IMG/VR virus record: IMGVR_UViG_3300025093_000013
Location: 32,001 to 96,000 of that record
Length of the DNA stretch: 64,000 nt
Direction: 5' to 3' (one strand)
Source of the DNA: a virus
In this document: piece by piece, positions 1 through 64,000 of the stretch
Numbering within the stretch: position 1 is the stretch's first letter
Layout of the letters: each line of letters starts with the position of its first letter
Made by a program: the position numbers and the translations under genes
Notes under the pieces: generated by a model
Seen by the model: only the letters and a program-made list of their open reading frames with translations
What the model was told of the DNA's origin: nothing
The model's database searches: none

Positions 1-319
1 TTTTTCTTGCTTGTGCGGAGCGTCTCTCTGCCTTTGACATGGAAGCTCTCTTGGAGGAGGACACACACTTTGGAGTAGATGTTTGCCCAGGCTGACGAGC
101 GCAAGGCTTACCAGAAACAACTTGGACCCACCCTGGCTTGCCACCTTTTGAACGAGAGTTCTTGAACCAAGCGTGAAGTCCCTCTTCGTAGATAAGGTTG
201 CCGAGTCTGTTATAGAACTCCTCGTTAGCCTTGACACAGTTAGGATAACGCTTGCCGAACATGGTCTTCATGCCCTTCTTCTTGTACCCAGGCCAACACT
301 TTTCATCTATTCTTTTCAT
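1..319 (-). CDS. Basic hypothetical protein of T4-like marine phages, probable internal head protein (partial, runs off left edge)
   Basis: Not in ORF track; translated by hand: MKRIDEKCWPGYKKKGMKTMFGKRYPNCVKANEEFYNRLGNLIYEEGLHAWFKNSRSKGGKPGWVQVVSGKPCARQPGQ...; start overlaps the stop of 316..642 (ATGA); CWxGYKKKG..YPNCV motif recalled from cyanomyophage hypothetical proteins. Confidence 0.75.
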   Translation of the reverse strand, partial: MKRIDEKCWPGYKKKGMKTMFGKRYPNCVKANEEFYNRLGNLIYEEGLHAWFKNSRSKGGKPGWVQVVSGKPCARQPGQTSTPKCVSSSKRASMSKAERRSAQARK

Positions 320-642
320 GGTATTATCTCGAAGTCTGATCCATCTTTTGTGAGTGTTCTGCGGCGACCTCCTGCTCTGCTACTTCCCATGGATCTCATA
401 ATCTGGTTTTGAAAAACTCTTATGGCTCCTTGTGCGTCAACATTAGCAGGGCTCCTATCAATCTTCTTTATGGTTTTGTCTATCTTCTTTACTGCCTTTT
501 GTAGCCTTGGTCTGCTGGTATGAGGTTTGTCAGCTAACTCTCTGGCAATATCTGTCATTCCAACTTTTACTCGCTTACCTTCCCTGTTTACGAAAGGAGA
601 CTCTGTGATGAGCCCTGTTAATCTGCTGTAAACGCTTGACAT
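316..642 (-). CDS. Basic hypothetical protein, putative internal head protein
   Basis: 108 aa, K/R-rich, N-terminal YSRLTGLITE motif. Confidence 0.65.
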   Translation of the reverse strand: MSSVYSRLTGLITESPFVNREGKRVKVGMTDIARELADKPHTSRPRLQKAVKKIDKTIKKIDRSPANVDAQGAIRVFQNQIMRSMGSSRAGGRRRTLTKDGSDFEIIP

Positions 643-663
643 TAGTTAATCACCTGCTACTAT
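636..663 (+). promoter_or_regulatory. sigma70-type leaderless promoter for 670
   Basis: TTGACA-16-TACTAT-6-ATG. Confidence 0.85.
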
Positions 664-669
664 ATACCC

Positions 670-1194
670 ATGAACATCTTCTTCCTTGCAAAAAACCCGC
701 GAGTTTGCGCTGAGTGGCATTGTGATCAGCATTGTAGCAAGATGATCATTGAGTATGCACAGCTTATGTCCACGGCTCATCGTGTGACTGACAGCCCGTA
801 TGCTGACCAATGCTACAAGATCGCACACAAGAATCACCCCAGCACCATCTGGACTCGCGCATCCTGCGATCACTACGCTTGGCTCTACGAACTGTGGCGT
901 GAGCTTAACAATGAGTTCTACAGGCGTCGAGGCAAGCATCACCTTTCTTGGAGCAAGCTTGGTCATGTCCTGTGCTACACTCCCCCTGCGCTCCCTGCTG
1001 CTGGTTGGGTTGATCCCCCTCAATGTATGCCCGACTACCTTAAAGGTCCTGAGTGTGTGGAGGCGTATCGTAGGTTCTACTGCCAGGAAAAGCGTAAGTT
1101 CGCTACTTGGACTTGGAACCCCAGCAACAAGCCTATGTGGTGGGATTACAAAGAATACAATGAAGCACGACAAGAGTTATCTGCAAATAGCTGA
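670..1194 (+). CDS. Pyrimidine-dimer DNA glycosylase / endonuclease V-like protein
   Basis: MNIFFL..P..CA..HCDQH..KM..EYAQLMS and HKNHPSTIW motifs typical of this phage family. Confidence 0.75.
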   Translation: MNIFFLAKNPRVCAEWHCDQHCSKMIIEYAQLMSTAHRVTDSPYADQCYKIAHKNHPSTIWTRASCDHYAWLYELWRELNNEFYRRRGKHHLSWSKLGHVLCYTPPALPAAGWVDPPQCMPDYLKGPECVEAYRRFYCQEKRKFATWTWNPSNKPMWWDYKEYNEARQELSANS

Positions 1195-1561
1195 TGTAGT
1201 AGCAGCAAGGTCCTACTGCAAAAGAAATAAGGTGGGCGCAGTTATCGTAAAAGATAACAGCGTCATCGCTGAGGGATACAATGGCACATGCTATGGTATG
1301 CCCAATCAATGTGAATGTTTGAACGGAAAGACACGGGAAGAAGTAGTCCACGCAGAAGAAAATGCTTTACTTAAAGTCGCTCGCTCCACCCAATCTTGTG
1401 ACGGTGCTACTCTTTACCTCACTCTTTCTCCTTGCCTGCGCTGCGCTCGACTCATCGTGCAGGCTGGCATAGCTAGAGTAGTTTATCGAGATTCGTATCG
1501 AAATCTAGATGGGCTCGGACTACTATCAAGATGCGGAGTAACACATGAACAACTACTTTGA
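1160..1561 (+). CDS. cd: dCMP deaminase
   Basis: KVGAVIV, GYNG, HAEENA and SPCxxC Zn motifs; likely start is ATG 1160 inside track ORF 800..1561. Confidence 0.92.
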   Translation: MKHDKSYLQIADVVAARSYCKRNKVGAVIVKDNSVIAEGYNGTCYGMPNQCECLNGKTREEVVHAEENALLKVARSTQSCDGATLYLTLSPCLRCARLIVQAGIARVVYRDSYRNLDGLGLLSRCGVTHEQLL

Positions 1562-1865
1562 TGTATACGACAGTTACACAGATAACATGAAACCTTACAA
1601 ATCACACGAAAGCTTCCAAGAACCTGATTACGAGGACAACCCTCCCGATATGGTGAATCATCCTGACCACTACACGGTGGGAGGTATTGAAGCACTTAAA
1701 GTTATTGAGGCAAAGCTTGGTGGCACAGCCAATGAGATGTATCGAGGATATCTCATGGGGAATGTCATGAAGTATCTAATGAGAAGTCCTTACAAAGGTA
1801 AGCGTGTGGAGGATCTCAAGAAGGCACAGTTTTACCTGAACGAACTTGTGGAGTGTTTTAAGTGA
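1545..1865 (+). CDS. DUF3310 (gp1.7 nucleotide-kinase-like) protein
   Basis: VNHPDHY..GGIE, GNVMKY..R...K...EDLKKA.FYL. Confidence 0.85.
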   Translation: MNNYFDVYDSYTDNMKPYKSHESFQEPDYEDNPPDMVNHPDHYTVGGIEALKVIEAKLGGTANEMYRGYLMGNVMKYLMRSPYKGKRVEDLKKAQFYLNELVECFK

Positions 1866-2458
1866 TCGAGATTGCTAACGATGACTGGGAACTTTACCAA
1901 GATAAGTTCGGGGATCTGATTAGTTTTATTGCTCAAAGGATTACTGGTGATCCTATGTGCTGTGATTATGAGGAGAATGTACAGGATCTTTATATCGCAG
2001 CAATCAACAGCATCAACGGATACTACAAGAAGAACAAGATAACGACTGCCGATATGGCAGTAAGTGAAGTGATTGAGTGTCCTCTGTTTAAACAGTATAC
2101 AAAAACCGTGCTGTGGAATGCCAAGAATTACAAGGGCAACAAAGCTACAAAGTATAAAAACTTCATGCCCACATCTATCGACACGATAGATAATAAGGAT
2201 GATCTAGTTATTGATGACACTAGTAACATCGTAGACTCAGACGATGAGGTATTTAATTACTTTCATAAAAAGTTTAATGGTGAGGAGAGAGAGCTACTAT
2301 CGGTACTGGTAGCACACCCTGAGTGTGTCAGGGACAATGGCACCATTAATTACAATGCGTTGAGCAAAGCATCAGGTAAATCCTTTTACAAGGTGAAGAC
2401 GCGCATGACTAATATCCAAAATAAACTCAATGAAGGACTTTCTAAAGAACACAACTGA
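1862..2458 (+). CDS. Putative divergent sigma-factor-like / DNA-binding protein
   Basis: EENVQDLYI and FKQY...VLWN resemble sigma region 2; C-terminal HTH-like NYNALSKASGKSFYKVK. Confidence 0.45.
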   Translation: MIEIANDDWELYQDKFGDLISFIAQRITGDPMCCDYEENVQDLYIAAINSINGYYKKNKITTADMAVSEVIECPLFKQYTKTVLWNAKNYKGNKATKYKNFMPTSIDTIDNKDDLVIDDTSNIVDSDDEVFNYFHKKFNGEERELLSVLVAHPECVRDNGTINYNALSKASGKSFYKVKTRMTNIQNKLNEGLSKEHN

Positions 2459-2618
2459 TGTCAGTAAGATGTGGACAATCAAGAAAGCGGATGATATCCG
2501 ACAACTTGCTGTCATTTCAGAGGACCTAGAAAATAAGGGATGGAACATTGAAACTGTGAGTGTAGATGAGCTAACCATCCTAGCTTCTAAGCCAAAGGTG
2601 GGCCGTATAGATGGCTAA
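2430..2618 (+). CDS. Hypothetical protein
   Basis: Overlapping, co-oriented ORF in operon. Confidence 0.55.
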   Translation: MKDFLKNTTDVSKMWTIKKADDIRQLAVISEDLENKGWNIETVSVDELTILASKPKVGRIDG

Positions 2619-2961
2619 TCTACTAGAGCAGACTGTTTACATCGCTGGTCCCATCTCAAAGGTAGATTGGACTGAGGCAAAAGTCAAATTTGTAGACCTT
2701 GAAGGTAAGGTTCGTAAGTTCAGCCCCAAGCATATTTACAATCCATTAGACTTCATGGCTCCTCCTGTTCAGATGGATGAGATGGAGCGATGGTCATGGT
2801 ATATGAGACAGGCTGTGAGATGTTTGTCGCTTTGTGATGCCATTGTCCTCATGGACAACTACCATATCAGTAAGGGGGCACGACTTGAAAAGTATCTGGC
2901 AGAAGAACTTGGTATCACAGTTTACCATGAGAGAGACTTGCATGAAGTATCATCTGAATGA
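2611..2961 (+). CDS. DUF4406 (nucleoside 2-deoxyribosyltransferase-like) protein
   Basis: VYIAGPIS, NP, CDAIVL....SKGARLE...A..LG. Confidence 0.85.
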   Translation: MANLLEQTVYIAGPISKVDWTEAKVKFVDLEGKVRKFSPKHIYNPLDFMAPPVQMDEMERWSWYMRQAVRCLSLCDAIVLMDNYHISKGARLEKYLAEELGITVYHERDLHEVSSE

Positions 2962-3175
2962 TATGGGCCAAGCGTCTCGTTTCTGGTATCTCAACTTTTA
3001 CAGGGCTAATGATCAGCTAATTCATATGGGCGTGGACGATGGACAGTTCGTCTATCTAGAGATCCCCCAGATACTAGAAGACTACATCGACACAATGCCC
3101 GACAAAGAGTTTGAAAAGTACATCAACTGGGACTATAATCCCTTTGGAGATGAAAACGATGAAGATTGGGAATGA
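2942..3175 (+). CDS. Hypothetical protein
   Basis: In-frame ATG 2942 of track ORF 2834..3175; operon packing. Confidence 0.6.
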   Translation: MKYHLNDMGQASRFWYLNFYRANDQLIHMGVDDGQFVYLEIPQILEDYIDTMPDKEFEKYINWDYNPFGDENDEDWE

Positions 3176-3371
3176 CCACAACGGACAAGTTAATGGCGAT
3201 GTCAACCTCTCGAAATGGGAAGTAGACTTGATTTGCGAGGGACTGATCTCTATTATAAGTGACATTCCTGAGGGACATCCTGACCTTGATGTGGCATGTA
3301 AGCTACATATTCAGATGAACGCATTGTTCAATCTTATGGAGGATCCTGATGAACGAAATAATCCCATGTAG
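3150..3371 (+). CDS. Hypothetical protein
   Basis: Operon packing; start 3150 or 3159. Confidence 0.55.
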   Translation: MKTMKIGNDHNGQVNGDVNLSKWEVDLICEGLISIISDIPEGHPDLDVACKLHIQMNALFNLMEDPDERNNPM

Positions 3372-3558
3372 CTCACTTGTACTTGAAATTTATCAAGCAG
3401 ATCTTAGTGCTGGAGCGTCTGCCTTACCCGCAGACTTAGCATCTTCTGTGTCATGTTTTCAGGAATACAGAAATATCATAGCAAATGTCCAAGATGAGAC
3501 AGATACTTTTTGTATGCCAGCATGGATCTACAAACAATGGAAAGACGGAAATGTATGA
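3349..3558 (+). CDS. Hypothetical protein
   Basis: Operon packing. Confidence 0.5.
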   Translation: MNEIIPCSSLVLEIYQADLSAGASALPADLASSVSCFQEYRNIIANVQDETDTFCMPAWIYKQWKDGNV

Positions 3559-3781
3559 AGCAACGGAGGCAAGCATGAACGCTGAACTACGGAAGAAAAG
3601 AGAAGAACTAGAGAAGAAACTTGAATACGCACAGAACGCCCACCTTGCATACGCCAAAGGTATTGGAAGTGAAGGTGCGTATCGAGAAAGCTACCAAAAG
3701 GTTCGTGAGATTCGTGACGAACTTTACATGGTAGCGATGGATCTTGGAGATCCCATCCCTTTCAGGATGGAGCCCAAGTAA
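3551..3781 (+). CDS. Hypothetical coiled-coil protein
   Basis: In-frame ATG 3551 overlapping the upstream stop. Confidence 0.6.
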   Translation: MYEATEASMNAELRKKREELEKKLEYAQNAHLAYAKGIGSEGAYRESYQKVREIRDELYMVAMDLGDPIPFRMEPK

Positions 3782-3891
3782 AATTAACTCAAAGCCTGCG
3801 TGTGTGCGAGGTAGCTTTTCCTGACGATACTAGGAGAGTTAGTTCCTGAGTTAAATTTTAATAGGGACCACCGATACACTACTATGGAGAC

Positions 3892-4020
3892 ATGACCATG
3901 GAAGACAACAAAGATAAAACTAAGACCGAACTTACTGACATGCTTGATGGCATCATTGACGAGGTGCTTAAAAGTTTGGACCTTTCTGAGGACGAGGAAG
4001 ACAAAGAGGAAGAAAAGTGA
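3892..4020 (+). CDS. Small acidic hypothetical protein (42 aa)
   Basis: Hand-translated MTMEDNKDKTKTELTDMLDGIIDEVLKSLDLSEDEEDKEEEK; TACTAT-6-ATG leaderless start. Confidence 0.6.
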   Translation: MTMEDNKDKTKTELTDMLDGIIDEVLKSLDLSEDEEDKEEEK

Positions 4021-4232
4021 GGGTAGAAGATATTTACGGTGAAGACTCGCCTGAACCTACCAAGAGGACTGACACTCCCAGAAAGTCTAAGATGAAACCC
4101 GTGCAAAAGGAAGAGGAGAAAGTTATTAATGGTGTGTGGAAGTTTGTCTTCCTGACTCTACTAACTTCTTTCTTCGTAGGTTTCATTAAGGGTATGGGTA
4201 GTCTAGAAAGCCCAACAAACAAAGTTTACTGA
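4017..4232 (+). CDS. Small membrane protein
   Basis: GTGA overlap with upstream stop; one hydrophobic segment VWKFVFLTLLTSFFVGFI. Confidence 0.55.
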   Translation: MRVEDIYGEDSPEPTKRTDTPRKSKMKPVQKEEEKVINGVWKFVFLTLLTSFFVGFIKGMGSLESPTNKVY

Positions 4233-4252
4233 TTCGATTCTCCTACTACTAT
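4225..4252 (+). promoter_or_regulatory. Leaderless promoter for 4259
   Basis: TTTACT-16-TACTAT-6-ATG. Confidence 0.75.
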
Positions 4253-4258
4253 AACCAC

Positions 4259-4669
4259 ATGGTTAGTATGCAACAACAAGAACAAGACGCACTCGCCCAT
4301 GACATCAACCAAGCTCTCCGCGATTGCTTTGCGTATAAGCTGGAAGGTTTGGTGAAGCACAACGAAAGGATCCAAGACGAGGTTCTCCTCCTCGTCAATC
4401 GCTTCGAGAACATTGCTACGAGTCGTGATGATGAGGAGCTTATGGATGAACCTTACGATGGTGCTACCGCTATCTTTGATACCTTTGGGTGTCGTTATCC
4501 TACCGACTACTGGGGAGATGATATTGTTCATGACACTCTCAAGTTTCTTGCCAAGTGGATTCTGTTCTCCCGTGATGTGATCAAGCGTTGCCGTGAGGTT
4601 GGGTTCAAGAATGATGAGTGGGTTAACCTTGCCCTCGATCACTATCAGACTGGACGCCATGATACTTGA
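4259..4669 (+). CDS. Hypothetical protein
   Basis: 136 aa ORF with leaderless promoter. Confidence 0.7.
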   Translation: MVSMQQQEQDALAHDINQALRDCFAYKLEGLVKHNERIQDEVLLLVNRFENIATSRDDEELMDEPYDGATAIFDTFGCRYPTDYWGDDIVHDTLKFLAKWILFSRDVIKRCREVGFKNDEWVNLALDHYQTGRHDT

Positions 4670-4826
4670 TGAGGAGAAGTTAATTAAACTCTTGGAGGAT
4701 GCCTTTATGGAGGGATTCTCTGAGGGTTTTCATACAGAAGATAGCCCTGGCTATTACCTTGCCGCATGGAGAAGGTACATAGAAGACTTGAAGACTCGAC
4801 CTCCCTGGACTACTATAGACTCATGA
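4659..4826 (+). CDS. Hypothetical protein
   Basis: In-frame ATG 4659; operon packing. Confidence 0.55.
   Translation: MILDEEKLIKLLEDAFMEGFSEGFHTEDSPGYYLAAWRRYIEDLKTRPPWTTIDS
4788..4816 (+). promoter_or_regulatory. Leaderless promoter for 4823
   Basis: TTGAAG-17-TACTAT-6-ATG. Confidence 0.78.
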
Positions 4827-4945
4827 GCATCGAAGAACAACTTGAACATGACGGTGACGAGTATTGGTTCACCGAAACTATTACCCTGATCGCAGAGCAA
4901 GACCCTGTGACTAAAGAGTGGATCTACTTTGACGAGGAGAACTGA
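4823..4945 (+). CDS. Small acidic hypothetical protein (40 aa)
   Basis: Hand-translated MSIEEQLEHDGDEYWFTETITLIAEQDPVTKEWIYFDEEN. Confidence 0.6.
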   Translation: MSIEEQLEHDGDEYWFTETITLIAEQDPVTKEWIYFDEEN

Positions 4946-5091
4946 TGGTAGGACGCGAACTTTGGTTTGAACTGAACAAGTTCCACTCTGATCTTGTCAT
5001 TCTTGACCTTACTGATGAAGAGAAACTTGAGCGTGCGCTCAAACTCCTAAAGGACATCTACATCTACGAACACACTGCCAAATACAACTGA
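4945..5091 (+). CDS. Small hypothetical protein (48 aa)
   Basis: TGATG coupling; MVGRELWFELNKFHSDLVILDLTDEEKLERALKLL... Confidence 0.6.
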   Translation: MVGRELWFELNKFHSDLVILDLTDEEKLERALKLLKDIYIYEHTAKYN

Positions 5092-5092
5092 T

Positions 5093-5269
5093 ATGAACAA
5101 CGACCTTCGAGAACGACTGCTTGCTTTCGAGCAAGAGTATAACTCCTCTGACCTTGAGATCAAAGAGAGTGGCAACATGCCTTTTCACTACCAAGAAGAT
5201 GTGAACATGTATCTTCTGGACAAAGCTGCTAAACTTATTGGAGACCTCTTGACATCTGACCTCAACTGA
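5093..5269 (+). CDS. Small hypothetical protein (58 aa), paralog of 12329..12490
   Basis: MNNDLRERLLAFEQEYNSSDLE...QEDVNMYLLDKA. Confidence 0.65.
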   Translation: MNNDLRERLLAFEQEYNSSDLEIKESGNMPFHYQEDVNMYLLDKAAKLIGDLLTSDLN

Positions 5270-5277
5270 ACTACTAT
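5249..5277 (+). promoter_or_regulatory. Leaderless promoter for 5284
   Basis: TTGACA-17-TACTAT-6-ATG. Confidence 0.88.
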
Positions 5278-5283
5278 AGAAGC

Positions 5284-5574
5284 ATGAAGATCAACAACTA
5301 CAACAAACTCCCTCAAGGCATCAACGACATGGCTGACCTTCAGATCCATGAGGCGTCCATGCTGATTGGTGCTGCTATCAAGACCCTCTCTGATCTTAGT
5401 CCTCATTGGGAGGAAGAGACGAAGGATCTCCTCGATCTCTACCTTACCCTTCGCCGTGAGCTTCCTGAGAAAGCTAATGGCAAGCATGTCGGACACGATG
5501 ATGCCCATGAGGCTATCAAGTATGGGGCTATTGCTGTCTACTCTGATTACGGAAAAGGAGCAGCAGGACTATGA
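5284..5574 (+). CDS. Hypothetical protein
   Basis: 96 aa ORF with leaderless promoter. Confidence 0.7.
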   Translation: MKINNYNKLPQGINDMADLQIHEASMLIGAAIKTLSDLSPHWEEETKDLLDLYLTLRRELPEKANGKHVGHDDAHEAIKYGAIAVYSDYGKGAAGL

Positions 5575-5717
5575 TGTTCGCACTTGTTGTCGCATTCGGT
5601 ATCCATATTATCTGGAAGCTCCATGGCTGAAAAGATTTTCTACCTGTTCGCAGGAATTTCTGCTATCGCTTTCCCAATTAACTACTGGCTTTCCGACAAG
5701 CTCGACTATCATAAACC

Positions 5718-6014
5718 ATGAAGAAACTCGATATGCTTATGTGTGCTGGTATCATGGCAGCAGTTCCCACCATGATTAGCTACGGTGAGCCCGATGGTTG
5801 GATTCCCATGTGGCTTGGTCCTAAGTCTCAGGTGCAAACTTGCCTGATCAACACCGATAACATTGTGATGATCCAGCCTGTGTACGACTCCGATACTTTT
5901 ACCAGTCGCAAGCCTGTTATCAATTACATTGATGTTTACATGAGCGATGGTCGCAAACTTACTGTGACAGAAGACTTTGAGGAGTTCAAGAAGCGGATTC
6001 GTAACAGCCGATGA
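5718..6014 (+). CDS. Hypothetical protein, FlbD-like domain after an N-terminal hydrophobic segment
   Basis: LINTDNIVMI...MSDGRKLTVTEDFEEF pattern. Confidence 0.5.
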   Translation: MKKLDMLMCAGIMAAVPTMISYGEPDGWIPMWLGPKSQVQTCLINTDNIVMIQPVYDSDTFTSRKPVINYIDVYMSDGRKLTVTEDFEEFKKRIRNSR

Positions 6015-6520
6015 AGCGTCTTCTCCCTCTCCTACTGCTGGCTTCCTGTGAGCCTCTGAGCATCATCCACGATGACCTGACTGACAGCGGATCCAACTGG
6101 GGAGAGGGCTCTACGAACCCCAACCTGAGCGACCTGTGTACTGTCCATGATAGTACGCTAGACAGCTTTGGTTATGTGGGAGACTTTCCTGCGAATGAAG
6201 CATATCATCTTTGCGCGGAAGTTAGTTCGGATGATGATTGGCTAAGTGTTAGTTATCTTCCTACGCCATTCACTCTCAATCTTGAGACCGCAACTTACGG
6301 TTACACGACTGCTCTGGTAACTGTTGTAGAATGGCCTGCTGATCTACCAAATGCTCTAAAAGATAACAACTTCACAGTTCTGGACCAGTTTGAGGTTGAC
6401 GGGACTGTGACTCGAAGCTATTATATTGAGCCTACTGAGGAGAACGCCTTCATGACTATCATAGTGAAGGCACTCAACACCAGCAACTTCAACGAATACT
6501 ATCTGAGGATCGAACCATGA
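6011..6520 (+). CDS. Putative lipoprotein
   Basis: MKR-LLPLLL-LASC lipobox signal. Confidence 0.7.
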   Translation: MKRLLPLLLLASCEPLSIIHDDLTDSGSNWGEGSTNPNLSDLCTVHDSTLDSFGYVGDFPANEAYHLCAEVSSDDDWLSVSYLPTPFTLNLETATYGYTTALVTVVEWPADLPNALKDNNFTVLDQFEVDGTVTRSYYIEPTEENAFMTIIVKALNTSNFNEYYLRIEP

Positions 6521-6843
6521 AGTATGTAGAGAAACCTTGGGGCAACGAGCTATGGATGGCTGTCAACGATAAGTACGCCATGAAAAAGCTTACTGTCCTC
6601 GCTGGTCATAGTCTAAGTCTTCAATATCACGAAGAGAAGATGGAGACTATGTATTGCGTGGGAGGCGAGGGGCATCTAGAAGTTAATGATGTAAAGGTTC
6701 TCATGGTCCCTGGTGTCGTCGAGACGATCTACCCAAAGGATGTGCATAGGCTTTCGGCGGTGGAGGATCTCACTATTATAGAGTGCAGCACTCCTGAACT
6801 GGACGATGTTGTCCGACTGGAAGATAACTATGACCGCCTTTGA
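6517..6843 (+). CDS. Cupin-domain protein (mannose-6-phosphate isomerase type II-like)
   Basis: KPWG.E, SLQYH..K.E, HR..A, E.STPELDDVVRLED.Y. Confidence 0.85.
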   Translation: MKYVEKPWGNELWMAVNDKYAMKKLTVLAGHSLSLQYHEEKMETMYCVGGEGHLEVNDVKVLMVPGVVETIYPKDVHRLSAVEDLTIIECSTPELDDVVRLEDNYDRL

Positions 6844-7303
6844 CGAGAAAGAATACTTCAAGAAGTGGGATCCTGAGGTAGACTACAAGGCCAACCCACA
6901 CCTCTACAACATCGGGAGAGGCCAGCAAGGCGTTCTGATCTGTGAGCCTTACAAGAGCCATCTGTGTGCCATGTGGAGGTTCAAGACTCCTAAGGAGGCT
7001 ATCAAGAGCGCACAGGCTATCTACATCGAGTTCATGAAGTACCTGATGGTGAAAGACTTTGTGGGCGCTGACATGGCGAAGAAGTATCTTCACATGGGAT
7101 TCACTCGCGCAAGGAGATATGCAAATCATAGAGACGGCAATAAGTATGATGAGAATGGGAATGTGAAGCCCCAGGAGCCTGATGCCATGTCTTGTGAGAA
7201 AGCTGAGTCAGCCGAGATCTTCAAGAAGTATTGGTTCAAAGCGAAGGATGACGCACAATACATCAACCTAAAGAAACAATGGAAAAAGGAATACAACAAG
7301 TAG
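6830..7303 (+). CDS. DUF4385 family protein
   Basis: IGRGQQGVLICEPYKS, WRFKTP, DFVGADMAKKYLHMGFTRARRYANH. Confidence 0.85.
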   Translation: MTAFDEKEYFKKWDPEVDYKANPHLYNIGRGQQGVLICEPYKSHLCAMWRFKTPKEAIKSAQAIYIEFMKYLMVKDFVGADMAKKYLHMGFTRARRYANHRDGNKYDENGNVKPQEPDAMSCEKAESAEIFKKYWFKAKDDAQYINLKKQWKKEYNK

Positions 7304-7360
7304 TTCTGGGATTTCTTATGGCAACCGTACCCTGTGTTGCTACTATGATGCTAATAAAGC

Positions 7361-7984
7361 ATGGGGACCAGTTCAATAGGTCCTACAAGAAGTATGAGTT
7401 ATTTAAATAGTAGCATTCCTGAGTTCTACTGCCTAGGCAGGAAGGAGTTCTTCTACAATCAAAAGAAGGGCCACGGTGAGTATGAGAATGTCATGGTCTT
7501 TGGTGCTAGATGTAGAGCAGGGAGGGCCATTGAGTTCCATGTGCTGACTGACTCTGGTATGCAATTCATGGGACTTCCTCCTCATGCTCTGTGTACCAAA
7601 CCTTGTGAGCGTCCAAAACTTATCGACAGTCAGCTATGGGATTGTTTTGGCGATGAGTTTGAGGTCACTAAGTTCGACTACCTAGAGAACATGCGATGTA
7701 AGTATCGTAGAGAGAGTGACGGTAAGATGTTGGACGGAAACTATGTCATGACCTTTGATTGGACAGACAATGCATTCTCCGACGATCCATCTCAAAGAAA
7801 GAATGCTCACCTGATTGCGCTAGACTCAGGTAACTATACCCTACAACCTAACAATCGCACGCTATGGTTCGATCCTGCTTGGACAGATAAAGAACCTCCG
7901 CTAGATTGGGAGGTCAACGAAAAAATTTGGAGTAGTGAGACTCAACATGAAAGAGCAAAAGAAAACAAGTTCTTCTACAAGTAA
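7361..7984 (+). CDS. Conserved aquatic-phage hypothetical protein
   Basis: YLNSSIP..., QLWDCF, QPNNR..W.D motifs. Confidence 0.7.
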   Translation: MGTSSIGPTRSMSYLNSSIPEFYCLGRKEFFYNQKKGHGEYENVMVFGARCRAGRAIEFHVLTDSGMQFMGLPPHALCTKPCERPKLIDSQLWDCFGDEFEVTKFDYLENMRCKYRRESDGKMLDGNYVMTFDWTDNAFSDDPSQRKNAHLIALDSGNYTLQPNNRTLWFDPAWTDKEPPLDWEVNEKIWSSETQHERAKENKFFYK

Positions 7985-8159
7985 GATCAAAGTTAGCCTG
8001 ACCCTACAATGGGAGATGGAACCTAAGCAATACGAAGAGGCAAAAGAGTTTGTCTACGAGCAGGGCTGGGAATGGGATAAAGATCCTGTAACTGCTATCC
8101 ATTTCATGAATGAGATATGCTGGCCTAGCCTAGTAAAGAAAGCTGTGGAGGTAGACTGA
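7947..8159 (+). CDS. Hypothetical protein
   Basis: Operon packing; TGATG coupling to next gene. Confidence 0.55.
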   Translation: MKEQKKTSSSTSKIKVSLTLQWEMEPKQYEEAKEFVYEQGWEWDKDPVTAIHFMNEICWPSLVKKAVEVD

Positions 8160-8539
8160 TGTACGAATACAAGATAAAAGAGATCGACAGAATTGTTGAT
8201 GGTGACACAGTAGATGCTACTATTGATCTAGGGTTCGATGTCCTCTACAAGACCAGAGTGCGTCTGTATGGCATCAACACCCCTGAAACACGGACCAAGG
8301 ACCTAGAAGAGAAGGCCAAGGGTCTAGCAGCCAAGGAGAGGCTGAACGAGATCATTCACAAAGCAACAAAGATGGGTCATCATCTGATCCTACAGACAAA
8401 AGAAAAAGGAAAGTTTGGCCGCTACCTTGGTGTCATCATCATTGAAGACTGTAGACCAGACCATGATACTAGAACAGACATCAACCAACTCCTAGTAGAA
8501 GAAGGTCATGCCGAACCATACTACGGAGGAAAGAGATGA
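8159..8539 (+). CDS. Thermonuclease (SNase-like)
   Basis: IVDGDT, RLYGINTPE, KFGRYLG. Confidence 0.9.
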   Translation: MYEYKIKEIDRIVDGDTVDATIDLGFDVLYKTRVRLYGINTPETRTKDLEEKAKGLAAKERLNEIIHKATKMGHHLILQTKEKGKFGRYLGVIIIEDCRPDHDTRTDINQLLVEEGHAEPYYGGKR

Positions 8540-9093
8540 TGCAAGAAGAAATGGACTTCGACCCAGAACCAATAGAAGAGGAAGAAGATCCTAATAAGTA
8601 TTGCAATCATTGTGGCACCACCCTAGAAATAGGAATCAACTGGAATGAGTCCGACAAGAAGATATCCATCTATAGATGCAACCCTTGTCGATACTCACTC
8701 ACCCAAGTACCCAAGATCAAATACAATGACCTGAAAAGATCCGCCATCAAAAGAGGATACGAATGGAAACTAAACCCAGAAGAAACCTCTGGTCTACTAC
8801 TAGATGAATGCTACTACTGCGGAAAAGAATCCATACAAGAAGTAAAACTACATGGTCTAGATAGACTCGATAATAATGTAGGATACCAAAAAGATAATGT
8901 AGTAACCTGCTGTGAACAATGCAATAGAGCTAAACTCACAGACACAAAAGAAGACTTCATTGAGATGTGTAAGAGAGTAGCTGATAGACACTACACATAC
9001 GAAAAGTCAAATATGGAGAGTACAAAAATATACCTAGAGAATAACGATCTAGGGGAATTTGTAAAAGAGAATTTTGATTACCCTGTTTGGTGA
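8536..9093 (+). CDS. HNH endonuclease
   Basis: CYYCG...GLDRLDNNVGY...NVVTCCEQCNRAK; extra N-terminal CxxC pair. Confidence 0.85.
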   Translation: MMQEEMDFDPEPIEEEEDPNKYCNHCGTTLEIGINWNESDKKISIYRCNPCRYSLTQVPKIKYNDLKRSAIKRGYEWKLNPEETSGLLLDECYYCGKESIQEVKLHGLDRLDNNVGYQKDNVVTCCEQCNRAKLTDTKEDFIEMCKRVADRHYTYEKSNMESTKIYLENNDLGEFVKENFDYPVW

Positions 9094-9224
9094 TCTACTA
9101 TACACTTGTAGGAAGGGATAGGAAAAGTCAAATATGGCACCCCCTTCTGACCTTGACAATGCATCGTGTAGGAAAAGTCAAATATAAGGGGTGTAATATA
9201 CCCCATGTAAGAAAAGTCAAATCT
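8998..9224 (+). repeat. Four 17-bp direct repeats TAnGAAAAGTCAAAT(A/C)T (iteron-like)
   Basis: Copies start at 8998, 9119, 9169, 9208. Confidence 0.85.
9074..9101 (+). promoter_or_regulatory. Early-type promoter firing into the non-coding repeat/hairpin region
   Basis: TTGATT-16-TACTAT; no ATG at the usual +1 (G9108). Confidence 0.6.
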
Positions 9225-9472
9225 GATTGCTTGACTCAAAACTAAACTTACACACCCCATCCGAGCAAACTTAAAGCAAGCTTTGAGCCAAGTTTAGATG
9301 GGGTGGGTTGGTCGGGGAGAAAAGTTTAGAGTGCGTTTCATACAAACTCTAAACTACTCTGATTGATACTATTCTTAAGGGGGCGAGACACCCCAAAAGA
9401 AGCAAACTACTGCAATACATATACATGTACAGTAGCAGATCTCATCGAAGTCTAATTCTCGACGGGTCTTAT

Positions 9473-9727
9473 TCATTTCCCGAACCTTTCACAACTCCTG
9501 CGAAACATAAGTGCAACCCAATTGTCCAAGAATAGCTGATGGAGAACGAATCCCCTAGTGCCTCCCTTGGAAACTTTCATCCACTTCCTACGCCATGCGT
9601 TAGTGGCATTTTCATGCTCATCTAGGAATCTAGGCTCACAAGGTCTATGCCTTGTTTGGAGCATATGATTCCATGCCCAGCAAGTAAGAAGGGCATTGTT
9701 AGGAAACTTAGTAGGTTGAACCATCAT
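9473..9727 (-). CDS. Hypothetical protein
   Basis: ATGA coupling to 9724..9966. Confidence 0.55.
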   Translation of the reverse strand: MMVQPTKFPNNALLTCWAWNHMLQTRHRPCEPRFLDEHENATNAWRRKWMKVSKGGTRGFVLHQLFLDNWVALMFRRSCERFGK

Positions 9728-9966
9728 CGGTCATTCCTCCAATCTTGATCGTTGTATTGGTCTTCTTCTTCATCCTCGTCGCAAGGAGCGAATGCCTCAT
9801 CTTGGCACTCCTGGCACAATCCAGAGATAGTATACTCCTTAGCAGAGATATCATCTTTGAACCACCCAGCATGGCACCCACACACCACGCACTGCTGGTT
9901 AGCCATAGCGGTAGAGCGAGTGGGCTGGAGGGTGTGGAGGTAAGCTTCCATTTCGGGGCTCTTCAT
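9724..9966 (-). CDS. Small Zn-finger protein with acidic tail
   Basis: CVVCG...CQEC; leaderless promoter. Confidence 0.7.
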   Translation of the reverse strand: MKSPEMEAYLHTLQPTRSTAMANQQCVVCGCHAGWFKDDISAKEYTISGLCQECQDEAFAPCDEDEEEDQYNDQDWRNDR

Positions 9967-9972
9967 GCGTGT

Positions 9973-10000
9973 ATAGTAGCACCTGGGGACTAGGTTTCAA
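9973..10000 (-). promoter_or_regulatory. Leaderless promoter for 9966
   Basis: TTGAAA-16-TACTAT-6-ATG. Confidence 0.85.
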
Positions 10001-10020
10001 GCGGAATCTAAGGAAAGTGG

Positions 10021-10086
10021 GCGTCCTAAGTCTAGGTCTGATAAGGGTTTACGGCGATCGGGGCCGCCGCCCGCCAAAATGGCAGG
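10021..10086. repeat. Cassette element R1 (25-bp palindrome + GC linker + GCCA-n3-TGGC hairpin)
   Basis: gcgtccTAAGTCTAGGtctgaTAAGGGTTTAcggc...ccgccaaaatggcagg. Confidence 0.9.
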
Positions 10087-10106
10087 GCTAGTTTATTGAT
10101 ATAAAC

Positions 10107-10598
10107 TCAGGCGAGAGATTGAATAGCGGCCTTGTGCCAGTTGTGAATAGACTGGCCCGAGACATTGTAGTCCTCTGCGATAGAAGCGTAGGACTCGCCC
10201 TCGATAGTGTGACGCAGAACGATATCACGGTCACGGTCGGAAAGGGAATCGAGCATGGAGAGAGTCTCCTTGTCCTCCGTGTAGGAAGGGTGCCAAGCGT
10301 CGGAGTTATCGTCCTCTTTGATAGCGTCCAGGGACATCTGGATACCGTCACCCTTGAGCGCCTTCTTGGCACAGGCACGGTCAATCTCCATCATGCGCCA
10401 CTTGATGCGCTGAATCATGTAGGTCGAGAACTTCATGCCCGCATCGGGAAGGTACGCCTGCTCGCCCTTGTGCAGAGCCAGGAAAGCCTCGGACACCAGA
10501 TCGTCACGATCATAGTGAGCAGAGATGTGAGGCTTCTCCGCGTACAGGTTGGCGTACTTGTTGGCGGCGGGGATGAAGTCGCTGATGGTGTTGCTCAT
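10107..10598 (-). CDS. sigma70-family (group 3/ECF-like) sigma factor
   Basis: Region 2 DLVSEAFLAL...KFSTY...IKW; region 4 LSDRDRDIV...ESYASIAEDYNVSGQSI; start set at ATG 10598 by promoter geometry. Confidence 0.85.
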   Translation of the reverse strand: MSNTISDFIPAANKYANLYAEKPHISAHYDRDDLVSEAFLALHKGEQAYLPDAGMKFSTYMIQRIKWRMMEIDRACAKKALKGDGIQMSLDAIKEDDNSDAWHPSYTEDKETLSMLDSLSDRDRDIVLRHTIEGESYASIAEDYNVSGQSIHNWHKAAIQSLA

Positions 10599-10605
10599 GT
10601 GACTC

Positions 10606-10634
10606 ATGATAGTCTATTATCGACCACCCGTCAA
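10606..10634 (-). promoter_or_regulatory. Leaderless promoter for the sigma gene
   Basis: TTGACG-17-TATCAT-7-ATG. Confidence 0.8.
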
Positions 10635-10656
10635 CCATTCCTTGAGAGAAATCTCT

Positions 10657-10748
10657 GTCCTAAGTGCCTGGGGGATAAGGACTTACGGCGGGGCGGGCTG
10701 CCCCCGCCAAAATGGCAGGCCCTAACCCCTTGCGGGGCCAGGACTTAG
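10657..10748. repeat. Cassette element R2 plus an extra palindrome copy (10721-10748)
   Basis: gtccTAAGTGCCTGggggaTAAGGACTTAcggc...ccgccaaaatggcagg, then ccTAACCCCTTGcggggCCAGGACTTAg. Confidence 0.9.
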
Positions 10749-10756
10749 AGCCAGAC

Positions 10757-11545
10757 TCAGGCAGCCGCGAGGATACCCTCGGCAGCGTTCCACAGGTTGA
10801 GGTTGACGCGACTCAGCGCGTCGATGTTGGTGAGTTCCCGAGCCTGACGCTTCTGGCCCTCACCCTTGAAACCCCCACGGATGGTGTTCTCCTGCACACG
10901 GTTGAACACGGTCCACAGGTCGGAACCAATGTCCTCCTGCCTGCGAGGGTTGAGAAGCTCCCGAGAGTCGATCTCGGAGGCAGCACCCCAGCGAGCAACC
11001 TTGCCCGCGTGAGCCATCTGGAACTGCTCCTCATCGTCGAGGTGCAGGTTCGCCATGCTGTCGATGTTGTCCGCGATGTTGGGGACAAGGTTGGACATGG
11101 ACTGGATCGCATCGGACACGCTGTCCATGGACAGGTTCATGTGACGCTGCGTGAAGCTGCCCAGATCAAGGGACTGGATAACCAGACCATTCGAGCAGAC
11201 CAGAGCAAACAGGCCAGCGGCCAGCTTGAGCGAGGACGAGCCATCGCTGGAGTTAGTGACGAGGATCTCGGGGAAGATATCCTGCGAAGGGTTGCGAGGG
11301 TCCGCGATGCGAAGGCTAAGATCCTTGCGCTGGAACCCGAGGGTGTGCTTCTTGTTGTCCGCCGAACGCTTGTAGCTCTTGGGCTGGAGCGCACGGGTGA
11401 CGCCCCATCCAAGCGCGTCGAACTGCTCGACAATGCTGGAGGAAGGGACGAAGCTGTAACGATCCGACATGCGGTCGCAGGGCTTGGAGGCGAAGACGGA
11501 AGGAGCGAGCTTCGCGATCTCGCTGTTGTCCATGAAGGTAACCAT
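10757..11545 (-). CDS. DUF932/DUF945 family protein
   Basis: APSVFA....SDRYSFVPS, PEILVTNSSDGSSS...GLF.LVCSNGL, LL.PRR.ED...DLWTVFNRVQEN. Confidence 0.9.
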   Translation of the reverse strand: MVTFMDNSEIAKLAPSVFASKPCDRMSDRYSFVPSSSIVEQFDALGWGVTRALQPKSYKRSADNKKHTLGFQRKDLSLRIADPRNPSQDIFPEILVTNSSDGSSSLKLAAGLFALVCSNGLVIQSLDLGSFTQRHMNLSMDSVSDAIQSMSNLVPNIADNIDSMANLHLDDEEQFQMAHAGKVARWGAASEIDSRELLNPRRQEDIGSDLWTVFNRVQENTIRGGFKGEGQKRQARELTNIDALSRVNLNLWNAAEGILAAA

Positions 11546-11551
11546 GCGTGT

Positions 11552-11579
11552 ATAATAGCGTGCCACACTTAGAGATCAA
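11552..11579 (-). promoter_or_regulatory. Leaderless promoter for the DUF932 gene
   Basis: TTGATC-16-TATTAT-6-ATG. Confidence 0.8.
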
Positions 11580-11599
11580 CAACAAAAGTGCGAAAGTTA

Positions 11600-11660
11600 G
11601 CGTCCTAAGTCGTTGGTACATAAGGACTTACGGCGGCGGGGGCTGCCGCCGAAATGGGGC
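11600..11660. repeat. Cassette element R3 (hairpin half degenerate)
   Basis: gcgtccTAAGTCGTTGgtacaTAAGGACTTAcggcggc...gccgccgaaatggggc. Confidence 0.88.
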
Positions 11661-11679
11661 ATCCTATCGGAAAAGTTAG

Positions 11680-11710
11680 AAAAAAACCCCCGAGGATGCC
11701 TCCCCGAGGG
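11680..11710 (-). terminator. Intrinsic terminator
   Basis: Minus strand CCCUCGGGGA-GGCA-UCCUCGGGGG followed by U7 (10-bp stem with G-U pairs, GNRA loop). Confidence 0.85.
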
Positions 11711-11780
11711 CTGCCCATTTCCCGATGGGCCACTCGCTTTCTTTCAACTCGGTCGGTTAGCTACCCTCCCGAGCGCATCG

Positions 11781-12014
11781 TCATGCAGATTTAGCCATCG
11801 GCGCGAGGCCGTAGATGCCAGTCCGATTCCAGACCTTGACCGCGTGGTCACGGGTGACTCCAGAGTTGAGGAACTCCCCAGTACGCTGGTTGACGATGGA
11901 AAAGGTGGTGATGCCAGCACGCTGAGTGCGAACCATGCAGTAGTTGCTGTTGCAGTAGCCAGCGACGGGAACGAAGGTCGTGCGACCGTTGGTGTAGCGA
12001 GAGTTGATCTTCAT
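11781..12014 (-). CDS. Hypothetical protein (77 aa)
   Basis: MKINSRYTNG...; leaderless promoter fixes the start. Confidence 0.7.
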   Translation of the reverse strand: MKINSRYTNGRTTFVPVAGYCNSNYCMVRTQRAGITTFSIVNQRTGEFLNSGVTRDHAVKVWNRTGIYGLAPMAKSA

Positions 12015-12020
12015 GCTTCT

Positions 12021-12049
12021 ATAGTAGTTTCGAGTGTCGGAAGTTTCAA
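12021..12049 (-). promoter_or_regulatory. Leaderless promoter for 12014
   Basis: TTGAAA-17-TACTAT-6-ATG. Confidence 0.85.
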
Positions 12050-12207
12050 GCGTCCATTGCGTGCTTGTGCTGCTGAATGATATCCCACTCAAGCTCGATA
12101 GCGTCAGCACAGGACTCGCAGAGGAGCGAGTTGCCGAACGGAGAGCCGAGGGCATACTGGGGAAACTGATCCCCGCAAGCGTCACACGCGATGGTGATGT
12201 CTTCCAT
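12046..12207 (-). CDS. Small Zn-finger protein (53 aa)
   Basis: CDAC...CESC; leaderless start. Confidence 0.7.
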   Translation of the reverse strand: MEDITIACDACGDQFPQYALGSPFGNSLLCESCADAIELEWDIIQQHKHAMDA

Positions 12208-12213
12208 GTGTGT

Positions 12214-12241
12214 ATAGTAGTCTATCGGGCCACGAAAGCAA
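12214..12241 (-). promoter_or_regulatory. Leaderless promoter for 12207
   Basis: TTGCTT-16-TACTAT-6-ATG. Confidence 0.8.
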
Positions 12242-12263
12242 GGGAGAATGTCGAGAAAGTGGG

Positions 12264-12328
12264 GCGCGTAAACCCTTGCAGCATAAGGACTTAGGGCGGG
12301 GGCGGCTGCCCCCTGCCAAAATGGCAGG
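12264..12328. repeat. Cassette element R4
   Basis: gcgcgTAAACCCTTGcagcaTAAGGACTTAgggc...cctgccaaaatggcagg; abuts the stop codon at 12329. Confidence 0.9.
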
Positions 12329-12490
12329 TTAGGCTTCTTCTTCCTCACGATAAATATCATACATGATATCGAACGCAGTATCCAAGAGATAAAGGTTGAT
12401 ATCTTGTTCAGCCATAGTTTCTTCAAGAAGACTACTATCTTCGTAGTCAGCCATCCACGCAGTCAGTCTATCTTTGAGTTCTCTCTTCAT
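12329..12490 (-). CDS. Small acidic protein (53 aa), paralog of 5093..5269
   Basis: MKRELKDRLTAWMADYEDSSLLE...EQDINLYLLDTA. Confidence 0.65.
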   Translation of the reverse strand: MKRELKDRLTAWMADYEDSSLLEETMAEQDINLYLLDTAFDIMYDIYREEEEA

Positions 12491-12498
12491 GTTATCAC

Positions 12499-13149
12499 CT
12501 AGTGGGACAGGAACTTCACGGTCATAGTAGATTGCCAGCAGGCACCACAAGTACCACAACTCTCAGTCTTTCCAGTCTGCTCAGGACAAGTGAAAGACTT
12601 ACCCTCGAAAGACTCATCCGCAGCATAACGAATGCCCGACATACTTTCTTTGTTGCGAGACCAGCGAATAACACAACGCTCAGGGTAGGATGCATTCAGG
12701 CGTTGAATACGCTTGCCGATATCATCCTCACGGGCAGTATAACCCCAGATGAGAAGACCATCATACTTGCACAGCATCTCATCCCAGAAGGTTACATAGT
12801 CCGTTGAGAAGAAGTCTCCGAGGACATGGAGACGAATAGCAATCTTGCCATGCTTTGCAATCAGCGTGTCGATCTCATGCTCCAATCGACGAACAAATGC
12901 GCTATAGTCAGCGACAGAATAGCGAGCAGCGAAAGGCATATTGTTTCCATAGCAATCGTCCCAATGGTGGCAGGAACGCGGACAAGTATCGCGTTCGGTT
13001 AGAGTGAGAGAAAAGATAGGGGCACCTGCCCACGCAGTCTTTTTAATACGGCGACCAAGTTTTTTATTGTTGCCACCCGACTTGAGCATAAACACATGAT
13101 TGTCGGGAACGGGCTTGATCGACTTCTGGTAGCGAGTGCTTACTAGCAT
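12499..13149 (-). CDS. GP88-like (radical-SAM-related) phage protein
   Basis: TCPRSC.....CY, IRLHVLGDF, WGYT, CPEQ......CGTCGACW. Confidence 0.75.
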   Translation of the reverse strand: MLVSTRYQKSIKPVPDNHVFMLKSGGNNKKLGRRIKKTAWAGAPIFSLTLTERDTCPRSCHHWDDCYGNNMPFAARYSVADYSAFVRRLEHEIDTLIAKHGKIAIRLHVLGDFFSTDYVTFWDEMLCKYDGLLIWGYTAREDDIGKRIQRLNASYPERCVIRWSRNKESMSGIRYAADESFEGKSFTCPEQTGKTESCGTCGACWQSTMTVKFLSH

Positions 13150-13155
13150 TCCTGT

Positions 13156-13183
13156 ATACTAGCACGGTCGGCCAAGATTGCAA
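13156..13183 (-). promoter_or_regulatory. Leaderless promoter for 13149
   Basis: TTGCAA-16-TAGTAT-6-ATG. Confidence 0.82.
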
Positions 13184-13193
13184 GCAAAATCTA

Positions 13194-13259
13194 GCGTCCT
13201 AAGTCGTTGCTACATAAGGACTTAGGGCGGGGGCGGCGGCCCCCTGCCATTATGGCAGG
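13194..13259. repeat. Cassette element R5
   Basis: gcgtccTAAGTCGTTGctacaTAAGGACTTAgggc...cctgccattatggcagg; 1 nt from the stop codon at 13261. Confidence 0.9.
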
Positions 13260-13260
13260 A

Positions 13261-13473
13261 TCACCTCACAACCTCATCCATAACATAAATCTCCTCATCC
13301 CATCCATCATGCCAACAAGGATAGTCTGCGTGATTATCAACTTCCCAATCCTTATAGCTCTCTTCGATATAGGCTTTGGCATACCTGATAGCGTCCTGCT
13401 GGTCCTTGAACAGACCAAGGAGACGCTTGCCTTCGTGTTGCACTTCACGCCAAAGACAATAAACCTTATCCAT
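13261..13473 (-). CDS. Hypothetical protein (70 aa)
   Basis: MDKVYCLWREVQHEG..LLGLF; TGATG coupling. Confidence 0.65.
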   Translation of the reverse strand: MDKVYCLWREVQHEGKRLLGLFKDQQDAIRYAKAYIEESYKDWEVDNHADYPCWHDGWDEEIYVMDEVVR

Positions 13474-13667
13474 CAAAACTCTCCAATGTAGTGGCCGACA
13501 CGCCAAATTAGATCTTGCACCATATCCTCCACAACATATGATGGCTCATCACCATAACTTAGTTTGCTACGGATCTGCTTGAGTTCTTCAAAGGTGCGAT
13601 TGAGCATATCAAGTGCTTCTTCAAGTTCTTCTTGATGAAGCATATCAAGCGACTTTTCATCCATCAT
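13473..13667 (-). CDS. Hypothetical acidic coiled-coil protein
   Basis: MMDEKSLDML...; operon packing. Confidence 0.6.
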   Translation of the reverse strand: MMDEKSLDMLHQEELEEALDMLNRTFEELKQIRSKLSYGDEPSYVVEDMVQDLIWRVGHYIGEF

Positions 13668-13797
13668 ATTTCCAACCTCTACAGGCGTTCTTGTTCTCTG
13701 CGCGTTTCTTACTGGTGATCTTATGGGCTCGACGGGCGAACTCCATATTGCGAAGGTGATTCCTACGCTTGGCAAGGTTCTTATCGTGCTGGTCCAT
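13657..13797 (-). CDS. Small basic protein (46 aa)
   Basis: Hand-translated MDQHDKNLAKRRNHLRNMEFARRAHKITSKKRAENKNACRGWKYDG. Confidence 0.55.
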   Translation of the reverse strand: MDQHDKNLAKRRNHLRNMEFARRAHKITSKKRAENKNACRGWKYDG

Positions 13798-13801
13798 GGT
13801 A

Positions 13802-14236
13802 TTAGATAGTAGACCGAAACTTGGCAGTGTAAAACTTTACATTCTTGATCCAGTGCTTATTGAGTCCAGTCGGGTCGTTATCAGCACCCACGGGACAATA
13901 ACGCTTGCCAAGGAAAGTAATAAAGTCTCCCTTGCTACCAGCCTTGACCCAGCGATCATAGTTCTTCTGGACAGTGGCAGCACACCACCCAGCTTGGTTA
14001 CGGTATCCAGGCTTGCAACGCTTGTGGATGATACCGTACTGGTACTTCTTGCCATTCTCTGCATACCTAATGGCTGCAACAATAGGGGCAAGTTTAGTGC
14101 GACACTCAGGACGGATATTCACATTGATAGCATCCTGATATAGAGCAGCGTTAGCCTTGCCGTCCTTAGTCTCGATTGCAGAGTACCCATCGGCAAGGAC
14201 AGGGGCACACAGGAGGAGTGCAAGGATAAACTTCAT
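13802..14236 (-). CDS. Secreted lysozyme-fold (transglycosylase/glucosaminidase-like) protein
   Basis: Signal peptide MKFILALLLCAPVLA; IVAAIRYAENG (catalytic-Glu-like motif); RYCPVGADNDPTGLNKHWIKNV. Confidence 0.6.
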   Translation of the reverse strand: MKFILALLLCAPVLADGYSAIETKDGKANAALYQDAINVNIRPECRTKLAPIVAAIRYAENGKKYQYGIIHKRCKPGYRNQAGWCAATVQKNYDRWVKAGSKGDFITFLGKRYCPVGADNDPTGLNKHWIKNVKFYTAKFRSTI

Positions 14237-14328
14237 CGCCAAAGCTCCCAGTCGATGTAACCAGAGAAGAAGAGAGCTTCCTCGCCCTCTTGCTCGTTCA
14301 TCTCGTCTTCGTACTCTTCAAGGTCCAT
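14233..14328 (-). CDS. Acidic micro-protein (31 aa)
   Basis: MDLEEYEDEMNEQEGEEALFFSGYIDWELWR; leaderless start, ATGA coupling. Confidence 0.6.
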   Translation of the reverse strand: MDLEEYEDEMNEQEGEEALFFSGYIDWELWR

Positions 14329-14334
14329 GTGTGT

Positions 14335-14362
14335 ATAGTAGCACAGTCTGGCTATGGTGCAA
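14335..14362 (-). promoter_or_regulatory. Leaderless promoter for 14328
   Basis: TTGCAC-16-TACTAT-6-ATG. Confidence 0.82.
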
Positions 14363-14384
14363 GACTTTATGGGTAGAAAGTGTG

Positions 14385-14448
14385 GCGCGTAAACCCTTGC
14401 TATATAAGGACTTAGGGCAGCGGCGGCAGCCCCTGCCACAATGGCAGG
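14385..14448. repeat. Cassette element R6
   Basis: gcgcgTAAACCCTTGctataTAAGGACTTAgggc...cctgccacaatggcagg. Confidence 0.9.
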
Positions 14449-14500
14449 GGTGAGCGGTTGTGGATCAATCTAGTTCACCACGCGCCCTCACCCCCTATAT

Positions 14501-14743
14501 TCACTGCGTCGAGAGGTGGGCTTCCAAGTGACCCAGACGCTTGCCATTGGGCTTGGTAGGCATCAGCCTACGGACAGCCTTATAGGCATCGAGGGCTTGA
14601 TTCCACTCGTCCCACTCGACGGCAGGGTTAGTGTAGGCCGCACGGAAGTTGCGACCCAGTTCCTCGGACATGGCCTGAAGCCTAGCCTCAGTGTAGGTGT
14701 ATTGATCTTCCATAGAGAACAGAGCTTTGAACTTGCGCCACAT
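14501..14743 (-). CDS. Hypothetical protein (80 aa)
   Basis: MWRKFKALFS...; TGA-T-ATG junction with upstream gene. Confidence 0.6.
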   Translation of the reverse strand: MWRKFKALFSMEDQYTYTEARLQAMSEELGRNFRAAYTNPAVEWDEWNQALDAYKAVRRLMPTKPNGKRLGHLEAHLSTQ

Positions 14744-14744
14744 A

Positions 14745-14903
14745 TCAGAAGGAGTAGCCTCCGTCATCAGCAGGACCGTAGGCGCTCTCCCACCAGTCAG
14801 CGTCAGAGGCTTCGTAGTAATACTCGTCACACTCGATCTGCTCCTCCCACGAAGGGTCGAAGTTGTCGGGGAGGTCGGAGGTGTAGTCAGGGGTGCTTTC
14901 CAT
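14745..14903 (-). CDS. Highly acidic micro-protein (52 aa), first gene of the island
   Basis: Hand-translated MESTPDYTSDLPDNFDPSWEEQIECDEYYYEASDADWWESAYGPADDGGYSF. Confidence 0.65.
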   Translation of the reverse strand: MESTPDYTSDLPDNFDPSWEEQIECDEYYYEASDADWWESAYGPADDGGYSF

Positions 14904-14909
14904 GCCCCT

Positions 14910-14938
14910 ATAGTAGCCTGCACCCCTTCCCCCGTCAA
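14910..14938 (-). promoter_or_regulatory. Leaderless promoter for 14903
   Basis: TTGACG-17-TACTAT-6-ATG. Confidence 0.88.
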
Positions 14939-15024
14939 CCTAAAACCGTGCGGAAAAAGGCGCGTTTACGGGTCCCATACACGGGCTCCGCCCGCATATA
15001 TGGAACATCATGTCTTACATATCA

Positions 15025-15079
15025 AGGGACTCCTAAAAACTTAGGGACTCCTACAATTATAAAAAAACAGGGACTCCTA
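15025..15079 (+). repeat. Three exact direct repeats AGGGACTCCTA
   Basis: Copies at 15025, 15043, 15069 in the divergent intergenic region. Confidence 0.85.
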
Positions 15080-15103
15080 AATAATTCGGAGCTATATAAG
15101 AGT

Positions 15104-15514
15104 ATGAATCAAATACACGAAGAGCAAATGATTAAAGCTGCGCTTGGTGCATTAGCTAGAAAGCCTGTTATAACCCGACAGCAAGAGAGTATTCTCGCCT
15201 CTATAGCCACAGGAGCAGCGACAGATGTAGCCAAAGCGGCAGGGTCATTCCTTGCTAATAAGGTTATTAAAAAACTAGCAAAGAGGAAGGGTAAGAAAAA
15301 ACAGGAAGTCCAAGAGCATCGACTCTACGAAGCAGGAATGATGAGGGCTGCGCTTGGTGCTTTAAAGAATGTTGCTAGAGACAAGTTCCAAAAGAGCTTT
15401 GAGAAGAAAGCCCCTAAGGGAGGACAGCCTTCAAAAAGTAATATTAAGGCTGGTGTTCAAAGTATTAAAAAACTAGGATCAAGTTTAAGTGGTCCAACGG
15501 ATCGTGTGATGTGA
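15104..15514 (+). CDS. Basic protein with internal duplication, putative internal head protein
   Basis: ATG 15104 follows CTATATAA; HEEQMIKAALGAL / YEAGMMRAALGAL. Confidence 0.65.
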   Translation: MNQIHEEQMIKAALGALARKPVITRQQESILASIATGAATDVAKAAGSFLANKVIKKLAKRKGKKKQEVQEHRLYEAGMMRAALGALKNVARDKFQKSFEKKAPKGGQPSKSNIKAGVQSIKKLGSSLSGPTDRVM

Positions 15515-15583
15515 TATGAGAAACATTCCAAAGCAATACGGCTGAGGCAAGAAGAAAGGAGGGGGCGGTCGCCCTACAAGATA

Positions 15584-16351
15584 ATGTACGATAGGATCCT
15601 AGAACTAATAGCTGAGAGTAGTGCTAAGAGGAGGGCTGAGACTAGGGCTGCACTTGGTAGACAAGCTGGGACGCAGACAGCTAATCCTAGTAGAGCGTCT
15701 GCTCTTGGAGCTTTAAACAAGCAGGCTGCTAAGAAAGCCAAGGGTCAAACATCAGTTATGGATCGTCGTAGGCAAGCTATGGATCGTCGTATCTCAGCCA
15801 AGGCCCAACCTAAGCAAGCAACATCACCTGAGACCATAAAGTCTTCTGTAAAAAGGCCAAAGCCAACAAAGGGTCCAGCTAAAACTTCTAAAACTGCTTT
15901 GTCAAAGGCTGCTAAAAAGGCGATTAAGGCTAAGGGTAAGGAAGCTACTGTACAACGAGGAGTAACCTTTAATGTTCTTAAACAGTCTCGTACTAAACAA
16001 GATGCGAGGAAGGCTGAACTACAAAAGAGATTCTCTCAAGAAAAAGAGACAGGTTCTACAACAAGAACATCCTCATCAAAACAGGATCAGAAATACAAAG
16101 AAAGACCTAGCCAAAAATTCTACGATAGGCTTGGTAAAGTTATCCCTGGAGTCGCCAAGTTAAGCGCGGCTATTAAAGGGGAGAGGGAGCGTAGACTAAA
16201 GAAGGGAAGAGAAGGCAAGGATCCTAGAACGGCTTATGAGCGCGGTCTTGCTGGTAGAGGAGAAACCGTTGTGGGTAGAACCTCGCGTGCTCTTAGAGCT
16301 TTAAGAAACCCTGAGAAGGCGTTAGAGAGACCTTCGGGTAGTGTGTATTGA
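15584..16351 (+). CDS. Highly basic protein, putative internal head protein
   Basis: 255 aa, K/R/A-rich; N-terminal YDRILELIAE. Confidence 0.7.
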   Translation: MYDRILELIAESSAKRRAETRAALGRQAGTQTANPSRASALGALNKQAAKKAKGQTSVMDRRRQAMDRRISAKAQPKQATSPETIKSSVKRPKPTKGPAKTSKTALSKAAKKAIKAKGKEATVQRGVTFNVLKQSRTKQDARKAELQKRFSQEKETGSTTRTSSSKQDQKYKERPSQKFYDRLGKVIPGVAKLSAAIKGERERRLKKGREGKDPRTAYERGLAGRGETVVGRTSRALRALRNPEKALERPSGSVY

Positions 16352-16444
16352 AGTATAGAAACAAAGACTCTAACTATTGGCGTAAGGCAGCCTTAGAGAA
16401 GGTTAGAGTTTACTGGGAGAACTTGAAGCAGAGTAAGAAGAAGG

Positions 16445-16840
16445 CTACCACTTTGCCAAGGGGCAAGAAGCGCCCGAGATCTTAGTCTTGGTTTTCATGA
16501 AGCATCCGCATAGGTTGCATTGCTTCTCATTTAAAAGTTCGGGGCAAGCCTTACAAATAGCGAACCTTGCTTCTGCTGTTTGTTCTTCTTCTAGCTTGAA
16601 GCCATTCCTAGCCCATGCCCACATAGTTCCGAAGAACATGTTAAGCTTTTGAGTAAAGGTAGTGCCAGTATCAGATGCATTCAAGAAGACTGCAAACACA
16701 GACCAGAACTGGTCGCTTTTCTTTCTGAGCTTGTACTTTAAAGTTGATTGCTCAAGGGCAATGTACTTATCTTTCATTGCCTGATATTTGTTCTGCCAAT
16801 GACCAATCTTGTTTTTTAGGTCGTTTAGATCCTCACTCAT
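16445..16840 (-). CDS. Cys-rich (DUF6171-like) Zn-binding protein
   Basis: R..ICKAC......QCNLCGCFM..KT......CP..KW. Confidence 0.75.
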   Translation of the reverse strand: MSEDLNDLKNKIGHWQNKYQAMKDKYIALEQSTLKYKLRKKSDQFWSVFAVFLNASDTGTTFTQKLNMFFGTMWAWARNGFKLEEEQTAEARFAICKACPELLNEKQCNLCGCFMKTKTKISGASCPLAKW

Positions 16841-16853
16841 GATATATAATTAT

Positions 16854-16991
16854 ATGAAGAAGTTAGACGAGGTTTTCAAGACTCGAATGCAGAAGGCTGC
16901 ATTCAATGCTTACAGGGGTCTTAGAAAAAAGAATCCTATTGCCAAGCGCACAATGAGCAAGCTGAATCAACCTACGAAAATTGGTAGCTGA
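16854..16991 (+). CDS. Small basic protein (45 aa)
   Basis: MKKLDE...; ATATATAA upstream. Confidence 0.55.
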   Translation: MKKLDEVFKTRMQKAAFNAYRGLRKKNPIAKRTMSKLNQPTKIGS

Positions 16992-17650
16992 TTTCTTTCT
17001 ATAAAAGCTTCTCTGTTCTTGTGCCAACTATCCCTGCCTACAAGCTCGCCGTGTGAGTTATGTAGAATGGAAATAGGTACGACTTTGTTTTTGAGTTTCT
17101 TCTTGTGTGCAGACACTGTATAGTGTATGTCATAGAAGTCCCAATCACCTTCAAAGTATTCAGGCTTCTCTAAGCCTACTTCTCGAAGGACTCTACCGCT
17201 TGCTGCAAGAAAGAGGCCATCCATGCATACTACTTGGTCTGGCTTTCCATAGTAGGTCGAATCTGCTGTGAGTATATCATCACCATGGAATACATGACCT
17301 CTATGCCTTCCTTGCTGCCATAGTTCGTGATTCCACCACACTGCATCTCTTGAGAGTGCTGTGGTTCCTGCGACTCCAACAAAGCCTGTCTCTACTTGCA
17401 GACAAGTTTGAACTATAATATTTTTGAAAACTTCTGGGTCTGTGAGTATCTCTATATCGTCATGACATAAGATAACAATATCATTGTCCTGGATATCAAA
17501 TTTTTTAAACGCATTTGAATAACCGCTGAAGATAGACTTCTGACCCACTAAGAACTTAGTGCTGATACCAGCCCTAGATAAGTAAGAAGATAATTTTTTT
17601 GTGGTATTACTAAAGTTCTTACTGCGTGTACAAATAAAAGCGTAAATCAT
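16967..17650 (-). CDS. Glycosyltransferase-like protein (GT-A, GT2-like)
   Basis: LCHDD, GFVGVAG, DGLFLA, WDFYDI, ILHNSHG. Confidence 0.8.
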   Translation of the reverse strand: MIYAFICTRSKNFSNTTKKLSSYLSRAGISTKFLVGQKSIFSGYSNAFKKFDIQDNDIVILCHDDIEILTDPEVFKNIIVQTCLQVETGFVGVAGTTALSRDAVWWNHELWQQGRHRGHVFHGDDILTADSTYYGKPDQVVCMDGLFLAASGRVLREVGLEKPEYFEGDWDFYDIHYTVSAHKKKLKNKVVPISILHNSHGELVGRDSWHKNREAFIERNQLPIFVG

Positions 17651-19199
17651 GAGACTACAAACAAAAGAAGATTACAAGAAAGAGTATGCTAAATGCAAAG
17701 AGGACCCTGTATACTTTATAAGTAATTATATCAAGGTGGTCCACCCAGTTCGAGGACTAGTTCCATTTAATTTGTATCCCTTCCAGAAAACCATCATCCA
17801 CGCGATAGAAGGAAACAGGTTCAACATACTTAGGAAGTTTAGACAGGCTGGTTGTACAACGATTGCTGCTGCTTACTCCTTATGGCTTTGTTGCTTCAAG
17901 TCTCACCAGACCATTGTTATCTTGTCTGTAGGTGACACGGAATCTACTGAAGTTCTGGACCGTATCAAAATTATGTATGACGAACTCCCAGGGTGGATCA
18001 AGCCTAAGTCTACAACAATCAACGCACACAACCTTAAGCTAGAGAACAACTCTCATATCAAGTCTCGTCCATCAGGTAAGCAATCAGGTCGTGGTCTTTC
18101 TGGTTCACTACTTATTATTGATGAGGCTGCCTTCATTGAACACATTGATACAATTTGGGCTGCTGTTTATCCCATTATTTCTACTGGAGGTCGTGCTTTC
18201 GTCCTGTCTACTGTTAATGGTATTGGTAACTGGTATTACGACACTTGGACAAGGGCTGTCGAGGGCGCTAATGCATTTAACCCAATTCAGATAGGATGGC
18301 AGGACCACCCCGAGTACGCGCGTGTAGAGGGCTTTGAGTGGCTCTACAAGGAGATGGAGGAGAGAGACCCTCCTGCCATTATCGAAGAGTGGGAGCCCAC
18401 TACAAGGGCTAACATCAGCCATAAGAAGTGGCTACAAGAATACGAGTGTGAGTTCCTTGGAACTGGTGATACATTTATCGAAGGTCAGATACTGCAAGCA
18501 CTGACGGAGAATGTGAATGATAACTTCTATCGTAAGTACAATAACCGAATGTATGTGTGGAAAGATCCAGACCCTAACTCGACATATTTCATGGCGGTCG
18601 ATGTTGCATTGGGCAGGGGTCGTGATTATTCTGCTTTTCAAATTATTGATCTTTATTCAGGTGAGCAAGTGGCTGAGTTCTACTCAAACACCACCCCTAT
18701 AAATGAGTTTGCCAAGATATGTTTCGATGAGGGCAACTATTATAATTTATGTCCCGTTCTGGTAGAGCGTAATACGATCGGTAACAACTTACTAGACTAT
18801 CTCTTCGACCAGTTGGAGTACGAGAATGTCTGGTTTGACGAAAAACGAAACATGGGACTCCAAATAACAGCCAAGAACAGAGATACGATCCTGGTGGAAA
18901 TGGAAGAAGCTATTCGCATGAGTGAAGTTAAAATTAACTCCAAGAGAACCGTCCTAGAGCTTAATACCTTCATTATCAGCGATAATGGCAAGGTCAAGGC
19001 AGATACTGGACAAAATGATGATCTTGTTATGAGTTTAGCACTATCTATATACGGAGGCCGAAGATACCGAGAGGACAACCCTGAGATCATTAAATTTAAT
19101 CCTTCCAAAGAGAAGAGACCTCCAATGCCATTAAAATCTCAGAAGATCATGACCTCTAGAGGTAGCATAGAAGAAGACATAACATGGGTAATCAAATAA
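17649..19199 (+). CDS. terL: Terminase large subunit (T4 gp17-like)
   Basis: LYPFQ, RQAGCTT, LIIDEAAF, STVNG, QEYECEF, VDVA.GRG.DYS, VERN, DDLVMS. Confidence 0.96.
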   Translation: MRLQTKEDYKKEYAKCKEDPVYFISNYIKVVHPVRGLVPFNLYPFQKTIIHAIEGNRFNILRKFRQAGCTTIAAAYSLWLCCFKSHQTIVILSVGDTESTEVLDRIKIMYDELPGWIKPKSTTINAHNLKLENNSHIKSRPSGKQSGRGLSGSLLIIDEAAFIEHIDTIWAAVYPIISTGGRAFVLSTVNGIGNWYYDTWTRAVEGANAFNPIQIGWQDHPEYARVEGFEWLYKEMEERDPPAIIEEWEPTTRANISHKKWLQEYECEFLGTGDTFIEGQILQALTENVNDNFYRKYNNRMYVWKDPDPNSTYFMAVDVALGRGRDYSAFQIIDLYSGEQVAEFYSNTTPINEFAKICFDEGNYYNLCPVLVERNTIGNNLLDYLFDQLEYENVWFDEKRNMGLQITAKNRDTILVEMEEAIRMSEVKINSKRTVLELNTFIISDNGKVKADTGQNDDLVMSLALSIYGGRRYREDNPEIIKFNPSKEKRPPMPLKSQKIMTSRGSIEEDITWVIK

Positions 19200-20947
19200 A
19201 CGAAAACGCTGGTCCTGGGCTAACAACATGGACACCAGTTGGTGACGGTAGTGTGCAAAGCATGTACACCACTGGTTACATGTCCAAGATCTTTGCAAAG
19301 TTCTTTGCTACTGAGGCGCAGAGAAAGCTTGCCATAGGAGGCGACCCTCGTAACATTGAGGGTGATCTTATTGTAAACCCAAAGGGTCTTGATAATATCC
19401 TTAGCCCTCTTTGGTCCTACACCCGTGGTCTTCCATTCTTACCTGAGTCTGAACTTAACAGGAAGCGTAGATATGACGAATACGAGAAGATGGATGATTA
19501 TCCTGAGATTACCGCTGCTCTTGATATCTATGCTGATGATTCTACTCAGAAAGATCTAAGGAACAAGAGATGGAAAGTAGTATCTGATAGCATCGATGCC
19601 ATCGAAGAGGTTGAGAGACTGTTCGATAGAATCAAGCTAGAGCGTGTATACTACGATATTGTAAGGGGCACTTGCAAGTATGGTGACACTTTCATTGAAA
19701 CTGTAGCTAATGCTAACGATATGACTGCTGGCATCATGAAAGTTAAGGTGCTGAACCCTTACTACATCATGAGAATAGAAGATAAGTTCGGATATCTCAA
19801 GACATTTATTCAAGAAATACCTCATGGCTCACAGGACACAGGAAGTTATGCCCAGAGTAACTCCTCTTACATCGAGCTAGACAAGAATCAGATCGTCCAT
19901 TTCCGTCTGAACACCTCTGATCCCAAATATTACCCTTACGGTAAGTCTATTCTTGCTGGTGCAATCCGTGTTTATCGCTCTCTCAAGCTCATGGAAGACG
20001 CAATGCTTGTCTATCGTCTCTCTAGAGCGCCTGAAAGACGCATTTTCTATGTCGATGTAGGCAACCTACCTGCCTCAAAGGCTGAGGGTTTCCTTGAAAC
20101 CATGAAAACACGCTTCAAGAAGGAGAAGTTCCACAACAATAATAAGGTTGATGGTCGCTTCAACCCTCTTGCAGTCGATGAAGACTTCTTCGTACCCGTC
20201 AGAGGCAACCAAGGAACTAAGATTGACACCTTACCAGGGGCACAAAACCTTGGTGAAGTCGATGATGTCAAGTATTTCCGTGATAAATTGCTTGCAACAC
20301 TTAAGGTTCCCAAGGATTACATCGTTGAGTACGACAAATCACCTGAAAGAAAGGCAAATCTTAGCCAACTTGATGTAAAGTTTGCTCGCGTTATCCAAAG
20401 AGTACAGGATTCCGTGTGTGTTGGCCTTGCTGACATCGCAAAAAGGCACCTAACTATGCTTGACTACCCTGCAAGTGTCGTTAGACGCCTAAAAATCACC
20501 CTTCCTGAGCCTTCTGATGTCTTTATCAAGCGTAAACTAGAGATTGATGAGGCAAAAGCCCGTGTTGTACAGGCTGTAGTCGGTACAGGACTCTTCCCAA
20601 CCAGCCGTATCTACAAAGAATACTATGATATGACTGATACTGAGATTGAAATGGTCAAGAAAGACCTTGAAGACGAGCAACAGAAGCAAAATCAGCAAGA
20701 ACTTGAGCAACAAGCGGGTCAAGCCCAAACTCAAGCGGCTGCTGACATGGCAGTTGCCGATAATCAAGCTCAAAATGACTTAGCAATGCAACAAGCACAG
20801 CAACAAGCGCAACCAGCGCCCCAAAAAGAAGAAATTGACAGCCTGACTCTTCTAAAACGGCAATATTTGATGACTGAGGGCATTGACTCTGCAAAATACC
20901 GTGCAATCGACCGAGTTCTGAAAAATAAAAATAAAATCGACGGCTGA
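19184..20947 (+). CDS. gp20: Portal protein (T4 gp20-like)
   Basis: EDAMLVYRLSRAPERRIFYVDVGNLP, EDFFVPVRG, TKIDTLPGAQNLGEVDDVKYF. Confidence 0.96.
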   Translation: MGNQINENAGPGLTTWTPVGDGSVQSMYTTGYMSKIFAKFFATEAQRKLAIGGDPRNIEGDLIVNPKGLDNILSPLWSYTRGLPFLPESELNRKRRYDEYEKMDDYPEITAALDIYADDSTQKDLRNKRWKVVSDSIDAIEEVERLFDRIKLERVYYDIVRGTCKYGDTFIETVANANDMTAGIMKVKVLNPYYIMRIEDKFGYLKTFIQEIPHGSQDTGSYAQSNSSYIELDKNQIVHFRLNTSDPKYYPYGKSILAGAIRVYRSLKLMEDAMLVYRLSRAPERRIFYVDVGNLPASKAEGFLETMKTRFKKEKFHNNNKVDGRFNPLAVDEDFFVPVRGNQGTKIDTLPGAQNLGEVDDVKYFRDKLLATLKVPKDYIVEYDKSPERKANLSQLDVKFARVIQRVQDSVCVGLADIAKRHLTMLDYPASVVRRLKITLPEPSDVFIKRKLEIDEAKARVVQAVVGTGLFPTSRIYKEYYDMTDTEIEMVKKDLEDEQQKQNQQELEQQAGQAQTQAAADMAVADNQAQNDLAMQQAQQQAQPAPQKEEIDSLTLLKRQYLMTEGIDSAKYRAIDRVLKNKNKIDG

Positions 20948-20996
20948 AAGGCATTAAAAAGCTATATATTTAGTAATCTGCATCTGCACCAATAAA

Positions 20997-22532
20997 ATGG
21001 AAAAAATATTCAACAAGCGAGATAGAAAAATCTCCAATCTTACTCTCATGGCCGATAGTCTCGGCTACGCTCTACGAGAGAATGTTTCTTTATTCTCCGT
21101 AGACGATAACAACGCCACTGCTACATTTATTACAGAGGCTGGGAACATCATCGAAGGTAATTATTACTTTGGTGAGGAAATGGTCCTTGACAATATTCAA
21201 GTTGAGTCAGGGGACATGTTCAAAGAAGAAGAGAAATTTGATTCTTTCACCAGGGATCAAATTTCTTCATTAGTGGAGAACATTTATAACGACGAGCTTG
21301 TTGGTGCTGGTGATATCTTCGATACGCTTATCGAGTCTTGGAACTCTAGAGTAAAGTTCAACAAGACTGTCGAGCGTCTTGAGGAGAAATCACAATCTTT
21401 CAACAACACCTTTAACATCGTTGAGACAAAGGAGTTTGAGAGATTCGTTGAGGTTTCCGAGAACATCTCCAAGTTCCTACAGGAGAACGCAGAAAAGATT
21501 ACAGCTATCCCTGAGATTGTTAACGCAATCCGCCTCTCCAATGTTCTATCCGAGGCTTTCGACATTCCCAGACTTACTCTAGAGCAGCTAGGTGAGCAAG
21601 GTGACTTCAGTGTCAAGCTTGGCGAGAACCGTGACATTTACGAGATGGTATGCAAGCAGGAGCTTGTCAAAAAGGAGATCCTTGAGTCCAAGAAGTCCTT
21701 CGATACCGTGTGGGTAACTGAGCCCTCCATCTCAAACCTTTCTGTCAAGATGTACGAGAGCGACGATGAGATTGAGAAGGCTCTTGTTGAGGCTTTCTCT
21801 AATGTGCCTTACCTTGCACTCATCTCAAAGAAGCAGCTATCAAACACAATCGCAAAGAACCTTAGCACACTTCATGAGCAGGTTGGCTACACAAAGTCTG
21901 ACCTAAAGGAGTATGTTGCCAAGCTCTTTGAGATGAAGAAGCCTCTCAAAGAGCTTGTTTCTAACCTACTTCAAGAGAAGTACGGTGTCAATGTAAACAA
22001 CCTCAAAGAGACTCCTACCTTCAAGACCCTTCTTAACACTCAGGTTCTTATCTTCGAGTCACTTGCAAAAGTAGCTCCAAGAAGCAGTGTTATCAAGGAG
22101 GCTTTCTCTGCCATGGCTGAGATGCTCAAGGGTAAGAACGGTGTTCAAGCCATCGATGTCAACCAGGGCATGAAGTACCTTTTCGAGAACTCAGGCTTTG
22201 CCGAAGTTTACGAGGTGCAACCAATTGTTTCTAACTTCTCTCTCAACGAGTCCGTCACCGAAGACGAAGAAGATCTTGAGATGATTCTTTCTGAGCTAGT
22301 CTCTGAAGAGGACGAGGAGAAGAAGAAAAAGAAGAAAGCTAAGTCTTCCAAGAAGAAAGATGACGAAGACGAAGAAGAGGATGATGAGGACGAGAAGAAG
22401 GAGATGTCTTCTGATGACGCAGCCGAGGCTGTTAGTGAAGAAGAGAACACGATGACAACTCAAGAACTCATGAAGGCTCTTTCTGATATTGAAGACCTAG
22501 TTTCAGGACCACAAGATTTGGAGGATGAGTGA
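20997..22532 (+). CDS. Acidic helical protein, possible prohead core/scaffold component
   Basis: 511 aa, directly after portal, Glu-rich with E/D/K low-complexity tail. Confidence 0.5.
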   Translation: MEKIFNKRDRKISNLTLMADSLGYALRENVSLFSVDDNNATATFITEAGNIIEGNYYFGEEMVLDNIQVESGDMFKEEEKFDSFTRDQISSLVENIYNDELVGAGDIFDTLIESWNSRVKFNKTVERLEEKSQSFNNTFNIVETKEFERFVEVSENISKFLQENAEKITAIPEIVNAIRLSNVLSEAFDIPRLTLEQLGEQGDFSVKLGENRDIYEMVCKQELVKKEILESKKSFDTVWVTEPSISNLSVKMYESDDEIEKALVEAFSNVPYLALISKKQLSNTIAKNLSTLHEQVGYTKSDLKEYVAKLFEMKKPLKELVSNLLQEKYGVNVNNLKETPTFKTLLNTQVLIFESLAKVAPRSSVIKEAFSAMAEMLKGKNGVQAIDVNQGMKYLFENSGFAEVYEVQPIVSNFSLNESVTEDEEDLEMILSELVSEEDEEKKKKKKAKSSKKKDDEDEEEDDEDEKKEMSSDDAAEAVSEEENTMTTQELMKALSDIEDLVSGPQDLEDE

Positions 22533-22957
22533 TGCGAGAAGGATTTAGACCATATACAAAACTAATTACACTAAACAGTACAACCAGAACAAGCGTTGCA
22601 TTTAGAGATACAGGAAACAACTCTATCAACTGTAATTACATTAAAGTCGAGCCTGTGAGTGGTACTCCCGATGATGGGCTTTTCTATGTAACTCCTACAG
22701 GCCCTTCAACTGAACTAGGTGCCTCTAACACGCTTGCAGCAACTGCATTGCCTGTAGACGCGACTGCTTCTGGTAACTGTGGTGGTGTAGCCTCTTGCTT
22801 GAATGGAACAGTCGTGCTATCTTTGATTAGCCCAGATTTCTCCAATTCATGTTTCATATCTCAAACAACAACTGACCCTGTAGTATATGGAATTACTTAT
22901 GGAGTTGTTCAGGAATCTAATAACTTAAAAGACTCTAGAGAATATAGGGGCAAATAG
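22529..22957 (+). CDS. Hypothetical (virion-associated?) protein
   Basis: Coupled ORF in the late operon. Confidence 0.65.
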   Translation: MMREGFRPYTKLITLNSTTRTSVAFRDTGNNSINCNYIKVEPVSGTPDDGLFYVTPTGPSTELGASNTLAATALPVDATASGNCGGVASCLNGTVVLSLISPDFSNSCFISQTTTDPVVYGITYGVVQESNNLKDSREYRGK

Positions 22958-23367
22958 TGTTTAAGTCCTTTTCAACTCTAAAGACTGTTCTTGATGACGC
23001 TGATGTTTCAGCCAGGGCAAGAAGAGTATTTAGAGATGCTCAGATCGTTTTCTCTGACTCTACAGGCCCTGTGATAGCAGTTTTTGGTATTGGTGATTTA
23101 AAGGGTCGTAAAGGAAACGATTACAAGGCTGCTTTTTTCAGAATTAGTTCTACTAGGATAGCTCTTAGAATATTTAATTCTAGTGGCACGGGCATTGAAA
23201 CCCATGTTGGAAACTCGACGGGCTCTGGTGATGAAGTAGAACAAATGGTAGCTGCCGCCGCAAATAGCCCTTATGTTAAGATTAGGTTTGTAAAGAATAG
23301 CTCTGAAAGCTTTTCGCCTTCAATTAACTACGCTGATGCAACATCATTCAGAGGTGGCGCAGGTTGA
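22957..23367 (+). CDS. Hypothetical (virion-associated?) protein
   Basis: Coupled ORF in the late operon. Confidence 0.65.
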   Translation: MFKSFSTLKTVLDDADVSARARRVFRDAQIVFSDSTGPVIAVFGIGDLKGRKGNDYKAAFFRISSTRIALRIFNSSGTGIETHVGNSTGSGDEVEQMVAAAANSPYVKIRFVKNSSESFSPSINYADATSFRGGAG

Positions 23368-23380
23368 TATATAATATATC

Positions 23381-26248
23381 ATGGCAGACCAAATACCTTT
23401 AAGAATAGTTACTGTCTCAGGTCAACCCTTTATTGGAGAGTTTCAATCAGGTGACACCGTTGGAGTCGTTCATGGTGGAACTGGTGCATCAAGTATAGCT
23501 GGTCTAAAAACCGCCTTAGACTATAACCTAACTGGTTTAGACGATGTTGCTGTAGGGTTCCCTGATGCGTTATCAGCTAACCAAATTATTGTTTGGAACG
23601 GGACTGCTTGGGTAAACGAATACAACGACAAGACTGAGATGCGTGTTCGGAACGGCAACGAAGTTGCCATGAGCAAGGGTGATGTAATTGCCATTAAAGA
23701 TTCTCAGAACGCTAATCTTGTAAATGTTATCCTAGCAGATGCATCTCAAACATCTGCTATGCCTGCTCTTGGTGTTCTTGAGCAAGACCTTGCTGTAGGT
23801 GAAGAGGGTATTGCAATTACTTTTGGCAAGGCTCAGGGTCTTAATACATCGGGTCTTACAGAAGGTGCAACTGCTTATGTGAGTCCTACAACTCCAGGGG
23901 GTATCACTACTACTAAACCCACCTCTGGAGATCACTTTATTCAAAACATAGGTATCGTTATGAGAGCAAATGCTTTTAACGGTGCTATTAAGGTTACTGG
24001 TATTGGTCGTGCTAACGATATACCTAACGCGGAGATTACGACACTATCAGGTGATGCTGATTATGTTTACATTGATGATGGTGGTGTTTGGAAAAAGATT
24101 ACTCCCGCAAACCTAGGTGTAGGTAGTGGAGGTGGAGGATCCGCATCCTTATCAGGTCTAACTGACACTAATATTTCATCTCCTTCACATAATGAATCTC
24201 TTGTTTGGACATCCTCCACAGGAGAGTGGATCAATGCTAGTGTCGCAGGTGGTGGAGGAGTAACGGATCACGGGCTACTTACAGGTCTAAGCGATAACGA
24301 TCACCCACAGTATGTTCTAACTACTATCAATAATGATCTGTCAACTCTTGTAACAAACATAGAAACCTCTACAGTTGATATATCAGGTTACATAGCTGCC
24401 AATGAAACCACATGGTCAACTGACAACGATACAACAGATCACACTGCTCTGAGTAATATAGGCACAAACACTCACGCCCAGATTGATAGTCACATAGCCT
24501 CAGGTTCTGTACACTTTACAGAAGCGAGCATTGATCATGGATCTATTGCTGGTCTAGGTGACAATGACCATCCTCAGTATGTTCTTTCTGCTACTAATAA
24601 TGCTCTATCAAGCCTTGTAACGAGTGTAGAAACATCTACAGTAAGCCTTTCTAGCTATATTGCGGCTAATGAGACTACATGGTCAACTGACAATGACACG
24701 ACTGATCACACTGCCTTAAGTAATATCGGTACTAACACCCATGCTCAAATCGATAGCCATATTGCTTCAGGATCCGTACACTTCACAGAAGCGAGTATTG
24801 ACCATGGATCTATTGCTGGACTAGCAGACAATGATCACCCTCAGTATGTTCTTTCGGCAACTAACAACGATCTGTCTACGCTTGTCACTAGCGTTGAAAC
24901 ATCTACTGTAAGCCTTTCAAGCTATATCGCTGCTAACGAAACAACTTGGTCCACGGATAATGACACAACAGATCATACTGCCTTAAGTAATATAGGAACT
25001 AATACCCACGCTCAGATTGATAGCCATATTGCGTCTGGGTCTGTACACTTTACAGAAGCAAGCATTGACCACGGATCTATCGCTGGTCTTGGTGATAACG
25101 ATCACCCTCAATATGTTCTCTCTGCTACCAATAATGCTCTATCAAGCCTTGTAACGAGTGTAGAAACATCAACAGTTAATCTATCTGGGTATATTGCAGC
25201 TAACGAGACAACTTGGGCTACTGATACTGACACCACTGATCACACTGCTCTAAGTAATATCGGTACTAATACACACGCTCAGATTGATACTCATATTAGT
25301 AACCACACCACCTCAGCAAATACTTGGAATGGTACTTACCAGACGGTATTTGATAACTCGGGTAGTTGGGGTGGTGGAGGAGGAGTCACCGATCACGGCG
25401 CTTTAACGGGTCTAGCCGACAACGATCACCCGCAGTATGTGCTATCTTCTACTAACGCTGCGCTAAGTTCTCTTGTAACAGATACCACAGACGCAAGCAC
25501 ATTGTTCAGCGGAAACATTACTGTAACAGGAACTACTGCAACTCATATAGGAACTCTAGGAACTACTGACGCTGCTACATTCGGATTACAATCAAGCGGT
25601 AACACTTCCATAATTGCACCATCTCTAATATTGAGTGCGACTACAGCCTATCAATTCCGTAAGAATGGTAGCACTACATTCACTGATACAGACTTCCCTC
25701 AGTCTTGTAGGGATTGGGACTCTACCTACAACACTGTTCTTAACAGTTCAGGTTCTTGGGGTGGTGGAGGCGGTGGAGGCGTAGCCGCTGGTATTACTGT
25801 TGTTAACACGGGAACAGATAATATTAACTCTACTGGTGGTGCCCTTGTTCCATTAGATGTAACCGCTGGATATCCTGCATATGGAAGTTATGCTACAGAC
25901 TTTAGTTACACTCCTGGTAATGCCTATGTAACTATCAACACAGCAGGAACTTACGAGGTAACATTTAATGTTGGTTACATTTCAACAACCACTCGATGGA
26001 ACGGTGTATTAAAAATATACAAAGGTACTGGTGGAGCATCCCCAAGTGCGTGGATTGGTTATGGAGCAGGCAAGATGGGTTATGTAAGAAACTCAAGTGG
26101 TCATAACGAGTCCTCTCTAATTGTAACCTGTCTTGTAACCTGTTCCGCTAATGATACTGTAGGTGGTCATGTAATTAACGAAGCCACTAGCGGAACATGT
26201 ACTCTGGTTGCTAACGAAACATTCATGACAATTAAGAGGATGTCTTGA
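23381..26248 (+). CDS. Fibre protein with His-rich tandem repeats
   Basis: 955 aa, Gly/Thr/Ser-rich, poly-Gly hinges, LSGLTDTNI / W.NG.W fibre motifs. Confidence 0.8.
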   Translation: MADQIPLRIVTVSGQPFIGEFQSGDTVGVVHGGTGASSIAGLKTALDYNLTGLDDVAVGFPDALSANQIIVWNGTAWVNEYNDKTEMRVRNGNEVAMSKGDVIAIKDSQNANLVNVILADASQTSAMPALGVLEQDLAVGEEGIAITFGKAQGLNTSGLTEGATAYVSPTTPGGITTTKPTSGDHFIQNIGIVMRANAFNGAIKVTGIGRANDIPNAEITTLSGDADYVYIDDGGVWKKITPANLGVGSGGGGSASLSGLTDTNISSPSHNESLVWTSSTGEWINASVAGGGGVTDHGLLTGLSDNDHPQYVLTTINNDLSTLVTNIETSTVDISGYIAANETTWSTDNDTTDHTALSNIGTNTHAQIDSHIASGSVHFTEASIDHGSIAGLGDNDHPQYVLSATNNALSSLVTSVETSTVSLSSYIAANETTWSTDNDTTDHTALSNIGTNTHAQIDSHIASGSVHFTEASIDHGSIAGLADNDHPQYVLSATNNDLSTLVTSVETSTVSLSSYIAANETTWSTDNDTTDHTALSNIGTNTHAQIDSHIASGSVHFTEASIDHGSIAGLGDNDHPQYVLSATNNALSSLVTSVETSTVNLSGYIAANETTWATDTDTTDHTALSNIGTNTHAQIDTHISNHTTSANTWNGTYQTVFDNSGSWGGGGGVTDHGALTGLADNDHPQYVLSSTNAALSSLVTDTTDASTLFSGNITVTGTTATHIGTLGTTDAATFGLQSSGNTSIIAPSLILSATTAYQFRKNGSTTFTDTDFPQSCRDWDSTYNTVLNSSGSWGGGGGGGVAAGITVVNTGTDNINSTGGALVPLDVTAGYPAYGSYATDFSYTPGNAYVTINTAGTYEVTFNVGYISTTTRWNGVLKIYKGTGGASPSAWIGYGAGKMGYVRNSSGHNESSLIVTCLVTCSANDTVGGHVINEATSGTCTLVANETFMTIKRMS
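24266..25480 (+). repeat. Intragenic 267-bp (89-aa) tandem repeats
   Basis: DHG codons at 24266, 24533, 24800, 25067; partial unit at 25391. Confidence 0.9.
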
Positions 26249-27066
26249 TGGGATATCTTGTAGACGCAAACGGTAAGTTTATTAACTCAGGTGGTAAGAT
26301 TGTATTTAGACAACCTGTTACTGAATCTCCACCACCTCCTGCTTCACAAGGTACAATTCTACAAACAAACCTACAAGCACACTTCCACGCTGGGGATTCT
26401 GCTTCTTACGGAGGAACGGGTACAACTTGGTCTGATCTGACCACAAACAACAACGATCTTACTCTGACCAACGGGCCTACTCATGTAACCAGCCCTGTCA
26501 GTGCGTTTGATTTTGATGGTACGAATGACCTCGCTAACGGTGGAGATGTTCTCGACTGGGGTACAGGAGACATTACAATAGGTATTTGGATGAATGCTGA
26601 CACGGTTACAGCAGGTTATCAATACATTCAATCCAAGTCAGCAAGAGGTAACAGTGCCAGCCGTTATGGGTGTGGTATTAACAATGCTGCTCCATTCTTC
26701 TTCGTCATGACCACGGATACTGGCGATGGTTCTATGATCTGGACAGGCTCAAGTAATGTTACTATCTCTACATGGCACTACCTAACCTTTACTACGAACA
26801 GAGCAAATAGTCAGGTCAACATGTATATTGATGGAAGTCCTATCACAGAATCAGGTAATGCTGCCGCTGCGGACTTAGATAGAACAGAGGGAGAGAATAT
26901 TAACTCTACCTTCCCATTTTGGATTGGTGGCACACCTAACTCAGATGGTGTTAGTAACTTCTTACCATTCAACGGTAAGGTAGCAGAGCTTCACTGGTAC
27001 AACGCTCGCTTATCTGACGCACAAGTGCTATCAAACTACAACGAAACTAAGATCTTCTACACTTAA
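26245..27066 (+). CDS. LamG / concanavalin A-like lectin virion protein
   Basis: SYGGTGTTWSDL, FDFDGTND, TWHYLT, YIDG, FNGKVAEL..YN..LS...V..NY. Confidence 0.85.
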   Translation: MMGYLVDANGKFINSGGKIVFRQPVTESPPPPASQGTILQTNLQAHFHAGDSASYGGTGTTWSDLTTNNNDLTLTNGPTHVTSPVSAFDFDGTNDLANGGDVLDWGTGDITIGIWMNADTVTAGYQYIQSKSARGNSASRYGCGINNAAPFFFVMTTDTGDGSMIWTGSSNVTISTWHYLTFTTNRANSQVNMYIDGSPITESGNAAAADLDRTEGENINSTFPFWIGGTPNSDGVSNFLPFNGKVAELHWYNARLSDAQVLSNYNETKIFYT

Positions 27067-27290
27067 TCCAGTTTAGTGCCTTCTTTAAGAAGGTTGATAA
27101 TCTTCTCAATGTATCCATCCTTTAATACACGGACGGTGTTGTAGAAGTTCTGCATCTCTCTCATCTTTAGCAGGGTGATGGAGGGATCTTTCTCAAGCAT
27201 TTCGAGAGTTCCTTTGAGAGATCTAATAGTTGCCATCTCGGCTTCTGTTAGTCTTCCGCGAGCCTTTTTGAGTTCTTCTTCGCTTTTCAT
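27063..27290 (-). CDS. Hypothetical protein
   Basis: ATGA-coupled to the helicase. Confidence 0.65.
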   Translation of the reverse strand: MKSEEELKKARGRLTEAEMATIRSLKGTLEMLEKDPSITLLKMREMQNFYNTVRVLKDGYIEKIINLLKEGTKLD

Positions 27291-28651
27291 ACCTTTATGA
27301 CCTCATGTCCTTCAGAGACATAGGTTGAGAATCGTTTATTTGCGTGGGCACCAATATATTTTCCTGTATCCATGAAATCATAGACATATACCACTTCCTT
27401 AGTGTCATGGCGACGAAGAGAGCGTCCGAGTGCTTGTATGGTTGCAATAGGACTCTTAAGGCCGCGAGCATTGATGAAATGTGTGATTTCGCGTATGTTA
27501 ACTCCTGTTTGCAAAATCTTCGTTCCAATAAGGATTGAGTTTTCTCCACACTCTGTAAACCGTCGAATGGTTTCATACCTACTGCCGAGATCATCTTCAC
27601 CTCTAAGGAAATAACAAGATCCTCCAATTCCCTCTTGAAGGATGTGACCGTGTTCAAGGTCTCTGACGAGTACAAGTATTCTGGCTTGTTCATGGTTTGA
27701 TCTGATATCATCCACGATATCTTTGATCATGTTATTTCTGATTTCGTTGTTGACAATAAGTTCTTCGTAAACTCCTCTGTACCCTAGCTCTGAGTCATCA
27801 ACTTCAGACTCAGGAACTTTGAGCATTTGTATGATTGGTTTGGTCAGGACATTATCCTCGATAAGATCTTGAGTTGTCCTGCATGTGTATATAGGTCCGA
27901 ACGCTGATATAAGCGTCCATCGAGGGATTGGGTCCTGCGGCACTGTGGCAGTGAAACCGTACCTGTAAGGAGCGTTAGGAAAGCTCTCAATAGCTGCTAC
28001 GGTGAACTCTCCGTTAGCAAACTCATGAACCTCATCCACCATGAGCACCTCGGCATCTGTGACATAATTGTCGATAATTCTTTCAATGCTTTGGACGGTA
28101 CACAGCATGATGTCACCATCCTCGTAGCCCTCACCAAAGCAGACACCTACATTGTTGAAACCACACTCGTTCACAAAGAAGTCGTAAGTTTGTTTTAAGA
28201 GGGACTTGGCATTGAATAGGATGACCATCTTCTTGCCCATGAGAGACTTGACGATGCCAGCCATAATTAAAGTTTTGCCTGCACCAGTAGGAGCCTTGAT
28301 GATACAGCGATGATTATTCAGCGCGTGTTGGATCGATTCATGCTGATAATCAAAATAAGTAAAAGGATCGATAGATTTAAGAGGAAGAGACTCTGGGCGT
28401 TCATTCTTATATTCTAGCTCAGGAACACAATCAATCTTCTCTAGGTCGGCCAGGATAGAAGGTAACATGCCTGTACCGAACTGACCACCTCTGGTAAAGA
28501 AACGCTTCTTACCATCCCATTGACGCCTCTTGTAGGCTGGTGTAAACTCAGCCCCAGGTATCTTGAAGCTATATAAGTTACTGAGAGCCTTTAGGATCTT
28601 AGGATTATCAGTCTTGAGTTTGGATTTCTGTGTTCCAATCACAATTTTCAT
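27287..28651 (-). CDS. uvsW: SF2 helicase (UvsW-like)
   Basis: APTGAGKT, VDEVH, FTAT, TGVNI, IQALGRSLR. Confidence 0.9.
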   Translation of the reverse strand: MKIVIGTQKSKLKTDNPKILKALSNLYSFKIPGAEFTPAYKRRQWDGKKRFFTRGGQFGTGMLPSILADLEKIDCVPELEYKNERPESLPLKSIDPFTYFDYQHESIQHALNNHRCIIKAPTGAGKTLIMAGIVKSLMGKKMVILFNAKSLLKQTYDFFVNECGFNNVGVCFGEGYEDGDIMLCTVQSIERIIDNYVTDAEVLMVDEVHEFANGEFTVAAIESFPNAPYRYGFTATVPQDPIPRWTLISAFGPIYTCRTTQDLIEDNVLTKPIIQMLKVPESEVDDSELGYRGVYEELIVNNEIRNNMIKDIVDDIRSNHEQARILVLVRDLEHGHILQEGIGGSCYFLRGEDDLGSRYETIRRFTECGENSILIGTKILQTGVNIREITHFINARGLKSPIATIQALGRSLRRHDTKEVVYVYDFMDTGKYIGAHANKRFSTYVSEGHEVIKV

Positions 28652-28652
28652 A

Positions 28653-28675
28653 CTTTATTATAGACTATAATAAAG
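28653..28675. promoter_or_regulatory. Perfect palindrome carrying TATAAT on both strands (bidirectional promoter)
   Basis: CTTTATTATAG-A-CTATAATAAAG between divergent genes. Confidence 0.65.
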
Positions 28676-28687
28676 CGGAGTTTTTAT

Positions 28688-29398
28688 ATGCCAGCAGCAA
28701 AGAAGAAAACTGTAGACGAGATGGTGGATGACATCTTAGCTGATGTCCCCTACAATGCACAAAATACTGTAACTCTCCCCTCAGGTGGGGTTGCTACACT
28801 AAGACCCATTACCTTTGAAGAAGAGAAGCAGATTCTTTCCCTGTCAAAGAAAGGAGTAGATCCTTCCCAAGTGCTTCTTGAAAACTGTGTATCTGATATT
28901 GATAAATCAGATATCCTCCTAGTTGACAAGATATATCTTTTGTTCAAGCTTAGAGAATTATCTTTTGGTTCTGTTTACAAGTTTGTTGTTGGATGCCCTT
29001 CTTGCCACCAAGAAAACAGGATCTCTGTTGACCTAAACGACATGCCTGTAGTTTCTCTGGAAGACATGGGTAGGGAAGTGGAGATACAGCTTCCAATGTG
29101 TAAGAAGCCTGCTAAGGTAAAGCTCGCCTCAATGAGTGACGAGGTTTACATGTCAGACCCTGAGCTTCTGATGGATAATCTTTGGAGATTTATCATCAGC
29201 ATCAATGATGTGGAAAATGACATGGTTATCCAGAAGGCTATCAAAAAACTTCCTGCGGGGGACATTAACACCATAATGTCAACTGTAATGTGCGAGGGGT
29301 ACGGTCTAACCACTGAAATCCGTGTCCTCTGCTCTCACTGCGGCCACGACTCAGTGATGGAGTTGCCTCTAAATAAAAATTTTTTCTCAGCGAGCTAG
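28688..29398 (+). CDS. gp26: Baseplate hub / tail assembly chaperone (T4 gp26-like)
   Basis: LPSG...LRP.T..EEK.LL, D.IYLLFKLRELSFG, CPSC, CSHCG, C-terminal NFF. Confidence 0.8.
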   Translation: MPAAKKKTVDEMVDDILADVPYNAQNTVTLPSGGVATLRPITFEEEKQILSLSKKGVDPSQVLLENCVSDIDKSDILLVDKIYLLFKLRELSFGSVYKFVVGCPSCHQENRISVDLNDMPVVSLEDMGREVEIQLPMCKKPAKVKLASMSDEVYMSDPELLMDNLWRFIISINDVENDMVIQKAIKKLPAGDINTIMSTVMCEGYGLTTEIRVLCSHCGHDSVMELPLNKNFFSAS

Positions 29399-29583
29399 AG
29401 GAAAACAATCTAGAAAATCTATTTAGAGAAGCCTATATACTTGTTAGAAGGTGTAAAGTCCCCTACAGCGATGTAAAAACTATGGATCGCCAAGAAAGGG
29501 GCTTCTTCTTGGGTTTCCTCAAAGAGGAACTCATGGCTGAGGAGGAATATATAAATGAAGCTAAACGGGGTAGAGGTCGTTGA
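29380..29583 (+). CDS. gp51-like/GT-like extension, probably reached by -1 frameshift
   Basis: Hand-translated -1 frame: FLSELEENNLENLFREAYILVRRCKVPYSDVKTMDRQERGFFLGFLKEELMAEEEYINEAKRGRGR; no start codon upstream of the conserved part. Confidence 0.7.
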   Translation, partial: FFLSELEENNLENLFREAYILVRRCKVPYSDVKTMDRQERGFFLGFLKEELMAEEEYINEAKRGRGR

Positions 29584-30478
29584 GAGACAGAATCAACCAG
29601 GGGTTTTGAGCAGAAACGCCCTTAGATTAAATCTATACAATAATGGAACTTACTTTGATCCTTATGCAGTAAGCTCTGTAAGTCTATTTTTCAAGAAGGA
29701 GAATGTTTCCCCAAGCTCTGTTCTTGCTTCAGGGACTCAGCTTATCTCTGATTCAGCGGCATCTTCCGTTAAGTTCAGATGGAGATCAGATAACGCTAAT
29801 GGGTATGTGGCTGAGTCTGAATTCTCTACAGACGCTTCCGATGCATCTGGAGTTTATCGAACTGATGTGGGTCGCTTTGTAGTTGTCCTAGACGGAACAC
29901 AGACCGTATCAAGTCTGGATAGAAGCGGGACCACAATAAAAAATACCGCCAGCAGTGTCGGTGATTACATTGATGTATGGACCATAAAAACAGCCGCATC
30001 CGCTGACTGGAAAGTCTTTATCAATAACTTTACTCTGTTTCAAGACAACATTATAGCGATCACTGAGCCTCTTATGATGAAGTCTAGAACCAGCCTAATG
30101 CCAAACAAGGTTAGACTGGATGAGGTTGTAGAACTAAAGGTTCCTGTTGAAATTACTGTTACCAACAGAAACATAGACGAGAGTATCAAGAACGCTCTCA
30201 GCCAAGGAGTATTAACGGAACCTCAGTTTAGGATCCTCAAGCACAACGAAGATAGTAATCTTCCCGCTAGAGTAGAGGTCTCTGGATACTCAGCTACTTC
30301 TTCTCTGGTCGAGACTACCTCGGATAACACCATGATCTTCAAGCTAGACACTAGTGTCCTTACAGACGGTAGTATTACTGACCTTGGAGCAGGGACAGGC
30401 ACCTACTCAGTTGAGGCCAAGTACACTCTCCTCAACGAAACTATCATCTCACCGATGATGTATTTCACAGTCCGCTGA
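29555..30478 (+). CDS. Hypothetical structural protein
   Basis: 307 aa, beta-rich; ATATATAA upstream. Confidence 0.7.
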   Translation: MKLNGVEVVERQNQPGVLSRNALRLNLYNNGTYFDPYAVSSVSLFFKKENVSPSSVLASGTQLISDSAASSVKFRWRSDNANGYVAESEFSTDASDASGVYRTDVGRFVVVLDGTQTVSSLDRSGTTIKNTASSVGDYIDVWTIKTAASADWKVFINNFTLFQDNIIAITEPLMMKSRTSLMPNKVRLDEVVELKVPVEITVTNRNIDESIKNALSQGVLTEPQFRILKHNEDSNLPARVEVSGYSATSSLVETTSDNTMIFKLDTSVLTDGSITDLGAGTGTYSVEAKYTLLNETIISPMMYFTVR

Positions 30479-31397
30479 GAACCATATTAGCCCAATCGTA
30501 GGGCTTGTAGCTCTTGGCGTAATCTGTGACTAGGAACTGCTCGTCACCAGCAGCAATCAGCATATCGTTCCAGTCCTTGAAGTTGGCACCTGGGAAGATG
30601 TGATTGAAGGTAGGCATACAGCAACGCTTACGGAGCCTCTCAAAGCGTTCTAGACCTTCACGACCAGCATCGTCGTTGTCGTAGGCTACTACAATTGGAC
30701 CCCTGTACTCACGCAGATATCGTATTTGAATGAGCGAAGGGGAGCAGCCGTTGGTACATGTCGCATTAAGACCGCACTCCTTGAGTGCGATGGCATCAAA
30801 GGCACCCTCAGTGATGTATAGTGGCTCGGTGCTCTCGGTATCATAAGGGAGAAGGACATGGGAGGACTTAACACCCGCCTCACTGGGAGGGTTGAGATAC
30901 TTAGGGGTCTGGGGTCCAAGCGCACGGGCTGTAAAGTAGAAAAGTCCGTGTTCGTCCTCGAAGGGGATAATGAGTCTACCTGCGTACCGTCCTGAGGAGG
31001 CATAGTAAAAGCGAGCAGGATTAAGATTACGATTGCGAACATAGTAATCCGCAGGGCTGTCCTCTTCGATTGGATTGAACTCTTCATATTCTAGATTCTG
31101 TATCTCAGGCGTAATGATTTGGGCGCTAGACTCTTCGGGAAGCTGACCGTTCTCGATGCAGTAGCTGTAGAAGATCTCCTTGCCACGATGGTAAGGGACA
31201 CCACGAACAATGGACACAAGCTGGTAAAAGTTACCTGTCTCACCAGATTTGAAGCATTGCCATAGGCCAGTCTCAAGGTTGACGGACATGTGACGCTTGT
31301 AGTCAGAGGTATCAATGACTGAGTTACAAACCCACTCACGACCGCCGCTCTGAAGGCGTCCATCCTTGATGTTATTCTGTACCCACTCGCTAATCAT
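30465..31397 (-). CDS. DNA primase (TOPRIM)
   Basis: GRLIIPF, PKYLN, YITEGAFDA, YDNDDAG, KDWND. Confidence 0.92.
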   Translation of the reverse strand: MISEWVQNNIKDGRLQSGGREWVCNSVIDTSDYKRHMSVNLETGLWQCFKSGETGNFYQLVSIVRGVPYHRGKEIFYSYCIENGQLPEESSAQIITPEIQNLEYEEFNPIEEDSPADYYVRNRNLNPARFYYASSGRYAGRLIIPFEDEHGLFYFTARALGPQTPKYLNPPSEAGVKSSHVLLPYDTESTEPLYITEGAFDAIALKECGLNATCTNGCSPSLIQIRYLREYRGPIVVAYDNDDAGREGLERFERLRKRCCMPTFNHIFPGANFKDWNDMLIAAGDEQFLVTDYAKSYKPYDWANMVLSGL

Positions 31398-32173
31398 TTC
31401 TTGCGTCTTGGTCTGGTCTTACACTCGTCTAGTCGGCCCTTCACGACCTCTGGGTCATTATAGAGTGGGCATATGGATTTGTAAGAACACCAGTTGCAGA
31501 AATCGTTCTTCTGGGGGTACAGGTCATCACTCTTGCATTTGCGGATGGTCCACACATCATCTACAACAGACTTAATGTGTTGCCTAATAGTCGCCTCGGT
31601 GTAGGTAGCCGCGACAAGATTGTTTGATAGAGGATAATAGTGGGCGAAGGTAATGTTTCGTATAGGGACACCCGTAAGCTTGTGTGCTGCGTAGACATAA
31701 GATTTCCCTTGGCTATCATTGAAGAGTTCGAATTTGGTCTTCTCTCGTCTGGAAGTCTTGTAATCCACGACAAGAATATCTCCTGTTGGTGCTTTGATAA
31801 TCCTGTCAATATATCCTTCATGTTTGATTCCATCAGCAATCTCCTCTGCGAAGTGATGCTCCACGATGGACTCCTTTGGCAGTGACGCATTGAACCGCAG
31901 GAAGTTCTTGAAGCATTTCTCGATGTCCTTGTTGTACTTATCTGGGAACTTATACTTGTCCTTTATATCGTTAGCCTTAGCCCAAAGCTGGTCGATAGAG
32001 GTAGCCCCTGTGCTATGCTCAAATACCTCATGGATGAATGAGCCGAAGTGCAAGGCTCCAGTATTGCCAGGATCTGTGTCTTCGTACCTGTTCACATAGT
32101 TGTATTTATATTTGAGTCTGCACTGGCGAAAGGTTTCTCTCTTTGAGTTGCTAATTGTGTTACAAAACATCAC
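31394..32173 (-). CDS. PD-(D/E)XK exonuclease (Cas4/RecB-like, Fe-S)
   Basis: N-terminal Cys, GSFIH, GYIDRI, VVDYKT, C-terminal CNWC.Y..IC. Confidence 0.88.
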   Translation of the reverse strand: MMFCNTISNSKRETFRQCRLKYKYNYVNRYEDTDPGNTGALHFGSFIHEVFEHSTGATSIDQLWAKANDIKDKYKFPDKYNKDIEKCFKNFLRFNASLPKESIVEHHFAEEIADGIKHEGYIDRIIKAPTGDILVVDYKTSRREKTKFELFNDSQGKSYVYAAHKLTGVPIRNITFAHYYPLSNNLVAATYTEATIRQHIKSVVDDVWTIRKCKSDDLYPQKNDFCNWCSYKSICPLYNDPEVVKGRLDECKTRPRRKK

Positions 32174-32448
32174 AGTATCATAGGGTAATAAATCTCGATC
32201 TCGATAGCCTGGAAGAAGTCCTGAACCTGCTCCTCAGAGTATTTGCACTTCTTGGTCATATAGTGGTACAGACTCCTCTTTTTTAAAGGTTTCTTGTCAG
32301 AAACAGTCTTCAAGAGCTTATACTGAAACTTCTTGATGAAGGATGTAGAGAATCTATGTCTCCACTTACTTACAAACTTATCACTAAAGGTATAGTCTAG
32401 TAAGTCTATAAACTCTATAATTTCATAGTTATCTATACTCATCATCAT
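32170..32448 (-). CDS. Hypothetical protein
   Basis: Coupled to the nuclease gene. Confidence 0.65.
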   Translation of the reverse strand: MMMSIDNYEIIEFIDLLDYTFSDKFVSKWRHRFSTSFIKKFQYKLLKTVSDKKPLKKRSLYHYMTKKCKYSEEQVQDFFQAIEIEIYYPMIL

Positions 32449-32477
32449 TAATAAATATTACTATATAATACAGGCAC

Positions 32478-32939
32478 ATGGCTGAGATTTCGAAAAAAGA
32501 TCCTAGATTTCTAGAGATTCAAGAAGAAAAACTTAAAAGGGCCCTGGAGATAGATGAAACGGGACTTGACCTGATCTCTGCTAGGGTCCCTTCGGTCAAT
32601 AGTATCAGCCCTGGTAATGTAGTAAGTTTCTCCTACAATAAATCAAGTTACATGGCCCTTGCAGTGTCTAATGGTAGATCAGGCCCTAGTAGTGCAGTAT
32701 TCAGGAGTCGAGGTACAAAGAATAAGCTGTTCTCTTGTTTCTTGGTGGATCACCTGTCTAGTGAATCCTTAAAGATTATTATCGAGTCCCTAAATAGATA
32801 TGGGAGCTTCACAAAGATAGCTTCCTACAGGTACATAACTAACCTATTCGGACTTTTTGTAGGCAGGGAGAATTACAGAACATTTATATCAACAGGAAGG
32901 ATGTCGAATCTAACCAGGATATTAACTAAAGGAAGGTAA
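32478..32939 (+). CDS. Hypothetical protein, weakly similar to DNA end protector (gp2)
   Basis: PG..VSFSY ... NYRTF pattern; CTATATAA upstream. Confidence 0.4.
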   Translation: MAEISKKDPRFLEIQEEKLKRALEIDETGLDLISARVPSVNSISPGNVVSFSYNKSSYMALAVSNGRSGPSSAVFRSRGTKNKLFSCFLVDHLSSESLKIIIESLNRYGSFTKIASYRYITNLFGLFVGRENYRTFISTGRMSNLTRILTKGR

Positions 32940-32941
32940 CC

Positions 32942-34459
32942 ATGGCAGACCCTAATGACCCCACTGGACCTCTTGGAAGAGGTTTTGAAGAGTTCAAGCG
33001 TCAAAGTCTGGCTCTAGCTTCTGCTTTCAATGGGCTTACAGGCGTATTCGAGCTAGGCATTAGAAGTTTAGGCGTAGCTGGTGCGGAAATTTCTAAGGCT
33101 TTAGTTGAGGTTACTAAGGTTGACCAAAGACTAGCTGTAATCAACTCTGATCTAAATTCCGTTCTTGGAGGAAACACAGACGCTCTCGAAGGAACCACCG
33201 CAGGGTTAGAGAACGCAACAAGGGCACTTACAGAGTTAAGGATTGCGGGCTTTCAAGGAACAAACAAAAATCTAGTAGATCTCGCTACTAGACTCAAGCT
33301 ATCGGGCCAGAACACTGCTGCCTTGTTTTCTCTGTCTCAATCCTTACTTGGGATGGGCAACCTGACTGAAAAACAAATTGATAGCTTTGCCAAGAATGTC
33401 ATCGACCTATCCAAGAGCTTTGGTGTAACGGGTGACTCAATCATCGGAGCGGTAAACGAGCTATCCAACAATCTCAGTGTTCTAAACATTGGTGGCGGTG
33501 CAGAAGCAGCAGCTAACTTTACTGCAAGGTTGGCAGCCGTATTAGGTCCTGAAAACGCTAAACTAGCAGGGCAGTTTGCGAAGACCTTGACAGATGTAAA
33601 TACTGATCAAAACCAATTAGCGATCCTAGGTCTAGAGGGTTTAGCCAATAAACTGTTCCAAGGTATCGAGCCCTCTGCTGAAGAATTAAGAAGTAGCCTT
33701 GATAGAGCAAGAGAAGTTTCAAGAAGCATCGTAGGAGAGCAAGGGCAAACCACGCTTAGAAGTCTTCAGGCGGTCCAAGGTATTCTTGGTGACTTAGGCC
33801 CTGCATCCATCCTGATAGCTGACAAACTTGATGATGCAAGCTTCGCAGCAAAGAGCTTTGGAGACAAGATCTCGGAGTTGTTCGGAGTAGTAAAGCAAAA
33901 TCTTCTTGCACCTTTTAATCGAGCCATTGCTGAGTTACAACCATCCTTTGAGTATTTGATTAAAGGTCTAGCAGCCGCAGCGACATCATTCCTAAATTTG
34001 CTTGCAGCGTTTAATCCTTTGATTGCAGCCGTTGCGCGTGTTGTAGGATTCATTGGTAGAGTTGTTGGAGGAATCCTTAATGTATTTGGGGCCCTGGTGG
34101 CTACTGTTTCCAATATTTTTGGATTTGACGCAGGTTTAGGAGGCTACGGTAAAGTTCTTGATACTTTACTCGGTCTCAAGAATTCAAGCGAAGACAGCGC
34201 CAACTCATTAAAAGAGATTGGATTAGCCTCGAAGGAACAGAGAAGAAGAGAGCTTCTAAAGACTCCATCAGAAGAAGGTGGTCTCTCGTTTATAGAGAAG
34301 AGAAGACTGCAAGACTTAGACGCTCTGGTCAGAAGCGCAGAGGTTCCATTCTTAGCAGAGCTTCTCACAGTTAATAAGCAGCAGTTGATTGGTCAACGAG
34401 AGTTGATTGACGAGACGAAAAGAAAAGAAACGAAAGCAGTAGCTAGTAGGAGGAGATGA
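32942..34459 (+). CDS. Probable tape measure protein
   Basis: 505 aa, Ala/Leu/Gly-rich helical, hydrophobic C-terminal segment, directly before baseplate genes. Confidence 0.7.
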   Translation: MADPNDPTGPLGRGFEEFKRQSLALASAFNGLTGVFELGIRSLGVAGAEISKALVEVTKVDQRLAVINSDLNSVLGGNTDALEGTTAGLENATRALTELRIAGFQGTNKNLVDLATRLKLSGQNTAALFSLSQSLLGMGNLTEKQIDSFAKNVIDLSKSFGVTGDSIIGAVNELSNNLSVLNIGGGAEAAANFTARLAAVLGPENAKLAGQFAKTLTDVNTDQNQLAILGLEGLANKLFQGIEPSAEELRSSLDRAREVSRSIVGEQGQTTLRSLQAVQGILGDLGPASILIADKLDDASFAAKSFGDKISELFGVVKQNLLAPFNRAIAELQPSFEYLIKGLAAAATSFLNLLAAFNPLIAAVARVVGFIGRVVGGILNVFGALVATVSNIFGFDAGLGGYGKVLDTLLGLKNSSEDSANSLKEIGLASKEQRRRELLKTPSEEGGLSFIEKRRLQDLDALVRSAEVPFLAELLTVNKQQLIGQRELIDETKRKETKAVASRRR

Positions 34460-35355
34460 TGAAGGAAATAGTTGACAGGCAGTTAGAGAATAGATCTAAG
34501 TTTGTTTTCAGCTTTAACAAGCGAGACGGTAAGGCCCCCATTATCAGAACTTTACACTTTGCTGAGAACATTGATATAAAGGAGAGTGTGCAAACTAATT
34601 ACTCTGAGTATACTCCTTTGGGAAGCAACGGCTCTGTCTTTACATTCTTAGGAGCTAGGTCTAGATCATTCGATGTAAACTTCAATATTACTCTTCCTAA
34701 CATCATGATGTATACTTTGGTAAAGCCTCCTACGGAAACCAAAAAGTCTAGAGTGTCTAAGGCGGATTACTTTGAAAGAGACAATGTGGATAAGACCTCT
34801 AACTCCATCAAAAGCGTAGAGAGTATTCAGTCTAACATAGAGAAGTTTGCGAACGATTTTATCAACAATGTTCTTCTAAACGGTAACGATGTTCAAACCT
34901 ATGAAGAACTGCCTGCACCTTTAGCAAACGAAGTTAGCAGAGGCATAACAACGGGAGCGGGAGCAGACACCAGACTAACTGCTATACTAAAGTGCATGTA
35001 CTGGGTGAACTTGATTAGAAGTAGTGTGATGACAAGTTCTAAAAAGCCATCACTAGGTCCACCTATTGTTAGCATGGTTCATGGTATTCTTTACCAAAAT
35101 GTTCCATGCATTGTAACAGACTACTCAATATCTCACGACCCCGCTGGAGGTTACGACGAAGTAACCATGCTTCCTAGAATACTGAAATTTAGTATGAACC
35201 TAAGGGAGGTTAGACTTAGAGGGTTGGACTTCAACCCAACGACTCCTGAATCTTCTAAGATGATGCCAGGATGGGACTCATTCATTGAAGAGGGCTTTGC
35301 CACATTCGACCCCATGAATGCAGTACAAAACACCACGGATCAAGGTACTATATAA
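34456..35355 (+). CDS. Baseplate tail-tube initiator-like protein
   Basis: ES....YS.Y..LG....F.F.G..SR; PP.V...HG.LY..VPCIVTDYSI; position after tape measure. Confidence 0.65.
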   Translation: MMKEIVDRQLENRSKFVFSFNKRDGKAPIIRTLHFAENIDIKESVQTNYSEYTPLGSNGSVFTFLGARSRSFDVNFNITLPNIMMYTLVKPPTETKKSRVSKADYFERDNVDKTSNSIKSVESIQSNIEKFANDFINNVLLNGNDVQTYEELPAPLANEVSRGITTGAGADTRLTAILKCMYWVNLIRSSVMTSSKKPSLGPPIVSMVHGILYQNVPCIVTDYSISHDPAGGYDEVTMLPRILKFSMNLREVRLRGLDFNPTTPESSKMMPGWDSFIEEGFATFDPMNAVQNTTDQGTI

Positions 35356-35642
35356 TGGCTCAAACAAGATACAATGAGGGTGTGATTACCGTGTCTCACA
35401 AAGGTAAAGATATTACTACCTCTGTGGGATCTCAAATGGACGATTTCATTTCGACCATGGATACTCGCTATACTTATCAGATCGGTAAGATACCTGCTGA
35501 ACACGATGTAAGGCCAGACTTAACATCATTTGTCTTCTATGATACTGTATCAAGGTGGTGGTTGATGCTACAGTTCAACAACATAAATGACCCTTTCGAA
35601 GGATACACCGCAGGTAAGTTTATAAAGATACCTAACTTATAA
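35355..35642 (+). CDS. Baseplate wedge LysM-like protein (gp53-like)
   Basis: RPDL.S..FY.....WW....FNNI.DPF......IKIP. Confidence 0.8.
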   Translation: MAQTRYNEGVITVSHKGKDITTSVGSQMDDFISTMDTRYTYQIGKIPAEHDVRPDLTSFVFYDTVSRWWLMLQFNNINDPFEGYTAGKFIKIPNL

Positions 35643-38278
35643 TGCAAGGTCTAGGAAGAAGAGATAGATTACCTATAGGGCCTCGATTTGATGAAGTCGA
35701 GAGCCCTCAAATCATTATATCTGGTAGAGACCCCGAAGGAGATCGCCTTCCAAATGAGGAAGATATTATTCTTTCCACTCAAGATGGAACTTTAATATCT
35801 TACACCGAGGGTTGGGATGGAAAACAAACAGAGGTAACTATAGAGCTTCTTGATCCTGATGGGATTTTCATATCTAAAATATTTTCATTTTACATTGATA
35901 ACCTGAGAGCTTACTTTCAGAACTTTTCTTCAGTGGAGAGGAGCACGGCTAGAGATAAGCAGATAGTCCACCTTTTTAGAAAAGAGTATGCAATCAATCA
36001 ACGAACCTTAAGTGAAAAACGATCAATTGGTACTTTAAGAAGTGCTGATGTTCCTTTTACCATATTGGAAGATGAGGATTTTGCCGCTTCAGCGTTTAAT
36101 GCGGCCCTGTCTAAATTAGAAAAAAATTATATAAATCAGGGTGACACGATGACTGTTTTTCCAACCGACCCTACCGTTACTAAACTTCAAGAAGCCTTGG
36201 ATACAGTCGGACTTAACCCAGAAATGTTTATCAATGTTGGCTATGGTCATGAGAGTGGTAAGAACTACTCTGGATTCAAAAAGCTAACAATGAAAAATAT
36301 TGTTCTGAACCAAGATAGTAACAGAGAGCATACCTTAGCTATCAAGTTTGTTCCTAACTTGCACGCGGAATCTGCTTCAGATAATGACGAGCCTATAGTT
36401 AGAACCGATAGTGAAAAGGGAACAGATCATGTATTCCCAACTTCTACAGATAAGAATGAAGCTCCAATTCTTCTAAAAGCTAGGTACACTAACGATGGTA
36501 GTGTTATAGGTTTCACTAGAGATCTATCATCTACTTTAACATCTAAAAGACCTAAAGAGGTTTTTGTAAATAATACAGCCAATATAGTTTTCTTGATAGA
36601 AGATCTTTTGGAGAGGTATTTGATTGATAATCAGGGCAATAGAAGTGTAGTCATGTTAAGCCCAGCTATGGAGTTGGCAATAAAAAAGCAAACTGAGTTA
36701 GCAAGTTTAGACCCTACTGCATCGGTTGCCCTCCACAATCTAAGTGTGAAATTAGCTAAGTGTGGAATTAGAGTAAAGGTTTCTCAAGAAGAGGTTCGGG
36801 CTAGAGGTTATGTTAATAATCCAGAGCTTCTAAGAAGAAGAGGATCAAGAAGAGAAGATCTAATAAATGTTAATCTAGAAGGCTTAGAAGATAATACTAT
36901 TGATATAATAAAAACAGTTGATTACAGCTACTCACTATTCTTAGAAGTTAATGAGAATGAAAGTAGAAAAGATAGGGTCGAGGATGTTATAAGACTTTTA
37001 TACAAAGAGTTTCAAGTATATCCTAACGACATATCTTCTCGGGATGTAAAAAACTCTGGTCAAGTCAGAGCTATTTTTGATCAGCTTTATACAAAAAAGA
37101 GAGAACTAGAAGCAACTTCAAGCGAGCAAATATTGGAGGCGCTTGCACCCGCAGACCCTAACAGTGAATTAGGTAAAGTAGAGGCAGCAGCAACAGTATA
37201 CATAAAAAAAGGTCTTAACAATAGCTATAGAGAGCTAAATAAGCCTTTTGAAAAGTTAGGTAATGTTCTTGTAATCGGTGATGACTACATCATAAAAGGA
37301 TTGATGTTCCCCAAGGACATAGCATTTACTAGAGGTGAGTACGAACAGTATTCTAATTACATAAAATCGAACCTAGGATTTCTTAGCAACGAGACTATCT
37401 TTACTAATCTAAACTGTAATGCGGTTAGATTTATAGAGGGGTCCAGAGGACAAGGGCTGTCAAAGTATTTAGAAAGATGGACCGCTTCTCAATCAAGTGT
37501 AGCACATCAAGAAATACTTATACCTGATGAATACGCATTAAGATTCTTGCCTAATCAATTAGAAACTATACTTAGAACTACCCTCTTGTTCATAGCAGGC
37601 TCTGAAAATTCAAATGTCATAGAGGTAACTTCTGAGGAGAATAACTTTGCTTTTGCGGAGTACCAAAGCTTCTTTAGTATAGGTAATAAGAAAGGTATTA
37701 AGAGTGCTAGAGAGTTTTTCTCTTACGACTACAACAAAGCAAATTATTTATATAACCTTTCCGACGCCCAGATTGAACAAATAGTAGGAAATGTCATGAG
37801 AGGTATTTACGGGGATACCTCTCTCATGAGGGTTCTAGAAGAGATAAACCAACGGCCTGTAGATGAAACACAAGCAGCACAAGACTTGAAAGACATGTAT
37901 AGGACTATAATAAATGAGATTAAAGATTCTGCTCAAGTAAAAAATAAAAATATAGATCCTAAAGCCTTAACGAACTACTTACTCTACACTCAAAGTCTCG
38001 CTCAGAACGCAAGAAAGCTTGTCATAAAAACAAGCCCTTCGTTCTTCATAGATGAGACCACAATAAAAGATCCAGTCATATTCTTTCATAAGAACCCTTT
38101 CATCACTAGCTCTCAAAGCCGCATCTCTGCCTTGAGTATTCTAAATGGCCTATACCAGATAATCGGATACAAGCATGTTATAAATGGATCTGAGTGTTAC
38201 ACTGAAGTAGTTTTACTAAGAAATCAACTAGCGGAGACCTTTGCAATATCCTCCAACATAACTGACATAGAAGGGTGA
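35642..38278 (+). CDS. Probable baseplate hub (gp27-like)
   Basis: Position; C-terminal NGLYQI.GYKHVI....YTEV.L.R. Confidence 0.55.
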   Translation: MQGLGRRDRLPIGPRFDEVESPQIIISGRDPEGDRLPNEEDIILSTQDGTLISYTEGWDGKQTEVTIELLDPDGIFISKIFSFYIDNLRAYFQNFSSVERSTARDKQIVHLFRKEYAINQRTLSEKRSIGTLRSADVPFTILEDEDFAASAFNAALSKLEKNYINQGDTMTVFPTDPTVTKLQEALDTVGLNPEMFINVGYGHESGKNYSGFKKLTMKNIVLNQDSNREHTLAIKFVPNLHAESASDNDEPIVRTDSEKGTDHVFPTSTDKNEAPILLKARYTNDGSVIGFTRDLSSTLTSKRPKEVFVNNTANIVFLIEDLLERYLIDNQGNRSVVMLSPAMELAIKKQTELASLDPTASVALHNLSVKLAKCGIRVKVSQEEVRARGYVNNPELLRRRGSRREDLINVNLEGLEDNTIDIIKTVDYSYSLFLEVNENESRKDRVEDVIRLLYKEFQVYPNDISSRDVKNSGQVRAIFDQLYTKKRELEATSSEQILEALAPADPNSELGKVEAAATVYIKKGLNNSYRELNKPFEKLGNVLVIGDDYIIKGLMFPKDIAFTRGEYEQYSNYIKSNLGFLSNETIFTNLNCNAVRFIEGSRGQGLSKYLERWTASQSSVAHQEILIPDEYALRFLPNQLETILRTTLLFIAGSENSNVIEVTSEENNFAFAEYQSFFSIGNKKGIKSAREFFSYDYNKANYLYNLSDAQIEQIVGNVMRGIYGDTSLMRVLEEINQRPVDETQAAQDLKDMYRTIINEIKDSAQVKNKNIDPKALTNYLLYTQSLAQNARKLVIKTSPSFFIDETTIKDPVIFFHKNPFITSSQSRISALSILNGLYQIIGYKHVINGSECYTEVVLLRNQLAETFAISSNITDIEG

Positions 38279-38279
38279 C

Positions 38280-39410
38280 ATGAAATTACTAACAGCAATA
38301 GTTACAAGTGTGTTCGATCCTCTCGATCCTACAATGATTCACTGTTCAATCATTGGAAGTGACGAGGACGGGTCTTTCTCTGAACCTGTGCTGTATACTT
38401 CTCCCTGCAATCGAAGTCAGTATCTTGAAGCAGGGGGAGCAGGGCTTACGGCCTATCCTAGTAGAGGGGATCTTGTTCTAATCGCTAAGGCCGACAACGA
38501 CTCGTCTTACTTCTATATGTCAACGGTAACTGGCGCTACCCCAGAGGACCTAGAGAAGGGTATCAGAAATTATCCCTCAGACAAAAACATAGCAACCCTA
38601 GACACTAACAAAAAGTCCCTGTCGCTCCGAGATAATGTTGGAGGTGTTGTTGAGTTCGTAGACAAGTCCAATAATACTTCTAGAAGATCCTATGTCAAAA
38701 TCTCTGATGGCCCTGATAACATAACTCTTAACAGGCAGTACCAGAACGAGTCGATTCACCTTAGAACAAGGGGTGGAGATACTCAGATCAGAATGAACGG
38801 GCCTAGGAAGTTCTCTGGAGTAGATCATGGCCCAGGTTCGCTATTAGTTCAAGGTGAGCGTAATACTGTTCTGAAAAGTAAGAAAGGCAATGTAAGGGTG
38901 GAGGCTGCGGCTGAAGCTAGATCAATCATGATCAAGAACAACGCTCAGTTTATTGGTATGAATGTCTCCAATGCCACTGACCCTTTCTCTGGGCAGATTA
39001 CTATGGAGTCGCTGTACAATCAGATTTGTCTTAGAACATATGGGTATGGCCCATTTGCAAGTCCCTTTAACGGCATCTTCTTGCAGTCAGGTATAACACC
39101 CGTTGTTGCTGTAACAGACCCTTCCGTATCTCCTACAGGTGGAGCAGTTCAAGCCCATGGAGGACACATTGCACAAATGATCGCAGGTGGCCCTCTGTAC
39201 GCTGGAGTAAGGTGTACGGGAGAACTAGCACCAGAAAGCCCAGGGGTAGCAGCGGTAGACATACAAGCACCTATAATTAACCTTACCGCAGCAACAGCTA
39301 TAAATATTAATGCGCCTCTAGTTAACTTCCAAAATGGCGTAACTGGTCTTCCTATTGTACCAAGACCCACAAACCTAGACGCACAACCACCAGTACCAGG
39401 AGCAGGCTAA
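38280..39410 (+). CDS. Probable baseplate central spike (gp5/VgrG OB-fold-like)
   Basis: V.SVFDP, YPSRGD.VL N-terminal OB-fold; C-terminal I.I.AP.INL beta repeats. Confidence 0.6.
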   Translation: MKLLTAIVTSVFDPLDPTMIHCSIIGSDEDGSFSEPVLYTSPCNRSQYLEAGGAGLTAYPSRGDLVLIAKADNDSSYFYMSTVTGATPEDLEKGIRNYPSDKNIATLDTNKKSLSLRDNVGGVVEFVDKSNNTSRRSYVKISDGPDNITLNRQYQNESIHLRTRGGDTQIRMNGPRKFSGVDHGPGSLLVQGERNTVLKSKKGNVRVEAAAEARSIMIKNNAQFIGMNVSNATDPFSGQITMESLYNQICLRTYGYGPFASPFNGIFLQSGITPVVAVTDPSVSPTGGAVQAHGGHIAQMIAGGPLYAGVRCTGELAPESPGVAAVDIQAPIINLTAATAININAPLVNFQNGVTGLPIVPRPTNLDAQPPVPGAG

Positions 39411-39411
39411 G

Positions 39412-42249
39412 ATGGCATCAAACCCTAATATATTCGGAGAAAGCTTCCCCGTAGGCTCAAACTCTATCCCAACCTTCGGAGTACCAGCATGTATGCTAGA
39501 GCTAGGTCTTGAAGCCTTAAGCCTCCTACCAGGGGATGCCCTAGCGACCATAGCTTTGAGTATGAACGAAGGCGTCTTAGCTGCTAGATCAGTTATTGCC
39601 GATATCAAAGCTGAGATCCTTGAGTTCCTCGGTCTTGCTCAAGATGAGATAGACGGTCTATCCTTCTTCAAGATTGACGCTGGCTGGGCAGCGTTGGGTA
39701 ACGCGATAGGAGCGGTTGCAGGAGCTTTGTCATTCCTAGACGAAATCGCTAGTACCGCACAAGCTATAGGTCAAGACATTGAAGCAATCAAGGATTGCCT
39801 TAGTGACTACGAAACTCATCTCCAAAGACAAAGAGGCAGCGATGCTGCTTTAGCTCCTACCGAAGCACAGTTGGCAATCTACCAAAGCCAAATCGATTCA
39901 GCCGAACAATTCATCGATGATGCCGTGGTTGTTTTAGGACAAATATCAGAGATCCTAGCTGGTAGAGCAGCGGGAACTTTGGTCGATCCCACAACCCTAA
40001 CAGATACCATAGAAGAAGAGGACGAAATCTTCAGATTAACCTTCGGCCCTCCAAAGTCCACCAAAGGAACTTTCCTTCTGTCCGTTGATGGTCTTTACTA
40101 CGACTCACAAAACAGAACTTACGCAGCGTCTGGAAACATTCCAACTCTAGAGGACCTCCCTTTCATTGCAGATTCCTCAAAGTGGAAGATGGACCATTCT
40201 CCTAACCTAGGAGGTAAAGGAACCCAGATAACTCTGAATGATCTTGACAGGTATGTTGACACAATACTTGATGTGGAGAAGATAGATGAAGCAGACTATC
40301 TTCAAAACTATTACACCAAGGATCACTTACTAGAAGTTCTTGAGGGTCAGAAGAACCTCGTTGTAAGTGAGTTAGACGCTCAAAGGAAGGATATACTGAA
40401 TACTTACGCGACTAGCTCCGCTGTGTATATTAACATGCAACAGCAAATCTTCTCAGAGATCGAGCTATTCGATACCAAGATTCGCAGAAGAAAGAAGCAG
40501 ATTGAGCTTGCCGTCAAGGCACCTGATCTTTTCGGTGTAGAGGTGTCGTTCAAGCCTGGAGAGATCCCAATCAACGACTTCAGCTACCTTAGCGACATAC
40601 ACCTCAACATTGCCCTTGAGAAGCAGCGTAAGCTCGTTCTAGACCAGGGAGACATTAGCGGTGTAGTTCTACCCTTCAAGCCTGTATTTGCGGGAGGCGG
40701 CTCTATGGGCAACAATGTGGCTATCGCACCACTAGAGGTAAACAAGAATATTATCGGCGCTCTAGCAAGTGTTGGTGAATACTCTGATTCTACTCCCACT
40801 ATTGCTCCTGTTCTAACTGTGAACGATCCTATCGTGACAGAGGATTTGGTTGCGGTATATAACTTCTTAGAAACAGATGTCGAGGACACAGGGTCTACAA
40901 CTTATAATGTAGCTAACTGCACTGGAGATTCTCGTCAAGACATGCAGCTAGTGGCTAAGACTAAATCGGCTGCATTCCCTAAGGGTCTTGCTATCCCTAG
41001 ATTTAGCGGTATTGTAAAGTTTGCTGGGGATGATAACTCATTCTTGAGAAGGGAGGAGCATGGAACTTATGGAAGGCTGCCTGCCACAAACGAGATGCAA
41101 AACCTTCTGTACAACCCTAGTGGGTGTGCCTTTGATTTCTGGCTGCACATGCCTAACTTTACTTCAGGTAACAACGACTTTGAGGTAAAGGTATTTGACC
41201 AAGGTTTAGATGCATCCTCTGAGATAAGCTCCCTAAACCTATCTCAGCCCAACGCTTCTTGGACAGACTTCAATTTCTACAAGGCGATCATCTCCAATGA
41301 AAATACAGGTGGTCCAACGGTAGGTAACTCAAGTAGCGTAGTAAACGATTTTACTACAGATCATGTGAGAAGCTTGTTCATAGGGTTTACTAGAGACCCT
41401 GCGTTTACAGTGAGTGCTATTGATGAGAACTCTGATGGTAAATTCACGGGGGCGGATTCTTACCCAGGACTGGCTGGGACACTAAACCCAGTTCAAAGCT
41501 ATTCTAGTCTGGACGCCTCTGACACGGTAAACGCCACCTCAGCCACTTATTTCATAGTTGCTCCTATGCAATCATTTAGTAAGGATGGGTGTTCTTTCAT
41601 TAGAAGAGATAATTGCGCTCCAGACGAGTCTATGTTTAGAGGTTTAGCAATTCCCATCGATAGATCTGTAGAAGGAGATAGCATAGCTGATTGCTCGTCT
41701 ACTTTTGTTCATATGAACATAAGTTTTGATTTTAGCAAGGACCTCTTGACAGTTTTCTTAAACGGAAAAAGCCTTTACACAATAAGCATTTCTTCTGAGT
41801 TTGGTATTGATAAGTACAAGACTTTGGGTATACCTACCTTCAAGAAGTTGGGTAGTAATCCTAGTTTTGATTACCCAGGGGTCATACCTCAATCAGAAAG
41901 TGAGGATTTCCTACAAGGTCCTAAGAATGATCCTTTCTTTACTCCCTGGATGGTTGGAGGTGGCTGGACCGATGGTATTAACCTAACTGTCGAGGCAAAC
42001 AAGGGCGCTAATAGTAAAACAGGCGACCTTAATAAGTATGGAACAGATGCCTCAGAGGTAGCTGGAACAGGCTTTATATCAGACCTTTCCAGTGTTCAAG
42101 GTGGGTTTACAGGCCCCTCAAACGGACTTCAAAGTGGCTTGGGGGGTCACCTTGGAAGTTTGAAAATTTACTCTAAACCCCTATCTATTAGTGAGGCTTT
42201 GAAGAACTACAACGCTCACAAAACCTTTTTCTCCAACATTGAGGTCTAA
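39412..42249 (+). CDS. Large baseplate-associated protein with C-terminal LamG-like domain
   Basis: FDFWLH, FVHMNI, VFLNG, GHLGSLKIYSKPLS..E..KNY. Confidence 0.65.
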   Translation: MASNPNIFGESFPVGSNSIPTFGVPACMLELGLEALSLLPGDALATIALSMNEGVLAARSVIADIKAEILEFLGLAQDEIDGLSFFKIDAGWAALGNAIGAVAGALSFLDEIASTAQAIGQDIEAIKDCLSDYETHLQRQRGSDAALAPTEAQLAIYQSQIDSAEQFIDDAVVVLGQISEILAGRAAGTLVDPTTLTDTIEEEDEIFRLTFGPPKSTKGTFLLSVDGLYYDSQNRTYAASGNIPTLEDLPFIADSSKWKMDHSPNLGGKGTQITLNDLDRYVDTILDVEKIDEADYLQNYYTKDHLLEVLEGQKNLVVSELDAQRKDILNTYATSSAVYINMQQQIFSEIELFDTKIRRRKKQIELAVKAPDLFGVEVSFKPGEIPINDFSYLSDIHLNIALEKQRKLVLDQGDISGVVLPFKPVFAGGGSMGNNVAIAPLEVNKNIIGALASVGEYSDSTPTIAPVLTVNDPIVTEDLVAVYNFLETDVEDTGSTTYNVANCTGDSRQDMQLVAKTKSAAFPKGLAIPRFSGIVKFAGDDNSFLRREEHGTYGRLPATNEMQNLLYNPSGCAFDFWLHMPNFTSGNNDFEVKVFDQGLDASSEISSLNLSQPNASWTDFNFYKAIISNENTGGPTVGNSSSVVNDFTTDHVRSLFIGFTRDPAFTVSAIDENSDGKFTGADSYPGLAGTLNPVQSYSSLDASDTVNATSATYFIVAPMQSFSKDGCSFIRRDNCAPDESMFRGLAIPIDRSVEGDSIADCSSTFVHMNISFDFSKDLLTVFLNGKSLYTISISSEFGIDKYKTLGIPTFKKLGSNPSFDYPGVIPQSESEDFLQGPKNDPFFTPWMVGGGWTDGINLTVEANKGANSKTGDLNKYGTDASEVAGTGFISDLSSVQGGFTGPSNGLQSGLGGHLGSLKIYSKPLSISEALKNYNAHKTFFSNIEV

Positions 42250-42690
42250 ATGGCAAGCATAGTATATGGACTAACACCAACTAAGCAGACTGTAAAAAGT
42301 ATAACACAGCCTGTGGATGATTCCATATATGGGCTAAGATTTCCTCTTGGAAAGGGGGATATCCTTTTTCAAAAGTCTTCAAGAAGGGAATTACTAAAGG
42401 GTCAAGTAACTCAGCTTTTATTCACTAGCCCAGGCGAGAGGGTGTTCTTACCTAATTTTGGTGTTGATCTAAGATCCTATGTATTTGAGCAGCTAGATGA
42501 TTCATTAATAGCTAATTTACAGGCCCAGATTAGCAATCAGATAAGGCTGTATATCCCCAACGCTGAGTTAGTTTCTATTAATGTTAGGACTGATGATGGG
42601 CATTACTCAGGTATCCCAACTCTGGTGGTCTACCTGAGTGTAAAAGAAAAAGAAACCAATGAGATCATACCTCTGGAGTTTGCGACATGA
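42250..42690 (+). CDS. gp25: Baseplate wedge subunit (gp25-like)
   Basis: LLFTSPGERVFLPNFGVDL..YVFE, I..YIP. Confidence 0.92.
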   Translation: MASIVYGLTPTKQTVKSITQPVDDSIYGLRFPLGKGDILFQKSSRRELLKGQVTQLLFTSPGERVFLPNFGVDLRSYVFEQLDDSLIANLQAQISNQIRLYIPNAELVSINVRTDDGHYSGIPTLVVYLSVKEKETNEIIPLEFAT

Positions 42691-44273
42691 CCGACAATAT
42701 ACCATACACAACGGCTGCATCGGACTTCATGAAGTCTATTGTATTCAAAGAGGATGAGAAAACCTCTTTGATTGATTTCACAGCTACAGACTTCATAACT
42801 CTTAGAAATAGACTAATTGAGTACATCAAGGCTGTTTACCCTCTAGATTATGATTTATTTGCTGAGTCTGATTTAGGCATGATGTTTGTCGAGCTTATTG
42901 CTTACATGGGCTCCGTCATGTCAATGAAGACAGACATGATAGCACATGAGATGTTCCTGAAGACTGTAAAGTCTCCTGCAAACCTAAGAAAGATATTTGA
43001 AATAATCGGAGTTAGATTAAGAGGCCCAGGAGCAGCATCGGCTAAAACAAGGCTAACTGCCGATGCAACAATTGGTGACTCCGAGTTTACTGTCCCTGCT
43101 GCATCTAGGGTATTTCAAGCTAACTCTACTCTAGATGGTCAGCCCGTGAATTACACTTTGTACTCCACCACAAACGGGTTTATTGATAATCCAACTAATA
43201 CTGCGGACCTGACCTTTTACAAGACTGATTCAGAGGGAGATCTAGGCAATGAGTGGAACAACGCTGTTCTTGTAGAGGGTTCTCTAGCTGTAGATACGGG
43301 AATCTTCTCCGATGTGGATGTTCTTAAGGAAATAACCCTAGCTAATAGCCCCGTTGTTGACGGAAGTATTCAAGTCTTCCTTTCAAACGCGGGCGATGCA
43401 AGCGGGGTTTACAAAGAAGTAAACTCATTACTATCAACATCTTCTTCAGACTTGAAGGTGTTCCAAACTGTCTACACTGATGATTTCCAAGCCACTTTAC
43501 AGTTTGGGGATGGCGTCACGGGCGTCCTTCCTCCTAATAATTCAAGCTACATCATAACCTACAGAGTGGGTGGGGGTCAAAGAGGTAACGGGCCTACCAA
43601 CGCTGTTAACGGTAATTTTACCACTCAGGAAGGGTCTGGAGTTTCTCTGACTAACACCAATCCTTTTACAGGAGGAACAGAGGCCGAGACAATAGATCAT
43701 GCAAAGAAATATGCAAAGCTAGTTTACAGACAACAAGACAGATTAGTGTCCTTGGATGATTATGTGACCTTCGCTAACATCTACAGAGATACGCAAGGGC
43801 AAAGGGTAAAGGCAACTGCAACGACAAGAAAAGCCTTTAGCTCTGCTAATGTAATTGATGTGTATCTTCTACAAAGAGCTTCACCTACTCAACTACAAAA
43901 AGCCTCTCTTTCCTTTAAGCAAGCCATGCTCGAAGCCATGGAGAACAAAAAGATGATGACAGATGAGATTGTTCTAGTAGACGGTCTTATTAGGACAGTT
44001 GATCTTGATGTTAGAATAACCATGGATGAAAGATTTGAGCCTAATGAGACTGATATAAAATCAAGAGTAGCCAGAGCTATTAACGGATACTTTAATGTAG
44101 ATAAAAGAGACTTTGGGGAAGACTTCTTACCTTCAGATGTTTCAAGAGAAATATTCACCTCGGTTGATGAGGTCCGTATTGCTGAGATAACTAATTTCAA
44201 TGAAAAAGTTTCCCTGGATATCAATGAAATTATTCAGCTAAACAACTTTACAATAACTGTCAACTATGTCTAG
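42687..44273 (+). CDS. gp6: Baseplate wedge subunit (gp6 / baseplate J-like)
   Basis: DF..LR..L, FVELIAY, FGDG..G..P, YRVGGG..GN, GG..AET, QDRLVSLDDY. Confidence 0.92.
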   Translation: MTDNIPYTTAASDFMKSIVFKEDEKTSLIDFTATDFITLRNRLIEYIKAVYPLDYDLFAESDLGMMFVELIAYMGSVMSMKTDMIAHEMFLKTVKSPANLRKIFEIIGVRLRGPGAASAKTRLTADATIGDSEFTVPAASRVFQANSTLDGQPVNYTLYSTTNGFIDNPTNTADLTFYKTDSEGDLGNEWNNAVLVEGSLAVDTGIFSDVDVLKEITLANSPVVDGSIQVFLSNAGDASGVYKEVNSLLSTSSSDLKVFQTVYTDDFQATLQFGDGVTGVLPPNNSSYIITYRVGGGQRGNGPTNAVNGNFTTQEGSGVSLTNTNPFTGGTEAETIDHAKKYAKLVYRQQDRLVSLDDYVTFANIYRDTQGQRVKATATTRKAFSSANVIDVYLLQRASPTQLQKASLSFKQAMLEAMENKKMMTDEIVLVDGLIRTVDLDVRITMDERFEPNETDIKSRVARAINGYFNVDKRDFGEDFLPSDVSREIFTSVDEVRIAEITNFNEKVSLDINEIIQLNNFTITVNYV

Positions 44274-47200
44274 AAAGTTTAGTAGAAGGAACTACTCAGA
44301 GGCACTGGATAAACTAGTGCCTCAGATTTATAATGAAGAGGATCTTAAGCTCGCTGAAGAGAAGCAGGACCTTCCTTCTAAGATACTTGATGCTGATGCG
44401 GATCTAGTCCTAAAGTTTCTTGACATAAACGGTCTTATCTATGATTACTCTGATAATGACGGTAGAACTTACCCAACCCTTAACTTAGAGTTTTCTTCTT
44501 GGAATACCTCTTCCTATTCAGATAGAACTGCGTCCTCTACTAACGCCTACTCTGGATACTCAGAGGGGTTAGTAAAGTATTTCATTCCTCAAAATAAGTT
44601 AACTGAGATTACTCCTAGCGAGTTCGACCTAGAGATCTTAAGTCCTTTAGGGTATGATATAAACGACTACGAGACCTCCGCAGCCTTTAGAACCTTTGTA
44701 AGTGGAACCTTGCTGCCCCAGCTACAACTAGGAAGTGGACCCGCATCCAGCCCTTCCCCTGCTGTGCTTCCTACGGAATTTGGATCTACACATGACAAGG
44801 CCGCTAATTACCTTATCGATTCATTAGGCTTGTTCGCCTTAATGAATTATGATCAGTATTATACTGACAAAGTAAGAGAACTAATCTCCGATAAGTTCAC
44901 AGATAAATTCTATAACTTCAAGAAAACAGTTACCTTAGGTGACGCTCTAGAAGTCTTGAAGAGGTTATCTTTTGTTTATACTGATTTACAGCCAAGGGCA
45001 TGGAACGATGAATTTAGAGTCTCAGCGACAACCCATTTAAGCGGAACACAGTCATTAGACAAGTACCTAACTTGGAACAATATACTGTATGATCTACCTT
45101 TAACGGAAGAGGATGAAACTTTTACAAAGGACTTTTACATAAAGTTCTTTGAAGACAAAAACTTCACAATTCCTTATGTAACCGAAGGTCCTTTGAAGAA
45201 GTTCTTAACTGCTATGGGCTTCTTGATAGGAGATATTGATAATGAAGTATTATCACTCGAATCTTTAAACTCAATTGAAGAGTGTCCTGCTAAGTATCTT
45301 CCATACCTAGCTGATCAAATTGGATGGGAATTTTATACGAGTAATAGCGAGTCTTGGAGAAGACAGCTTCGAGACGCTCGAAAGCTGCTTCAAAAGAAAG
45401 GAACTAAGCAAGGGCTCATTGATCTACTGAAGTCCATTTTACCAGCCACTGAGATTGATTTTGATAATGGGTTCTCTGAATACTACGAGTCTTACATTCC
45501 TTATCTGATTTACTACCTACTTAAAACTGAAGCAGATCAGTTAGAGTCTTTTAGCGTTTGGAATCAGACAAAGGCTAATGAGTTCGCAGGAGGAGAGTTT
45601 GATCCTAGCGACTTGGATAAAAACATTAGATTTGTAGTTGACCATATTCTTCTAGAGGCAGTATACGAGTTCTCGGATTTATTTAACATTCAAGGATACG
45701 CTTTCGCTCCTGACAACCCTAAGTTTACTTTCAACTATAGAGATAGGGATTTCAACATACCTCCATTTGAGGACGAGCGATTCTACAAGGATTGTGACCT
45801 AACATATGATCTGGTAAAGTTCTTCAAGGAGAAGATGGTATGTTTAGGTGTTGAAGATTCTATATGTGATTCCTTCGAGAGTTACATTCTCTCAAATACT
45901 ATCGATGGGGATCAAGATCCTAAACTCTACAACAATGGGTTCTTGTTCTTGACAGAAAGCTTACAGCAGGCTCCTAATTACGATAGAGTAATAACTGATC
46001 TAGAGAGCAAGCTGTACGATTATCTCCCACTATGGAACGGTAAATCCTCTCAATTCACTTTGCAGGTATCATCAGGAACTTTTGACGATAAGTTCTTTGT
46101 ACAGACTGCTTATACGACTGAAGACTTCTTTGAGTCACTAAAAGCTATTTCTGATTTCGTCCCAGCTAAGGCAATAGAGAGAGTCGATGTAAACCTTAGA
46201 AGGACTGATGCTTTAGATTCGTTTACAAACACTTATCCAAGGGCTTCCTATAGAATGTTGGACACCCCAAGTCCAAGTGGTGCCATGGCTTCCTTTGAGA
46301 TATCAACTCTCAACATGAGGTCCAATGTTCTAGGGTTAGTGGGAAGTAGTGTCGATCCAAATTATGTAAAAGATCCACGGAGTACGAACGACTACTCGGC
46401 TCTACCCGTGTTCAAGAGAGACAGATTAAGTTTTTCTCGAACATCTACTAATGACGCTTACATCGATGTAAGCTCCGTTTACACTGTTAGTGGTCCTTAC
46501 GAAGAAGTTGCTCCTAGAACTGCGGTTAGAAGGCGAGACCTACAGAAGAACCTTTCAAAAGGGCAAATCTTTAGAAGAGATGGGTTTAATCCTCCTTCGT
46601 TCTTGAATACAACTACTAAAGGCACGGGGACCAGTTTAACAGCCCTAGGTGATCTGAGTTCTTTCGTGGAGTATATTCCTCTAGGACTAATCCCAAGCTC
46701 ATACACCTTCACCCCTGTCCCTGACCACAAGAATGTCCCAGAGGTGTACGACGAGTGCCAAACAACCGCTTCGAATGATGTTTTCAATGGTGTTAGAAGT
46801 AAGTACACATTCAAGACTAGAGGGGCTGTTGATACCTATAACTTACCTTTGGATCACGGGTATGCTAATAATCTTGTATTCAAGTACAGGGATAACCTAG
46901 ACGAGATTTATAAGCTTATCGTAGATCTCAAGGATGAGGATCTTGAGCTACAGGCGAAGTTAACTGTTGATAATAATCTTAATGTTATTAAGAATATAAA
47001 CTGGAAGGACGAGTACGAGTCTATAAAGAATAGTCTCTGGAATGATTTGGATTACTCTATAGAAAACGACTTCAACAAGATGAGGATGGATTTCTACAAG
47101 AGGCTTCCAAATGAAATGAACAAGACCTTCCACTACCTTTACTTAAACGACTATGTAAAGCAAGGTAGAGGTAGCCTGTCTAATGCTACTTTGGATGATG

Positions 47201-50022
47201 TTATATACGGGGGAGCGTCTCTTATATCCCATATCTACGGTCCAACATTCTTCAATGCTTTACATAAGCTCGATGGATCCGCAGTAGGAAATGTCTTAGC
47301 CTCGATTGATGCTGATAGAGATACTGTATTTGATAGAAAGACAGAGATAATTAACAACAAGATAAAGTCTCTTAACGAAGACTTCGAGTTCCAAATAAGG
47401 TACTGTGACAATAATTTATCGGATACGGATTTCCAAGTAGGAACTGCCCCAGAGTCGTTTAGCCAAAACTACATTAGTGGTGTAGAGATTCATACATGGA
47501 AAAACTCTGCTGCTAACAAAATGTTTGTGTACGACCTGTCTTCTGATGAAGGCTTCTTGTCTGAAAACTCAACGCTACTTGATGGAAACCTTTTAGGTAT
47601 GAAGTCCAAGGAGTTCTTACCAAGACTAAAGTATACCTTCAAGTACAAAGAAGCAGGAGATACCGACAATTTCTTACGCCCTGAACATAACTTTTCTGTA
47701 GAGTTGAGTTCTCTTTTCCTAAGAGAGGACAGCTTCCAGACTGACCAAAGAACGGCTTCTGTCTGGATTCATACAGAGAAGGAAACCGACTTCTACGGTA
47801 AGAGTATTTTCTGGAATTATATGCCTGACGGCACCTGGAAGATTATAGATTCAAGTTCTGTAGAGGGAAGTGAAGGTATTGCGTATGTGAGAAACAATTT
47901 AGTTCACAACTTTGCTCACTCTAAGAAAACTATAGAGAATAAGGTTGAGATTAATTCATGCTACATTGATAATGTCAATAGAGAGGTTCTTTACTCACTT
48001 GTAAATGAGGACTTTTATGTAGATAAAGTTCACTTCAATACCTTGAATAGGCACATTGCAGTTCCTCTATCTTACTACCAGTATAAGCAACAAGTTCACC
48101 GTTCTGATCAGAACTACATGATCGAAGTATTCCCTTCACTTACGCAAGATGATTCACAGTTCTGGGCCACCAAAGGAATCAAGTGTGTTGATGAAACCAT
48201 GAGGTTAAGAGCCTCTGTTCAAAAGAGCTTTGAGATACCCGACTACTCACTGTCACTAACGGATACTCAAAAGAAAGTCGAGTTCTTCTATCCTGATGGA
48301 GGCGCAGTCCCCTTAGGAACCACTGTTTATATCACTAGGGATGGTGAGGTTTATGATGGGCCTAAGGAGCTAACCATATCAGTATCCAAGGGAGGCAAGA
48401 GAATACTATACTCAAAAGCTTTCATTGGCACTACGGATTATGTCCCAAATACGGATGGTGAGATTGAATATCGTGAGGTTCCTTATGAGGGTTATGCACA
48501 AATAAACGGTTACAACCCTTGGGATGTTATAGTTATCCAAGGCAAGATAACTAGTGTAGAACTTTTAAACATCGTACAGAATAATGTTATAAAAGACTCA
48601 ACTTTATCCTCCTTTGGATTTACGGGAGATATGATTGAAGCAGTTCAGGTTAGGAAAGATCCAAGAATTTCTGGAGGAATTTCAGAGTCTAGATATACAG
48701 ATTTGGGATTCACGCCCCTGACCACTTCTACTGTTTTTACGGTTACTAATGTTAAAACCGAGACTCCTTTTGGAGATAACTACGCCATCCTCTCTGCTAA
48801 CGGTATGGACTTTTGGCAGACAACAGAGTTAATGGCATCTTATATCAAGAACGATATCGGAGGTTCTTATCTATTCAACACGGGACAAATATCTCTGAAC
48901 CCAGAACTGTCTTCTAATTATTTATCTAACGAAGAAGTCGTACAAAGTACATCATTTGGAGAAACCTCAGGATATGTAGATACTGATTCAAGAACGGCCA
49001 CCACCGATCATCACAATTTCTTTATAGAGGCTTCAAAGAAGGATAGGTTCGACAATCAATACGATTTCCCTAGAGATTTGGTTTTCTATGAGCCCATCTC
49101 TGACGGAACTAAAAATAACTTTGTTATATTAACAGCAGTATTCGCAGTAACTGACAATTCTCCTTCTAGAATCGGCCTCGACATGGGTATTGGAGGATTT
49201 TCACCTCACCATCAAAACAATAGAACTGTGAGTGTTGTTTATAATGTATCAGGAACTTCATCTGGCTTCACTGAGAAATTTAGCTGTGAACCTTCTAGGT
49301 CGTTAGATATTAACAGTAGAGCAATAAGACCTAGTGCGGGCACTCTAAACGACTTCATAGGCGTGTCCGAGTTTCCTTTTGTAGATGATATTCGTGAATT
49401 AAGATACCCAGTGGCACCTTTTGGAACTTTAAGGGCTGGTATGGCTGGGGGTTATGATGTTGACAACAAGTGGAAGTTAATGTTCATAGCTATTGATTGT
49501 AAGAAGATGGAGGAGTTTTCACAAAACTATCCAAACATTGATAGTTATTTCCCTAATAGGGCTGCTGAAACTCTCAACACCCCTGCTAAATTAGCATTTT
49601 CTATGATGATGGATCAAGATCAATCAGTTTCTTCTGGATCTGTAGAAATAGCTCACTTGGGCATTCATTCAGACATGTTAGATCCTGATTATCAATTCCC
49701 TTTATCATACTTTACAAATACTACTGTCTTAAATTCACAGACTAATTCCTACCCCTCAATCCGTGGAACTGAGCTTGGAAACTATATTACCAAAACAGTG
49801 GATCAGGAATTCGTTAGGAAGCCTAGAAATCTCCTATCTATCTTTAGATTCTATAATGATATTGCTGACGACCTTCAGTCTAGGGACAACACAAAAACTG
49901 AAAAGATGTATGGACCTAATGGCGGCGGTAGATCCAACTATAGAATTCATCCAGCCGAGTTTGCGGACTCGTCAACCTTCCTCTCTAATGGAAGGATAGA
50001 TAACTTGAACATTACGAACTGA
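44266..50022 (+). CDS. Giant baseplate wedge protein (gp7 / P2 gpI-like domain)
   Basis: 1918 aa; CPAKYLPYLADQIGW...R..L......KKGT..G motif; follows gp6. Confidence 0.7.
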   Translation: MSRKFSRRNYSEALDKLVPQIYNEEDLKLAEEKQDLPSKILDADADLVLKFLDINGLIYDYSDNDGRTYPTLNLEFSSWNTSSYSDRTASSTNAYSGYSEGLVKYFIPQNKLTEITPSEFDLEILSPLGYDINDYETSAAFRTFVSGTLLPQLQLGSGPASSPSPAVLPTEFGSTHDKAANYLIDSLGLFALMNYDQYYTDKVRELISDKFTDKFYNFKKTVTLGDALEVLKRLSFVYTDLQPRAWNDEFRVSATTHLSGTQSLDKYLTWNNILYDLPLTEEDETFTKDFYIKFFEDKNFTIPYVTEGPLKKFLTAMGFLIGDIDNEVLSLESLNSIEECPAKYLPYLADQIGWEFYTSNSESWRRQLRDARKLLQKKGTKQGLIDLLKSILPATEIDFDNGFSEYYESYIPYLIYYLLKTEADQLESFSVWNQTKANEFAGGEFDPSDLDKNIRFVVDHILLEAVYEFSDLFNIQGYAFAPDNPKFTFNYRDRDFNIPPFEDERFYKDCDLTYDLVKFFKEKMVCLGVEDSICDSFESYILSNTIDGDQDPKLYNNGFLFLTESLQQAPNYDRVITDLESKLYDYLPLWNGKSSQFTLQVSSGTFDDKFFVQTAYTTEDFFESLKAISDFVPAKAIERVDVNLRRTDALDSFTNTYPRASYRMLDTPSPSGAMASFEISTLNMRSNVLGLVGSSVDPNYVKDPRSTNDYSALPVFKRDRLSFSRTSTNDAYIDVSSVYTVSGPYEEVAPRTAVRRRDLQKNLSKGQIFRRDGFNPPSFLNTTTKGTGTSLTALGDLSSFVEYIPLGLIPSSYTFTPVPDHKNVPEVYDECQTTASNDVFNGVRSKYTFKTRGAVDTYNLPLDHGYANNLVFKYRDNLDEIYKLIVDLKDEDLELQAKLTVDNNLNVIKNINWKDEYESIKNSLWNDLDYSIENDFNKMRMDFYKRLPNEMNKTFHYLYLNDYVKQGRGSLSNATLDDVIYGGASLISHIYGPTFFNALHKLDGSAVGNVLASIDADRDTVFDRKTEIINNKIKSLNEDFEFQIRYCDNNLSDTDFQVGTAPESFSQNYISGVEIHTWKNSAANKMFVYDLSSDEGFLSENSTLLDGNLLGMKSKEFLPRLKYTFKYKEAGDTDNFLRPEHNFSVELSSLFLREDSFQTDQRTASVWIHTEKETDFYGKSIFWNYMPDGTWKIIDSSSVEGSEGIAYVRNNLVHNFAHSKKTIENKVEINSCYIDNVNREVLYSLVNEDFYVDKVHFNTLNRHIAVPLSYYQYKQQVHRSDQNYMIEVFPSLTQDDSQFWATKGIKCVDETMRLRASVQKSFEIPDYSLSLTDTQKKVEFFYPDGGAVPLGTTVYITRDGEVYDGPKELTISVSKGGKRILYSKAFIGTTDYVPNTDGEIEYREVPYEGYAQINGYNPWDVIVIQGKITSVELLNIVQNNVIKDSTLSSFGFTGDMIEAVQVRKDPRISGGISESRYTDLGFTPLTTSTVFTVTNVKTETPFGDNYAILSANGMDFWQTTELMASYIKNDIGGSYLFNTGQISLNPELSSNYLSNEEVVQSTSFGETSGYVDTDSRTATTDHHNFFIEASKKDRFDNQYDFPRDLVFYEPISDGTKNNFVILTAVFAVTDNSPSRIGLDMGIGGFSPHHQNNRTVSVVYNVSGTSSGFTEKFSCEPSRSLDINSRAIRPSAGTLNDFIGVSEFPFVDDIRELRYPVAPFGTLRAGMAGGYDVDNKWKLMFIAIDCKKMEEFSQNYPNIDSYFPNRAAETLNTPAKLAFSMMMDQDQSVSSGSVEIAHLGIHSDMLDPDYQFPLSYFTNTTVLNSQTNSYPSIRGTELGNYITKTVDQEFVRKPRNLLSIFRFYNDIADDLQSRDNTKTEKMYGPNGGGRSNYRIHPAEFADSSTFLSNGRIDNLNITN

Positions 50023-51869
50023 TGAAAGGGCATGTAGAGATATTCACTGAGGTAAATGGAGAGAAAGTAGTTCTCCACGAAGACTCCAATTTGATTGTGG
50101 ATGGAGCAGGGGAGGCTATTGTGGATATGCTCACCTATACCCCAGGCATCGCGCTGTCTAGTAATGAGGAGTCTACTTCAAATAATGTCGTAGCCGAGAG
50201 GGCTCTGGATACTTCTAATTTCATTATCCAAGGCATGACCTTCGGCAAGGGTTTAACTGGATATAAAACTAACTTACACACATATAAGAGGCATAATCTT
50301 ATAGCAAGTGCGAATGACCTCGTAGGAATCACCCCAGGGTATAGAAGCGGTGTCACCATAGAACAACTTCCAGGGGATCATATATATGATTTCTCTAGTA
50401 ATGTATTCTTTGCAAGCTCGACTGACGGTGCTAATGGAGGATATTTTGCATTCGGTTCAAATGTATTCGATCAAGGTTACATCGACTTACTTTCGGGCCT
50501 ACCTAAAGTTTTTTCCATAGATGTAAAGCTTGATCTTAATAACTCTCCTAATCCTAGAGGGTCAACCGATGATGGCCCTCAGTTTGTCCCAGTATCCTTT
50601 GATATAAGTAGCGGAGGAGAAAGAAGTTTTTGCACTGCTTTGTTTGCTACTGAATACAGAGCCGTAACTATAGGAGGCGTTGAATATAAAGCAGGAGACT
50701 TAATTTCTTTTTATAATGAAGGTATACGGGGTGGTGCTAGAGCTTATCCTAATGCTTTATTTAAAGACTTGGGGGCTGGTTGGAAAAGAATCATGTTTGT
50801 CATACCAGAGGCGACTACTTATGATTCTACAAAAGATTTTCAAATTAAAGTATTTCCTGTAGGTAGTGTTGAGTTAGAAAGCACTGATTTAGGAGGAGGA
50901 TTTAAAAGCATAGTAGGGGGCATGTTGTTTGCTAGACCTTCCTTGAATGTAGGATCTCTTCCAATAAATTATTTCCTTCCCAAAGAGTCTGTAACTACAT
51001 CATCTACTGATTTCTCAGCGTTTCAATTTACTCCATCCTCAATAGTTCTAAAAGAAGATGGGTATTACCTTCCTAATAATACGGGCACAGTAACTAACGC
51101 ATCTCTTGGATATAATGTCAGCGCGTCTTTACCAGCCATGCCTCATCCAAATGATACTTCTTTAGAGCCTAATACCTCTACAGCATATCAAGACTCCGTG
51201 GATGTTAGTGGGCTCTACAATGGGCATAACTTAAACACGCTTCAGTTAGTTGGAAAAACAGTTAAAAAGATAACTGATTTCGTTCCTTCTTCTTGGAGTA
51301 TCGGGGGCTTACAGAGCAACATAGATGACATTGAAATACAGAAGGACTTTAGATGGTTTGGTTGCTTTGCGGATGAAGCGAATGACCCTGCTTATCTAGT
51401 AAGCTCGATAGATCAGCAAGCGTATGAAAACCCTCTTAGAAATAGAACCTCTTCTGGAGATAGATTTAACAGTGTCTCTAGCATGGATTATAATGGTTTT
51501 CTTAGAGCTTATTACTATAACACTGGAGAGGGCACCGACAACAACTCCAAGTTACTGGTATCATCACTTTCTGATTTCTCATCCACGGGTAGAGTTACTT
51601 ACAGCGTCAAAATAAATAGAACTGATGTGGAGATGGCAAACTACTTCGGTGGCATCTTTGATTTAGGATTGTACACAATGGACCCTAACGCTACGAGGGT
51701 CAAGAATGGAATAGACTTATCCAGATCTATAGATAAGGATCCTTGGACTGGAGACGATATGGAGTTTAGGTTATTCGCTCAAAAATCCATGAACTATGAT
51801 ATTACTCACGGTAACGGATTTAATTCAAAAGATTCTATAACAATAAACTGGACGATTGATTTCATATGA
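50022..51869 (+). CDS. Baseplate/fibre-attachment protein, paralog 1
   Basis: MKGHVEI...N.IVDG; C-terminal I.WTIDF. Confidence 0.65.
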   Translation: MKGHVEIFTEVNGEKVVLHEDSNLIVDGAGEAIVDMLTYTPGIALSSNEESTSNNVVAERALDTSNFIIQGMTFGKGLTGYKTNLHTYKRHNLIASANDLVGITPGYRSGVTIEQLPGDHIYDFSSNVFFASSTDGANGGYFAFGSNVFDQGYIDLLSGLPKVFSIDVKLDLNNSPNPRGSTDDGPQFVPVSFDISSGGERSFCTALFATEYRAVTIGGVEYKAGDLISFYNEGIRGGARAYPNALFKDLGAGWKRIMFVIPEATTYDSTKDFQIKVFPVGSVELESTDLGGGFKSIVGGMLFARPSLNVGSLPINYFLPKESVTTSSTDFSAFQFTPSSIVLKEDGYYLPNNTGTVTNASLGYNVSASLPAMPHPNDTSLEPNTSTAYQDSVDVSGLYNGHNLNTLQLVGKTVKKITDFVPSSWSIGGLQSNIDDIEIQKDFRWFGCFADEANDPAYLVSSIDQQAYENPLRNRTSSGDRFNSVSSMDYNGFLRAYYYNTGEGTDNNSKLLVSSLSDFSSTGRVTYSVKINRTDVEMANYFGGIFDLGLYTMDPNATRVKNGIDLSRSIDKDPWTGDDMEFRLFAQKSMNYDITHGNGFNSKDSITINWTIDFI

Positions 51870-54800
51870 AAGGCTTAGTTACAATAACAAAAGTTTACAG
51901 AGACGGCACAAAAGAACCAGTTTGTGTTAAGGATCCTAACATTCTAACTCAAGGGTTTGCTCTTGACATGGCAAACCTTATGACAGCAGGCGCGAACACT
52001 ACTACTCAGAACTACAAGTTTGGATACTTTCAACTAGGAACAAGCTCTTACTACTCCGCTCCCGTGGAGCCTGCTCAACACTGGACGGATGCGTTACCCT
52101 ACACTACTGTAAGGAATTTCTCAAGGTTGAACAGCCCTTTAGCGACCACCGCAGACTACGGTAGCGAAACCGCTCTAGAGCTAGTAACGAGAGATTGTAT
52201 AGTTTACAAAGAAGACTTTGTTCCCCTAAAAGATATTGAGTACACTAAAGAGTCTGAGGTTTTGGGGGTTCTAAACGAAGATAACTGCTTCCCTCTTCAA
52301 CTTCCAGGCGATGATGAGAATGGTGTTATTATAAAGATAACACTAGACTATGGAGCCTTGAACGGAAAGTCTCTGCAAGAGTTTGGTTTGTTTACAAGAA
52401 ACCCTGAAGCTAATAGATCGGAAGACAATCCTATCCTAACTTGCTACAAGTCTATTCAAACACCTATTGAAAAGACTGATGAGTTCATGTTGGAGATTGA
52501 TTGGGCAATTCAGTTTGTAGGAACAAGGAAGTTAACAGAGGATGCTGCTAGGCTAATATCCATGCACCCAGCGGGCATTAAGAGAAAGGTAACGAATAGA
52601 GTAGCAGTTCAAAATGTAGGGTATGTTCAGGAGGGAGATAAGTTTGATGTAACAATAGAAACTCCCATACCTACCTCCGAGGATGCTTATCTGTATTACA
52701 ATGTTCTAAGTGATGGCGTTTATGATTATGATCATTACGCAGTTTCAGGAACTCATTGGGCTATAGTTGATTCAGACGGTAATCATACTTCCGCTTTTAA
52801 TTCTCCTTTGTTCTGGCCTAAAGGGACTACGAATACCACCTTTACTGTAAGTGCTCTGGATACGGGAAGGTTCTACGGGCAGAAGTCTTTGGCATTTGAG
52901 CTATCTTCATACACAGGAAAGGACAAGTACATCGATTTTCAGGAATCTTTAGATGGTAATGTGGTTGTTTATCACATAAGGTCCTCCCATACTCCTAACT
53001 CTTTGGAATTCTTAACAGTTCTTCCTTCTACTCAAACGCACCCAATTCCAGTCAGCGGAACCATATCAACAAATGGCCTCCATGCTCCCGTAGAATGTTC
53101 TGCATACTTAGATGTCTCTACAAACGCCTCTTTGTATAGATTAGGCCGAAGAGTAGCGGGGGTTACTAGTTATTTTGATGGAGTGTTTGATTCTTCACGG
53201 ACATATCATGCATTTCCTATGGAGGCATCCACTGAGGTATTCGCTTTATCATCTTCAACTGCTGCTGAGTTTAATGTGTCCCTCCTAAACACCCCCTCAG
53301 GAGAGCCTGTTTACAATCTAAACACTTACTCTCTTGATCCCAGAGGTTATTTCCAAAGGCCAACAACCACAAGCGGGATAGGCGTTCCCCCTAACATCAA
53401 TTACCTAGACATAAGTGCCAACAGAGATGATATCAATGTTAAAAGTGGGTTAGGAACTTGGACTCAAGAGAACGGCATGTTTACTACTGCTAACCTAGAG
53501 GGTTGGCCTGGGGCTAACTTACACTCTGGGTTTGATGTGTACAATACTCAACCTCCTGATGGGGTCTTGATGCGTCAATTTCAACTTAGTTCGCAGCCCG
53601 ATGGTATACTTCCTGCAAATTTCTTCTATAGCCCTCAGGAACTATATGTTTGGCCTAGAAATGAAAACAAGTTGTTCGAGCCCTCATGTGGAAAAAGACG
53701 CCCAGGGCAGTATGATTATCTGATGGACGGAACGGGAGAGAGACCTGGGGGAGATTACTACGATCAAGTAGCTCCTTATGATTCAAGTCTCTCCACTGTC
53801 GTATTCTCCACATATATTAAGAAAGTAGATGATATTACAAAGGATCCCGTAAGGACTACTGATGCATCTGTTATTAGTAATGAGTTCTTTCAGATGGATG
53901 TTGTTGTTAGGGGGTATGTTGGAGTTGGATTCTATGCATCCCAGAAATCTAAAAATGCCCAGTTCCAGTGGAACTCTCAGGGCGGCATAGACCCTATTCG
54001 CGTCAAGGCTGCTCACGAAGGGGCTTTTAGACTCTCAAACCCAAGCTCCCTTGAAATTCTTTTCACCTCTGCCACAGGAGCGAATACTTTCTTGGCTGAC
54101 AGCGATATTGGACTACAACTCTCTTCCTCACAATATGGAGTTCTAGGAACCATTGAAGGAGAGAGGCAGGACTTTTTCCTTCCAAACAAGTCTGGGGTCC
54201 CAGTATTCACTGGCTCTATTAATGTAACAAGTTCATTACCTTATTCTTTCCCATTTGCTGATCTAACAGGTGCAGGGCACACAGTCAGTGCGGTAAACGG
54301 AAGCCTTCATTTAAGTAGTGTAGATCCTCCTCAAGTTAATCAAGGTCCTTTTGGATTTACTTCAAAAGGCATAGGAGAGAGGTACGACTGTGGAGTGTTC
54401 TCTGGGACCAATAACGGAGACACTAACGCATCTAAGGATATGGCTGCCTACGGGTATACTGATCCCTTATGCAAGGATGGTTGGTATAGAGTTTGGGTGG
54501 CTGCTGATGTTCCTGAGGACTTTTACGAAACATCAATATTTGCAGAAGCAAGCCCAGAGGTATCGGGCGCTTTCCACGAAAGAAACATATTCCCCTCAAG
54601 TGCGGGTCTGAGAGATGCTACGGGTTGGCTTGTAGGCGTTGATCCCCCTAATTACAGAGAGGGAGATACAGGAAACAAAGGAAACTTCTATCAGGTCCCC
54701 ACGGTGGCCTCTGGGTGTCTAATCGCTTGGAACCAGTTTGAAAGATATCCTAAAACAGGAGCTTTCCATAAAGGACATTCTAGTGGGTACATGCCTAGAC

Positions 54801-54895
54801 CCTATCAATCTAGACCTTTCTCATTCTTTACTCCTAGATTTAACGCATTCACTGATGATACGGGAACTTCTTCGGTTACCCTGACAATAACCTGA
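51866..54895 (+). CDS. Baseplate/fibre-attachment protein, paralog 2 with long C-terminal extension
   Basis: MKG.V.I.KVY.DG, GYFQLG, EFGLF.RNP, DNPIL, W.IQF. Confidence 0.65.
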   Translation: MKGLVTITKVYRDGTKEPVCVKDPNILTQGFALDMANLMTAGANTTTQNYKFGYFQLGTSSYYSAPVEPAQHWTDALPYTTVRNFSRLNSPLATTADYGSETALELVTRDCIVYKEDFVPLKDIEYTKESEVLGVLNEDNCFPLQLPGDDENGVIIKITLDYGALNGKSLQEFGLFTRNPEANRSEDNPILTCYKSIQTPIEKTDEFMLEIDWAIQFVGTRKLTEDAARLISMHPAGIKRKVTNRVAVQNVGYVQEGDKFDVTIETPIPTSEDAYLYYNVLSDGVYDYDHYAVSGTHWAIVDSDGNHTSAFNSPLFWPKGTTNTTFTVSALDTGRFYGQKSLAFELSSYTGKDKYIDFQESLDGNVVVYHIRSSHTPNSLEFLTVLPSTQTHPIPVSGTISTNGLHAPVECSAYLDVSTNASLYRLGRRVAGVTSYFDGVFDSSRTYHAFPMEASTEVFALSSSTAAEFNVSLLNTPSGEPVYNLNTYSLDPRGYFQRPTTTSGIGVPPNINYLDISANRDDINVKSGLGTWTQENGMFTTANLEGWPGANLHSGFDVYNTQPPDGVLMRQFQLSSQPDGILPANFFYSPQELYVWPRNENKLFEPSCGKRRPGQYDYLMDGTGERPGGDYYDQVAPYDSSLSTVVFSTYIKKVDDITKDPVRTTDASVISNEFFQMDVVVRGYVGVGFYASQKSKNAQFQWNSQGGIDPIRVKAAHEGAFRLSNPSSLEILFTSATGANTFLADSDIGLQLSSSQYGVLGTIEGERQDFFLPNKSGVPVFTGSINVTSSLPYSFPFADLTGAGHTVSAVNGSLHLSSVDPPQVNQGPFGFTSKGIGERYDCGVFSGTNNGDTNASKDMAAYGYTDPLCKDGWYRVWVAADVPEDFYETSIFAEASPEVSGAFHERNIFPSSAGLRDATGWLVGVDPPNYREGDTGNKGNFYQVPTVASGCLIAWNQFERYPKTGAFHKGHSSGYMPRPYQSRPFSFFTPRFNAFTDDTGTSSVTLTIT

Positions 54896-54946
54896 TGCAA
54901 ATAATGGATTATTCTATCACATATAATAAATATATGAGAGGCTGTT

Positions 54947-55567
54947 ATGAGTTCAGTAAAGTTTAACCCTAAAGGACACCTTGAGATTTGGAAGGTCTAC
55001 GAGGATGGATCTAAGGACCTACACTGGTCTGAGCAAAATGTAATCACCTCTGGTATGGGTGTTGGGCTTGCAAGTCTTTTTGCTGCCTCGGGGTCCTCTA
55101 ACATAAAAGATTATCAAATAGGTTACTTTCAGGTTGGGGTCAGTGGAGATATCAATAACTATGGAAGTTCTTCCTATGAGTTATCCTCTCCCTTGGAGTC
55201 TGCTACCAACTACGGTGTTCTTTTATCTCCCGATGGTGAACGAGATAGTTCCTCAATAGCTTTTACAGATGTTGTGGATCTGAATCCTCTAAAGAACGGG
55301 GTAGTCGTGGCTGGCACGGAGCCCTTCGTTAGAATTAGATACAGCAACATACATAGAATATCCAAGAACTCGGTCAGATTTACTTTAGTCATGGCACCTA
55401 GATCAGGTGTTGCTGTGACTCAACCCCTAAATGAAGTAGGTCTTTTCATGAGAAATCCTCTGGGTAACTCTGAGGACAACCCTATCCTAGTGGCCTACAG
55501 ACCTTTCACAGCAATCAAAAAGACATCAGCCTTCACTCTAGTCTTCCTCTGGACAATCCAATTCTGA
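54947..55567 (+). CDS. Baseplate/fibre-attachment protein, paralog 3
   Basis: KGHLEIWKVYEDG, GYFQVG, EVGLF.RNP, DNPIL, WTIQF. Confidence 0.7.
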   Translation: MSSVKFNPKGHLEIWKVYEDGSKDLHWSEQNVITSGMGVGLASLFAASGSSNIKDYQIGYFQVGVSGDINNYGSSSYELSSPLESATNYGVLLSPDGERDSSSIAFTDVVDLNPLKNGVVVAGTEPFVRIRYSNIHRISKNSVRFTLVMAPRSGVAVTQPLNEVGLFMRNPLGNSEDNPILVAYRPFTAIKKTSAFTLVFLWTIQF

Positions 55568-55568
55568 T

Positions 55569-58500
55569 ATGGCATTTATACCCGCAGACCTTTACACAGC
55601 AAGCGCAGGAGTTGAGCTTTACAACTACTGGAACCCTTTTGTAACCAAGCACGATGCAAGCTCTTTCTACAATTGGGAGGAGGATAACCTTCCACTTTAT
55701 GATGTTGAGGAGAGAACTGATTTCCTTTGGGAGCGATTAGGTTTCCCAGCTTCCTCCATCCCAGGAATGGCTTTATGTGTATCTTCATCCTCACCAACTG
55801 GTAACAATAATGTCTTTACTTCATTATCAGCGGCAGTGGATGCGCTCCCTGAAGTAATTAGAATGCCTACTCTCATTGAGGTAGCCGTTAGCGGTGATTT
55901 AGGGACCCTTGAGTTAAAGAACATTAAGTGCGTAGGGGATGGTAAGCTTGAGATTATTAACAGGGTTTTCTCACCTATAACTAGAGGCCAAGCCACCGTC
56001 ACTGCTATTGGATCCACTGCAACGAGAAAAGCAATTACATCTGTAATTGCGGGCGATATGTTCGATACTATTGCTGCTACCTCCGCATTGTCAGTTTCTC
56101 AAAACACTTCGGATCTTTTCGGAAATGGGTCGATTGCCTACAACGGTGCGTCCTTTGTAATTCAATCTAACGAGTCTGGGGGTGGTGATTTCAGACCAGA
56201 TCAGCTTTCCGTAAACTTCCATGCGGGTGGCACTCAAACTTTCCTAGATAACTCAACTAGCACAGTTTTAGTAGGAGACATCGCCTCTGACCCAGCTAAC
56301 AGTGATATTAATGACAGTGCGTCATCACTAGACTATTCTAAAACAGGAGGAGGAGCTACCCTTCAAAGAACCGAAGTTGGAACTTTTGTTGTAGGTGCTA
56401 ACGCTGTTGGAATGTTTACCAATAACACTCTTAGAAGTGTTAAGGTTTACAACTGCGATGGTCCAATTTACATTAGAGGCTTCGCTGTTCAGGGCGCAAC
56501 AGGTCTTGGTCCTACTCCAACTTATTACGAAGACTACGGAATGTCCATCAAGAACTGTAACGACATAGTTATTGAGAACTGTGGCGTTACAAGATCTAAA
56601 GTAGGCGGTCTATATGTCTCCAACTCTGATGTTACTCTAAACCGTAGATTCTTCTCTGGAAGAAACTACGATACTAACAGAGCAAGCACAACTAATTACG
56701 GTGTTAATGCCGTAAACTCCACGATAACTTTATCATCTGACTCATACTCAAACGGGTTAGATGCGGTTTATGTCGCTTACCAGCATGACTACGGAGTTTA
56801 CTTACAGAACTCTAGACTAGTTGGAGGTGGAAACACAGTTTCTACAGCCAGGGCATCCTTAAAAGCTTGCTATAACGCGGAGGCTGGCATTAAACTAGTT
56901 AACTCCGTTATGGACCTTGATTGTGATGTCGATGTTTACTCAAATAAGATTGGTCTGGAAGGAGTCGATTCAGAAATCACTCTAGATGGGTTTGTTTGTC
57001 AGTACAATGATTACAAAGGTGTTGTTGCTGACAACTGTAAGATAGCCTACGGTAAGGAAGCTGTCAATACAGCTACCGCCCTAACCTCTACTTTCGGTGC
57101 AGACGGTATAGCTTACAACTACAGAACAGCATATCATGGAAACGGAGTTCACTTAGAGCTTAACAATTCCAGATACATCCCTTACCTTACAGAAACTCTT
57201 GACACTAGCTGCCCCTTTACTTTGTTTGCACATAACATTGGAATAGATGCACTTTCAGTAAAACCAGCTATTAACCTTAACAACTCAAAGGCAAGTCTAG
57301 TCCACTCTAGAATATCTTCTGTTGCGGAAGGCGGAACTCACAAGCCTGAGTTTGCCTTGAGCCCTACTGTTCCTGCATACGGTGCTGCCATCTCTGGAAG
57401 AAATAATTCTGAGGTAGAGTTGCTTGGAAGTTATAGGTTAGCCACGGTTATAACTGGTCCAAGTGCTATTACTAGAAGGGACGCAGGTATCTTTGTGGAT
57501 AAAAACTCTAGCTGTAGAGTTTCTGGTCCATTCTTCATAGGACAGTATGGAGTAGGTATGTACGCTGCTGGAGGATCCGAGATAACCTTCTGTCCTCACA
57601 CTGAAGACTCACAGTATGGATTTGCATCAACCTCTTTTGATCTAACTGGTCAAGTAGGAAACCATACTTCTGTGGAAGTTCATGCTTACGGCCCTTGTAT
57701 GGTTGTAGATGAGGACTCCACCATAAACATGAGAGATCTTGGTGATGCTTTCTCCATGTACCCACTAGCTAATCAAAGTGACGATTATCCAGCAGGGTAT
57801 CATGGTGATGTTTCCGCTTATACTCATGCGGGCGGTATGTTCTTCATGCCAAACCCAAATACTGCAACTGTTACTGGTGAAGTTCTTCATACCAACAACA
57901 GTGCTAAGATTACTTACACCAGCGAGCCCACCGCTAACTTCGCATTCCAATCAAACCAAACCTTAGGTAATGGAAAGTATAACCGTTACTTAGCCACTGT
58001 TGCTAACTTAGGTGCTGATCAGGAGCAGGTATCTAAAGGTGGTGTTTGTGTTCAGGCACTAGGTAACAGTGTTGTTAATGTAAACAATGTTAGTTTCAAT
58101 GCTGTCTCTGCTATTGGTGATGGTGCCTACTACGATGCCCTTAACAGCCCAAATCTTTGTAACAACCTAAGAATCTGGTCATTTGGAGGAGGTGCTACTC
58201 TTAATTGCAACCATGTCGCTGTAAGTGGAACTTACCCATCTCAGGCAGGGTATCACGGTCCAAAAGCTATTTACTACAATGAAGATGACCCCGTAGGATA
58301 TGTTCCTTCTGCATTGCACACCTCTGCTTTCGGACACTATCCTTACGGATATAAGTACAGCTTAAGTACCCTTAGTGGAGTAGACTTTAGAACAAATAGC
58401 TCGCCTAGTGCAGGAGCAGATCCTATCACAGGAAAGCTTCGCAATGAAAACTTCAACCATCTAGAAGCGTCTACCGTCGGTGGTACGAGCCCTTTCTTCA

Positions 58501-59207
58501 GCGGCCTTTCCGTTCTAGACCAATACGGGGCTGGCATGAATGTATACACGACATTCACAGGTCTAACAGGTATCGGAGTTTCGGCAGGAGGAACAGGACA
58601 ATACCTACCTGAAGCTGTAAGGTACTATCAAGCAAGGTCAGGTCAAACAGGATTCCCTGATGGCCTTCCCTACTCAACTTCTATCTCTGCAATACAATCA
58701 GGTCCTTACTTCTTTGGAAGGACTTCCCATGAAAATACAGGACCCTTTAGATTATACTTAGAGCCTGATCCCTTTGCACATAAATTACGGTATACAAACT
58801 GCTCTAGCCTCAACGATAACAGATTGTATCAAGTGTATTCTCAAGGCTATCATGCATCGGGGTCAATGTCGGCTACTGATTTTGATTTATCAACCTGGGG
58901 TGGTAGAACAGGGTTTTTATCTAGATTCGGAGGGGCTTACAGGTCACTTCCTACTGGCGGAGCTTTGTATGTAGGCGTAGAAGATATGGTAAGGACTGAG
59001 AACTATAATATTAGGTTAGACGAATCTTCTGCACATGCATTCGCAAACTCAAAACATTGCTCTAATGAATTTGCAGGAAGACCGAAGATGGTTGATATCT
59101 ATAGAGGAACACTTGGACAGGGAGGCGCTTTGAATGAAAATGCTAATACCGATTCGGGAGCAGGGTTCAAATCACCTCACACATTCGATCTTAGGAGAAA
59201 CTACTGA
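55569..59207 (+). CDS. Tailspike / right-handed beta-helix (pectin-lyase-like) protein
   Basis: FTSLSAAVDALP and repeated G-h-x-h-x-N-S rungs; 1212 aa. Confidence 0.75.
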   Translation: MAFIPADLYTASAGVELYNYWNPFVTKHDASSFYNWEEDNLPLYDVEERTDFLWERLGFPASSIPGMALCVSSSSPTGNNNVFTSLSAAVDALPEVIRMPTLIEVAVSGDLGTLELKNIKCVGDGKLEIINRVFSPITRGQATVTAIGSTATRKAITSVIAGDMFDTIAATSALSVSQNTSDLFGNGSIAYNGASFVIQSNESGGGDFRPDQLSVNFHAGGTQTFLDNSTSTVLVGDIASDPANSDINDSASSLDYSKTGGGATLQRTEVGTFVVGANAVGMFTNNTLRSVKVYNCDGPIYIRGFAVQGATGLGPTPTYYEDYGMSIKNCNDIVIENCGVTRSKVGGLYVSNSDVTLNRRFFSGRNYDTNRASTTNYGVNAVNSTITLSSDSYSNGLDAVYVAYQHDYGVYLQNSRLVGGGNTVSTARASLKACYNAEAGIKLVNSVMDLDCDVDVYSNKIGLEGVDSEITLDGFVCQYNDYKGVVADNCKIAYGKEAVNTATALTSTFGADGIAYNYRTAYHGNGVHLELNNSRYIPYLTETLDTSCPFTLFAHNIGIDALSVKPAINLNNSKASLVHSRISSVAEGGTHKPEFALSPTVPAYGAAISGRNNSEVELLGSYRLATVITGPSAITRRDAGIFVDKNSSCRVSGPFFIGQYGVGMYAAGGSEITFCPHTEDSQYGFASTSFDLTGQVGNHTSVEVHAYGPCMVVDEDSTINMRDLGDAFSMYPLANQSDDYPAGYHGDVSAYTHAGGMFFMPNPNTATVTGEVLHTNNSAKITYTSEPTANFAFQSNQTLGNGKYNRYLATVANLGADQEQVSKGGVCVQALGNSVVNVNNVSFNAVSAIGDGAYYDALNSPNLCNNLRIWSFGGGATLNCNHVAVSGTYPSQAGYHGPKAIYYNEDDPVGYVPSALHTSAFGHYPYGYKYSLSTLSGVDFRTNSSPSAGADPITGKLRNENFNHLEASTVGGTSPFFSGLSVLDQYGAGMNVYTTFTGLTGIGVSAGGTGQYLPEAVRYYQARSGQTGFPDGLPYSTSISAIQSGPYFFGRTSHENTGPFRLYLEPDPFAHKLRYTNCSSLNDNRLYQVYSQGYHASGSMSATDFDLSTWGGRTGFLSRFGGAYRSLPTGGALYVGVEDMVRTENYNIRLDESSAHAFANSKHCSNEFAGRPKMVDIYRGTLGQGGALNENANTDSGAGFKSPHTFDLRRNY

Positions 59208-61684
59208 TGCCTAATCACTACGCAGAAAACCAAATCGACCAGAACAAAAAGCAATGGATCGAGAGTGCTTACAAGTTTACACAGCCTGTAAGATACTTTA
59301 AGAACAACGACCCTTACCATTGGGAGATTGATAACATCCCAATCAAGCAGCTAGAGGAGAATGTCCTTTGGCTCAAGGATCAAGTGGAGGCAGGTTCTCA
59401 AGTATCTGGTATAACTCGTAGTGATCTCGCTGAACTAAAGCCTGTTGCCACTGGATCCTCTAGAACTGTAAGAGTTCAAAAAGGTCGATTTACTGCTAGG
59501 ATTAACGATGCATATGGGAAGGGCATCCAAACCCTTATAAAAACTGCTAATGCAACTGTAGATCCAAACGCCCCTTCTGACAGGAAGTTTAAGTTCAATC
59601 TTCCAACGAACATTCTAAAGCAAATCGCGGGTGATGTTGTAGGAGAAGCACTTTACTTCAACGGTCTTTACGAGCATTTACAACATCATCAAGTAAACCC
59701 AAGCCAAGGAAACCTTTCTTGGACTGCTGCTGCTTTGACCACCATAGCAAGCACACCAAAGAACAAGCTCGCAGTTTGGAGACAAGGCCAAACTATGTCG
59801 AACCAAGTTGAAGGTTTGGCCGAGCAAGCAGTAGCTTTCACAAGAAGATGGGGTGGTGCAATCAGAACTTCAATCGTCAATGTAAAGGATGATATTGAGA
59901 TTCAAGTTCCTGCATTCTCAGATACTGATTACTCTAACAACACGGGTTATAGCCCTGCGATGAGAGCGGATCTTCTTTTCGTCTACGCCCATCCAATCGA
60001 TGCTGATTCTACTACGATTGCCCTTCCTGATGGAGAAGGCCCTACAACTATCACTGAGCCCAGACTCGGACTTCTAAAAGGTGCAGGCGTTGTATCTCTA
60101 AAAGGTTTTGGCGAGTACACTGGTTACGATAGCACTGATGCCAATGACGCTGGGTTCTTTGACAGCACTCTTTTCACAGCCAACCAAGAAAATAGTAACG
60201 CATTCTTTAGGGAGACAGACGCTGTTTCAGAGGAGGGACACTTCCAAACAGTATCACCTCTTGCTGATCTAACTGTAGAGCAAGGAGCTTTCGCTGATGT
60301 TTCCGTTAGCTTCCCATCACCTGATGATGTGATGAACCTTACTCCTCTTTTCCAAGAGGGTCTTGAGAATAGCTTCGCTCTTGTTGGACAATCAATTCTT
60401 CCTATTGCTTATGTCATAGTTAGAAAAGGCAAGACTGTTATTGAAGATTCTGATATCATTGATATCCGTCCTTTCTTCAGAACAGCCGAGCTTTCTTACA
60501 ATGAGCGTGCTGGTGTTGCTGCTGCCAACCCACCTCTTTCTTTTGCCAACCCTGCTGTTGGTAAGACTGAGCTTAACTCCACAATGGTAAAGGCTGTAAC
60601 TCAGCTAAAGACTTATGTTGATAGCGCAGTCGGTGGTATTGATACTGGCACTGGTGGTAGCACTGGTGGTGGAGGTTCAAGATTCATCACTAAAGGTGCT
60701 ATCTTAGGAGGCACTAAATTTGGTGTTGAAGGTGCCTTACTAAGTTTAGCAGGGGCTAATGACGACTCTACCATTGGTAATGAACAGGAGGCAATATCCT
60801 ATCTTCAAAATAAGCATGGACTTATAGGTCTTCCCGAACTTCCTCGATTGCCTGGTTGGGACTTAGGAGGATGGACAGCTAATTTAAATGATACCACCGA
60901 CTTAGGATCTTTAAGAAATGATAGAATCAACTGCGCTATTAAGCTGAACAATGGTTCATTCCAAGACTTCACTGGTAGTGAAATAACCCAAAGTGTTGCT
61001 GAATCCCTTTATGATAGAATAGATAACAACAATTTCAGACCGATATCAGATGGAGTTGACGAATTTTTAGGGGGAACTGAAATAATTTATTATCTTAGAA
61101 AAAGGTTAAAGGTTACACTACCTTTAAATGTCATTGATTATGATGTCAATGCTGTTTTAAGAAATTGTGTCCCCTCTAGCGGTTCTGGTGGAACTCGCAA
61201 TAGGTACTCTGGGATTGCTATTGAAAAGCATGGAATAGTTGGTAATGAGGCTGAGTTTACTATTTATGTTGCTTTTACTCCTAACGCTGCTACTGAGTTT
61301 TTCAGTACATTTCCAGGTACAGTAGGTGTTCATAGAGATCAAGTTTTAAATGATAGCTCTTTTGGCCAAAGAGCTTTCTGGGCTCCTATGAACAGCAAGT
61401 CTACGGTTGCCCAAAGAGGCAGAGATGTTTTCTCCGCATTCTCAGTTTTTACTGAGTATTACACGCAAGAGTTTAGAAATGTTAGTACGGGATCAAATTT
61501 CAAGGCTAACAATTCTAGCGATGCCGTTAATCTCAACTTCTACCAACCATCTTGGTCTGCATTAGTTCCCCTTTTAGTTACATACCCAACTGTAGAGTTT
61601 ACTGTCACGGGTCACACTCAAGTTATGGGTCAGAACTATATATTCGACACTCAAACCACAGGTGGACAACCAATCATAACATGA
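59207..61684 (+). CDS. Tail fibre/baseplate appendage protein
   Basis: N-terminal WExDNxP anchor shared with 55569; DIIDIRPFF; Gly hinge. Confidence 0.7.
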   Translation: MPNHYAENQIDQNKKQWIESAYKFTQPVRYFKNNDPYHWEIDNIPIKQLEENVLWLKDQVEAGSQVSGITRSDLAELKPVATGSSRTVRVQKGRFTARINDAYGKGIQTLIKTANATVDPNAPSDRKFKFNLPTNILKQIAGDVVGEALYFNGLYEHLQHHQVNPSQGNLSWTAAALTTIASTPKNKLAVWRQGQTMSNQVEGLAEQAVAFTRRWGGAIRTSIVNVKDDIEIQVPAFSDTDYSNNTGYSPAMRADLLFVYAHPIDADSTTIALPDGEGPTTITEPRLGLLKGAGVVSLKGFGEYTGYDSTDANDAGFFDSTLFTANQENSNAFFRETDAVSEEGHFQTVSPLADLTVEQGAFADVSVSFPSPDDVMNLTPLFQEGLENSFALVGQSILPIAYVIVRKGKTVIEDSDIIDIRPFFRTAELSYNERAGVAAANPPLSFANPAVGKTELNSTMVKAVTQLKTYVDSAVGGIDTGTGGSTGGGGSRFITKGAILGGTKFGVEGALLSLAGANDDSTIGNEQEAISYLQNKHGLIGLPELPRLPGWDLGGWTANLNDTTDLGSLRNDRINCAIKLNNGSFQDFTGSEITQSVAESLYDRIDNNNFRPISDGVDEFLGGTEIIYYLRKRLKVTLPLNVIDYDVNAVLRNCVPSSGSGGTRNRYSGIAIEKHGIVGNEAEFTIYVAFTPNAATEFFSTFPGTVGVHRDQVLNDSSFGQRAFWAPMNSKSTVAQRGRDVFSAFSVFTEYYTQEFRNVSTGSNFKANNSSDAVNLNFYQPSWSALVPLLVTYPTVEFTVTGHTQVMGQNYIFDTQTTGGQPIIT

Positions 61685-61685
61685 T

Positions 61686-64000
61686 ATGGTATCGGTATTT
61701 CAAGACTGCTTTAGAAGAATATTCTCTTACCAGGGGACAGGACCAGACGCGCCTGATCCTGGGGCAGGAACTGACCCTGATGACTGCATAGATAATGATC
61801 CTACATGTTGCGCTCAGAATCCAAACGATCCTGACTGCGACGATGATACTGGTGGTGATGATCCTTGTTTAGATGTTGTAAGTCTATACGGTTGTGGTGA
61901 TGAGAGACCTTGTGCTGACACAGGTTGTTGTGAGGGAAATGTCCCAATAATTCAGAATATCACCAGAGGACAACTCAACGCTCAGTATGGAATACCCTGT
62001 GATGCATCCTTAGAGGGTTGTGTTGATATTGGAGGGCAGAAATACCACCTAGATGCTTGCAACGAATCCTGTTGCCCTAGCAAGCCTTGTGGGTTTATTC
62101 AGTGTGCAGCATCTCAAGATGGTTGCGACCAAACTGATGCAGATGGTTGCTGTGAAGATTATCCGCCTCCTTTCCACATAGCCCAAGATGAAGTATGTGC
62201 AGAGTTTGAGGGGGCGGCTGAACAATACTTTGGAAGGGAGCTTTACTTAAGTGTAGAGCAGTGTGTTGCTGATGGATGTATTAGTGACGAAACCTGTCAA
62301 TATTGGCAATGTACAGCTTTAGATCAATCAGAGAATCTAACGGAATGTACCATAGTAAATCCTACTTTAGTTGATCTTGGTGTAACTGATTGCGAGGACG
62401 CCCCTGATGAAATACAGTACAACGGTAGTCCTGCCTATAAAAGTAAAGATGATTGCAATGCAACATATCCTTGTTGCCCTATGCCCGTCTACTACCAATG
62501 TGACACTGAGTCTCAATCAACTAAGTGCGGGACATGTAATCAGTATACACAGCCAGGATCTTGTGATCTTGTAATTCGTCCCGATATATTTGCTGATCAA
62601 GCTAGTTGTGATGCAGAGTGTCCAGGCACAACAGAAGTATACATATGTAACAATCCAGAACAAGGTTTCTGTGATACTGTTAGTGATTTCTGTACTGCTG
62701 ATGATCCTTTAGGTAATGGAACTAATTACTTCCTAGAGTCAGGAGCTTGTAATGCTACATGTTGCGAACCTGCTACTTATTGGTACTGCCCTGTAGGTAT
62801 TGAAGGAGGGCAGTGTCAAAGCTATGTCGATGATGATTGTATCATAGACTCAGGAAATGCAGGTCCTAACGGAGAGAGGGTCTTTAAGACAAAACAGGCT
62901 TGCGAAAAAAGCCAACAAACTTATTGTTGCGAAGTAGAGCCCTCGAAAGACAACTACACAAATATAAATTGTGAATTTAATGATGGTAATTGTGTAACTA
63001 CAGGTGAATGTGCTACTCCTGATAATGTAGATGTTGTATTTACTGACCTTGTAGAATGCTCACAATCAGTTTTGGACTGTCAAGATTGTTATGATGAACC
63101 TGTAGGACAATCTCTCACTGAAGTAATAGCTGCTAGGCTACAGTTCGCTTACGATGGCGGTAATAGCATTGAGACTTACTACTGCCCAGGAGAGACCACA
63201 AGAACCCTTAGCATATCATCAAGAAATGCACTAGGTCCTAATTTATCGGATGATCCTTCTTACAGTAATTTAGAAGATTTCCAACTACTTATAAATGGAA
63301 ATGTAATAGAGACAGAGGTTGTAGGCATTGATCTAACTTGGACATACGAGATAACTTTAACCTCTGGGCCTTTTACTTTGAACTATGAGTTTAAGGATCA
63401 GTGTGGGACTGTAGTGGCTGCCATTCCAGTTAACTATACTCCAGTTTCTTGTCTAGACTCGTTAGGATCTTTTCAAGAGTGTTTAAGTCTCAATTCCACC
63501 CCAGACCATCCTTTTACATATCCTTGTGCCACTGATCCTTGCGACAGCCCTTTCTCTAGTGATTTCCCAGAGTGTGATACTGGCGGTGGAGGTGGAGGAT
63601 CTGGTCCTATACAAGGACAAGGCACTCCAAGGGATCCTCTTAAGGATACTGACTCAGCCGCCCCAGGCATTCTTAACAGTCCAGGGGTGAACTACCTCAG
63701 GGAGATGAACAGGGTTATTAAGACTCCTAAAATCCTTGATGTCTTAGGTAACGATGAGTTTGTAAGAGCCCAGAGTGCGTTCACGCCCATGTACAACGAT
63801 AAGCATCTAACCATCTTCTCCGATCAAGTACATGCTTCTATTTGGGCTGTGATGAACATTGATACTGAGCCTGAAGCCACAGAGAGGGCGTTTGATGATG
63901 TGTCTCTTAATTACATTTACAGGAGCCTCAATGATAATCTAAAAAAACGAATAGATTTACTTGAGGATTATGACGGTAAGCCTTTGAGACCTAAGATTCT
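61686..64000 (+). CDS. Very Cys/Asp-rich large protein (partial, runs off right edge)
   Basis: Not in ORF track; hand-translated, open from ATG 61686 (MVSVFQDCFRRIFSY...) to the window end, at least 771 codons. Confidence 0.85.
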   Translation, partial: MVSVFQDCFRRIFSYQGTGPDAPDPGAGTDPDDCIDNDPTCCAQNPNDPDCDDDTGGDDPCLDVVSLYGCGDERPCADTGCCEGNVPIIQNITRGQLNAQYGIPCDASLEGCVDIGGQKYHLDACNESCCPSKPCGFIQCAASQDGCDQTDADGCCEDYPPPFHIAQDEVCAEFEGAAEQYFGRELYLSVEQCVADGCISDETCQYWQCTALDQSENLTECTIVNPTLVDLGVTDCEDAPDEIQYNGSPAYKSKDDCNATYPCCPMPVYYQCDTESQSTKCGTCNQYTQPGSCDLVIRPDIFADQASCDAECPGTTEVYICNNPEQGFCDTVSDFCTADDPLGNGTNYFLESGACNATCCEPATYWYCPVGIEGGQCQSYVDDDCIIDSGNAGPNGERVFKTKQACEKSQQTYCCEVEPSKDNYTNINCEFNDGNCVTTGECATPDNVDVVFTDLVECSQSVLDCQDCYDEPVGQSLTEVIAARLQFAYDGGNSIETYYCPGETTRTLSISSRNALGPNLSDDPSYSNLEDFQLLINGNVIETEVVGIDLTWTYEITLTSGPFTLNYEFKDQCGTVVAAIPVNYTPVSCLDSLGSFQECLSLNSTPDHPFTYPCATDPCDSPFSSDFPECDTGGGGGGSGPIQGQGTPRDPLKDTDSAAPGILNSPGVNYLREMNRVIKTPKILDVLGNDEFVRAQSAFTPMYNDKHLTIFSDQVHASIWAVMNIDTEPEATERAFDDVSLNYIYRSLNDNLKKRIDLLEDYDGKPLRPKI

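Follow-up and report, generated by a model that had tools for sequence, protein, structure and literature searches.

Six composite linkers, probably of the PeSL type, space the early genes of an uncultured marine T4-related phage

The early genes of an uncultured marine phage related to T4, represented by a complete record of 112,473 bp, are spaced by six copies of one composite linker. These linkers are probably of the PeSL (promoter-early stem-loop) type: each would regulate the unit that follows it and would also act as portable homology for recombinational shuffling. PeSLs are stem-loops located just 5' of a sigma70-like early promoter, which mediate shuffling and form mini-circles (PMC2839356, PMC4122927). 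They are known from the T4-type phages RB49/phi1, T4/PST and KVP40/nt-1 (Arbiol et al. 2010, PMC2839356; Comeau et al. 2014, PMC4122927).

A repeat search of the window, i.e. the whole stretch of 64,000 nucleotides analyzed, yields a single family of six members (10011-10071, 10645-10705, 11590-11650, 12253-12313, 13184-13244, and 14374-14434), the same six copies that had been claimed at 10021, 10657, 11600, 12264, 13194, and 14385. All are on the minus strand, between positions 9964 and 14448, and amount to 12.7% of the array length. From upstream to downstream, an element is formed by a 7-3-7 hairpin, a linker made of G and C only, a 25-bp palindrome of 9-7-9 geometry, and a promoter of sigma70 type whose predicted +1 coincides with an ATG. 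This per-unit anatomy had been proposed in the original prediction; linker, palindrome, promoter and ATG are indeed present in all six copies, while the hairpin is found in five and is decayed in E3 (~11640). The elements, and the sole canonical intrinsic terminator of the array, are located as follows.

14326-14448, minus strand: E6; hairpin 14432-14448, G+C linker 14415-14431, palindrome 14390-14414, -35 box 14357-14362, -10 box 14335-14340, ATG 14326-14328
13147-13259, minus strand: E5; hairpin 13243-13259, G+C hairpin 13225-13242, palindrome 13200-13224, -35 box 13178-13183 (16 bp from the palindrome), -10 box 13156-13161, ATG 13147-13149
12205-12328, minus strand: E4; hairpin 12312-12328 (abutting a TAA stop), G+C hairpin 12294-12311, palindrome 12269-12293, -35 box 12236-12241, -10 box 12214-12219, ATG 12205-12207
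11685-11712, minus strand: canonical intrinsic terminator, a 12-bp stem followed by a T run, closing the Zn/77-aa unit before E3
11543-11657, minus strand: E3; decayed hairpin, G+C hairpin CGGCGGC-n7-GCCGCCG, palindrome 11606-11630, -35 box 11574-11579, -10 box 11552-11557, ATG 11543-11545
10596-10748, minus strand: E2; second palindrome copy 10722-10748 before the hairpin, hairpin 10703-10719, G+C linker 10686-10702, palindrome 10661-10685, -35 box 10629-10634, -10 box 10606-10611, ATG 10596-10598
9964-10086, minus strand: E1; hairpin 10070-10086, G+C linker 10052-10069, palindrome 10027-10051 (left arm of TAAACC type), -35 box 9995-10000, -10 box 9973-9978, ATG 9964-9966

The hairpin motif CCTGCCA-n3-TGGCRGG occurs at five sites of the window (10070, 10703, 12312, 13243, and 14432); with both strands counted, it gives 11 matches, as compared to a mean of 0.5 in shuffles, and a search of the whole 112,473-bp record did not find it outside the array sites. 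The sequence ATAAGGACTTA has five exact occurrences, every one within the array. The stop codon of the upstream unit, announced to lie 0-1 nt from two of the elements, indeed abuts the hairpin in E4 (TAA-CCTGCCA; 0 nt) and stands 1 nt away from it in E5 (TGA-T-CCTGCCA).

The cargo of the array consists of small ORFs, the majority without a family in Pfam or PHROGs.

14501-14938, minus strand: Unit 0; element-free leaderless promoter 14901-14938, 52-aa acidic ORF 14745-14903, 80-aa ORF 14501-14743
13261-14328, minus strand: Unit 1; 31-aa acidic peptide 14233-14328, 144-aa protein with a signal-peptide-like N-terminus 13802-14236, ORFs of 46 aa (13657-13797), 64 aa (13473-13667) and 70 aa (13261-13473)
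12329-13149, minus strand: Unit 2; GP88-like protein 12499-13149 (PF17338, phrog_2554), 53-aa acidic ORF 12329-12490
11781-12207, minus strand: Unit 3; 53-aa CxxC...CxxC protein 12046-12207, internal leaderless promoter 12012-12049, 77-aa ORF 11781-12014
10757-11545, minus strand: Unit 4; DUF932 protein of 262 aa, 60% G+C
10107-10607, minus strand: Unit 5; small sigma-70-family factor with regions 2 and 4; the ATG at 10596-10598 is its probable leaderless start
9318-9966, minus strand: Unit 6; 80-aa CxxC protein 9724-9966, 84-aa ORF 9473-9727, 33-aa ORF 9375-9476, and a hairpin with a T run (9318-9355) that ends the array

Pfam and PHROGs agree with the earlier labels of sigma factor, DUF932 and GP88-like protein, the latter displaying in addition a weak similarity to a radical-SAM-like fold. 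They give no support to the label “lysozyme-like” for the 144-aa protein; no Unit 1 protein matches a family in either collection. The original prediction also saw in the cargo putative host-takeover or anti-defence genes. The sigma, DUF932 and Zn units have a G+C content of 55-60%, as compared to ~43% for the genome. Inside units, gene junctions overlap or are shorter than 10 nt.

The promoter consensus TTGnnn, 16-17 nt, TAnnnT, 6-7 nt, ATG is present in all six copies. Judged by consensus match alone, TTGnnn, 16-17 nt, TAnnnT is also found in 41 of 46 copies from relatives, several with the TGn of an extended -10. The driver proposed for each unit is a sigma70-type promoter of the host, in many cases bearing the extended -10. 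The ATG comes 6-7 nt past the -10 box, which leaves no space for a leader, and the elements harbor no Shine-Dalgarno sequence between promoter and ATG. As the ATG stands at the predicted +1, the first gene of each unit is predicted to be translated from a leaderless mRNA issued from its own promoter. Two more predicted leaderless promoters, at 14901-14938 and 12012-12049, are located in the array without an element.

The hairpins raise the question of termination. The G+C linker forms a G5C-n4-GC5 hairpin only in E4, E5, and E6, while E3 possesses another G+C hairpin. No U tract follows the element hairpins, and a terminator scan of the array returns 11685-11712 only; hence they are not canonical intrinsic terminators. 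The conserved hairpin, together with the G+C-rich hairpin or linker, may close the upstream unit. The stem of the first hairpin is conserved as a sequence, without covariation, sense-strand wobble changes being about as frequent as A-C mismatches; it may act as DNA or as RNA. N4 early promoters display a 5-7 bp stem and a 3-nt loop. By analogy, the 7-bp stem and 3-nt loop described here could be taken for an N4-type promoter serving a virion-borne single-subunit RNA polymerase, a geometric resemblance that is hardly credible as an explanation. Indeed, the loop sequence varies (TTT, TAA, AAA, TTA, TTG), the hairpin directly follows stop codons and is separated from the ATG by ~100 nt that contain a complete sigma70-type promoter, and in other lineages the same slot holds a T-run terminator or a second palindrome. 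Furthermore, none of the large proteins without a known function contains an RNA polymerase domain according to Pfam. A PF00940 search of the whole genome gave no match, but neither did its positive controls, so that it says nothing either way.

The palindrome, TAAGTCCTT-n7-AAGGACTTA, has a constant length of 25 bp. The spacing between it and the -35 box amounts to 16 bp in 2 copies, 26/27 bp in 35 and 37 bp in 3, so that the same helical face is kept. In class I activator-dependent promoters, CRP sites are centered at -61.5, -71.5, and -82.5. The palindrome centers observed here, at ~-63, -74 or -84, are likewise separated by helical-turn steps, and a T-rich stretch separates the palindrome from the -35 box. 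We infer from this phasing that a transcription factor would bind the palindrome as a dimer, on a fixed helical face, and that this factor is most likely a class I-type activator. Unlike the CRP sites, the palindrome sequence fits no regulator that we can name.

Relatives with the same linkers comprise three IMG/VR contigs and ~20 metagenome contigs; further, more distant contigs were found via the GP88-like protein. Between G000 and G002, the flanks are collinear and the array units are permuted. The homology blocks (window = G002) are 13259-12501 = 19294-20057, 12331-11602 = 17024-17756, 11651-10645 = 18340-19369, and 10719-9964 = 17694-18448. The order GP88-like / Zn / DUF932 / sigma of the window agrees with an independent contig covering 10414-12959, while the order Zn / sigma / DUF932 / GP88-like is common to four lineages (G002, G003, L106, and L127). 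The moved units stay whole with their orientation unchanged, and seven of the eight ends of permuted blocks fall within elements. A clean permutation with respect to the window is provided by one assembled relative set only, and the element-to-element joints in Logan contigs are adjacencies supported by short flanks. Whole units are also what separates more distant relatives, e.g. L140 from L141 or L131 from G000. Identical gene order among relatives had been named in advance as the outcome contrary to shuffling; the order differs and the block ends lie in elements, which supports the core of the proposal, namely that recombination between elements adds, removes and reorders self-contained early-gene units.

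Those block ends might be explained otherwise, the elements being purely regulatory (terminator or insulator, operator, promoter) and hosting breakpoints only as the sole free intergenic space, without promoting recombination. Given the tight or overlapping junctions within units, viable rearrangements could hardly break outside the linkers, and the enrichment of block ends in elements is thus partly due to selection, which alone would produce it under this explanation. Element-independent rearrangements do occur: in G002 the 53-aa gene of 12329-12490 has another location, and units also gain and lose genes internally. The helical phasing also attests to a transcriptional role. A regulatory role and nothing more is unlikely, however, in view of the elements' own sequences. 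The elements at the junctions are hybrid, their left part following the upstream unit and their right part the downstream unit, with switch points in the shared core. The right arm and flank of E4 resemble E6 of the same genome and not the G002 orthologue. Finally, the G+C linker evolves in concert inside each lineage, its identity being 0.75-0.92 within lineages vs 0.43-0.52 between them, while that of the hairpin (~0.8-0.9) is the same within as between. Taken together, concerted linker evolution, the E4/E6 match and the hybrid junctions require exchange between elements.

Such an exchange could be conservative and occur at one position, in an integron-like site-specific system in which an unrecognized phage recombinase or a host enzyme (e.g. 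XerCD) has its core site in the palindrome or in the 7-3-7 hairpin. The 9-7-9 geometry is reminiscent of tyrosine recombinase core sites, units move whole and in a kept orientation, and hairpin and palindrome arms are conserved in sequence between lineages that share only 65-75% identity in their coding DNA. The original prediction had seen no recombinase in the window and hinted at a tyrosine recombinase elsewhere in the genome. The first statement extends to the complete genome; the second finds no support there, a PF00589 search returning no match whereas 14 of 14 control genomes were positive, and neither a serine recombinase nor a Y1 transposase being found. Moreover, the switch points are scattered within the core, at the hairpin/linker border for junction J5 and around the right arm for J1, J3, and J4, and not at one fixed nucleotide. 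Within one genome, the 7-bp palindrome spacer changes from element to element (ATGTAGC, ATGCTGC, ATATAGC, ATCCCCC, ATCAGAC), a variation poorly tolerated by tyrosine recombinases. The phasing of the palindrome to the promoter, and the fact that some lineages keep the palindrome without the hairpin and others the hairpin without the palindrome, also make a site-specific system very unlikely.

Homologous exchange between PeSL-type linkers is the reading that we prefer. The portal protein of the phage matches T4-type portals, and its genome encodes a UvsX-like recombinase, SbcC- and SbcD-like proteins (T4 gp46/47-type) and an SSB. Being shared and repeated in direct orientation, the ~65-bp core, from hairpin to palindrome, would double as portable homology. 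The UvsX-like recombinase, the SbcCD-like nuclease subunits and the SSB may exchange and convert linkers, a process that would excise, re-insert and permute promoter-plus-gene units while leaving their expression intact.

The element had been said to resemble neither PeSLs nor integrons. As regards PeSLs, this does not hold: the stem-loop/early promoter architecture, the plastic early setting and the shuffling all match (PMC2839356, PMC4122927). In both cases, the sigma70-type early promoter and start codon are immediately preceded by a stem-loop, and repeats in the same orientation separate small non-essential early genes; the region is plastic and belongs to a phage with T4-type portal, UvsX and SbcCD-like gp46/47-type genes. 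Copies are similar within a genome and divergent between lineages, and the linkers are the sites to which insertions, deletions, replacements and unit displacements map. The array is probably a PeSL variant, and the principle itself is already known. The differences lie in the details of the linker. Described PeSLs have a Shine-Dalgarno, which is lacking here, and exhibit an AT-rich stretch but no palindrome phased to the promoter. Here, two hairpins are present, neither with a U tract, the first being conserved in sequence across distant lineages. Terminator activity and mini-circles were demonstrated for RB49/phi1. Morons of lambdoid phages, which are autonomous promoter-gene-terminator units, share with it the self-contained transcription units and the foreign base composition, but they are single insertions, with neither array nor shared repeated linker. 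Integron arrays (attC, IntI) also have one-directional units between imperfect palindromes and an order that varies among relatives; in contrast, the phage array comes with no integrase, variable palindrome spacers and crossover points that are not fixed, and each unit has its own promoter instead of being a promoterless cassette read from a common promoter Pc. A bolder proposal, which we regard as quite improbable, is that hairpin and 9-7-9 palindrome are landing sites for dedicated, unrecognized proteins. The array would then be a site-directed cassette platform, a phage counterpart of the integron in which each cassette carries a factor-dependent leaderless promoter, and not just a substrate on which general recombination acts.

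PeSL-type modular shuffling, described in cultured coliphages and vibriophages, would with these elements also reach a broad clade of uncultured marine phages, whose hosts, from weak hints, may be alphaproteobacterial. The novelty is a recombination linker that also bears a deeply conserved, phased putative operator and predicted leaderless messages. It yields a defined, predicted early-gene regulon comprising the sigma factor, DUF932, GP88-like and zinc-ribbon proteins, and a cis-element usable to fish for its regulator. The linker also offers a simple sequence handle on the plastic early-gene regions of phages in metagenomes.

The window (bases 32001-96000) comes from an IMG/VR virus record that is 112,473 bp long and is rated complete by CheckV. 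The window contains a one-directional block of small genes on the - strand, running from 14938 to about 9320. A repeat search retrieves from this block a single family of six elements, at the positions given in the original prediction; the feature is genuine and has clear limits. These linker elements, E6 to E1 in transcription order (window 9964-14448), are composed as follows, 5' to 3' on the - strand:

Part 1: stop codon of the preceding gene
Part 2: hairpin CCTGCCA-n3-TGGCRGG (7-bp stem, 3-nt loop), present in five of the six copies and decayed in E3
Part 3: 17-18 nt of almost pure G+C, reading G5C-n4-GC5 in E4, E5 and E6
Part 4: palindrome of exactly 25 bp, with arms from TAAGTSCTT or TAAACCCTT
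Part 5: T-containing spacer
Part 6: predicted promoter and start codon: TTGnnn, 16-17 nt, TAnnnT (often preceded by TGn), 6-7 nt, ATG

The hairpin motif has 11 matches, both strands included, against a mean of 0.5 after shuffling, and is absent outside the array throughout the complete 112,473-bp genome. The single canonical terminator of the array (11685-11712) precedes E3, the copy lacking the hairpin. No covariation is found in this hairpin, the wobble changes on the sense strand (two types) being balanced by A-C mismatches (two to three types). The G+C linker forms a clear hairpin in E4-E6 of the window's genome and in three contigs of relatives (L113, L144 and L186); as a conserved hairpin it was discarded, since many copies of the G003 type (an IMG/VR relative) fold no better than shuffled sequence. 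At the gathering threshold, Rfam detects no family anywhere in the window, and over the array it detects none at E <= 1; no tRNA is found in the window.

Inside the block, at 14901-14938 and at 12012-12049, two further leaderless-type promoters have the same -10/ATG geometry without hairpins or palindrome; the + strand has several more of this kind between 0.6 and 5.3 kb. Promoters of the form CTACTATA-n5-ATG lie on the + strand at 657, 4246, 4810 and 5271, with TTG at 16-17 nt and neither hairpins nor palindrome, which suggests that the phage has two classes of leaderless early promoters. The resemblance of CTACTATAG to a T7/SP6-like promoter is a coincidence: the sequence upstream is unconserved, while the TTG at 16-17 nt and the TGn are conserved. 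Two further repeats flank the array. Copies of AGGGACTCCTAA, each with a GANTC site, were found by repeat search at 15025-15045 and 15069-15089, and a third between them by eye, in the divergent region separating the first promoter of the array from the + strand gene 15104-15514. A 20-nt direct repeat, ATAGGAAAAGTCAAATATGG, is present in four copies (8997-9226) in the convergent gap at the end of the array.

Family searches confirm three of the cargo proteins originally predicted, a small sigma-70-family protein, a DUF932 protein and a GP88-like protein, and lend no support to the label "lysozyme-like" given to a fourth; the remaining array proteins were assigned to no family. The sigma, DUF932 and zinc-finger (Zn) units have a G+C content of 55-60%, compared to about 43% for the genome. 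Conservation of the GP88-like protein (12499-13149) extends over at least 388 viral contigs, with invariant cysteines at positions 56, 60, 66, 188, 198, 201 and 204. Its AlphaFold model (pLDDT 89) exhibits an alpha/beta fold weakly resembling radical-SAM partial barrels (Z 5-6.5).

The portal has 27-34% identity to T4-type portals, among them those of cyanomyoviruses and coliphages. The gene set of the phage includes a UvsX-like recombinase, SbcC- and SbcD-like proteins (T4 gp46/47 type) and an SSB, besides a DnaB-like helicase, a DNA polymerase and a T4-like prohead protease. Neither a tyrosine or serine recombinase nor a Y1 transposase is present in the complete genome, and Pfam detects no RNA polymerase domain in the large proteins of unknown function. 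Cultured phages (INPHARED, blastn) give no DNA match. The cultured-phage relatives of the GP88-like protein all come from phages of Alphaproteobacteria, and a related 5.7-kb contig, L238 (CAKZNY010000259.1), was binned with a Rhodobacteraceae MAG. This contig carries four palindromes in palindrome, G+C, palindrome doublets and probably belongs to a phage of the same clade; both observations are weak hints as to the host.

A pattern scan retrieves the same linkers from three IMG/VR contigs (G001 and G003, practically the same genome, and G002, a different one) and from about 20 metagenome contigs of estuarine and marine origin. A looser pattern yields mostly single chance matches among the viral contigs scanned. 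In a blastn comparison of the window's genome with G002, both flanks are collinear and the units are permuted.

Array units shared by the window and G002 (blastn)
E5 and GP88-like unit: window 13259-12501; G002 19294-20057
E4 and Zn unit: window 12331-11602; G002 17024-17756
E3 and DUF932 unit: window 11651-10645; G002 18340-19369
E2 and sigma unit: window 10719-9964; G002 17694-18448

Protein-cluster maps give one order for G002, G003 and two metagenome contigs (L106, L127): 46/64/70-aa genes, Zn, sigma, DUF932, GP88-like, then Zn2 (a second zinc-finger/CxxC unit) and what follows, with an element at every joint. The G003 order is also represented by L108, L117, L122 and L123. In the window, the order ends with GP88-like, Zn, DUF932, sigma and Zn2, each preceded by an element, and to pass from one arrangement to the other at least two whole-unit moves with retained orientation would be needed. 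Independent confirmation of the window order over E2, E3 and E4 comes from a Logan contig of the best-matching run; the contig spans 10414-12959 with two mismatches. Logan contigs from four marine runs contain many element-element joints suggesting the neighbours DUF932-GP88, sigma-DUF932, DUF932-Zn and DUF932-31-aa unit; because their flanks measure only 25-56 nt and the joints may come from elements of relatives, they are not taken as evidence of deletions or circles.

Seven of the eight homology block ends fall inside elements, which make up 12.7% of the array. This enrichment is partly due to selection, because within-unit junctions overlap and viable breaks are hardly possible elsewhere. 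Some differences are unlinked to the elements: the gene for the 53-aa acidic protein, which follows the GP88-like gene (12329-12490), is found in G002 at contig positions 24973-25122, in the other early region and with a leaderless promoter of its own, while the equivalent place in the window (about 4823-4870) holds only a fused remnant of it.

Each junction element of the window was aligned three-way with the G002 and L106 elements sharing its upstream or downstream unit. In the hybrid junctions, the hairpin loop, linker, left arm and spacer make up the left part, which follows the upstream unit; the right part begins with the right arm, includes the promoter and follows the downstream unit. 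In E1 the switch falls on the border between hairpin and linker, and in E5, E2 and E3 it is near the right arm; it is therefore not one fixed nucleotide. The G+C linkers share 75-92% identity within a lineage versus 43-52% between lineages; hairpin conservation is the same in both comparisons. The linker is in concerted evolution and the hairpin under purifying selection. In E4, the right arm and its flank agree with E6 of the same genome and not with the G002 orthologue. Hybrid junctions, within-lineage linker identity and the E4/E6 match are evidence, at the sequence level, that the linkers themselves exchange. The proposal that units are shuffled through the elements is thus supported by permuted order, by block ends and by hybrid junctions.

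Using the GP88-like protein as query brings in much more distant contigs (45-60% protein identity), whose arrays are of the same kind:

L139: ten hairpin-bearing linkers in 7 kb
L145 (AT-rich lineage): palindrome-only linkers
L156: palindrome, G+C hairpin, palindrome doublets
L186: T-run terminator, then GGGGGCCCC, then palindrome

These contigs also differ in the order of whole units of protein clusters, (c25-c2-c4)(c19-c48-c1)GP88 in L140 versus (c19-c49)(c25-c2-c4)GP88 in L141. Two RNA features occur in relatives' arrays. A gene of ~80 nt (L131:5794-5873, L143:1981-2062, L146:5702-5783), both ends of which match the Rfam tmRNA model (66-76 bits), resembles a tRNA-like domain from which most or all of the tmRNA middle part is missing; it receives no ARAGORN call and is absent from the window. 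Pistol self-cleaving ribozymes (RF02679, 51-54 bits) are intergenic in L143:4679-4766 and L146:3401-3497; the window yields no match to them, even at E <= 1.

No module is conserved more widely across the clade than the palindrome; the hairpin is restricted to a subset. The palindrome keeps its 25 bp in every copy and stands 26 or 27 bp (35 distinct copies), 16 bp (two copies) or 37 bp (three copies) from the -35 box, i.e., in steps of one helical turn with centres at about -74, -63 or -84. This spacing is what one would predict for a protein that contacts RNA polymerase from a single helical face, and would be unexpected for an RNA hairpin or a recombination site. The arm combinations GT/AC, GT/GT and AC/AC all occur, and therefore neither strand keeps pairing, unlike an RNA stem. 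The GP88-like protein was considered as the binding factor and rejected, as its model has no helix-turn-helix and distant phages possess the gene without palindromes; Pfam searches of 20 early proteins encoded nearby detect no regulator of the helix-turn-helix type. To look for a host transcription factor site, 185,579 genomes were scanned for the perfect palindrome; the matches, more than 120, are scattered across many phyla with no enrichment in Alphaproteobacteria and are uninformative. In other lineages, the slot of the hairpin is occupied by a T-run terminator or a second palindrome, which suggests that the hairpin ends or insulates the upstream unit despite lacking a U tract.

The PeSLs (promoter-early stem-loop cassettes) of T4-type phages are small composite terminator/promoter cassettes in which a stem-loop directly precedes a sigma70-like early promoter, with a Shine-Dalgarno sequence and the ATG after it (PMC2839356, PMC4122927). 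They cluster in hyperplastic regions, vary somewhat in sequence by lineage, and mediate insertions, deletions, replacements and one ORF displacement; mini-circles arise by recombination of neighbouring copies (PMC2839356, PMC4122927). The window elements, as read from their sequence, share the architecture and the comparative behaviour of PeSLs, and the view that they are unrelated to them does not hold. They differ from integrons, as the array has no recombinase and its units, unlike integron cassettes, carry promoters. Compared to PeSLs, they have no leader with a Shine-Dalgarno sequence, and add a second, sequence-conserved hairpin and a palindrome phased to the promoter. Judged by these features, the array is one of PeSL-type linkers, set apart by its predicted leaderless design, its second conserved hairpin and its phased palindrome.
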